Positions 1 to 32,000 of a stretch of DNA of 32,000 nucleotides are shown here, one piece after another. A program made the translations under genes and the position numbers. Source of the stretch: Promethearchaeota archaeon. GTDB taxonomy: Archaea > Asgardarchaeota > Odinarchaeia > Odinarchaeales > JBHLKK01. The stretch spans positions 10,447-42,446 of the forward strand of contig JBHLPL010000004.1 in assembly GCA_048939465.1 (NCBI GenBank), in the 5' to 3' direction. The notes below the pieces were generated by a model that made no database searches, was not told the DNA's origin, and saw only the letters and a program-made list of their open reading frames with translations. The first letter of the stretch is position 1; the number at the start of each line of letters is the position of its first letter.

Positions 1-111
1 AAAGCCAGTATGATACGAGCAGACTATAGAGATTATGTAGAACAATACTAAGGCTAATACCGCTGTTGATCCCATAAAGACCTTAAAACGCCTTTTTGGA
101 TCGACCGTTAT
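1..111 (-). CDS. N-terminal fragment of a probable membrane protein (runs off the window start)
   Basis: Open frame ITVDPKRRFKVFMGSTAVLALVLFYIISIVCSYHTGF: basic patch followed by a hydrophobic helix. Preceded by a G8 SD-like run (121-114) and a TTTTTAAG TATA-like box near 146-153. Start uncertain (ATA 111, TTG 123 or ATG 75). Confidence 0.4.
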   Translation of the reverse strand, partial: MTVDPKRRFKVFMGSTAVLALVLFYIISIVCSYHTGF

Positions 112-258
112 GACCCCCCCCAAAAGAACTCTTGGAATTCGGACCTTAAAAAGTTGTCGAGCTAATTGGTTTTGCCCTTCGTGGCAATTATTACATTGAT
201 TCTTTTGATACCAACCATTTTCATGTCGATTTGACTCTTTCGTTTACTATTTGAGGAC

Positions 259-945
259 TCAGAAGAGAGTTTTCGGCTTGAAATCAAATCGCCGCATAAT
301 ATTTCTAATGGTCTTCCAGCTCTTTCTTACTTCCTCAGGAAAGCTCCTGTGTTTTTCATACCACTGGTTAAGAAACTTCTTAGTCCTTTCATCAGCGGGA
401 TATCCAGAGCCAAAATCACCATACTTATCTTGCAGGTTTTTGACTATTTGATCTCTTCGAACCTTCGCCAGGATTGAGGCAGCCGCCACGATCGGGTACT
501 TGGTCTCAGCATAATTCTCAGCCACGATTTGAGGTCTGAAGCTTAATCCTTCCCTGATTCTTCTTGTGTACTTGTCTGTGCTTACTTGTGGAGAATCGAC
601 GTAGACAATATCTGATCTTAGCTTTTCAATCAGCTCTGCCATTTTTCGGGCCTCAAGAAGATTCAACTCATTTTTCTCAACAGATTTGTCAATTTCTCTT
701 GGAGAGATCTCCAGCAAGATGTAGCTGTCCAGTGTTTCAGCGATTTGGCTGGAAAGCGCAACTCTCCTCTTTGGAGTCAGCGATTTTGAATCCTTCACTC
801 CTATGTCGAGCAGTTGCCCAGTTTTCCTCTCCTGTATTAGGGCCCCGCACATTATCATTGGTCCGATTACAGGACCTCTTCCAGCTTCATCTATCCCGAG
901 AACCTTTCTTTTCTTGCCGTAATCCTTTGAATGCGATTTACTCAT
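259..945 (-). CDS. rnhB: Ribonuclease HII
   Basis: Motifs VLGIDEAGRGPVIGPM, GVKDSK, VYVDS, YPIVAAASILAKVRRD, FGSGYPAD. Confidence 0.97.
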   Translation of the reverse strand: MSKSHSKDYGKKRKVLGIDEAGRGPVIGPMIMCGALIQERKTGQLLDIGVKDSKSLTPKRRVALSSQIAETLDSYILLEISPREIDKSVEKNELNLLEARKMAELIEKLRSDIVYVDSPQVSTDKYTRRIREGLSFRPQIVAENYAETKYPIVAAASILAKVRRDQIVKNLQDKYGDFGSGYPADERTKKFLNQWYEKHRSFPEEVRKSWKTIRNIMRRFDFKPKTLF

Positions 946-1050
946 AATGAACCAACCACTCCACGAGTATTTGGGTCACCAGAGACTAAAATAAGTTTTG
1001 AAAATCAGGGTAGAGTTTAGCGAAAAATAGAGAATATTGGATACAGAAAC

Positions 1051-2205
1051 TCAGATATGGCTTTTAGGTATGAGTTCATTGTCTGTGTCTGCAAAACGGT
1101 TCTTGGCGATTTCTCTTTTCTTCGTAGCTTGTTTGATGAGGTTTTCCAGTCCTTCAGCTGCTTCCGCCTGTGACTTGAGTTCGATGTATCCTTTCTTTAC
1201 AGCTTCGTCAAACAATTGTTTGCCAAAAGGCGTTCTTGAAATTACAAAACACCAGCCGTCTGGAGCGCCTTGAGAACCCACGTTTATATCTGCCAGTTCG
1301 CCTGTAAGATCGGTGCATTCTTTGCATGCCTCCAGAGAATGTTCCTTGACCTCCTTGAGTTTCGCTGCTATGACCTCTTTGCTGCCCTGATAGGCATAGA
1401 AGACTCCTTTCTTAATGTCGAATTTTGTAATGCTCTTCATGTCAAACCCTTTTGATTCTACGAAGAGCTTTATTCCATCGTAATGGAAATTATCCCAGCA
1501 GAAAACGCTAATGAAGAACTTGACAATCTCCGTGATCTTCAGGGTTCCGTGCTCGGAATACTGCATCTTTCTTAGTGATTCTGCTTGACAGGGAGTTCCC
1601 ACAATAGCAAGACTTCGCAAGTGAGAGGGGCCCGGAATATACTCATCGTATTCTTGGTATGCATATCCTAGCAGGGAATTATTGGGGGAAACCGTATATT
1701 TTGAGCCTGCTGCATTTAAGATAGCATCTTGAGATTGGGCCAGCATGGGGACGGGTTTCCAGGGAGTCTCAGGATCGGTGCCGGTCACAATTGCGGCCTT
1801 GATGTATTTCTTGTCCATGGCGTACGTAAGGAGAGCCGTAACTACACCTCCATCCTGACAGCCCCTTCTAATTGGCCTGGCTTTTGCTCTCGCTATGGCG
1901 TAGGACTGGTATATTCCAATTGGTTCGTCTTCATTTCTTGTACGGCCGAAAAGGTCCGTTTCTGCAAGTTTGAAATCTAGGCCGAATCTGGGACAATGGG
2001 TAACACACATACCACATTGCTCACACCTTGAAACCGGGACTGGCTTTTCATCTCTATAACCTATGGCAGCTATCGGACACGAGGAGATACAGCCGCCACA
2101 AAACATACATCGGTCTTTCTTAATTATGTTTACCAGAAGGTCTCCAAACTTGTATTTGAAGGAATCTTTCCTTGCCATTCTTACTTCCGGAGCTGCTTCA
2201 GTCAT
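1051..2205 (-). CDS. Coenzyme F420 hydrogenase/dehydrogenase beta-subunit family protein (FrhB/FpoF-like) with N-terminal 2x[4Fe-4S]
   Basis: Ferredoxin motifs CMFCGGCISSCP and CEQCGMCVTHCP; FrhB motifs QDGGVVTALL, GSKY, VGTPCQ, CKECTD, ADINVGS, GWCFVISRT. Confidence 0.92.
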   Translation of the reverse strand: MTEAAPEVRMARKDSFKYKFGDLLVNIIKKDRCMFCGGCISSCPIAAIGYRDEKPVPVSRCEQCGMCVTHCPRFGLDFKLAETDLFGRTRNEDEPIGIYQSYAIARAKARPIRRGCQDGGVVTALLTYAMDKKYIKAAIVTGTDPETPWKPVPMLAQSQDAILNAAGSKYTVSPNNSLLGYAYQEYDEYIPGPSHLRSLAIVGTPCQAESLRKMQYSEHGTLKITEIVKFFISVFCWDNFHYDGIKLFVESKGFDMKSITKFDIKKGVFYAYQGSKEVIAAKLKEVKEHSLEACKECTDLTGELADINVGSQGAPDGWCFVISRTPFGKQLFDEAVKKGYIELKSQAEAAEGLENLIKQATKKREIAKNRFADTDNELIPKSHI

Positions 2206-2329
2206 TTTTCACACCAGAGCTAATTGATAGTTTTTCAAATTTAAAGCTTTGGCGAATACCTGCTGTCAACTCTTGCGCGGTATTCAGAAGAAGTATGCTT
2301 TAAATCTTGCTATTTAAATCTTTACGAAA

Positions 2330-2518
2330 TCAGGCATTCAATAAAAGGAGGGGAGAAGACTCGCTCTTCTGAGTGAGTCTTGAAACGTGCTTGACAATTA
2401 CCGGGGAGGGGGCACACTCTTTTCTAAGCGCACATGCCACACAAACGTCGCATAAACCCTCTAGGCAGAAATCTATAGGTACTCTATCGCATGGATATAG
2501 GTTTATATCGGTGACCAT
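2330..2518 (-). CDS. Small Cys-rich hypothetical protein (62 aa), possible Fe-S/Zn binder
   Basis: ATG preceded by GGTGA SD (6-nt spacer) and a TTTATTAA TATA-like box near 2555-2562; six Cys spaced C-x7-C-x4-C-x2-C-x2-C-x5-C. Confidence 0.55.
   Translation of the reverse strand: MVTDINLYPCDRVPIDFCLEGLCDVCVACALRKECAPSPVIVKHVSRLTQKSESSPLLLLNA
2356..2381. other. 11-bp stem-loop
   Basis: AAGACTCGCTC-TTCT-GAGTGAGTCTT (one G-T pair on the plus strand). On the minus strand it is followed by a pyrimidine/T run. Confidence 0.6.
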
Positions 2519-2661
2519 ATTTTTTCACCATAAAATAATATGCAAAAACGAATTAATAAACGTTATCCGAGAATACATACTATGAAAAGTGGTAAACTCT
2601 ATCTCGCAGAGAAGAATCTTTTAGAGGCAAGAAACGGATCGAAGTCACTCGCCTCAATCCT

Positions 2662-2695
2662 AAAAAAAAGAACTCGCAGAAGAAAAAGGGGGGAA
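2662..2695 (-). terminator. Probable oligo-T terminator downstream of tfb
   Basis: T5 and T8 runs on the minus strand just after the tfb stop; typical of archaeal intrinsic termination. Confidence 0.45.
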
Positions 2696-3628
2696 CTAAA
2701 GCGGAACATCTAGGTTCAGTTTTTCTACTAGTTCTTTATAGCGGTTTCTCACAGTCACTTCAGTCACTTTGGTCACCTCGGCAACATCACGTTGTGTCCT
2801 TCTTTCATTCGAGATGACACTGGCGATATATAATGCCGCTGCAGCAACGCCTGTTGGACCACGTCCAGAAGTTAATCCATTCTCACTGGCAAGTTTCAGA
2901 ATTTCAATTGCTTTTGACTGGACTTCTCCTGTAAGGTTCAGCTCACTCGCAAAACGCGGAATATAATAGGTTGGATTGGTGGGTGGAACAGCAATCCTCA
3001 GTTCCCGTGCTATGAAGCGGTATCCACGACCAACATCTTTCTTGCTAACATGTGATACCTCTGCTATTTCATCCAGAGTCCGAGGGACTTTGCATTGTCT
3101 GCATGCAGCGTAAAGAGCTGCAGCAGTAACTCCCTCTATCGACCTTCCTCGAATAAGTTTCTGTTCGACCGCTTGCCTGTAGAGCATGGCAGCAGCTTCT
3201 CTTACATTTCTGGAAAGTCCCAAGTGAGATGCCATCCGATCGAGCTCTGAAAGCGCGAAAGCGAGATTCCTCTCCGTAGCGTCAGATATACGTATACGAC
3301 GCTGCCACTTCCTCAGTCGGTATATTTGCGCTCTCTTTTTGGGGCTTATATCCTTGCCGTAACTATCCCGATTCCGCCAGTCAATCATCGTACTCAGTCC
3401 CTTGTCATGGATAGTATACGTCATTGGAGCCCCAACTCTCGCTCTCTTTTCCTTTTGCTCGCTGTCGAAAGCTCTCCATTCAGGGCCATTATCAATGATT
3501 CTGGAACGTATAACAACGCCGCAATTGATACAAATTATCTCCGCACGTGCATAGTCCCTAACAAGTTTTGTATTTCCGCATTCAGGACAGGTGGTAATCA
3601 CGTGTCCCTCACAATCCGGTTCTGTCAA
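2696..3628 (-). CDS. tfb: Transcription initiation factor IIB (TFB)
   Basis: Zn ribbon CPECG...CINCG, B-reader [17 protein letters not shown], two cyclin repeats, [21 protein letters not shown]. Confidence 0.99.
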
Positions 3629-3900
3629 AACTTCTTCCTCCTCCGGGGTCTTCTCCTATTGTTTTTTTCCTTATTCTTAAGATACAATACCGCCCCAACT
3701 AGATTCTTAGCGTCTTCTGCTGGGATAGAGGGGGTAATTGAGATATAGGGCTTCTTAACAGGGCCAAAAACATCAGAAATCGTACCAGCCTTTCGTTCAT
3801 TTTCTGTTAGAACCAAGGCATTAAGCGGGGGCGTAAAATCAGATTGTATTATAAGCTTTCCCATCGAAGAAACATGTGTCACCAACCCCAGCCATTTCAA
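3625..3900 (-). CDS. gar1: H/ACA RNP component Gar1/Naf1
   Basis: LGxVx[18 protein letters not shown] and basic tail; located upstream of tfb as is common in archaea. Start placed at TTG 3900 after GGAGGGGAG SD (ORF track extends to 3927). Confidence 0.9.
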
Positions 3901-4046
3901 GCGCTCCCCTCCGGACGGTCGGGCCACTTTCTAAAGCTCTCCAAGGATGCCTTATAAATTTTTTGGTTTTAGGCTGATTTAATTTATAGTATAATTCTTA
4001 GATTGATATTAGAACTCGATATTTAATAAAACCACCTTGAAGATGT

Positions 4047-4343
4047 TTATTTTGTTCTCAATTTCCTGAGACTAGTGGAAAATTGTTTCAACAAACTTTT
4101 CTTTTCTGTTGAACCCTTTATGATAATTCTTCCCTCTTTTCTCCACCAGAATCTAGGATAGGCAGCTTCAGGTTCTGTTTCGTATTCAACCTTCAGAGCC
4201 TCTGCCGCTTTAATCAACTCTTCCAGTTTCGGAGCTTCTATAGCTTCTTTTAGAGGCGCCCGGCGTCCGCTCCTTCTTGAAAACCTTGAATCAAAATACA
4301 CAGGCCACAGGATTGAAACGCCTCTTTTTTTCAAGCTTGACAC
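4047..4343 (-). CDS. srp19: Signal recognition particle protein SRP19
   Basis: ILWPVYFDSRFSRRSGRRAP, AAYPRFWW, GRIII motifs. Confidence 0.96.
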   Translation of the reverse strand: MSSLKKRGVSILWPVYFDSRFSRRSGRRAPLKEAIEAPKLEELIKAAEALKVEYETEPEAAYPRFWWRKEGRIIIKGSTEKKSLLKQFSTSLRKLRTK

Positions 4344-4453
4344 GCCCTCCTGATCCTAGACAAGAAATCTGTAAATACAAGTATTTGTATCGGGTTTGAC
4401 ATAAAACGGCCAGTGATGGTTGTTGCGAAAGGCTCTCTGGGCGACGCTTGGGC

Positions 4454-4837
4454 CTATTCCGTAATTAAGACGGCGTTGATTATTCCATGCTGTCCAGGGC
4501 GACTTGTGACCTTTGCCTTCCCGATATCAGTGTTTATGGTTGCACCTTTTGTTATTACACCTCGTCTCTGATAGTCAACTGTCGCAGGATTAGAAATTAC
4601 GTTGATTATTCTCACCTTCTGGGTTTTTCCGTCCTCAGGATCTGTTATGTTTGCGTACTGGCCTCGGAGAAGCTTCATTTTTATGTTTCCACCCCTTGAA
4701 CGAACCTTCTTCCTTTTACTCTCCCCAGGTAGCGTTTCGGCAGATTCTCTGCCTAATTCAAACAGTCTTTTCTTACGATGCGGCCGCAGTCTGGCCCCAG
4801 ACGCCTTACGTGTTGAACGGCCTTGCCACCTTCCCAT
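4454..4837 (-). CDS. rps8e: 30S ribosomal protein S8e (eS8)
   Basis: [48 protein letters not shown]. Confidence 0.99.
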
Positions 4838-5025
4838 AGGTTTTCACTTCAACACTCAATTTACGCTAAGACTATTCAAATGCAGTTAAAAACCTTTTTG
4901 TATCATTTCTATCGAACTTTCTTTTTGTACTAATTATCCAGATTTTCACCACCCCAGATGGCTGGCCATAGATAGGAATAATGATCATAGAGTCGAATGC
5001 TGTAATATGTTCTGAAGAGGTGATC

Positions 5026-5469
5026 ATGCTGCCAGGAGTAAAACTTAAATATCGCAAAAAATTAAGTTTTATAATAGATAAGCTCAATCGAGGTCAAGGA
5101 ACTTCAGAGTTGACAGTTATGAGGCTGGGAAAGTGGGAAAGAGCGATAATGCAAAAAATCTTTGATCATGAACTGGAATCGTATTACAGAAATCAGTATA
5201 ACGAAATCCTTCACTTGTTTCCAAAAACAATTAAAAACAGAAGGATCATTTGCAGTCAAGCGATAAATCGCCTTATTGAAAAGAAAATGGTGGAAAAGAC
5301 GTGGACAATCGAAAATGTCTACAAAACGTATCGTTACGGCTTGACTACCCTTATAGTCAGCAATGGCAGAAAACCAGATCTATTTCTCAGTTTCAAGCTT
5401 ACAGATAAGGGACGGGAAATCACCAAGCATTTTGCAGCTGGAAGTCAAGAGTACGCCTTTCAGGACTGA
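5026..5469 (+). CDS. Hypothetical protein with a probable winged helix-turn-helix
   Basis: SQAINRLIEKKMVEK recognition helix/wing and FKLTDKGREI (MarR-type wing end). Start placed at ATG 5026 after GAGGTGA (ORF track: 4981). Confidence 0.6.
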   Translation: MLPGVKLKYRKKLSFIIDKLNRGQGTSELTVMRLGKWERAIMQKIFDHELESYYRNQYNEILHLFPKTIKNRRIICSQAINRLIEKKMVEKTWTIENVYKTYRYGLTTLIVSNGRKPDLFLSFKLTDKGREITKHFAAGSQEYAFQD

Positions 5470-5810
5470 TTGCATACCATAGAATATATCTCCCTCAACA
5501 AGACATCGACCTCAATCCAAATTCTTTGAGTTGCTTGAGATCAAATCACCCAAACAACGTTTGAGGGGTATTAATTTCCAAACCAATCTTCTCAATCGAC
5601 TTTCATGGTTAGAACCCTTCAAATAAGAAACCTTTTATGTTTGTGTTTTTTAGCTTCGTAATGGAATAGTCAATCGAGAGATTCCTCTACCTCAGTATCT
5701 TATTGAGGGAATATCTAAGTAAGATATCATTTAATAGGTACGTCAACAAAAAGTTTAATCAGCAGAGTCTAACCAAGGAATCGTACTATGAATGCGGGAG
5801 TGAAGCCCTC

Positions 5811-8800
5811 TTGGTCTTCATCAAGAAAATTGAAATGAAGGGGTTTAAGTCCTTTGGGAATCAAAAACTGATATCGCATTTTCCTAGGGGATTCACCGCC
5901 GTAGTCGGTCCAAACGGGAGTGGAAAGAGCAACATTTTGGATGCCTTTTGCTTTGTCTTAGGACACTTGAGCGCCAAAACAATGAGAGCCGGATCCTTCT
6001 CAGATTTGATATACTCGGGCGGGGATTCATCGCCTTCTGCCAAATATGCCCGTGTAACGCTCTACCTCGATAATTCAGATGGGGGGATCCCTATCGATTC
6101 ATCTTCAGTTGTGGTTGCCAGGGTAATAGATCAGGAGGGTCGGGGCGCTTACTGGCTAAATGGTAAGCGAGTGACAAGAAATCAAATCATCGATCTACTT
6201 GGGATGGCAGGCATTTCTCCCAACGGTTATAATATTGTTCTTCAGGGGCAACTGGCCCAGTTCATCCAAATGAGTCCAGTAGATCGAAGAATATTAATTG
6301 AACAAGTTGCAGGTATTGCAACATATGATGAAAAGAAGGAGAAAGCATTAGGCCAGCTAAAGCTAGCAGAGCAGAACCTTTCTAAAATCGAACTTCTGAT
6401 CAGAGAAGTTATGAGCGAACTGGAAAGGCTGGAAAAAGAGAAGAATGATGCAGTAAGGTGGCAAGAGCTTTCAAAAGAGATCAAGAAGTCTGAAGCCTTA
6501 GTTGTGTTTAACGAACTGCAAAATACAGAACAAGAGCTATCCGGAAATCAAATACTGATCGACGAGAAGAAGAAAAGACTTGATAGACTGGAGAAGGATG
6601 GTACTCAGCTCAGCCTAGAAGTGAGTAAGAAAAGAGAAAGATTAGAGGAAATCGATGCGGAAATTAGAACAAAACAAGAGGATGAGCTTGAGAAAGTGCG
6701 AGCTGAGATAAACGAGCTAAATCGCTTGGTATCTCAGATGGAAGCCGACTTCAGATACTTGAACAACCGATATGAAGAGGGTAAAGAAAACCTACAGAAA
6801 CTCGATCATGAGAGTAAAGAGATTGAGGATCTGATTCAAAGACTGCATAATGAGATTCAGAAATTAAAGGAGCAAAAGACCGCGATTCAGTCCAAGATTG
6901 CACAAAAGGATGAACTTACTTCCGAAATAACCCAGCACATATCCCAGAGAGATACAACATACAGCGCGAGCATAGTCAAACTCAGGAACATCCGAAAGCA
7001 ATTGGACTTGAAGAGAGGCGAGCTTGCAGATATCTCGACCCAAAAGAGCGTCATCGAAAAAGAGTTGTCCTACCTTTATGAAGATCGAAAAAGTCTAGAA
7101 TCGATACACTCAGAGAGAAGCAAGAGAGTGGAAGAAACCATAAAAAGAAAAGAAACTCTTGAGGCTGAACTTAATCAAGTCAGATCTGAGATAGAATCCC
7201 TCGAAAAGCAGAAGCGGGAGGCAGATGAAGAGACACGATTAACGGTAAAACAGCTTAGGACGACTGAGGAATTGGTAAGGAACGCGAGAGAAGAAATCAT
7301 AAAACTAAAGGTACGCATAAACTCAATCAGAGAGGCGCGAGCACGCTTTCTCAGAAGCAGACCGGCTGTGCATGAAGTGCTTGAACTACGCGATAACAAC
7401 GTTGTTGAAGGGATATTTGGAACTATAGCCGAGCTAGGCGTTGTTAGTTCTGAGTACGCAACCGCTTTGGAGGTCGCAGCTGGAGCTAGACTAAGCTATG
7501 TAGTTGTCAGGGACGACGATGTCGCTGCAAAATGCATAAACTATCTCAAACAGAAAAAGCTAGGCCAGGCTTCTTTCTTGCCTTTGAATAGATTAATTCT
7601 GCAGACACCCAAAGAACAGATCAGGGGTAAGGGTGTAGTAGCCCCTGCAATAGAGCTAATACGGTTTGAGGGGCAGTATAAGCCAGCTTTTGATTATGTT
7701 TTTGGGAGAACACTAATAGTAGACGATCTGAATACAGCCCGTTTCTTGAAAGCCGGCTCCAATCTTAGAAAAGTCACAGTCGATGGGGACGTCGTCGAGC
7801 CTAGTGGGCTAATGACGGGTGGCCATTACATCAAACCAGTCAAAATTACGCAGGAAGACGAAGAGACTCTGCCTAAGGTAGAGGAACAACTAAATGGCCT
7901 AATAAAGACCCAACTGGATCTTAGAGACAAACGAGATGGCTTAATCGCCAGCATTGACAAAGTGCAAAATGAATTACTTCAAAAGAGAGAGAAGCAGAGC
8001 GAGATTACCGCAAAATTGGAGAGCATAAACCTTCAAGTTCTGGAAGAAGAAAAGTCTCTTAACGAAATTCTTCCAAAGATGAGCGAAACTCAGGATATAG
8101 TGGACGAGAAGAAAACGAGTCTTCAGACTTTGGAAAATCAAAGTGCCAAGGTTGAAAAAGAAACACAAGAGTTATCAAGACTAAGCGAAGAGCTAAGCGA
8201 AATCGTTGAACGTTCTACTGTCGCTGAACTCAATGAGAAGATCAAAGCCCTTGAGAAGGAGCGTGAACAACTTAAGGATTCTGCCGCGAATATTGATGTC
8301 GATTTGACTCAGAATCAAACTAGGTTAAACTATCATCTTCTTCCTCGAAAAGATGAGATTCTCTCAGTCATCTCTAAACTGGAAGAAATGCTTCCCGAGC
8401 TTGAGAAAGAGCTTCTAGCCAAAGAGACTGAATTAGATGAGCAGAGAGAGATATTTGGCAAATTTCACGAAGAAAAGGGAAGAATAGAGGGCTTAATAGG
8501 AAAGCTTCAAAAAGAAAAGCAAGAAATCTATCTCGGAATCCATGAGAAGACAAACAAACTCTCCGGCATGGAAAAGGAACTCATGGATCTGCGACTTGAA
8601 ATCAATAGTCTTGAAGTCAAGGGAGATAACTATCAAAACAGGCTAGTCGATCTTAAGTCAAAAGCGCAGGAATACATTTTGTTTAAACCTCCCGAGATCG
8701 TTGAGATAGACGTTCGGAAACTAGGGGAAAGAGTTAGGGAACTTCAGGAGGAGAAGATGGCGCTTGAACCAATCAATCAGAAAGCGATACTCAGATACCC

Positions 8801-9374
8801 AACAGTCAAAGAGCGTTATGATGAGCTCTCGGAAAAACAGAATAGACTTCTGATAGAAAAAAATTCAATAGTTGAGTTTATGGATGAAATCGAGAGGGAA
8901 AAGACGAAAGTCTTCATGTCAACCTTTAACGAGATCAATCGTAATTTCAATAGAATATTCGGTCAGCTTTCTCCCGGTGGAGAGTCACGTCTGGTTTTGG
9001 AGAACGAGATGCATCCTTTCATGGGAGGCATTCGGATAAAAGCAAATCCCGGAGGAAAGAAAGTACTCTATCTTGAGGCCATGTCTGGGGGGGAGAAGGC
9101 ACTCACTTCTCTTGCGTTAATCTTTGCCATACAAAGGTGTCAACCAGCACCTTTCTATATATTTGACGAGGTTGATGCTTCTCTGGACTTGGCAAACGTC
9201 AAACGGGTTGCTGAATTGATAAAGGAGTTCTCCAAAGACTCACAGTTTATAGTAATATCGCTGCAAGACGTAATGATGGCTAGGGCAGATTCTCTATTAG
9301 GACTCGTTAGAAAGAGAGATCATTCAACCATCGTTTCGGCAAAACTGGAGCAGGGCGCAAGATACATTGAGTGA
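5811..9374 (+). CDS. smc: Chromosome segregation protein SMC
   Basis: Walker A GPNGSGKSN, Q-loop VLQG, hinge (GIFGTIAELG, VTVDGDVVEPSGLMTGG), signature MSGGEK, Walker B FYIFDEVD, long coiled coils. Start placed at TTG 5811 after GGGAGTGA SD (ORF track: 5703). Confidence 0.99.
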   Translation: MVFIKKIEMKGFKSFGNQKLISHFPRGFTAVVGPNGSGKSNILDAFCFVLGHLSAKTMRAGSFSDLIYSGGDSSPSAKYARVTLYLDNSDGGIPIDSSSVVVARVIDQEGRGAYWLNGKRVTRNQIIDLLGMAGISPNGYNIVLQGQLAQFIQMSPVDRRILIEQVAGIATYDEKKEKALGQLKLAEQNLSKIELLIREVMSELERLEKEKNDAVRWQELSKEIKKSEALVVFNELQNTEQELSGNQILIDEKKKRLDRLEKDGTQLSLEVSKKRERLEEIDAEIRTKQEDELEKVRAEINELNRLVSQMEADFRYLNNRYEEGKENLQKLDHESKEIEDLIQRLHNEIQKLKEQKTAIQSKIAQKDELTSEITQHISQRDTTYSASIVKLRNIRKQLDLKRGELADISTQKSVIEKELSYLYEDRKSLESIHSERSKRVEETIKRKETLEAELNQVRSEIESLEKQKREADEETRLTVKQLRTTEELVRNAREEIIKLKVRINSIREARARFLRSRPAVHEVLELRDNNVVEGIFGTIAELGVVSSEYATALEVAAGARLSYVVVRDDDVAAKCINYLKQKKLGQASFLPLNRLILQTPKEQIRGKGVVAPAIELIRFEGQYKPAFDYVFGRTLIVDDLNTARFLKAGSNLRKVTVDGDVVEPSGLMTGGHYIKPVKITQEDEETLPKVEEQLNGLIKTQLDLRDKRDGLIASIDKVQNELLQKREKQSEITAKLESINLQVLEEEKSLNEILPKMSETQDIVDEKKTSLQTLENQSAKVEKETQELSRLSEELSEIVERSTVAELNEKIKALEKEREQLKDSAANIDVDLTQNQTRLNYHLLPRKDEILSVISKLEEMLPELEKELLAKETELDEQREIFGKFHEEKGRIEGLIGKLQKEKQEIYLGIHEKTNKLSGMEKELMDLRLEINSLEVKGDNYQNRLVDLKSKAQEYILFKPPEIVEIDVRKLGERVRELQEEKMALEPINQKAILRYPTVKERYDELSEKQNRLLIEKNSIVEFMDEIEREKTKVFMSTFNEINRNFNRIFGQLSPGGESRLVLENEMHPFMGGIRIKANPGGKKVLYLEAMSGGEKALTSLALIFAIQRCQPAPFYIFDEVDASLDLANVKRVAELIKEFSKDSQFIVISLQDVMMARADSLLGLVRKRDHSTIVSAKLEQGARYIE

Positions 9375-9396
9375 AATGCCCTGAGGAAAGGAGCTT

Positions 9397-9651
9397 ATGA
9401 CCATGCTTGACCTCAATTCGTTCTCAGGCTTTAATTCAACCAAATGTCAAATAGGGGGAGGCATTTCAACGCCCCAGCCCTGTGATCCCCGTATTGTGTC
9501 TGCCTGCACAGTACATCTTACTCATCCCTCTCACAGGTCTTTGACTGCTTTCTCCCTTTCAGGGAATGCTTTCAGACCTATCGGCACGTATAGCACAAGC
9601 GTATCTAGGGATCCCTTGATCCCTCCATCCGTTCGTATGAAATCTCTTTGA
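9397..9651 (+). CDS. Doubtful 84-aa ORF between smc and scpA
   Basis: AGGAG SD at 9389-9393 and a stop 1 nt before the scpA start, but Ser/Pro-rich with no recognisable family. The region is also rich in hairpins. Confidence 0.3.
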   Translation: MTMLDLNSFSGFNSTKCQIGGGISTPQPCDPRIVSACTVHLTHPSHRSLTAFSLSGNAFRPIGTYSTSVSRDPLIPPSVRMKSL

Positions 9652-9652
9652 G

Positions 9653-10366
9653 GTGATTAGGATAGAGAATGAAGAGGAATCTGCAAAAGACGAAGAAGAG
9701 TTTTGGCTGCAACCGCCTTGGACATTGCTAACAGATGTAGTCAAGCTAAGCAAAGTAAGTCCTTGGAACATTGATCTTGACGAGTTAGTCCACGGCTTCC
9801 TCGAAAAAATGTTGACCTTGAGTCTAGTTAATTTTAGAGTCTCTGGCATTGCATTGCTCTCAGCATCAATTCTTTATCGTATGAAGACTGAGCTGGCGCT
9901 GACTTTAGGCGAGGGGGAAGAGGAGAGCAATCTGTCTGAGGAGTTTAAACTCCTTCCTCCTATCAGACCTCCATTTCGCCTGGTTAGTCGGAAAGTCACC
10001 ATAGATGAGCTACTGATAGCGCTGGAAGACGCTCTCCGCCAAGAGGTTGAGAGTAAAAAGCGTAAGCCAGTAACGAAAACAATAGAATTAGAGACACCTG
10101 ATGTTGTTTACGAAGTAGAGCCCGACAAAGCTGAAATAGAAAAGACGCTAGCACTGGTTTACGAAAGAATAAGGACGTTAAGCCACAACGGGGAACCAAT
10201 AAGATTCTCTCAGCTCATTTTAGAAAAAAGAAAAATCATTATGGTCAGAACGTTTGTCTGTATTCTGTTGCTCAGTTTCAGAGGCAAGATAGACATCTGG
10301 CAAGAGGAACCGTTTGGCGAGATTTTTGTAAAGCTATTGGAAGAGGGGGACACAGATGACGAATAA
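9653..10366 (+). CDS. scpA: Kleisin, segregation and condensation protein A
   Basis: PWNIDL, SGIALLSASILYRMK, VTIDELLIAL, C-terminal wHTH FVCILLL...IDIWQEEPFGEIFV; downstream of smc. Confidence 0.95.
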   Translation: MIRIENEEESAKDEEEFWLQPPWTLLTDVVKLSKVSPWNIDLDELVHGFLEKMLTLSLVNFRVSGIALLSASILYRMKTELALTLGEGEEESNLSEEFKLLPPIRPPFRLVSRKVTIDELLIALEDALRQEVESKKRKPVTKTIELETPDVVYEVEPDKAEIEKTLALVYERIRTLSHNGEPIRFSQLILEKRKIIMVRTFVCILLLSFRGKIDIWQEEPFGEIFVKLLEEGDTDDE

Positions 10367-10937
10367 CAAGAACAAGGCACTAATAGAGGCAGCGCTATAT
10401 ATTTCAGGAAGACCCCTCAATCCTGAAGAGCTCTGTGAAGTAGCAGATTTGGAAAGAAACTCAGTTGACAAACTAATAGCAGAGCTAATCGACGATTATA
10501 ACGGAAGAGATAGTGCTTTAGAGATTGTATCTCTTTCCGGAGGGCGATACGCATTACAACTTAAGGCAGATTTTTCTCCCTTGGTTGCTAGATTTGCACC
10601 AACCGGTCTACTTTCTTTGGGAGCCCTAAAAACGCTCTCGTTGATTGCACTAAGACAACCTATTATGCAGACCCAGGTTGTAAAAATACGTGGTTCTCAT
10701 GTTTACAAGCATATTCACGAACTTGAGGACAGGGGATTTATCAAGGGGAAACCTGAGGGTCGGACACGCGTCCTATCTACTACCAAAATGTTCGCAGACT
10801 ACTTCGGATTTGACTATGATTTGAGGAGATTGAAACTCCAGCTTAGATGGCTGATGAGGAAGATGAAGAGTGAAGAAGAAGTGACACTTGAGGAGGAGCT
10901 GATGCGCGAACCAATGGCATATGAAAAGGATAAATAG
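10356..10937 (+). CDS. scpB: Segregation and condensation protein B
   Basis: IEAALYISGRPL, LSLGALKTLSLIALRQPI, IRG, TTKMFADYFG; overlaps the scpA end. Confidence 0.96.
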   Translation: MTNNKNKALIEAALYISGRPLNPEELCEVADLERNSVDKLIAELIDDYNGRDSALEIVSLSGGRYALQLKADFSPLVARFAPTGLLSLGALKTLSLIALRQPIMQTQVVKIRGSHVYKHIHELEDRGFIKGKPEGRTRVLSTTKMFADYFGFDYDLRRLKLQLRWLMRKMKSEEEVTLEEELMREPMAYEKDK

Positions 10938-11047
10938 GATCTCTTTTTTGCCTTATTTTGTCTAGCATAATCAGGAACCCTTGTTCGAAATCTTTTTATA
11001 GGAGAATTATCCTACCATGTAGGCAAATCATCCTATGAGTGAAAACC

Positions 11048-11617
11048 ATGCAGTATATGAATCGATCAATGCCCGACAATACAACAAAGCTGACCATGAC
11101 ATCGGTTTTGGCCTCATTGGCGATAGCTTTGCGGCTTTTTAAGCATTTTATCATTGGGCCAATTCAGATAATCAACTTGCCAGGTGTGATGACTGTGGCA
11201 AGTGGAATTCTAATGGGAGCTGTTTCGGGTCTGACAGTAGGTCTATTCGCATTTTTCGTATCGGATTTGATACTCGGATTCGGACCCTGGACACCAATAA
11301 CTGCAGGCTTCATGGGACTCATAGGGATAGTTGCAGGGTTATTGTGGTTTAGAAGGGACGAGATATCACGTTTGGAGCTCTTTACCGTCTCGTTTATTCT
11401 GATATTCATAAATGATGTTTTCACGTCTGTCGGAGGGTACATGATATTAGGACTATCATTTGAGGGCGCATTACTGACCTCTCTCGTAGGTCTCTTCATA
11501 CCAGCGGGTGGTGGTTTCTTCTTGGCCGTCGGTCCGATTACCGAAGGGGCAACAGCATTCTTGATTGCGATTCTAACACCGATCATAAGGAAGTATTCCG
11601 TCGAGGTGAATAGATGA
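11048..11617 (+). CDS. ECF transporter substrate-specific (S) component
   Basis: About 190-aa polytopic membrane protein with LASLAIAL, GILMGAVSG and SDLILGFGPWTP. Start placed at ATG 11048 after GAGTGA. Confidence 0.8.
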   Translation: MQYMNRSMPDNTTKLTMTSVLASLAIALRLFKHFIIGPIQIINLPGVMTVASGILMGAVSGLTVGLFAFFVSDLILGFGPWTPITAGFMGLIGIVAGLLWFRRDEISRLELFTVSFILIFINDVFTSVGGYMILGLSFEGALLTSLVGLFIPAGGGFFLAVGPITEGATAFLIAILTPIIRKYSVEVNR

Positions 11618-12070
11618 ATGGGAGCAGCAACTTCGCAGAAACCGTGGATAGTCTCAGTGGTCTTCCTATTTGCAACGATTGGGCTTGCTACAAGCACTGT
11701 TTACTACTACGCGCAATTTGACTACTATCAAAGGTCATTCAACGCACTTACGACTGATTACATCTACGCGGATATGGAAATCGACTACGGAAATGGCACA
11801 AGTGTGTGGTATAATGATACATTAATCTTAAGAAACTCATCAGTTCTCAAACTAACTCTGGCAATAGCAGAAGTCAATTACACTTTTTACCCTGGGATGG
11901 GTGCCTTTGTAAATGGAATCAACAACGTAACGAACTATCAAATCAACCCAACTTCTGGCTATTCTTGGATCTACTATGTCAATGGTCTTACAGCAGTTGT
12001 AGGAGCAGATCAATACATCGTGGCTTTAGATGATGTTGTTCAATGGAGATTTGAATTCTATTCGTTCTAA
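11618..12070 (+). CDS. Membrane-anchored DUF4430 (transcobalamin C-terminal-like) domain protein
   Basis: N-terminal TM helix; GAFVNGING-like segment, YSWIYYVNG...VGADQY...DDVVQWRF pattern. Confidence 0.85.
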   Translation: MGAATSQKPWIVSVVFLFATIGLATSTVYYYAQFDYYQRSFNALTTDYIYADMEIDYGNGTSVWYNDTLILRNSSVLKLTLAIAEVNYTFYPGMGAFVNGINNVTNYQINPTSGYSWIYYVNGLTAVVGADQYIVALDDVVQWRFEFYSF

Positions 12071-12170
12071 AACTAGTTGAGCCTCCCGGGAAGAATCTCT
12101 TTCCTTTTTGTTTTTATATTGTTCCTGCAATAAGTATATTGAATCGAAATTAGCTTGGGCGGTTCCAATA

Positions 12171-12752
12171 TTGCCGAGCCATGATAAAATAAAGAGAATT
12201 CTCGAGCTTTTCATAATACGAAAAGAAAGACCTGTTGGGCGGTACGCTCTAAAGGACATGCTGGATCTCCCAGAAGGAAAGACCAGAGGTCGGCTAGCGA
12301 GATTGCGTGATGAGGAGTTAATTGAGGAGACTAAGCAAGGGGCTACCATTACAGAAAAAGGAGAGAGAGAACTCCGAAGACTTCTATCTTCGATGAGTAT
12401 TGCCGCTATCGATATCATAGATGTAGGGGCTTTGAAGACTGGACACGAAAGCGCGGTGATTCATGTCTGCGGCAGGGCAGGCAAGATCGGGACTGCCGAG
12501 TATACAGAGCTTCGAGACGAAGCAGTAAGAGTAGGTGCGCAAGGAGCAACTATAATCGTTTTTGGTGATGGGAAGCTCAGTGTTCCAGCCGTTTTTCCCG
12601 ATTTAGAAACGGAATATCAGTCTATTGCAAAGATCTTACTGGAAAAATTCGATCTACAGCCTGGAGATGTGATTGTCGTGGGATCGGCTTTGACCGAATG
12701 GAAAGCATTAGAGGGGGCACTCGCTGTAGCTTCGGCATTAGGTAAGAAATAG
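12171..12752 (+). CDS. N-terminal wHTH plus DUF4443-like domain protein
   Basis: PVGRYALKDMLDLPEGKTRGRLARL...GATITEKG wHTH; ELRDEAVRVGAQGATII and GDVIVVGSA typical of archaeal DUF4443. Start uncertain (TTG 12171; ORF track 12108). Confidence 0.75.
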   Translation: MPSHDKIKRILELFIIRKERPVGRYALKDMLDLPEGKTRGRLARLRDEELIEETKQGATITEKGERELRRLLSSMSIAAIDIIDVGALKTGHESAVIHVCGRAGKIGTAEYTELRDEAVRVGAQGATIIVFGDGKLSVPAVFPDLETEYQSIAKILLEKFDLQPGDVIVVGSALTEWKALEGALAVASALGKK

Positions 12753-12771
12753 AGAAAAGATTTAGAAAAAT

Positions 12772-13137
12772 CTATTCGAGTTGTTCGAGTGCTAATTTCA
12801 GGTTTCTGATGATTAATCCCACGCTGGGAGTAGCATCCTCTCCGGCTATCGCAAGCAGGAATAAGTCGTTGGAGCGTACTAGTATTGCGTGGCCTTCTGC
12901 TCCAGTGACGTGAACAACGCTTACGTTTCCTTTTTCAATGCTATCTGCCAGTTTCTCCGATTCGCTGAGCGTCTTCATCGCAATTTCCGAAATGGCTTTG
13001 TGATCCATTTCAGTTATTGTTTGGCCAGTTATGATTTCTCCGTCTGAGTTGAAAGCGATAATTCCTTCTATCTCGGGAAGGTTATCCATCAGTTTGGCAA
13101 GTACAGATTCTATCTCCTCTTTTTCCGCTTCACTCAT
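12772..13137 (-). CDS. Roadblock/LC7 domain protein (divergent type)
   Basis: Helix then IEGIIAFNSDGEII, long second helix, three strands, C-terminal VGLIIRNLK helix: roadblock topology. Confidence 0.8.
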   Translation of the reverse strand: MSEAEKEEIESVLAKLMDNLPEIEGIIAFNSDGEIITGQTITEMDHKAISEIAMKTLSESEKLADSIEKGNVSVVHVTGAEGHAILVRSNDLFLLAIAGEDATPSVGLIIRNLKLALEQLE

Positions 13138-13179
13138 TGATATCCCTCTTGAACATTATTATGCTCCAACTAATTAATG

Positions 13180-13228
13180 GAATCTCTGATATAAATCCTT
13201 TAACGAATCTCTGATATAAATCCTTTAA
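13180..13228. repeat. Perfect 24-bp tandem direct repeat in the divergent roadblock promoter
   Basis: GAATCTCTGATATAAATCCTTTAA at 13180-13203 and 13205-13228. On the minus strand each copy reads AAAGGA-TTTATAT (BRE/TATA-like). Confidence 0.9.
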
Positions 13229-13368
13229 TATATGAATATCTTAAGTATAATTATTAGTAATTAAACTAATCTATTAGACCCGCGTTGTATGTTGGAGAGT
13301 TCACAATTCGAAAAGAAACTCTAAGCGAGCAGTTGAAATCAAGCAAAAAAGAGCAAAATAGGAGATTA

Positions 13369-13656
13369 ATGATGATAGGACAAGATGATATAAAATCTAC
13401 CTTGAAGAACCTGCAGAAATTCAAAGGAGTACGAGGTGTAATTGTAACCACAACGGAGGGGCTACCAGTTAGCACAACACTCGACGTTGAAAAAACCGAA
13501 AAAACATCGGCACTGGTTACGTCGCTTGTAGGAAAGGCAAGATCTGTCATCAATGAACTGGATGAGGGCGGTCTGAAGTTCCTTACTATATCCACATCGA
13601 GTGGAGAAGTCTACGTAGCGCCAGAAGACGAGTACATACTTATAGTCCTCAAATAA
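13369..13656 (+). CDS. Roadblock/LC7 protein, dynein light chain roadblock (DYNLRB)-like
   Basis: [23 protein letters not shown]...KARS...LKFLTI...[14 protein letters not shown]. Start placed at ATG 13369/13372 after GGAG (ORF track: 13285). Confidence 0.9.
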
Positions 13657-13714
13657 ACAAGATAAAGAATATTTTTATTTATTGACTGAGTTATAAAATG
13701 TAGAGGCGAAAAAA

Positions 13715-14185
13715 TTGATCGATTTGAAATCCTTTGACAAAATCCTGAGTAAGGTCATCAAAAGCGAGACAGGGATAAAGAAGGTAATCCTGGTGGACAG
13801 AACAGGTTTGACAATAGCGCACGTATCGAAGTTTTCCTACTATCCGGTTGACATTGATGGGATTGGTGCTATCGCCAGCGCAGTATTCAGTGCGAGTGAG
13901 GAACAAGGAAAGAATCTTGATATAGGAGATCTCGACCTTGTGACCTCAGAATTCAACGATGGGAAGATATTTGCAGCTAGCTGTGGCAAAGGCGTACTGT
14001 GTGTAGTAACAGACCATGATGTCAACATAGGTATGATCAGACTAGTTATGAAGAAGACGAGTGACGAACTCAGGGAAGTTCTAGAAGAGTTTCTGGCCGA
14101 AAAACCCATAGTACCCGAAGTAACAGCGGAAAAGGATGAAGAAGAGGAAATCAAAACAGCCCTTGGAGAACTCGAAAAAGCCTAA
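13715..14185 (+). CDS. Roadblock/LC7 protein, LAMTOR2/MglB-like, with acidic linker and C-terminal helix
   Basis: VILVDRTGLTIA, IGAIASAVFSASEEQG, VLCVVTDHDVNIGMIRL; C-terminal EEEEIKTALGELEKA. Confidence 0.88.
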   Translation: MIDLKSFDKILSKVIKSETGIKKVILVDRTGLTIAHVSKFSYYPVDIDGIGAIASAVFSASEEQGKNLDIGDLDLVTSEFNDGKIFAASCGKGVLCVVTDHDVNIGMIRLVMKKTSDELREVLEEFLAEKPIVPEVTAEKDEEEEIKTALGELEKA

Positions 14186-14217
14186 TGCTCTGCAAAATTT
14201 CTTGGGAGAAAAATTAT

Positions 14218-14592
14218 ATGTCAACTGCGCCCAAAAGTGAAACGCTTGAAGACATTCTCAAAGACCTTGAGATGAATATTCCGCAAATCCAAGCAACAGC
14301 CATCGTGAGTGTTGAAGGATTGCCCATTGCCTCAGCACTTCCAACTGGAGTTGACGAGGCCATGATTGCTGCTATGACAGCAGCAATGCTTTCTTTGGGA
14401 GAAAGAGCTGCAGCCGAGCTAGGAAAAGGAGAGCTAGAACAGGTGTTCGTAAAGGGGCAGGATGGATACATCATTGCAATGGGGGCAGGGCCTAATGCTG
14501 TATTAACAACCAGTGCTACAAAAGATGCGAAGATCGGTTTAATTTTCTTGGAAATGGAGCGGGCTGCGGAAAAGATTGCAAAATTGGTGTAA
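14218..14592 (+). CDS. Roadblock/LC7 protein, canonical prokaryotic MglB-like type
   Basis: ATAIVSVEGLPIASAL, IAAMTAAMLSLGERAAAELGKGELEQVFVKG, AKIGLIFLEM. Start at ATG 14218. Confidence 0.93.
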   Translation: MSTAPKSETLEDILKDLEMNIPQIQATAIVSVEGLPIASALPTGVDEAMIAAMTAAMLSLGERAAAELGKGELEQVFVKGQDGYIIAMGAGPNAVLTTSATKDAKIGLIFLEMERAAEKIAKLV

Positions 14593-14685
14593 TTCGGTAT
14601 ATAATAGGAGAAAACGTCGAAATCAAGGAATGAGCTTCTTTTCTGAGTCAGATATAAGGTGTTAGAGATTCTAAGTGATACTCTG

Positions 14686-14725
14686 GATTGACTAATAAGT
14701 TTTTTATATGATATGATAGTCAATC
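14686..14725. promoter_or_regulatory. 9-bp inverted repeat flanking the uppS BRE/TATA region
   Basis: GATTGACTA-N22-TAGTCAATC; the spacer contains TTTTTTATAT. Confidence 0.55.
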
Positions 14726-14767
14726 AAATAGAGGCAAGAATCGGTTGCTACGTGAGCAGGGATATTC

Positions 14768-15547
14768 ATGGTCAATCTGAAGAAGTTGCTACTAGGGCCA
14801 CTATACAGATTATACAGCTGGCGTCTATGGAAACAGGTTAAGAATGGGAGAAAACCGGGTCATATTGGTGTTATTCTCGACGGTAACAGACGATTTGCTC
14901 GAGAAAGAGGACTGAATGTCTGGATCGGGCATTACTTGGGAGCTGAAAAGGTTAGAGAGTTCCTATCATGGTGCTGGGAGGCAGGAATAAAGGTCGTTAC
15001 ATTATACGCATTTTCCATTGAGAATTTTAGACGTAGGCGAAGGGAAGTCGAAGAGATCATGAAACTGGCCAAGTCAAAATTCGAGGAAGTTCTGGGGGAT
15101 AAGAACATCCACAAATACAAGGTTAAGGTACGGACTATCGGCAGGAGAAACATGCTCCCTAAGGAACTGCAGGACATCGTTCTCAAGATTGAAGAGAACA
15201 CCAAAGGTTACAGCGACCATCTCTTGAACGTTGCGATTGGTTATGGCGGAAGAGCCGAAATTGTTGATGCGTTCAGGAGCATAGCAACAGAAGTCTCAAA
15301 AGGCATTATTAGCCCAGAAGAAGTCAACGAATCGCTTATAGAGAAATACCTTTATACTGCTGGCCTACCCGACCCGGATTTGATAATTAGAACGTCAGGA
15401 GAGGAGAGATTATCTGGATTTCTTCTCTGGCAATCTGCATACTCTGAACTGTACTTCTGTGATGTGTACTGGCCGGCTGTAAGGAAGATTGATTTCTGGC
15501 GGGCCATCAGAATATATCAGCAAAGGGACAGAAGATTTGGGAGTTAG
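14768..15547 (+). CDS. uppS: cis-Prenyltransferase (polyprenyl/undecaprenyl diphosphate synthase)
   Basis: HIGVILDGNRR, TLYAFSIENF, YGGRAEI, PDPDLIIRTSGEERLSGFLLWQSAYSEL. Confidence 0.98.
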   Translation: MVNLKKLLLGPLYRLYSWRLWKQVKNGRKPGHIGVILDGNRRFARERGLNVWIGHYLGAEKVREFLSWCWEAGIKVVTLYAFSIENFRRRRREVEEIMKLAKSKFEEVLGDKNIHKYKVKVRTIGRRNMLPKELQDIVLKIEENTKGYSDHLLNVAIGYGGRAEIVDAFRSIATEVSKGIISPEEVNESLIEKYLYTAGLPDPDLIIRTSGEERLSGFLLWQSAYSELYFCDVYWPAVRKIDFWRAIRIYQQRDRRFGS

Positions 15548-15572
15548 CATGACATAATAGTTAAGGAAGGAA

Positions 15573-16043
15573 ATGACAGTGAGCAGTATAAAGCACGCAA
15601 TAAAAAGACTTCGCAGGATGAAGGGAAAAAGAATCGGTCTGTTGGTAGATGGAAAAAATCTCGGGAATAGCAGAATAGATCTAGAATTAAGGAATATTAA
15701 GGACGTGTTGGAAGAAATAGGCAACCTGAGAGTTGCAAAGGTACTTCTCGATGAACTCCCTTCTGATGATGTATCAAAAGCGATCTCAAAACTTGGCTTC
15801 TTATCGACCGTTTATCTGAATGACATGGACGTCTATATGGCGCTTGAGGCAATGGAATTAGTATATAACGATAAGATTAAGGTAGTAGCGCTTGTTACAG
15901 ACGATGAGAATCTGATACCGATTTTAGTGAAAGCAAAAGAAAGGGGTAAAGAAACAGCCATTGTGGAGACGAGTGAAGGCACCATAGGGGAAGGGCTTAG
16001 GAACTCAGCTGACTATTTCTGTCAGTTCTCGAAAGAAGGTTGA
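15573..16043 (+). CDS. NYN/LabA-DUF88 domain protein (TIGR00288-like)
   Basis: IGLLVDGKNL, DMDVYMALEAMELVYN, ALVTDD, KAKERGKE, LRNSADY. Confidence 0.85.
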   Translation: MTVSSIKHAIKRLRRMKGKRIGLLVDGKNLGNSRIDLELRNIKDVLEEIGNLRVAKVLLDELPSDDVSKAISKLGFLSTVYLNDMDVYMALEAMELVYNDKIKVVALVTDDENLIPILVKAKERGKETAIVETSEGTIGEGLRNSADYFCQFSKEG

Positions 16044-16095
16044 GAGGAATATTGCGCAGCATATCGGCTGATTAATACAGCAATATTGCGTTCTT

Positions 16096-16962
16096 CTAGA
16101 TAAGTCCTTGTTCTAACAACATGGCAAATTCATCAAATGTCAACTTTTCTCCCATTTTTAGCTTCTCGTATGCTCTCCTAGTTTTCTCTTTGAGCAACTC
16201 TTCCTGATGCCTACGCTTTTCTTTCCTTTTGAAGCTCTTTTGCTCATGTATCTTCTGAACCAATTCCCTCATCCGCTTGCGTAATTCCAGATATTTCTGA
16301 TGATAATCATTAGCAATGTTCTTTGTTTCTAAGAACTCTTGGTGCACCGTATCTGCCCTTTCCTTAACACGCTTGGCATTTTCATACAGTTCTATCATCT
16401 TTGTATGATGCTCTTGTGCAATTCTCGCGGATTCTACGATTTCTTTTTTGACAAGAGAAATCGTAGATTTCAGAATTTCAATATTCGTAGACGCTTCGAT
16501 TATTCTCGAATCAACATCATTGTGCTTCTTTTGCTCTCCAAGAGCCATCTCAAGCTCGGAGATTTTGCTAACCAGTTCCCTTTCCTTCTCTGTATCAAGC
16601 ACTGTGGTTTGGATTCTCCATTCCATGTCTTTAATCTGCTGCTGCAGCACGTAAGGAGGCATATTGGGGGCCGTTATCCCTTGTTTCTTTTCCTTGAATT
16701 GCCTAATCCGTTCCACCAATTCGAGTATTTGCTTCCTGAATTTTGCTTTCTTTTCTTTGTTCTCGGCCACTTCTTTGTTCGCTTCGTCTCTAAGCTTCTT
16801 CTCCAACCCTGCCTGACGGATAAGCTCGCTATGCTGCTCGTTAAGATCATTTCGTTCTTCGAGACGCTCCTTAGTTTTTGCGTTGCTTTCATCTCTGAGT
16901 CGTTTCAGCCGTAGAGCTTTCTTCTTAAGCTCTTCAAGTTCACGATCTAGCTCCTCAATCAA
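16096..16962 (-). CDS. Conserved archaeal coiled-coil protein (COG1340-like)
   Basis: All-helical, Glu/Lys-rich; MEWRIQTTVL..EKERELV and C-terminal AYEKLKMGEKLTFDEFAML. Confidence 0.8.
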   Translation of the reverse strand: MIEELDRELEELKKKALRLKRLRDESNAKTKERLEERNDLNEQHSELIRQAGLEKKLRDEANKEVAENKEKKAKFRKQILELVERIRQFKEKKQGITAPNMPPYVLQQQIKDMEWRIQTTVLDTEKERELVSKISELEMALGEQKKHNDVDSRIIEASTNIEILKSTISLVKKEIVESARIAQEHHTKMIELYENAKRVKERADTVHQEFLETKNIANDYHQKYLELRKRMRELVQKIHEQKSFKRKEKRRHQEELLKEKTRRAYEKLKMGEKLTFDEFAMLLEQGLI

Positions 16963-17014
16963 TTCCGCAGCTCCAGATCGGTTTAGATGCTGTAGCTAGA
17001 ACACAAGGAGCTAT

Positions 17015-17022
17015 TTTATAAA
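17015..17022. promoter_or_regulatory. Palindromic TATA box probably shared by divergent genes
   Basis: TTTATAAA lies roughly midway between starts at 16962 (-) and 17062 (+), with an A-rich BRE on the minus side. Confidence 0.55.
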
Positions 17023-17061
17023 CTTTTTTGAACAAATAGTTAGAATAGTTGATTACGGACT

Positions 17062-18285
17062 GTGGGAGGCGATTCTCTGAAACCACCGAGAGAGCTTTAT
17101 CCAATCCTGGCCTCAATGGAGTTTACTCCCAAGGCGAAGGCTCTCTTGAATCGATTTGCAACTATTCAGATCGCAGAGATGGAGAAAACAAAAGGATTGT
17201 CTGTTAAAGGCAAGTGGTATTGCTCTCTATTATCTCTATTCTCGAGAGTGATTGCCGAAAGACGGAGTCATAAGACCGTTGAGGAACTTGATGTTGAGGC
17301 TGCAGTGGTCCTCCACCACTATCTTATCACGCGTCCACAAATTGCAAGAATGGTGGAAGATGACAGACTGGGATTCTTCAAGCAACAAGTAAAGACTGCA
17401 ACAGAGTTCTATGAATCCTTAATCGGAATTGATGTGGGACCTCAGGAGCTGGATCGATTAGCCGAAATTAGAAGTAATACATTCAGGTTCGTTAGTGAAA
17501 TCGAAGAGATACCTCCAGATACGGTTTCAGAGATAGTCTCTAATATTGAAGATGTAGTAATGATGTTCATGTATTTACTCGTGAGCAATGAGGAGAAGTC
17601 GAAGATCGATATAGAAGACATAAACCGGGCGTACAGGCTATTTAGGATGATTACATTCAGAACGCCGTTATTGGATTTTGATACATTACATGATCTTTAC
17701 CGCCTCTTACAGACTAATATCTATTCAAAAATGGATCGTCTAGAGATTAGTAGTACAAGTGAAGAATATCTCCAAGAGATTGTGAAAAAGGAAATGGACA
17801 TTAAAGAAGATAAGGATCTCCAAAAAGAAAGTAGTAACTGGGAAGATATCCTTAAGGGGTGTATTCTGAGCATAGCTCAGATTTACAGTGTCAAGAAAAA
17901 TGGTCTGAAAATAGGTAAAAGGGACCTAGACAACGCAGTTAGTATTTATCATAGAATATTGAATAAACTGATAGAAGACTTCGATGCCAAGGAAAAGGAA
18001 TCGCTTTATGGCTTCATAAGAAATTTAAGCTTCAGTCTGGAATCAGAAAACGCATTAGCAGGATATAGAAGATGGTTATTAAGCGCGATCTCAGCTACAG
18101 CGGGTAGCGGTGCCATATTTAGGTATTCCAGCTTCGTTTTTAAACAGTCCCGCATGGTCGCCCTGTTTTCAGCCATAATGGCCTATAAGAATCAGCATGA
18201 AGTGGTGACCGTTGATGATATCAAGAAAGGGACACAAGTATACACGCACGTGCTATTGGATTTTGATTTTGATGCTCTAACCTAA
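17062..18285 (+). CDS. Hypothetical protein of four tandem ~100-aa helical repeats (AAA+ lid-like)
   Basis: Long ORF with a recurring [VI]xxxD[VIL]xx[AG] motif at D77, D186, D288 and D386, and a matching N-terminal helix start in each unit. Confidence 0.85.
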   Translation: MGGDSLKPPRELYPILASMEFTPKAKALLNRFATIQIAEMEKTKGLSVKGKWYCSLLSLFSRVIAERRSHKTVEELDVEAAVVLHHYLITRPQIARMVEDDRLGFFKQQVKTATEFYESLIGIDVGPQELDRLAEIRSNTFRFVSEIEEIPPDTVSEIVSNIEDVVMMFMYLLVSNEEKSKIDIEDINRAYRLFRMITFRTPLLDFDTLHDLYRLLQTNIYSKMDRLEISSTSEEYLQEIVKKEMDIKEDKDLQKESSNWEDILKGCILSIAQIYSVKKNGLKIGKRDLDNAVSIYHRILNKLIEDFDAKEKESLYGFIRNLSFSLESENALAGYRRWLLSAISATAGSGAIFRYSSFVFKQSRMVALFSAIMAYKNQHEVVTVDDIKKGTQVYTHVLLDFDFDALT

Positions 18286-18518
18286 TCTTCTTGCGATCCT
18301 GGCTTGTTTATGAGAACTATGTCTCCTACTGCAGCAATCCAGGTGTATGGCATTTTAAGAAGATTGTGGTCTCTGACTGTTTGCTTGAGTTTTATAGTTA
18401 CGTGGGGCAGTGTGCCTGACTCAAAATCAACAGAAATGTCAATGATTTTCCCAACCAACTTCCCAATCAAGGAGTAGACCAGTTTTCCTTTGAGGTTAGA
18501 TATCTTTATACTGATGAT
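18282..18518 (-). CDS. PRC-barrel domain protein (COG1873/YlmC-like), non-canonical start
   Basis: Extending the ORF-track frame upstream gives ISIKISNLKGKLVYSLIGKLVGKIIDISVDFESG...MPYTWIAAVGDIVLI, a complete PRC-barrel pattern. Frame is closed by TAA at 18521-18519; G6 SD at 18529-18524. Confidence 0.85.
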   Translation of the reverse strand: MISIKISNLKGKLVYSLIGKLVGKIIDISVDFESGTLPHVTIKLKQTVRDHNLLKMPYTWIAAVGDIVLINKPGSQED

Positions 18519-18528
18519 TTATTCCCCC

Positions 18529-19236
18529 CTATTTTGATTTGAGTATGATTCTTGAATCTATAGCTATGGCGCCTTTTTCATAGACTATCGTTGGATTTAG
18601 ATCTATCTGGGCAATCTCTTCGTTAGCGCCAACTAAATCGGAGACTCCTAGCAGTATATTTACGACCGCGTTAAAGTCAGCAGGTGGTATTCCTCTGTAG
18701 CCACGGAGAATAGGATAAGCTCTGATTTCCTTTGTCATGTCTTGAGCTTCTCGTTTAGTTATTGGAAGTAGCCTAAAGCTAACATCTTTGAGCAGTTCCA
18801 CAAAAACGCCGCCAAGGCCAAACATTATCGTGGGACCAAATTGGGGGTCAAGTGTCATACCTATGATTACCTCAGCGAGCCCTTTAGGACTGAAATGATA
18901 TACCATAATGCCAATGATTTTTGCATCGGGGACCTTTGATTTCACGCTGCCCATAATAGCCTTGAAGGCATCCTTGACTTCCTGAGCATTTTTGAGATTT
19001 AATTTGACACCGCCAACATCTGTCTTATGTATTATGCCGGGAGAGACCACCTTTAATACGACTGGATATTTCACTTTTTCAGCGATGCCTACAGCTTCGT
19101 CAGCAGTTTGTGCTATGTCAAATGTCGTCGTAGGTATCCCGAACTCACGAATGAGTTCCTTAGATTCGTGCTCCATGAGAAAGACTCTTTCCTCAGATAT
19201 TGCCGTTTTAATAATCTTTCTTGCCTGCAAATTCAT
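18529..19236 (-). CDS. acdB: ADP-forming acyl-CoA synthetase beta subunit (ATP-grasp)
   Basis: EHESKELIREFGIP, YPVVLKVVSPGIIHKTDVGGV, DPQFGPTIMFGLGG, IDLNP, AIDSRI. Start placed at ATG 19236 after GGTGGG (ORF track: 19416). Confidence 0.93.
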   Translation of the reverse strand: MNLQARKIIKTAISEERVFLMEHESKELIREFGIPTTTFDIAQTADEAVGIAEKVKYPVVLKVVSPGIIHKTDVGGVKLNLKNAQEVKDAFKAIMGSVKSKVPDAKIIGIMVYHFSPKGLAEVIIGMTLDPQFGPTIMFGLGGVFVELLKDVSFRLLPITKREAQDMTKEIRAYPILRGYRGIPPADFNAVVNILLGVSDLVGANEEIAQIDLNPTIVYEKGAIAIDSRIILKSK

Positions 19237-19283
19237 AATTCTGCCCACCGTCATTATATGTAAATGAAGTATTTGAAGATTTT

Positions 19284-20045
19284 TTACACGCCAATATCCT
19301 CTCCTCCCCAAAAGATTCTTGAGAGCTCCGCGTACAGATTCTCCAGTCCTGTATTTCTTGATGCCGAGACGGGGAGAAGAATGTTGAATGCTTCTAGTTG
19401 GCCTAGTGCACGACATATTTCTATGCTAATTTCCTTCCGTAACCCCGCTGTCTCCTCCCTCACTGCCCCTAATAGCTCATACGGATCTTCAGACCAGTTC
19501 AGCAGTCTCTCGATTTCAGCATCCGATAGCAGATCGGATTTGGAGAGGATATTTAGCTGGGGAATTGAAAAGCGATATTGCGTTGATGCACCAAGAAGTA
19601 ATAAAGAAACGAAATCAGAGGGGCGTTTTGCCAAAATAGGATCTACGAGAAAAAGGAGAGTCCTTTGTGATCCTCCAAGCGTAGTTACTATGAAGGGACC
19701 AGAACTCCTGAAAGTGAAAAGCTCCATTTGCCCAGGAGTGTCGACAAGAATGAATTCGGGCCGCAGTTCTTCAATCTCGTCTTTGATCTCCCCAATTTTC
19801 TCGGCTATCATGTCGGCAGAGAAAATTAGGGCTCCATTTGGACCCAGACCGTATTCTCGCATGATCCTATCAATATCTATGAAATCCCTTACATCAACAT
19901 CGGGTGAATAGGGCAATTGAATAACGCTTGGATCTAGATTCACAGTCGCCAGATCTACATTATTTGCCCTTAGCCATTCTGAAAATGAAGATGTTAGACT
20001 CGACTTGCCAGACCCTGCAGTCCCCAAAACATAAACCGAAACCAT
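19284..20045 (-). CDS. GPN-loop GTPase (archaeal PAB0955-like)
   Basis: GTAGSGKSS, VNLDP, GLGPNG (GPN loop), DTPGQMELF, LSKSDL, VSA. Confidence 0.96.
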   Translation of the reverse strand: MVSVYVLGTAGSGKSSLTSSFSEWLRANNVDLATVNLDPSVIQLPYSPDVDVRDFIDIDRIMREYGLGPNGALIFSADMIAEKIGEIKDEIEELRPEFILVDTPGQMELFTFRSSGPFIVTTLGGSQRTLLFLVDPILAKRPSDFVSLLLLGASTQYRFSIPQLNILSKSDLLSDAEIERLLNWSEDPYELLGAVREETAGLRKEISIEICRALGQLEAFNILLPVSASRNTGLENLYAELSRIFWGGEDIGV

Positions 20046-20084
20046 GTTCCCTAAACCTCCTAAAGCAAATGGATAACAACATTT

Positions 20085-20300
20085 ATGAGAATTCCTTTCT
20101 TAAGAGTATTTAGCAATACATCCGGGGCAAGAAAGGTGCGGAAGGAGAATTTGTGCAGTGTAGTTAACTGTCAAAAGACCCTAAAAAAAGGAGAATTTGT
20201 TGAAATAGGAGGAAAAACATACTGCTTAGAATGCGCAGTTCTGATTTCAAAATCCGAAGTTGGGAGATTAATGAGGGGGGTATCTTTTGAAAGAGACTAG
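20085..20300 (+). CDS. Small four-Cys zinc-finger protein
   Basis: CSVVNC-x17-CLEC with the FVEIGGKTYC hairpin; overlaps the start of the cinA-like gene. True start may be GTG 20136 or TTG 20151. Confidence 0.65.
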   Translation: MRIPFLRVFSNTSGARKVRKENLCSVVNCQKTLKKGEFVEIGGKTYCLECAVLISKSEVGRLMRGVSFERD

Positions 20301-21096
20301 GTTTGAACTAATTTTCCCCGCAAACGAGGTTCTTATCGGGAAAACACTCAACACAAATGGCCGTTGGATGGCAAAGAGAATAACATCTTTGGGTGGAAAA
20401 GTTGTAAGATTCACCGTGGTACAGGATGACGTTGGTGTGATCTCCGCTACGATGAGGAGGGCGGCAAAGAGATCTAATGTGATTATAGTATCTGGGGGTT
20501 TAGGCCCAACATATGATGATAAAACTCTTCAAGGATTGGGGGAAGCTATCAACAAAGCCTTAAGACTCGATACAAAAGCACTTGGAATGATTAAAGAGAA
20601 ATATAGAAAAATACAGGAGAAAGGTGTTATCAAAAATGCAACAATAACCGATCATCGGAAGAAAATGGCAATGTTACCTGAAGGCAGCATCCCTCTGCCA
20701 AATCCTCTTGGATCGGCTCCTGGTGTATACGCTGAGTATGAGGGGGCTCGGATTATTTGTCTCCCAGGAGTTCCTTCAGAGCTTAAAGCAATCTTTGAGG
20801 AAAGTGTCGTTCCCATAATTAGAAAAATGGTAAAGGGAGCAATATTCGCTGAGGAGAGTTTTGTTTTGGAAGAGATAGTTGAGTCTGAGCTTGCGCCTCT
20901 AATCGAGCAAGCCATGAGTAGGGATTCCTATGTCTACATTAAATCTCACCCACTAGGATACGAGGGCATTTCAAAAGTGATAATTCACATTACCGCAACT
21001 GGAGATGAGGATGTAAAAATGAGAGTCAGGAGAGCTTCTGATTTCTTGAAAAGAGAGCTTATAAGAAGAGGAGGAAAGATCAAGGAAGAATCATAG
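20287..21096 (+). CDS. CinA N-terminal/molybdopterin-binding domain protein (COG1058)
   Basis: NEVLIGKTLNTNG, VVQDD, SGGLGPTYDDKT, NPLGSAPG, LPGVPSE, YIKSHP. Confidence 0.9.
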   Translation: MKETRFELIFPANEVLIGKTLNTNGRWMAKRITSLGGKVVRFTVVQDDVGVISATMRRAAKRSNVIIVSGGLGPTYDDKTLQGLGEAINKALRLDTKALGMIKEKYRKIQEKGVIKNATITDHRKKMAMLPEGSIPLPNPLGSAPGVYAEYEGARIICLPGVPSELKAIFEESVVPIIRKMVKGAIFAEESFVLEEIVESELAPLIEQAMSRDSYVYIKSHPLGYEGISKVIIHITATGDEDVKMRVRRASDFLKRELIRRGGKIKEES

Positions 21097-21840
21097 ACTC
21101 GGTGGCAAGAATTCTCTGAGTCGCTTTATTAGACCCTCTCTCGTATCAATTGCGGACACTGCGAGTGGAATTCTCTCAGATTCAGCTATCCTTATGGCGA
21201 GGGGATCCGTGCGGTCCACTCCGTGCAACACGACTGCAGCTGGTTTGATTCCGGGAGCTCCCAGCCCCATCTGACTTGTCTTTATGGCTACCATCGGAGA
21301 ACGTCCCTTATGAACGTTTGTAAAGATTGCAACTCTCTTTGGCGTTGTACCATAGAGTTGAAGCATTTGCTGAGGAGTTAGATTCAGAATTGCATTAATA
21401 GAATCAATTGCAGTGTAGCCAAAAATGTTCTGATCTAGAAGAGCGGGGCATGCAAGCACATCGCACTCTAAGTGCTCGCAGAACGTCGAAAGCTTCACTG
21501 GAACCGGGAACTCCCTTATGGCAAGCAGGCAATCGGAGGGAATTTCTAGGCCAAGTATGCGCTTGAAAGCGTTTATTGTCCCGCCCCCTTTTTTGTAATC
21601 GAGAAGAATGATGGCTTCAACGAATTTCCTAATCGTTTCCATGCGAGGAGAATTGCGCCTACCACTTTCATTGTCGCTTATCACTGACGGGGAAACATTC
21701 AGAAAACTAGCGAGATCCTTTTGGGTGATTTTGAGTTTGTTTCGCCACTTCTTCATGACAGCACCAGGATTGTCAGCCAGTGTAATCTCGCCAGCTATTC
21801 CTTCTGCCAGAAGCCCGATAGCATTGTCTTTAGGAAGCAT
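21091..21840 (-). CDS. Predicted XRE-type HTH transcriptional regulator (COG1709-like)
   Basis: IAGEITLADNPG, KKWR, ITQKDLASFLNVSPSVISDxESGRR.SP, GYTAIDS, GRSPMVAIK, KPAAVVLHG. Confidence 0.88.
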   Translation of the reverse strand: MLPKDNAIGLLAEGIAGEITLADNPGAVMKKWRNKLKITQKDLASFLNVSPSVISDNESGRRNSPRMETIRKFVEAIILLDYKKGGGTINAFKRILGLEIPSDCLLAIREFPVPVKLSTFCEHLECDVLACPALLDQNIFGYTAIDSINAILNLTPQQMLQLYGTTPKRVAIFTNVHKGRSPMVAIKTSQMGLGAPGIKPAAVVLHGVDRTDPLAIRIAESERIPLAVSAIDTREGLIKRLREFLPPSL

Positions 21841-21997
21841 GGAACATCAGTCTTACGATGATGCTTTGCATATTTAAAGATATTACAGAGGGTCTCGCTG
21901 GCTACTTCCTTTCTAGGAACCCAGAATTCCAAAACCTCCGATAGATTAATAACTTCACAACAGAAAAAGGACTAGAATCGAGAAGGATGGATGATCT

Positions 21998-23068
21998 ATG
22001 GCAAACGGGTTTGAAGCCACACTTGAGAAATATGCTGAAAGGGTCAATAACGCATTGAATGGACTTATCAAAAGGGAAGTTGACGTAGCCAGTAGGTTAA
22101 CTCCAATTCATGGAGAATATTATGGAGACATAGGAGAGTATTTAGAGAGGGGTGGTAAGAGGCTTCGACCTGCTGCCCTTATCGTTGGGTACGAGGGTGT
22201 CGGAGCCAAGGGAAGTGGAGACATTGATCTGGCCTCGCTTTCAATAGAGTTGCTCCACAATGCAACGCTGCTGCATGATGATCTCATTGATCATGATGAA
22301 ATTAGGAGAGGCGGACCGACGTTTCATGCCAAATACCGAGAAAGATACAGAAAGAGGGTAGATAAGGCCGAGGATTTCGGCATGGCTGCAGCGATTCTGG
22401 GGGGGAATTCAACCTATAATCTTGGATTGGAAATACTACTTAGGTCCGGTTTTAAGCCAGATATAACAGTCCAAGCAATTTCTCTGTATCAAAGATCATT
22501 TAGAGAAGTCATAGAAGGGGTCTTATTTGAGAGTTTCTTAGCCCTGAAAGGAGAGTCAAACGAAGATGAGTATTTAGATGTGATTCGCCTGAAGACTTCT
22601 GCGCTTTTCGAGAAAGGATTGCTGATTGGAGCAACGCTCGGAGGCGGTACCGATTCTCAGAAGAAAGCTATTAGTCGATATGCAATACAAACAGGACAGG
22701 CATTCCAAATTCAGGATGATATCCTGGGCACATTTGGGACAGAGAAGGTGACCGGAAAGCCCGCGGATTCTGATATCAAAGAAGGAAAGCAGACCATATT
22801 GATAATAAAAGCGTTTGAACTCGCAACCGAGTCAGAAAAAGAGAATATCAAAAACGTCCTGGGAAATCAAAACGCTTCGCAGAATGAGATTAGCGCTGTA
22901 AGGAGAATTATTGAAGATGTTGGTGCACTGGATTACTCAAAGAAGTTGTCGATAAGGCTGGCAGAAGACAGTCAGAAAAGCCTCGATTCCGCAAAGCCGG
23001 AACTGACTCAAGAAGCCAGCAGATTTTTAAAACAGCTTAGTGATTTTGTTGTTAAGAGAAACTACTAA
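21998..23068 (+). CDS. idsA: Polyprenyl (geranylgeranyl) diphosphate synthase
   Basis: RGGKRLRP, FARM HDDLIDHDEIRRG, LKTSALF, SARM FQIQDDILG, SDIKEGK. Confidence 0.95.
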   Translation: MANGFEATLEKYAERVNNALNGLIKREVDVASRLTPIHGEYYGDIGEYLERGGKRLRPAALIVGYEGVGAKGSGDIDLASLSIELLHNATLLHDDLIDHDEIRRGGPTFHAKYRERYRKRVDKAEDFGMAAAILGGNSTYNLGLEILLRSGFKPDITVQAISLYQRSFREVIEGVLFESFLALKGESNEDEYLDVIRLKTSALFEKGLLIGATLGGGTDSQKKAISRYAIQTGQAFQIQDDILGTFGTEKVTGKPADSDIKEGKQTILIIKAFELATESEKENIKNVLGNQNASQNEISAVRRIIEDVGALDYSKKLSIRLAEDSQKSLDSAKPELTQEASRFLKQLSDFVVKRNY

Positions 23069-23113
23069 CGCTCCAAACTACCCGGTAATCGGTATCTTGA
23101 CGGTGAGGATGTC

Positions 23114-23476
23114 ATGACTAGCATTAATATTAAGCTTTTTGCAACATTCAGGGAGCTCATGGGTAGGAAAGAAATGAGGCTGGAGCTGGGAAATGAGGAG
23201 AAGCATACTGTGCTGGGCGCTATAGAGAAGCTGATAGAGAAGAAGGGAAGTGTCATCGGAACCAGGTTATTTGATGAAAAGGGGGATTTGAGGAAAGGTG
23301 TCCAAATCTTCCTAAATGGTAGGAAGGTTCGTACATCTAACAAGGCAGAAATCTCAATCAAAAACAATGATGAGATAGCAATCCTCCCTACAGTAGGAGG
23401 AGGCGGAGCTATCTTAGGGTTTTTACCATGTATGCCCCTTCATGATGATATCCCAGACGTTTATAATATTCTCTGA
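23114..23476 (+). CDS. MoaD/ThiS/SAMP ubiquitin-like protein with a C-terminal extension
   Basis: IKLFATFREL, IFLNGR, DEIAILPTVGG beta-grasp pattern, followed by GG and 22 further residues. Confidence 0.9.
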   Translation: MTSINIKLFATFRELMGRKEMRLELGNEEKHTVLGAIEKLIEKKGSVIGTRLFDEKGDLRKGVQIFLNGRKVRTSNKAEISIKNNDEIAILPTVGGGGAILGFLPCMPLHDDIPDVYNIL

Positions 23477-24989
23477 CACCTATACCGCTTGTCACAACAA
23501 CTTTCTTAGAATCAAATCTCTCATTGCTGATTCTTTCAGCGAGATCTAGAAGTCTTCTGCCAAAACCTCGATGCTGCCATTCATCTGACGGCTCCTCACC
23601 CACTGGTACTACGGGACCATATACATGAAGTTCTCTCACAATGGCTGAATCCGTTGCGCGGATCTCAGGCCTATGAGCTTTTTCCGAGGGTATTCTTAGT
23701 CTAAGAAAGCCAACTAGGATCTTCTGCTCAACATCATCAAAAGAGAGAAATAGCTCGATTCCTCCTGAGGATTTGTACTCTTCAACAGAAAGTTTTATGT
23801 CATTTAGCCCAGGCAGTATGCCTTTCTTTTGAAACAAATGCCCTACTTCATGACACCTGATACAATTGCAGGTTAGATCTCTTTTCGCTATCTCAGCCAG
23901 TACCACCTCTCTCAGGTTGCTCTTTTTGACTCCTTCATCTATCAAGGGAGCAGGTATGTCTCTTTGCATCCTTTGAATTCTGACCCAGCGAGGTAGGTTT
24001 GGCAAGACCTCAGACAGGAGTCCAACCATATCTTCAGTCTTGTAAGGTACATATTCACCCTTCTGCCACATCTCATAAAGCTCAGTGCCCTTGAGAACGA
24101 GACACGGATAGATCTTTAGCATATCCGGCCTAAACTTGGGTGAGGAAAAGATTCTTCTGAAGACTTCTAAGTCTTTTTTGGGATTTGAACCGGGCAGACC
24201 CGGCATAATATGGTAGCATACTTTAAGCCCCGAGTCTTTTAGGATTTGAGTGGCGCTTATTACATCTTCGACTGTATGTCCTCTTCTAATAAGCCGGTAA
24301 ATCTCACTGTATATGGTTTGAACACCTAACTCCACTCGAGTGGTTCCCATCTCGAGCATGCGATCAACATGACTTTCTTTGCTATAGTCGGGTCTTGTTT
24401 CTATAGTAATCCCAACATTTCTAACCTTAGCGATTTCAGCACGAAGCTGTGCATCTTCCAGTGTACTGCTCTCTTTTTCAGACAGAGCAATCAGACATCG
24501 GCGAACAAACCAGTATTGATAATCTAAGGGCATAGCGGGAAAGGTTCCGCCCATGATAATGAGCTCCACTTTATCTACCTTATGACCCATTGAGTCAAGT
24601 TGTAGAAGACGATTTCTAACTTGCATGAATGGATCGAAATCATTCTGGATTGCACGCATGGCCGCAGGTTCATGACCCGTATAGCTTTGCGGAGAGCCGT
24701 ACTGAGGGCCTCCGGGACAATAAACGCATCTTCCATGCGGGCATTCGTAAGGTTCCGTCATAACAGCGATAACAGCAACACCAGAAATTGTGCGAGTTGG
24801 CTTCCGTGTTAGAAGAGGGAGGAGTCTCTCTCGCTCACCGGGACTTGCAAACATCAGGATCTGTGTGTTGCTCGGCATCTCCTTTAGGTGATGCCTGCTG
24901 CATACTTCTCGTTTTACCTTGCCTACTTCGGACTTTCTGAAGTTGCCGCGCGTTAGATGTGTTATTATCTCCCTACAGACGAGTTCCAA
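23409..24989 (-). CDS. elp3: Elongator Elp3 (radical SAM + KAT), tRNA U34 carboxymethylation
   Basis: CPHGRCVYCPGG, IMGGTF, IETRPDY, RVELGVQT, MPGLPG, KIYPCLV, VRELHVYG, QHRGFG, GIGVREYY. Start placed at TTG 24989 after GAGGG (ORF track: 25073). Confidence 0.98.
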   Translation of the reverse strand: MELVCREIITHLTRGNFRKSEVGKVKREVCSRHHLKEMPSNTQILMFASPGERERLLPLLTRKPTRTISGVAVIAVMTEPYECPHGRCVYCPGGPQYGSPQSYTGHEPAAMRAIQNDFDPFMQVRNRLLQLDSMGHKVDKVELIIMGGTFPAMPLDYQYWFVRRCLIALSEKESSTLEDAQLRAEIAKVRNVGITIETRPDYSKESHVDRMLEMGTTRVELGVQTIYSEIYRLIRRGHTVEDVISATQILKDSGLKVCYHIMPGLPGSNPKKDLEVFRRIFSSPKFRPDMLKIYPCLVLKGTELYEMWQKGEYVPYKTEDMVGLLSEVLPNLPRWVRIQRMQRDIPAPLIDEGVKKSNLREVVLAEIAKRDLTCNCIRCHEVGHLFQKKGILPGLNDIKLSVEEYKSSGGIELFLSFDDVEQKILVGFLRLRIPSEKAHRPEIRATDSAIVRELHVYGPVVPVGEEPSDEWQHRGFGRRLLDLAERISNERFDSKKVVVTSGIGVREYYKRLGYHHEGAYMVKTLR

Positions 24990-25100
24990 AGGGCTTCCCT
25001 CAGATTCTGACTTGAGCGAGACTATTTTGCTGGAAGGGAAAAATACATTTATCCTATTTCGTAGAAAAACCAAAAACTAAAAGGGCAAAACAAAGCGGAA

Positions 25101-25292
25101 TTAAGAAGGTTGACCAGCTTGACGCCCGTATTTTACACGCTTTAGAAAGTTTTTCCTGTTTCGAATTCGCGGAGTCGTTTTTGCTCTCTTCTTTCCCGAT
25201 ACTTTGGGCGTCTGGCCCCTAACCTTACCAGCCTATTGACCTGATAGTCGAAGCGACATTCAGATTGTCAGGCTTCCATGAGACCCAGGCAT
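25101..25292 (-). CDS. rps30e: Ribosomal protein S30e (eS30), split by an intron: exon 1 25292-25265, exon 2 25234-25101; spliced product 53 aa [53 protein letters not shown]
   Basis: GGAGGT SD at 25304-25299; hallmark eS30 motif [16 protein letters not shown] and PRxRNR; the frame is contiguous once 30 nt are removed. Confidence 0.95.
25235..25264 (-). other. 30-nt bulge-helix-bulge (BHB) pre-mRNA intron
   Basis: Intron UCUGAAUGUCGCUUCGACUAUCAGGUCAAU. Central helix UGAC/GUCA, 3-nt bulges AA|U and AU|A, flanking helices AGCC/GGCU and CUGA/UCAG. Contains in-frame UGA and contributes the U of an in-frame UAG. Confidence 0.92.
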
Positions 25293-25590
25293 TCTTATTA
25301 CCTCCCTTGAATATGTCTTTCTCTAACATACTTATCCCCATGTGTTTGAGCATTTTCGCTTGGCTCTTTATCCCTATCATCTCTCCTACTTAAAAACTCT
25401 TCCAATCTCCCTCCCTCTTTTCATCTTAGCCTAAGGTGATGCTTCAATACTTCTTTCGCAAAATGCCTTCCATTCTTGATATAAGGAGCTGATTCGCGTA
25501 AATACCTTTTTGAGATTTCTCAACATAATAGCATAATGAGCGTTCTGGGACTGCGGATTCCGTTCTTTCTTTGGACAGTAATGCAGAAAA

Positions 25591-26226
25591 CTAGCCTATA
25601 CGGATGATTCTACCTCGTCTACTGACAACAAGTGTTTTCTCAGGTTCCTTTCTAACCAGCTTGTTTCCCTTAATGACTAACTTTGTGCCTTCGTGAATCA
25701 TGACGAGCCGATCTCTCTTGGCCATAAGATGGGATTCTCTACCTTCATTATCGATGATGTTTGCAAGCCATCCTTTCTCCTTGGAATCTAGGAAGTCGGA
25801 CGACCAATCTTCACTCTTGCGCATGAATCTATCAAATATCTGCCAGGCTCTCTCCTTAGCTTCTTCGGCAGACTCCAGATAACGGCTCCTTAAATCAGTA
25901 TCCTCGGCGGGTTCAGTGCTGGGCGCAGACCAATCCCTCCCTTGATCTAGCAACAGAAGACTGCCATCCCATTTGTGCTCTTCACTCTGACCAATTGCAC
26001 CTTGCTTTGTCTCTACGATAGCATCGACGATGAAATAGCCAAATCCGAGAAAAACGCCACCCACAGAAATCCCGTCTAGAAGAAGGGGAAAATATAGAGT
26101 ACCTGAACCTACGTTGACAAGAGCTCTTTCAGATTGTGTGATGTTTGAGTCTTTGCTGACTTTCCCCGATAGGTCACCTAACACTAGCTCATTCTTAGCA
26201 CGTTTGCGAGACTTGCTTTCATCCAT
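25591..26226 (-). CDS. Hypothetical protein (211 aa)
   Basis: Long ORF directly downstream of the ArsR-like gene (6-nt gap); no family recognised. C-terminus consists of short beta-strand-like units. Confidence 0.75.
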   Translation of the reverse strand: MDESKSRKRAKNELVLGDLSGKVSKDSNITQSERALVNVGSGTLYFPLLLDGISVGGVFLGFGYFIVDAIVETKQGAIGQSEEHKWDGSLLLLDQGRDWSAPSTEPAEDTDLRSRYLESAEEAKERAWQIFDRFMRKSEDWSSDFLDSKEKGWLANIIDNEGRESHLMAKRDRLVMIHEGTKLVIKGNKLVRKEPEKTLVVSRRGRIIRIG

Positions 26227-26232
26227 ATCTAA

Positions 26233-26934
26233 CTAGCCCTCCTCCCTCTTTTCTTCATCAGATTCTGTTTCTTTGACCTCTGTTGTTCGCATCTGATTGT
26301 GCAGATACTCAGCAAGTTTCAACGCCATTCGGCCTGGGATTGTAATAAGATATCGGCCCCTGACTCGTTCCTGAGCAATATAACCTGCTTCCTCCAATTG
26401 CTTCAGATGATGCGGGAGTGTTCCTGGTGCAAGACCAGATTCGTTCATCAAATCTTGATGATAGCGAGGACTCTCTGCAAGCAGGTATAGCAGCTTGATT
26501 CGTTCGGCACTAGCTAACGGTGATAACAGTCTGTGGGCTTCTTCTGGAGGTACAGGTCTTATTGGTTCCTCTCCTTCTTCGCTTATGAATATTTCTTTGT
26601 TTCCTTTTCGGATATACTTGCCGCTAGGTCCGACAAGAATCGTTTTTCGAAGTGTTTTATCCACCCCTCTCATCACATCCCCTATAACCAAGCTGATGTA
26701 CTCACCCAACTCCTTCCCGCGAGCATCCAAGCGCCGACCGAGTTTATCCATTCTTTCCCCGATCTCCTCATTTATTCGATCAATATGCTGTTCCTTTCTT
26801 TTCATAGGGGGTTCTTCTGTAACTCTACCCACCTGTTCTCGAAGATCGTTCATTTGCTCTTGTAGTCTGCGGATTTGCTCTTTCAGGCTCTCGGCTTCTT
26901 TCTCCTCTTTTCTTTCCTTATCTTCTTTGGCCAT
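26233..26934 (-). CDS. ArsR-family wHTH regulator with N-terminal coiled coil
   Basis: LASAERIKLLYLL...DLMNESGLAPGTLPHHLKQLEEAGYI...GRYLIT; charged heptad-rich N-terminus. Confidence 0.88.
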   Translation of the reverse strand: MAKEDKERKEEKEAESLKEQIRRLQEQMNDLREQVGRVTEEPPMKRKEQHIDRINEEIGERMDKLGRRLDARGKELGEYISLVIGDVMRGVDKTLRKTILVGPSGKYIRKGNKEIFISEEGEEPIRPVPPEEAHRLLSPLASAERIKLLYLLAESPRYHQDLMNESGLAPGTLPHHLKQLEEAGYIAQERVRGRYLITIPGRMALKLAEYLHNQMRTTEVKETESDEEKREEG

Positions 26935-26975
26935 TTATATCGGACTCCTGTTGGTTTTTTGAGTTCCTAAATCCC

Positions 26976-27101
26976 TCACTTAACATACTCCCTGTGAAGT
27001 CTAACACTATTGATGTAACTCCAGACACCGTTTGCTTGTGCAGTTTCATTTGCGTTCATATCATTCCACAACCCGATGAGGTTTCTTTTGGTTTTTTTCA
27101 T
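26976..27101 (-). CDS. Candidate 41-aa small protein MKKTKRNLIGLWNDMNANETAQANGVWSYINSVRLHREYVK
   Basis: GGAGGTG SD and TATA boxes upstream; sits at the head of the ArsR operon; below the ORF-track size cutoff. Confidence 0.45.
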   Translation of the reverse strand: MKKTKRNLIGLWNDMNANETAQANGVWSYINSVRLHREYVK

Positions 27102-27145
27102 TCTTACAACACACCTCCATCAAGATTAGCTCTTTAGAGGTTCTC

Positions 27146-27230
27146 AAACGAAATTCGTATTATAAACGATTTTCGTTTTCAACATGAATATAGTCGTTTT
27201 TATTTATAAACCTTTCGTATTTTTAACGAA
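27146..27230 (-). promoter_or_regulatory. Two TATA boxes overlapped by TTCGT-N7-ACGAW operator-like palindromes
   Basis: AAACGAAATTCGT-ATTATAA-ACGATTTTCGTTT (27146-27178, 12/13 symmetric) spans one TATA. TTCGT-ATTTTTA-ACGAA (27214-27230) abuts BRE/TATA TTTATAAA (27203-27210). Confidence 0.65.
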
Positions 27231-27374
27231 CCAAATGAGATACCCGCGCAAACAGAATAAACGGTTGAAAAGATTGAAGGGAAACAGGAGAAGCAGCTTC
27301 CATAAATACATACCTTCTAGAGGGGGTTCTGCTGTTTCATACGTGCCTAGGGCTTACCCACCAAAGAGGCATTT

Positions 27375-28193
27375 TTATTTCGGGATTGGTTCTTTCCTGC
27401 CATAGTAGTCTCTTCTCGTAATACCGAACTCATCCTTCATCTCTCTGAGTTCTTCGGTAGAAAAAACAGGACCGTCCTTACACACTTGGTATTCACCTAT
27501 GCAGCAGCTCCCGCAAAGGCCGATTCCACATTTCATTATTCTCTCCAGACTTGCCTGTAGTGAAATTCCGTTCTTTTCAGCAATCTCAAATACCTTATGA
27601 ATCATGAGCTCAGGTCCACACGTATATATCTGATCAAAAATCTCTTCTTCCAGAAGCTCTTCCGCTAGTTGCGGTGCAAAGCCACGAGTACCAAGACTTC
27701 CGTCCTCAGTTGATATTAGCAGATCTGAATCTGTCTTAGACAGAAGAGAATCAAGACGCTCTTTAAAGATAAGTTTGTTGGCGTTTTTTGCTCCTAAGAT
27801 AACCGTTAATGATATTTGCTCTTCCACCATCTTCTCAATTAATGGAAGAAGTATCGATACGCCTACTCCTCCGCCTATGACCAATGGCTTTTTCCCGATT
27901 AGCCTAAAACCATGCCCGTAAGGTCCTCTTATGCCTACTGAATCTGATGTTTTCAGGCTGTGAAGGGCAGACGTTGCATCACCGACACGTTCCACTGTGA
28001 TAGCTATGGTACCGCTTGAATTTAATTGAGAAAGCCCCATCGGAATCTCATCGACGCCAGGTATCCAAACCATAACAAACTGTCCAGGGTATGCAACTCT
28101 TGCTAAGGATGGATGATTAAAATAGAAGGTTTTTACGGTAGAGGTTTCATTAACAATTTTCTCGATTTTTAGAACAGTTGGGCAGTTTCTCAC
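27375..28193 (-). CDS. pyrK: Dihydroorotate dehydrogenase electron transfer subunit
   Basis: PGQFVMVWIPG, RGPYGHGF, GGGVG, YTCGP, SLERIMKCGIGLCGSC, VCKDGPVF. Confidence 0.96.
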   Translation of the reverse strand: MRNCPTVLKIEKIVNETSTVKTFYFNHPSLARVAYPGQFVMVWIPGVDEIPMGLSQLNSSGTIAITVERVGDATSALHSLKTSDSVGIRGPYGHGFRLIGKKPLVIGGGVGVSILLPLIEKMVEEQISLTVILGAKNANKLIFKERLDSLLSKTDSDLLISTEDGSLGTRGFAPQLAEELLEEEIFDQIYTCGPELMIHKVFEIAEKNGISLQASLERIMKCGIGLCGSCCIGEYQVCKDGPVFSTEELREMKDEFGITRRDYYGRKEPIPK

Positions 28194-28199
28194 GTAAAT

Positions 28200-29108
28200 T
28201 CACCTTCTGTGGGCCAGCCCTATAATATCACTTATACTTCCGTAATCCCTGGCCTTCAGATAGTTCTTGATGCCCCTAATTATCTCTTTAAAAACCGTCA
28301 ATCCAGATATCAGTGCCGTCCCTATCTGAATAGCCGAGGCCCCTGCCAGAATAAGTTCAATCGCATCCTTCCAGTTGGATACTCCGCCGACACCCAGTAT
28401 TGGTATCTTGACTGTTTCAAATATTTCATAAATACATCTCACGGCCAAAGGCTTTATTGCAGGACCTGAAAGCCCACCAAACTTGTTGAAGAGTATCGGG
28501 CGTCCAGTTTCTATATCGATTTTCATGGCCCTTAGCGTATTAATTGCCGTTATACCATCGGCCCCAGCCTTTTCTGCAGCATGGGCGATTTCTTTTATTT
28601 CCGTAACATTCGGTGTAAGCTTAACAAAGACAGGGACTTTCACAGTCTCTTTTACCATCTTTACAACTTCAGCGGTAAGCCGCGGATTCTGCCCTATCTG
28701 GCCCACATCCTCATGCGGGCATGAGACATTTAGCTCTACAGCGTTCCCCCCCGCATTTTCAACCTCTGAAGCGATTCGGGCAAATTCATTTGGGGACTCT
28801 CCAAAAATACTCGTAATTATTGGGATATTTGCGTCCTTTAAATCGCTTATTTCTGACTTGAAATCCTCTATTCCGGGATTTGGCAAGCCCATGGCGTTAA
28901 GAAAGCCACATTCAGCTTCAACTACTGTGGGATTTAGGTTTCCCTTCTTTGGCCTAAGGGAAATAGATTTTGTAACTACCGCCCCAGCACCGGCTTTAGC
29001 AATTCTTCTCAGACTCGGAGCAGATATACCCAGAATACCGGCTGCTAACACAGTTGGATTTTTTAAATGCAAACTCGAAATAGTGACACCAATGCCTTGA
29101 TTTTTCAT
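28200..29108 (-). CDS. pyrD: Dihydroorotate dehydrogenase family 1B catalytic subunit
   Basis: GAVVTKS, NAMGLPNPG, ELNVSCPH, VKLTPN, INTL, GGLSGPAIKP, GASAIQIGT. Confidence 0.98.
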   Translation of the reverse strand: MKNQGIGVTISSLHLKNPTVLAAGILGISAPSLRRIAKAGAGAVVTKSISLRPKKGNLNPTVVEAECGFLNAMGLPNPGIEDFKSEISDLKDANIPIITSIFGESPNEFARIASEVENAGGNAVELNVSCPHEDVGQIGQNPRLTAEVVKMVKETVKVPVFVKLTPNVTEIKEIAHAAEKAGADGITAINTLRAMKIDIETGRPILFNKFGGLSGPAIKPLAVRCIYEIFETVKIPILGVGGVSNWKDAIELILAGASAIQIGTALISGLTVFKEIIRGIKNYLKARDYGSISDIIGLAHRR

Positions 29109-29195
29109 GATCCCACCTCAAGTACACCCTCTGATTTAGCTTTAGAAAGAATCGAAAATTCGTTCAAATATCCCGATGATGCAGCTCTTGTTAAC

Positions 29196-29340
29196 TGGAG
29201 CGTCTTTGAACAGTCTTCCAGCAGTGGGGCGTCTGGTAATGTGCTCGACTGTCCATTGGAGGTTTCGGACAAAAAGACGCGGTGTATCGTTCCCCGATAC
29301 GGACGGCAATTGAGTTGCCCCTGAAGTTCGGGTTGCTCCA
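29196..29340. ncRNA. Candidate structured RNA in the gap upstream of pyrD
   Basis: Several nested helices (see findings); no known family recognised. Confidence 0.3.
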
Positions 29341-29509
29341 TGCAAGCTACTTCCTTCATGTTGTTGAAGTTGATGGTGTGACCTTCGAGTAGTAGTCCTA
29401 TAGCTTTTTTGAAGAGTAATAACTGCAATAGAGTATTTAAGATATAGTAATAGATTTTCATGCAGATGCTATCTCTGAGCAACTTGGAAAAAGAAGAGAA
29501 CGGATTTCT

Positions 29510-30973
29510 CTACTGCGTTTTTTTGGTAAGTTCTTTTTCTCCTTGTTTGACTATTTCAGAAAGCTCTTTCTGAACGTCTCTGGGAAGCTGTGTTGGTTCG
29601 TGCTCTTTCAAAATCTTCATGGCTTGCTCGCGAGCTCTCTCACGAATCTCCTTCCTACCTGCCTTGACCCAGCTTTCTGGAGAACTAATGTCAAAAAGCT
29701 GCGGTATGTATATCTCGCTTAGCAAGTATTTGAAAGTGTGTTTATGGCTCAGGAAATGCCCGCCTGGCCCGACTTCCGAAAGTGCCTCGGTGGCCAACAT
29801 ATCATCATCTATGCTGATACCCCTAAGTATTCTATAGATAATTCCGGCAACCTCGTTTGCAATCACAGCCATCTCTATAGAACCAACCATTCCATTAGAC
29901 AGATATCCGCAGTCGTGCACCAAATTCGTTCCCGTTAAGGCTGCTATCAAACCATTCATCATGATTTCGGCTCCGGCTTGGGCGTCTGGTGTGTTCGAGC
30001 TGGCCGCTCCACCGAAGCTAAAGCATGGAAGATCATAGTAGTGAGCCATTGCGGCATTAAGAGCCCCAGTTCCCAGAGTGAACTCTGGGGCCCCGTAGGT
30101 GCAGATGCCCGAGCGAGGGTCCATCGAGCATACCCAGCCGGCGTAGATTATCGGAGTGCCAGGGTTCACTAACTGGATCATTGTTATAGCTGCCAGATTT
30201 TCTGAGTTGGCCGTAACCTCCGTGCCAACCAGTGTTCCGGGACCCGTACTTCCAACCATGGGCATTGGACCGAGAGTGATCGGTACTCGAGCCTCGGCAA
30301 ATTCAATCATGTTCTCATTAGCCTTAGGAAGAGTCAAAGGAGACGCGGGCTCGGCATAGAGACATACAATAGGTCTCCGTCTCAGTTCTTCCATCCCGCC
30401 AGCAACGGTTGCGGCCATAGCTAGCATTCTCTTGGCCCCATCAGCCCCAGGCGAGGCAAAGACAACTGGCTTCGTGGTATTGTTCAGGATTGCTTCCAGC
30501 TCGTGAAGATACTCAGCTTCCCACGGAACATCAAAGGCACCTGCTATTGTCATTAGATAGTACATATTTGGAAGAGCGTCACCAATTCTTGAGCACTCTG
30601 CCACATCGCTCTTTTCTGGCCTTCGATTCTTGCCATCTACTAAATCCCTGATGTACGGAACTGGGGTTCCACCTAGCCCAAAATACACACGTGACCCTTC
30701 AAGAAGAAAATCGTGCTTTGGATCCCGACCGCATAGAATGACCTTCTTTGGAGCTTTTCTTAAAGCCTCACTGATGAGATATTCCGGAATTCTTACTGTC
30801 TTCCTCCTAAAGTCTATGTCGGCCCCTGCCCCTCTGAAGATCTCCAAGATTCTGTCAGAATTCGTTTGCACGCCGGTCCGTTCCAGTGTTTCCAAGGTTG
30901 CAATATGAATATCTCTTACATCTTCTTTTTTGAGGAACTCGAGTATGCCTCCCTTCAGTCCTCTTTTAACCAT
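29510..30973 (-). CDS. MttB-superfamily (trimethylamine methyltransferase-like) corrinoid methyltransferase, non-pyrrolysine
   Basis: IHIATLETLERTGV, GSTGPGTLVG, NPGTPIIY, MDPRSG, YGAPE, PDAQAGAE, GPGGHFL; no in-frame TAG. Start placed at ATG 30973 (ORF track: 30994). Confidence 0.95.
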   Translation of the reverse strand: MVKRGLKGGILEFLKKEDVRDIHIATLETLERTGVQTNSDRILEIFRGAGADIDFRRKTVRIPEYLISEALRKAPKKVILCGRDPKHDFLLEGSRVYFGLGGTPVPYIRDLVDGKNRRPEKSDVAECSRIGDALPNMYYLMTIAGAFDVPWEAEYLHELEAILNNTTKPVVFASPGADGAKRMLAMAATVAGGMEELRRRPIVCLYAEPASPLTLPKANENMIEFAEARVPITLGPMPMVGSTGPGTLVGTEVTANSENLAAITMIQLVNPGTPIIYAGWVCSMDPRSGICTYGAPEFTLGTGALNAAMAHYYDLPCFSFGGAASSNTPDAQAGAEIMMNGLIAALTGTNLVHDCGYLSNGMVGSIEMAVIANEVAGIIYRILRGISIDDDMLATEALSEVGPGGHFLSHKHTFKYLLSEIYIPQLFDISSPESWVKAGRKEIRERAREQAMKILKEHEPTQLPRDVQKELSEIVKQGEKELTKKTQ

Positions 30974-30994
30974 AATACGCACTGCTCCTCCCAA

Positions 30995-31654
30995 TCAGAG
31001 CTCTATATTGAGGATTCTTTTCGCAACATTTACAGCTTCGACAGCATTTTCAGCGTAACCGTCTGCCCCGATTTCTTTGGCCCACTCTTCTGTAGCTGGA
31101 GCCCCACCCACCATTACCTTAATCTTGTCTTTCAACCCCTCTTTACTCAGAAGTTCCACAATCTCGCGTTGGACAGGCATGGTTGTGCTCAGAAGAGCCG
31201 AAGCCCCAATGATATCTGCGTTTACTTCCTTCGCCTTTTTGACAAACTCTGTCGACGGAACGTCCTTACCAATATCATATACTTCAAAACCAGCAGTTAC
31301 CAACATAGAGGCAACTATGTTTTTCCCAATATCATGAATGTCCCCCTCTACCGTACCAATAACTACTTTGCCAATGGATTCCAATTTAACGGCTCGTTTT
31401 TCCAGTTCGGGATTGATCAGCTCATCCATAACCTTTTTTACAGCCTCACCTGCTGCAACTAAATGCATCAGAAAGAATTCGCCCCTTTCGAATTTCTCGC
31501 CAACTATTCCTAACCCTTTAGTTATTCCCTTTTGAACTATCTCTACAGGGTCTATTTCTTTGTCTAGAGCCTTTTTTACGGATTCATAAACCTTCTCTGC
31601 ATCAAATGACATAATAGCACTCACTAATTCTTTTAAAACAGCTTCAGAAGACAT
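30995..31654 (-). CDS. Methyltransferase cognate corrinoid protein (MttC/MtbC/MtgC family)
   Basis: N-terminal four-helix cap; B12 motif EGDIHDIGKNIV, SALLSTTM, VMVGGAP, IGADGYAENA. Start placed at ATG 31654. Confidence 0.97.
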   Translation of the reverse strand: MSSEAVLKELVSAIMSFDAEKVYESVKKALDKEIDPVEIVQKGITKGLGIVGEKFERGEFFLMHLVAAGEAVKKVMDELINPELEKRAVKLESIGKVVIGTVEGDIHDIGKNIVASMLVTAGFEVYDIGKDVPSTEFVKKAKEVNADIIGASALLSTTMPVQREIVELLSKEGLKDKIKVMVGGAPATEEWAKEIGADGYAENAVEAVNVAKRILNIEL

Positions 31655-31846
31655 CCTTTTCCACCTCACAAAGTCACAGAACGCAGTTTTTCTATTTCAG
31701 TAGTTCATATTTAAGGTTATTTATCAGATTCCCTTTCTATAATAATCTCAAATAGTGTAAATGTTGTGTCCAAAAAACATATAAAATCAATTAATTATTG
31801 TGTGAAGGTGTGGGCGGATAACTCCGAAATCGAGGGTGTGACAACT

Positions 31847-32000
31847 GTGTGGCAGTTCAAGGCAAAGCAAAAGATTTTTGAGATCGGGAAGATTCAAATT
31901 GGTGGCGTACCAGGCGAACGCCCAGTAGTGCTTATTGGAACGCTTTTTCATCTTGGCCAGAAGATTGTGACTGATGCAAAGAAGGGCGAGTTTGACAAAG
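31847..32000 (+). CDS. mtrH: MtrH/MtgA-like methylcorrinoid:pterin methyltransferase, 5' fragment
   Basis: GTG start after GAGGGTGTGA; MWQFKAKQKIFEIGKIQIGGVPGERPVVLIGTLFHLGQKIVTDAKKGEFDK matches the MtrH N-terminus (F..EQK...I....IGGQPGE.P.VL.G..FY..H.IV.D...G.FD). Confidence 0.9.
   Translation, partial: MWQFKAKQKIFEIGKIQIGGVPGERPVVLIGTLFHLGQKIVTDAKKGEFDK

Follow-up and report, generated by a model that had tools for sequence, protein, structure and literature searches.

Four distinct roadblock genes in an Odin-type archaeal genome are a probable partner set of an unlinked MglA-type GTPase

In the window, i.e., the whole stretch of 32,000 nucleotides of Asgard archaeal DNA analyzed here, four distinct Roadblock/LC7 genes are clustered at positions 12772-14592, with gene A on the minus strand followed by genes B, C and D on the plus strand. 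We consider it probable that this quartet is the conserved roadblock partner set of a single MglA-type (Group-1-like) GTPase, hereafter named G, and that in this genome the set works in trans. As part of the same reading, gene order suggests that the ancestral Asgard arrangement was A(-) B C G D and that the departure of G in the Odin order is a secondary feature. Because G was relocated in the Odin-type lineage, the quartet would be a derived form of an MglA module and not a separate Ragulator-like system. A first-pass annotation of this DNA had raised the possibility of a proto-Ragulator-like cluster without an MglA/Rag-type small GTPase, and in that form comparison with relatives does not support it: in most other Asgard classes, a gene encoding an MglA-type GTPase of about 195 aa is located between C and D.

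To assign proteins to the Roadblock/LC7 family, the gathering cut-off of the Pfam model Robl_LC7 (PF03259, 23 bits) was used as the threshold. All four proteins score above it (A, 31 bits; B, 71.9 bits; C, 44.5 bits; D, 62.9 bits). The whole 1.96 Mb genome contains only eight Robl_LC7 matches, four of which fall within these 1.8 kb, so the clustering is not due to chance. Cross-scores among A-D are 14-36 bits, compared with 180-320 bits for each protein against itself or its orthologue. The sequences thus point to old paralogues of distinct ancient roadblock types, and on this the annotation, which had described four different types, was right. The dN/dS values, computed against a same-genus genome, range from 0.01 to 0.08 (A, 0.08; B, 0.02; C, 0.01; D, 0.02), as expected for genes that are all under strong purifying selection. 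Two gene starts were re-set by orthologue alignment: that of B (called ORF 13285-13656) to the ATG at 13369/13372, with AGGAG upstream, and that of D (called ORF 14185-14592) to the ATG at 14218, with GGGAG upstream.

The type of each roadblock was assessed from profile-to-PDB comparisons and Pfam scores. B (13369-13656, plus strand, 94-95 aa) is clearly DYNLRB-like by sequence and represents the short RBLC7 type, which lacks a C-terminal helix. It has the features by which we recognized DYNLRB sequences, namely a length of about 96 aa, an end after the last strand, no C-terminal helix and specific similarity to DYNLRB. B matches mammalian DYNLRB1 at E values of 4-5e-18 and is 42% identical to the human protein. 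In the alignment with 2E8J, 37 of 88 aligned residues are identical, residues 7-94 of 95 pair with DYNLRB1 residues 3-91 of 96, and the two proteins share their C-terminal end point, so that B resembles DYNLRB1/2 (LC7) in length as well. Bacterial MglB is absent among the matches of B up to E = 1, and the score on the LAMTOR5 model (18.7 bits) is under the 27-bit cut-off. The closest solved structure is that of a 94-aa Odin-type sequence, 7F8F (3.5e-41, 77% identity). The RBLC7 protein of Odin LCB_4 is presumably the B orthologue deposited under this accession; if so, the orthologue of B is a homodimer, as DYNLRB is. The gene is present in 177 of the 201 genomes of the phylum.

C (13715-14185, plus strand, 156 aa) consists of a full roadblock domain, a flexible linker and a conserved C-terminal helix. 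Its AlphaFold2 model (pLDDT 76.8) shows a helix at residues 105-127, a low-confidence segment at 130-139 and then the predicted C-terminal helix at 139-155 (14129-14179). This last helix carries the acidic, leucine-rich motif E-E-L-K-x-A-L-x-E-L-E-K, preceded by a linker of variable sequence, and all classes examined have kept the motif except Loki, whose C proteins carry a shorter acidic tail of LDLSDLD type in its place. The MAPKK1_Int/LAMTOR3 model (PF08923) matches C at 34.5 bits (cut-off 25), lower than Robl_LC7 does, and matches 15 of 15 C orthologues at E ≤ 1e-3. C is also matched by the NCBIfam MglB model NF052242 over positions 18-157 of 161 (33.1 bits, E 5e-8), which gives no match with A, B or D. 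By this model, whose equivalog cut-off is 200 bits, C resembles MglB without being an MglB orthologue. Among PDB sequences, C matches MglB at 1e-5 and LAMTOR2 at 1e-3, and the fold neighbours of the model are LAMTOR2 (6B9X_B, the top match) and MglB (3T1R_A), at about equal distance. Sequence and model therefore place C about equally near MglB and LAMTOR2/3.

A (12772-13137, minus strand, 121 aa, divergent from B) is the least conserved member of the quartet, with 33-45% identity between Asgard classes. The profile of its orthologues matches 9JQ8 (1e-26), 7F8M (1e-13) and CvnB5 (2e-6), and the alignment covers positions 2-112 of the 113-aa 9JQ8, as for a full-length roadblock. The D profile (14218-14592, plus strand, 124 aa) matches 7F8M (4e-31), 9JUE (5e-29), CvnB5 (6e-16), Rv3364c (1e-13) and MglB (6e-7), covering positions 3-118 of the 120-aa 7F8M, which is again full length. 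Neither profile has a eukaryotic match in the PDB, and both proteins are prokaryote-type roadblocks, similar to CvnB and MglB. The type labels of the first-pass annotation were thus correct in part. B had rightly been called DYNLRB-like, the MglB-like architecture belongs to C, which also matches LAMTOR2/3, and D and A, labelled MglB-like and divergent, are better described as CvnB/MglB-type prokaryotic roadblocks. The CvnB/MfpD roadblocks of actinobacterial conservons (CvnB5, 3LEQ) likewise regulate an MglA-family GTPase; unlike in conservons, a histidine-kinase-like CvnA or CvnC gene is absent from the quartet cluster. We considered 7F8M (Thor-RB) as an orthologue of D, which would have made D a proven homodimer, but D of the Thor lineage scores only 62.6 bits, and 7F8M is therefore a paralogue.

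The arrangement A(-) B C G D recurs in genomes labelled as Frey-, Jord-, Borr-, Baldr-, Thor-, Hermod- and Wukong-type, and C-G-D is retained in Hod-type genomes. Among 80 named loci found with C, G is located directly 3' of C in 31, with D immediately 3' of G in these other Asgard classes, and A orthologues occupy the equivalent divergent position in 27. Of the 31 C-G loci, 27 have the order B-C-G-D. Such loci occur with A (23) and without it (5), the former comprising 18 that are exactly A- B+ C+ G+ D+, three with an extra paralogue and two Wukong-type loci with D inverted. The other C-G loci are two Hod-type C-G-D loci and one short B-C-G locus. C followed directly by D, without G, was found in the Odin order only (six genomes, four named records), where a spacer of about 31-32 bp replaces the gene; here it measures 32 bp (14186-14217). 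Apart from this position of G, the window agrees with the Asgard five-gene cluster: its four roadblock families are orthologous to those of the cluster and share their order and orientation. No paper describing a cluster of an MglA GTPase with four roadblocks was found. Lack of conservation of the cluster had been named in the first-pass annotation as grounds against its reading; the quartet is conserved over Asgard lineages, so that reading is not refuted on this point.

We then looked for G in the present genome. None of its 18 Ras/Arf-like matches lies on contig C84, which contains the window, in agreement with the earlier remark that the cluster includes no small GTPase. Gtr1_RagA matches in the genome reach at most 27 bits, are outscored there by Ras and/or Arf models, and none is on C84. 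Since no such GTPase is encoded nearby, the roadblocks must act on it in trans, as had been suggested. The G orthologue is on contig C49, unlinked from the quartet. For the GTPase that is linked to the cluster in other classes, the best PDB matches are the MglA proteins of Thermus (2e-35) and Myxococcus (4e-33). G-R-T-L-F-F-D in G2 and T-V-A-G-Q in G3 are present in the GTPase encoded in the clusters of relatives as well as in the unlinked copy of the present genome. An arginine beside the G2 threonine and T-V-x-G-Q in G3 are signatures of Group-1 MglA (PMC4316618). G is a single-domain GTPase of MglA type and not of Rag type.

An orthologue of G (49-52% identity) is kept in six of six Odin-order genomes searched and is intact in five; in one closed genome, it lies 141 kb from the quartet. 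The copy in the present genome contains an in-frame TAA, within C49:11317-11868. Contigs from two other studies have TTA (Leu) at this codon, so the TAA probably reflects strain variation or an error in the MAG. Three further differences near the TAA are common to all four sequencing runs compared, and two of them change a local R-M to I-L, as in same-genus orthologues; in the remaining two of the four runs, the contig breaks right at the TAA site. Loss of MglA from the organism was set aside as the likeliest reading of this codon, given that the other studies read T.

In bacteria, a roadblock dimer of MglB type stimulates GTP hydrolysis by MglA. By analogy, roadblock dimers of the quartet would bind G in its GTP form, at the switch regions, and control which nucleotide it carries. 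With its MglB layout, C is the strongest candidate for a direct, MglB-like regulator. D could be a second platform subunit, A could be a divergent adaptor, and B, a short roadblock, could offer a helix-binding face that is left open. Contacts between the proteins, GAP or GEF activity and the effect on the cell are all inferred here. A complex prediction for A, B and D with C as partner (four chains, each with its own alignment) gave an ipSAE of 0.01 and a mark of 0.32, values that count neither way on binding. Compared with the bacterial MglA/MglB(/MglC) systems (Thermus thermophilus, 3T12/3T1Q; Myxococcus xanthus, 6IZW/6H5B), the Asgard set has in common an MglA-like GTPase gene beside roadblock genes in other classes. 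It differs by having four roadblock paralogues, one of them DYNLRB-like, instead of one or two, with no member reaching the MglB equivalog cut-off (33 versus 200 bits). Moreover, mglA and mglB are adjacent, whereas the GTPase gene is unlinked here (C49 versus C84). For these archaea, neither a motility output nor a polarity output has been described to our knowledge.

An alternative that we regard as unlikely is a scaffold like Ragulator or the dynein light chains that works independently of a GTPase and is built from B and C, possibly joined by A and D. The groove of a B dimer would take a partner helix, possibly the C-terminal helix of C, and recruit other proteins or GTPases. Gene order gives this idea some substance, since no link persists as widely as that between B and C: B adjoins C in 30 of 30 loci with B, and a C+ B- adjacency survives without G in Heimdall. 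In addition, two families of the phylum (f17 and f20) keep a G-like GTPase (45-49% identity) with no orthologue-level B or C among 12 MAGs (66-91% complete), so G can do without them. This also counts against the partner-set reading, as does the stronger conservation of C between classes (65-79% identity, the highest in the quartet) compared with G (about 45-56%), a hint that C is constrained by more than its service to G. The DYNLRB1 likeness of B and the LAMTOR2/3 likeness of C are in line with a scaffold, as is the helix-binding site proposed by Tran et al. on the Odin RBLC7 dimer (PMC10933270). Against it, gene order links the roadblocks to a GTPase of MglA type, and C is as much like MglB as like LAMTOR2. 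DYNLRB binds the dynein intermediate chain in the dynein complex, and neither dynein motors nor dynein intermediate chains are known from archaea.

The likeness to Ragulator itself is likewise partial. In Ragulator, LAMTOR1 wraps dimers of two full-length (LAMTOR2/3) and two short (LAMTOR4/5) roadblocks, and the complex acts with a heterodimer of Rag/Gtr GTPases that have C-terminal roadblock domains. The quartet shares with it several different roadblocks, including a short form without C-terminal helix. The annotation's idea of a proto-Ragulator holds to that extent, and parts from the data in that three full-length members (A, C and D) and one short member (B) replace the two-plus-two composition and an MglA-type GTPase replaces the Rag pair. 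LAMTOR1 (PF15454) has no match in the genome, which counts weakly since none of the controls gave one either.

We find it doubtful that the four proteins are independent homodimers, each serving a different one of about 18 Ras-like GTPases or another partner, with adjacency only an inherited order. Odin LCB_4 RBLC7, Thor-RB and the MK-D1 roadblock MKD1-RB, each expressed alone, gave homodimeric crystals (PMC10933270), and the PDB title of 9JUE says homodimer. A literature search for 7F8F, 7F8M, 9JUE and 9JQ8 found no relevant citing paper. Homodimers from single expression leave heteromers possible, and LAMTOR and MglB/MglC partners were likewise first seen alone. Loki genomes scatter every member, and in MK-D1, GTPase genes are generally outside operons with roadblocks (Tran et al., PMC10933270). 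For the partner-set reading, Loki and Heimdall genomes show that action in trans is common, as they retain C, D and G, mostly along with A-type genes, at scattered places. However, the order of four paralogues and G is kept with short spacers in at least seven differently labelled classes, for which selection for co-expression is hard to do without.

According to published work, the roadblock or longin regulator that belongs to a given Asgard GTPase can rarely be read from genome layout (PMC10933270). If the quartet is a partner set of G, the conserved genes tie a single GTPase to four defined partners. In the Odin order, nature has done the unlinking experiment: G has left, and the four roadblock genes remain side by side and intact, with strong purifying selection acting on them. 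In eukaryotes, LAMTOR1 and dynein intermediate chains fill roadblock grooves. A bolder version, to which we give little credence at present, is a hetero-oligomeric platform predating eukaryotes, in which the B groove would take the C helix and A and D would complete a Ragulator-like stack controlling MglA and possibly other Ras-like GTPases. If true, it would be a prokaryotic forerunner of both the dynein roadblock light chain and Ragulator. For the window itself the gain is modest. Because the set holds the DYNLRB1-like B and the midway C, its reconstitution would directly reveal the relation between the prokaryotic MglA/MglB switch and the roadblock platforms of eukaryotes.

The sole GTPase encoded within the window is a GPN-loop protein (19284-20045, minus strand). 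It was not adopted as the partner, as it belongs to a different GTPase class, and we know of no link between GPN-loop GTPases and roadblocks. Its gene lies 4.7 kb downstream of the quartet and is syntenic in several classes.

The four Roadblock/LC7 genes of the window, hereafter A, B, C and D, represent a conserved Asgard module composed of an MglA-type GTPase and four roadblock proteins, in a lineage-specific form whose GTPase gene is unlinked. All four exceed the Pfam Roadblock/LC7 gathering score. Gene A (12772-13137, minus strand) encodes 121 amino acids and gene C (13715-14185, plus strand) encodes 156. The starts of B and D, both on the plus strand, were revised on the basis of orthologue alignments. 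B, listed as an ORF at 13285-13656, starts at an ATG pair (13369/13372) preceded by AGGAG and encodes 94-95 amino acids. D, listed at 14185-14592, starts at ATG 14218, preceded by GGGAG, and encodes 124 amino acids; 32 bp therefore separate the end of C from the start of D, with no overlap. The 1.96-Mb genome (91% complete) contains eight Robl_LC7 matches in total, four of them here. The proteins score 14-36 bits against each other versus 180-320 bits against themselves or an orthologue, so they are old paralogues and not recent copies. The four distinct roadblock genes of the first-pass annotation are confirmed. Relative to one same-genus genome, dN/dS was 0.08 for A, 0.02 for B, 0.01 for C and 0.02 for D. 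In the divergent intergenic region between A and B (13180-13228), a 24-nt unit including a TATA-like TATAAAT is perfectly duplicated in tandem with a spacing of 25. This duplication, not found in the equivalent region of one same-genus and one Odinarchaeum-type genome, may be a duplicated promoter element.

The best PDB match of B was 7F8F, a 94-aa Odin-type sequence (3.5e-41, 77% identity), followed by mammalian and fly DYNLRB (~4e-18); bacterial MglB was not found among its PDB matches. Alignment with DYNLRB1 (2E8J) gave 37 identities over 88 aligned query residues, with an identical C-terminal end point. The structure of the Odin LCB_4 RBLC7 protein, probably the 7F8F entry and hence the orthologue of B, was solved as a homodimer, as were Thor and MK-D1 roadblocks, and the short roadblock form was proposed to offer a helix-binding site (Tran et al. 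2024, PMC10933270). C matches Robl_LC7 and also the Pfam LAMTOR3 model (34.5 bits, cut-off 25), the latter being matched by all 15 C orthologues tested. The NCBIfam Thermus-type MglB model covers the full length of C (5e-8), yet far below the equivalog cut-off, and a C profile searched against the PDB retrieved MglB (1e-5) and LAMTOR2 (1e-3). The AlphaFold2 model of C (pLDDT 76.8) has a full roadblock fold with a helix at residues 105-127, joined by a linker of low confidence to a terminal helix at 139-155; LAMTOR2 (6B9X_B) and MglB (3T1R_A) are about equally its nearest solved folds. Profiles of D and A matched Asgard roadblocks (7F8M and 9JUE for D, 9JQ8 and 7F8M for A) and actinobacterial CvnB5, that of D also Rv3364c and MglB, and no eukaryotic chain was among the matches of either.

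The terminal motif of C, E-E-L-K-x-A-L-x-E-L-E-K, is conserved in all classes examined but Loki. Four Loki-type orthologues have instead a shorter, acidic tail of the L-D-L-S-D-L-D type, and dispersal of the cluster is complete in these same lineages. One Thor-like MAG (G011, locus L013:871-1577) has a C orthologue that appears split over two overlapping frames, a probable frameshift or assembly error.

B was found in 177 of 201 genomes of the phylum, and C adjoins it in all 30 loci fetched around B. A search with a C alignment yielded 80 named loci (63-80% identity), labelled Odin, Frey, Jord, Borr, Baldr, Thor, Hermod, Wukong, Sif, Hel, Loki, Heimdall and Hod. In 31 of them, C is directly followed by a gene of about 195 codons for an MglA-type GTPase (G). 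The order is B-C-G-D in 27 of these 31 loci, 23 of which carry A upstream on the opposite strand. Hod-type genomes have the order C-G-D. C and D are direct neighbours in the Odin order alone, in six genomes and four named records. Heimdall genomes retain C and B, convergent and with no G beside them; in Loki and Hel, C stands alone, and G, D and usually A-type genes are encoded elsewhere in the genome. Conservation of gene order across several Asgard classes, which the first-pass annotation had singled out for checking, is supported. The most economical explanation is that the ancestor had an A-B-C-G-D cluster, which broke up differently by lineage, the Odin order having lost only G from it.

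No description of this five-gene cluster was found in the literature searched. The available part of one preprint counts three Roadblock/longin and two GTPase families in the Asgard core gene set and does not describe the cluster (Liu et al., bioRxiv 2020). Genome layout in MK-D1 gives no GTPase-regulator pairing (PMC10933270), and a Thorarchaeota MglA has been modelled with a roadblock dimer (2026; PMC13408092).

The best solved relatives of G are Thermus MglA (2e-35) and Myxococcus MglA (4e-33). Its R-T in G2 and T-V-A-G-Q in G3 are the signatures that Wuichet and Søgaard-Andersen gave for Group-1 MglA (PMC4316618). The cluster itself was reported to lack an MglA/Rag-type small GTPase, and this is borne out: all 18 Ras/Arf-like matches of the genome, several at E ~1e-50, lie on other contigs, and the sole GTPase within the window is a GPN-loop protein (19284-20045, minus strand). 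Such an expansion of small GTPases is described for Asgard archaea (PMC10933270; available part of Liu et al., bioRxiv 2020). An orthologue of G is present in all six Odin-order genomes searched (49-52% identity to one Thor-type G), 141 kb from the quartet in the closed one. The copy of this genome (contig C49:11317-11868) is flanked on one side by membrane-protein genes and on the other by a long ORF, a putative arginyl-tRNA ligase judging by its sequence.

The C49 copy contains one in-frame TAA (locus L111:1819-1821) where relatives have Leu. Loss of the GTPase in this genome was rejected as the likeliest reading, since the site reads TTA in both contigs of other studies covering it, and contigs from all four other studies share three more differences from the C49 copy within 90 bases, two of which turn a local R-M into I-L, as in same-genus orthologues. 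In the remaining two runs, the contig breaks at the stop site. We read the TAA as a putative local MAG error or strain variant. In three Odinarchaeum-type orthologues of MglA, the C-terminus is a run of basic residues with a final cysteine (K-x-K-C), an ending not found in same-genus copies, which could be a lipidation site; MK-D1 small GTPases were reported to have no terminal cysteines (Tran et al., PMC10933270).

The reading with most support takes the quartet to be the set of partners of MglA, with A to D acting in trans on a G that would be supplied from its unlinked gene. D directly follows G in other classes, and the predicted architecture of C (roadblock fold, linker, terminal helix) resembles that of bacterial MglB. 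In Myxococcus MglB, the equivalent helix reportedly binds MglA allosterically. Service of all four proteins to G fits poorly with three observations, which keep alive the alternative that B and C make up a separate scaffold, the tail of C possibly filling an open groove of B. C is more conserved than G; B stays with C in Heimdall, where G is absent beside them; and two families within the phylum (f17, five genomes; f20, seven) keep an MglA-like gene (45-49% identity) without orthologue-level B and C, the best B- and C-type matches scoring 35 and 59 bits in these 12 incomplete MAGs (66-91% complete). The proto-Ragulator interpretation first put forward survives in part: the distinct roadblocks and the conserved cluster stand, but the analogy with Ragulator breaks down over subunit composition and the kind of GTPase, MglA-type in this module. 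LAMTOR1 may be a further difference, its Pfam model (PF15454) having matched neither this genome nor any of the controls.

Downstream of D (14768-20045) lie a cis-prenyltransferase gene (UPP synthase family) and an NYN-domain gene, then, on the opposite strand, a gene for a DUF7121 coiled-coil protein; the GPN-loop GTPase gene comes a few kb later. This order is common to Thor/Hermod-type and Baldr-type genomes and the present Odin-type genome, and could reflect either a link in function or simply an old arrangement of the genes. The nearest named record (L031, JBHLKK010000012.1) has a 97% identical C and shares gene order from ScpB to a 407-aa protein. Its submitters labelled it Candidatus Hodarchaeota, which is probably incorrect or out of date; the genus is placed in one order with genomes labelled Odinarchaeota.

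Follow-up and report, generated by a model that had tools for sequence, protein, structure and literature searches.

How a cell obtains ribosomal protein eS30 (rps30e) from a gene whose reading frame closes shortly after its start is the question raised by this locus. The window, i.e., the whole 32,000-nt stretch of DNA that was analyzed and to which the coordinates refer, belongs to a metagenome-assembled genome (MAG; G000, 1.96 Mb in 152 contigs and 91% complete) of an Asgard archaeon of an Odinarchaeia order, the DNA of which occurs in mangrove and sediment metagenomes, such as runs X2-X9. On the minus strand, the first codons of eS30 are separated from the rest of the gene by a 30-nt insert, and translation of the unspliced frame encounters two in-frame stops, both within the insert (Table 1). 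The part of the gene beyond the insert contains no in-frame ATG, GTG, or TTG and gave no ORF in the ORF listing; without a start codon it is therefore not translatable by itself. The original prediction proposed a bulge-helix-bulge (BHB) intron in the eS30 pre-mRNA, and the bases, Shine-Dalgarno sequence, helices, bulges, and intron limits that it described all matched the minus strand. From the evidence set out below, we consider it very likely that the 30 nt at 25264-25235 constitute an archaeal BHB intron in the coding sequence of a single eS30 gene.

Table 1. Features of the eS30 locus, its neighbors, and further interrupted genes. Positions lie within the 32,000-nt window unless a genome and contig are given.
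Feature	Position	Strand	Details
Shine-Dalgarno-like GGAGGT	25300-25305	-	ATG 7 nt downstream; sequence reading
eS30 start codon ATG	25292-25290	-	sequence reading
eS30 exon 1 (ATG ... ACA A)	25265-25292	-	9 codons and base 1 of Lys10
BHB intron, 30 nt	25235-25264	-	in-frame TGA and TAG inside
eS30 exon 2 (AG GCT ... TAA)	25101-25234	-	TAA at 25103-25101
Complete hBHBh' motif	25230-25274	-	spans end of exon 1, intron, and start of exon 2
Outer helix AGCC/GGCU	25274-71 / 25233-30	-	4 bp
Central helix UGAC/GUCA	25270-67 / 25240-37	-	4 bp; separates two 3-nt bulges on opposite strands
Bulges AAU and AUA	25266-64 and 25236-34	-	3 nt each
Inner hairpin	25263-25241	-	CUGA/UCAG helix, then GUCG-CUU-CGAC
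Elp3 (radical SAM plus GNAT tRNA-modification enzyme)	23409-25073	-	downstream neighbor; start codon uncertain
ThiS/Urm1-like gene	23114-23476	+	convergent to Elp3
211-aa ORF	25591-26226	-	directly upstream of eS30
ArsR-type HTH protein	26233-26934		adjoins the 211-aa ORF
kae1/tsaD BHB insert, 25 nt	G000:C69:30130-30154 (L144 931-955)	-	splits GPGL/GPCLR
pyrG (CTP synthase) insert, 31 nt	G000:C116 just above 17803 (L145 about 1805-1835)	-	after codon 15
AdoHcyase (ahcY), match in pieces	G000:C118:315-951 (L147/L149)		TGA and TAG inside
RtcB gene with split Pfam match	G000:C31:2961-5708 (L141/L143)		one 973-aa open frame
eS30 with intron, G122	G122:C48:364-522 (L124)
eS30 with intron, G124	G124:C22:69547-69705 (L125)
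eS30 with intron, G206	G206:C108 about 5900-6053 (L133)

Removal of the insert joins A and AG to form AAG, the codon of Lys10, and the resulting N-terminus is that of the intronless orthologues, which in 10 Asgard genomes begin MPG(S/T)HGSL(T/S)KAGKVR and match the predicted junction SLTKAGKV. Against Pfam Ribosomal_S30 (PF04758; cut-off 27), the spliced product of 53 aa scored 40.7 bits and exon 2 alone 25.1 bits; for the NCBIfam equivalog NF006817 (cut-off 75), the scores were 76.7 and 51.4 bits, respectively, such that both curated cut-offs were passed after splicing only. A profile search across the 152 contigs of the 91% complete genome identified a single eS30 locus. As read from these sequences, the cell almost certainly must splice the eS30 mRNA to express its only eS30 gene, and the single copy suggests that ribosome biogenesis would depend on this splicing.

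The anatomy of the motif is that of the canonical pre-tRNA BHB, the 5' strand running outer-central-bulge-inner and the 3' strand inner-central-bulge-outer, and all 12 pairs in the outer, central, and inner core helices are Watson-Crick. If each bulge is cut behind its second base, exactly the 30 nt of the insert are excised. Shifting the 30-nt cut by -2, -1, +1, or +2 gave a stop, a stop, Met, and Ile, respectively, as had been claimed for the alternative registers, and of the cuts that keep codons 1-45 open, the one with the highest BHB score was the register that restores the consensus N-terminus. The strict motif (4+4+4 Watson-Crick pairs and exact 3-nt bulges), counted on both strands of the 1.96-Mb genome for intron lengths of 12-120, was found 39 times compared to 39 times in the reversed-sequence control, corresponding to a rate of about 1e-7 per site and length. 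With this rate and the presence of the motif at the sole register that repairs the protein, a chance coincidence is excluded even though the motif overall is not enriched.

Comparison across Asgard genomes, as the original prediction had proposed, identified a 30-nt insert of identical length and at the same eS30 site in two congeneric species, G001 (JBHLKK01, with the NCBI label Candidatus Hodarchaeota DZ1B.307) and G002, together with compensatory changes in the BHB. The sequence GGGAGGT with its 7-nt spacing to the ATG is kept in both congeners, and the central helix, outer helix, and 3' bulge are invariant across the three species; the introns of the two congeners differ from the window's copy at 9-11 of the 30 positions. 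The inner helix consists of 4 bp plus a further 4-bp stem in the window's genome, 10 bp in G001, and 8 bp in G002. Two compensatory double changes (U-A to C-G and G-C to A-U) were identified in this helix and 94% of cells were paired over the three sequences, compared to 9-46% in controls with slid partners; the covariation shuffling control did not reach significance, as 61 of 500 shuffles did equally well for these three sequences and two double changes. The minimum free energy fold was not the BHB but a slipped form containing a 3x3 internal loop, more stable than the BHB conformer by 2.4-2.8 kcal/mol in each of the three species, and the generic z-score for folding was an unremarkable -1.2.

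Codon differences counted in the spliced frame were predominantly synonymous between the window's genome and G001 (18 synonymous and 5 non-synonymous) and exclusively so between G001 and G002 (9 and 0), and all exon 1 differences from the two congeners were synonymous. These counts indicate that purifying selection acts on both eS30 exons, read in the spliced frame, in the three species. The profile scores, orthologues, sister-species conservation, and selection all agree with the claim that a BHB intron interrupts the eS30 pre-mRNA and that its removal recreates AAG. Other genomes of the same order in the reference taxonomy (G004, G005, and G006, all Odinarchaeota/Odinarchaeia MAGs) have an uninterrupted eS30, and the intron is younger than the split from the Odinarchaeum-like family of hot springs, in which eS30 is likewise uninterrupted.

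In the proposed mechanism, eS30 would be transcribed with the insert included and AGCC-UGAC of exon 1 would pair with GUCA at the 3' end of the intron and GGCU of exon 2, forming the 4-bp central helix with its two 3-nt bulges. EndA, probably as a heteromer of two paralogues, would then cut behind the second base of each bulge and RtcB would ligate ...CUGACAA to AGGCUGG..., generating the AAG codon. The predicted spliced junction reads ...CUGACAAAGGCUGG..., split as ...CATGGAAGCCTGACAA and AGGCTGGTAAGG..., and the released 30-nt intron would probably be circular, with ...GGTCAAT at its 3' end linked to TCTGAATG... at its 5' end. Only the spliced mRNA would encode full-length eS30, and the unspliced mRNA would give a 10-aa peptide. 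A search of JGI metagenome contigs for the spliced-junction 20-mer GGAAGCCTGACAAAGGCTGG returned one match in an unrelated, non-eS30 sequence, attributed to chance. The BHB starts just 19 nt downstream of the A of the start codon AUG. Archaeal translation can begin on nascent RNA, and at this distance the endonuclease would have to contend with an initiating ribosome for the same stretch of RNA. The default reading is that of a neutral intron tolerated through efficient splicing, and a regulatory role of eS30 splicing is speculation.

The enzymes for such a reaction are encoded in the genome. Two EndA paralogues were identified (in the regions C90:9287-9538 and C139:31376-31636; 204 and 191 aa), each with PF02778 (N-terminal) and PF01974 (catalytic) domains, along with two RtcB genes (on C31 and C78). 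Inspected by eye, the second EndA paralogue has no histidine at the catalytic position, which suggests a heteromeric enzyme like that linked to cbf5 splicing, and the two paralogues probably form such an enzyme. In the RtcB gene on C31, the Pfam match is split (1-57 and 45-426) within the one open frame, in what looks like an intein insertion. ARAGORN identified only 15 tRNA genes in the genome, 12 of them with introns; most of its tRNA genes are probably too fragmented for recognition, and the counts fit a lineage with heavily interrupted tRNA genes.

The suggestion that other genes in such genomes are hidden by BHB introns was borne out by kae1 (tsaD) and pyrG. In kae1, one exon matches the TsaD profile at 12-61 and the other, in a different frame, at 64-264; once rejoined, they read GPGLGPCLR. 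Removal of the pyrG insert restores VMSGI/GKGATAASIG at the junction VMSGIGKGATAASIG, with exon 2 starting at position 14 of CTP_synth_N. In ahcY, the profile was also matched in pieces (1-141 and 183-221). On this reading of the genome, the eS30 intron is one of several putative introns in protein-coding genes, and it has no sequence paralogue elsewhere in G000. A de novo search of the same genome with relaxed motifs and ORF joining passed 1187 candidates compared to 1156 at random positions, and ORF joining at relaxed motifs gave 1252 compared to 1125-1258 for registers shifted by 1-2 nt. The relaxed-motif counts equaled those of the reversed-sequence control; as genome-wide searches by BHB shape were without power, no genome-wide intron count is given.

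Instead of being spliced out, the insert could be kept in the mRNA and handled during translation, either through ribosomal bypassing of a hairpin-containing coding gap, such as in phage T4 gene 60, or through readthrough of both stops. The gap spans only 30 nt, keeps the frame, and holds a stable hairpin, and a UGA follows soon after Thr9 in the window's genome, but no matched take-off and landing codons that would restore ...SLT-K-AGKV were identified and the codons after Thr9 differ in G001 and G002 (AGC CAA UAG), such that the take-off context is not conserved. Readthrough would bring 10 unconserved residues into the invariant N-terminal motif, and both forms of translational handling leave unexplained the similar inserts of 25 and 31 nt in the same genome, which shift the frame. 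We regard this alternative as quite improbable.

A loss of function, in which the 30-nt insertion with its stops inactivated eS30 and the protein is either dispensable or supplied by an unassembled copy, is very improbable. The two stops of the unspliced frame are what such a pseudogene would display, and a 91%-complete MAG in 152 contigs leaves room for a second copy. Against this, no second eS30 locus was found in the window's genome, where an intact paralogue had been named as the sign of a pseudogene, and all three species of the genus are interrupted alike with a second locus in none. The purifying selection on both exons in the spliced frame (18 versus 5 and 9 versus 0), the conserved Shine-Dalgarno sequence and start codon, and an insert that stays exactly 30 nt with a BHB and compensatory changes argue in the same direction. 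In a strain of approximately 95% identity in run X11 (2021), exon 2 carries 9 substitutions and the BHB is unchanged. The conserved insert and mostly synonymous exon changes within the genus and the variant-free BHB of this strain contradict a decaying pseudogene. An assembly or binning artifact, with the insert absent from the DNA of the organism, might be raised for any window from a metagenome-assembled genome and is extremely improbable here, as Logan contigs from two other studies (X6, 25164-25497; X11, 25086-25362; low-depth contigs of depth 2.9-4.2 rather than raw reads) span the 30-nt insert with no indels and no substitution in the BHB, and an insert of 30 nt recurs at this position in two other species-level genomes.

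Beyond this genus, other eS30 genes also carry putative introns. Most of the 400 Asgard genomes searched have an intact eS30, and interruptions were identified in at least three further genomes among the matches listed. Two species of another genus (G122 and G124) have a 30-nt insert 2 nt upstream of the window's site (Thr9, phase 2) with a relaxed BHB motif that has no outer helix, and in one genome of another family, the third (G206), the insert is 31 nt long and lies 10 nt downstream of the window's site (Lys13, phase 1). Including the window's intron, three eS30 intron sites lie within 12 nt, and since the introns at the other sites share no sequence with that of the window, they look like separate gains in the first 40 nt of the gene.

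Weak or longer eS30 matches in families f11, f14, f17, f31, and f32 were rejected as introns, being divergent proteins with an in-frame insertion of 6 residues. In the divergent eS30 of f11, f17, f31, and f32 (L036, L037, L038, and L134-L137), ...KVRRATLEALRMLGITPKER... replaces KVRSQTPK, an insertion at the protein level. The weak matches in G060, G184, G334, and G342 were likewise rejected, as these genes are truncated by contig ends.

The gene order around eS30 extends to relatives, with eS30 directly upstream of Elp3 in G004 as in the window, and the order kept in Odinarchaeota MAG J65_bin.29. A ThiS/Urm1-like gene lies convergent to Elp3 with a 3' end overlap of approximately 68 nt, and its product matches ThiS with 45 bits, has a weak Urm1 match, and carries GGGG followed by a 23-residue tail. 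In eukaryotes, Elp3 and Urm1 both act on the tRNA wobble uridine, and the pairing of the ThiS/Urm1-like gene with Elp3 may be functional. On the other side of eS30, the 211-aa ORF matched no Pfam family and the adjoining ArsR-type HTH protein has a long charged N-terminal region. No homing-endonuclease gene was identified beside eS30, with no LAGLIDADG, HNH, or GIY-YIG match among the neighbors, and no known RNA families or tRNAs were found in the window.

Considering eS30, kae1, and pyrG together, we lean slightly toward the view that EndA/RtcB mRNA splicing is pervasive in this Odinarchaeia-order lineage, in which these three genes and probably ahcY and others would need it, and that introns repeatedly target the first 40 nt of eS30, with independent ones at Thr9, Lys10, and Lys13 in three Asgard lineages. 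What would be new is that an Asgard archaeon has an intron of strict canonical BHB form in the gene for an essential ribosomal protein, shared throughout its genus and found alongside similar introns in kae1 and pyrG. Gene callers silently drop or truncate BHB-interrupted genes, such as eS30, where exon 2 yields no ORF, and BHB splicing of coding mRNA may be far commoner than believed. If splicing is indeed pervasive, close prokaryotic relatives of eukaryotes would routinely need to process coding mRNAs ahead of translation. How ribosomes are kept off unspliced mRNA in cells without a nucleus bears on ideas about why transcription and translation were separated in eukaryotes.

Several known systems resemble the proposed eS30 splicing. 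In eukaryotes, IRE1/RtcB splicing of HAC1/XBP1 mRNA is independent of the spliceosome and removes a short intron from a coding mRNA at paired stem-loops. The eS30 case would be analogous in that an endonuclease and RtcB release a short intron from a coding mRNA, whereas IRE1 is unrelated to EndA, the recognition motif is another, and HAC1/XBP1 splicing is a regulated stress switch. The BHB introns of tRNA genes share with the eS30 intron a common geometry, the EndA and RtcB pair, and a short hairpin intron, but the substrate in eS30 is the coding region of an mRNA. The host genome seems rich in tRNA introns as well; a 2026 preprint on Asgard tRNA introns leaves mRNA unmentioned and gives Jordiarchaeia and Atabeyarchaeia rather than Odinarchaeia as the classes with many introns.

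In the searched literature, coding-sequence BHB introns are documented for cbf5 only, along with one Haloferax 5' UTR intron, and the eS30 intron is unmentioned, in agreement with the original prediction that cbf5 is the well-characterized case and that none had been described in eS30. As of 2009, introns in other protein genes had only been predicted (PMC2738675), and a 2020 study gave cbf5 as the only example besides the Haloferax 5' UTR intron (PMC7714728). The HVO_1309 mRNA of Haloferax volcanii carries a BHB intron in its 5' UTR and is, as proposed for the eS30 mRNA, cut by the tRNA splicing endonuclease; once excised, the intron was detected as circular RNA (PMC7714728). That intron lies in an untranslated leader and leaves the frame unbroken, whereas the eS30 protein would require splicing.

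The closest counterpart is the intron of cbf5 in Crenarchaeota (Desulfurococcales and Sulfolobales), also a short BHB intron in a coding sequence (Watanabe 2002; Yoshinari 2006; Yokobori 2009, PMC2738675). The gene and phylum are different, eS30 being a ribosomal protein gene of Asgard archaea, and there is no shared sequence. Splicing of cbf5 has cDNA and in vitro support, whereas that of eS30 is predicted from sequence. Most cbf5 introns have an unconventional BHB in contrast to the strict canonical hBHBh' of eS30 (PMC2738675). For cbf5 introns, as for eS30, cleavage is predicted between the second and third bulge residues (PMC2738675). Common to both cases are the association with a hetero-oligomeric splicing endonuclease, probable in the eS30 genome, and a patchy gain and loss of the intron among relatives (PMC2738675).
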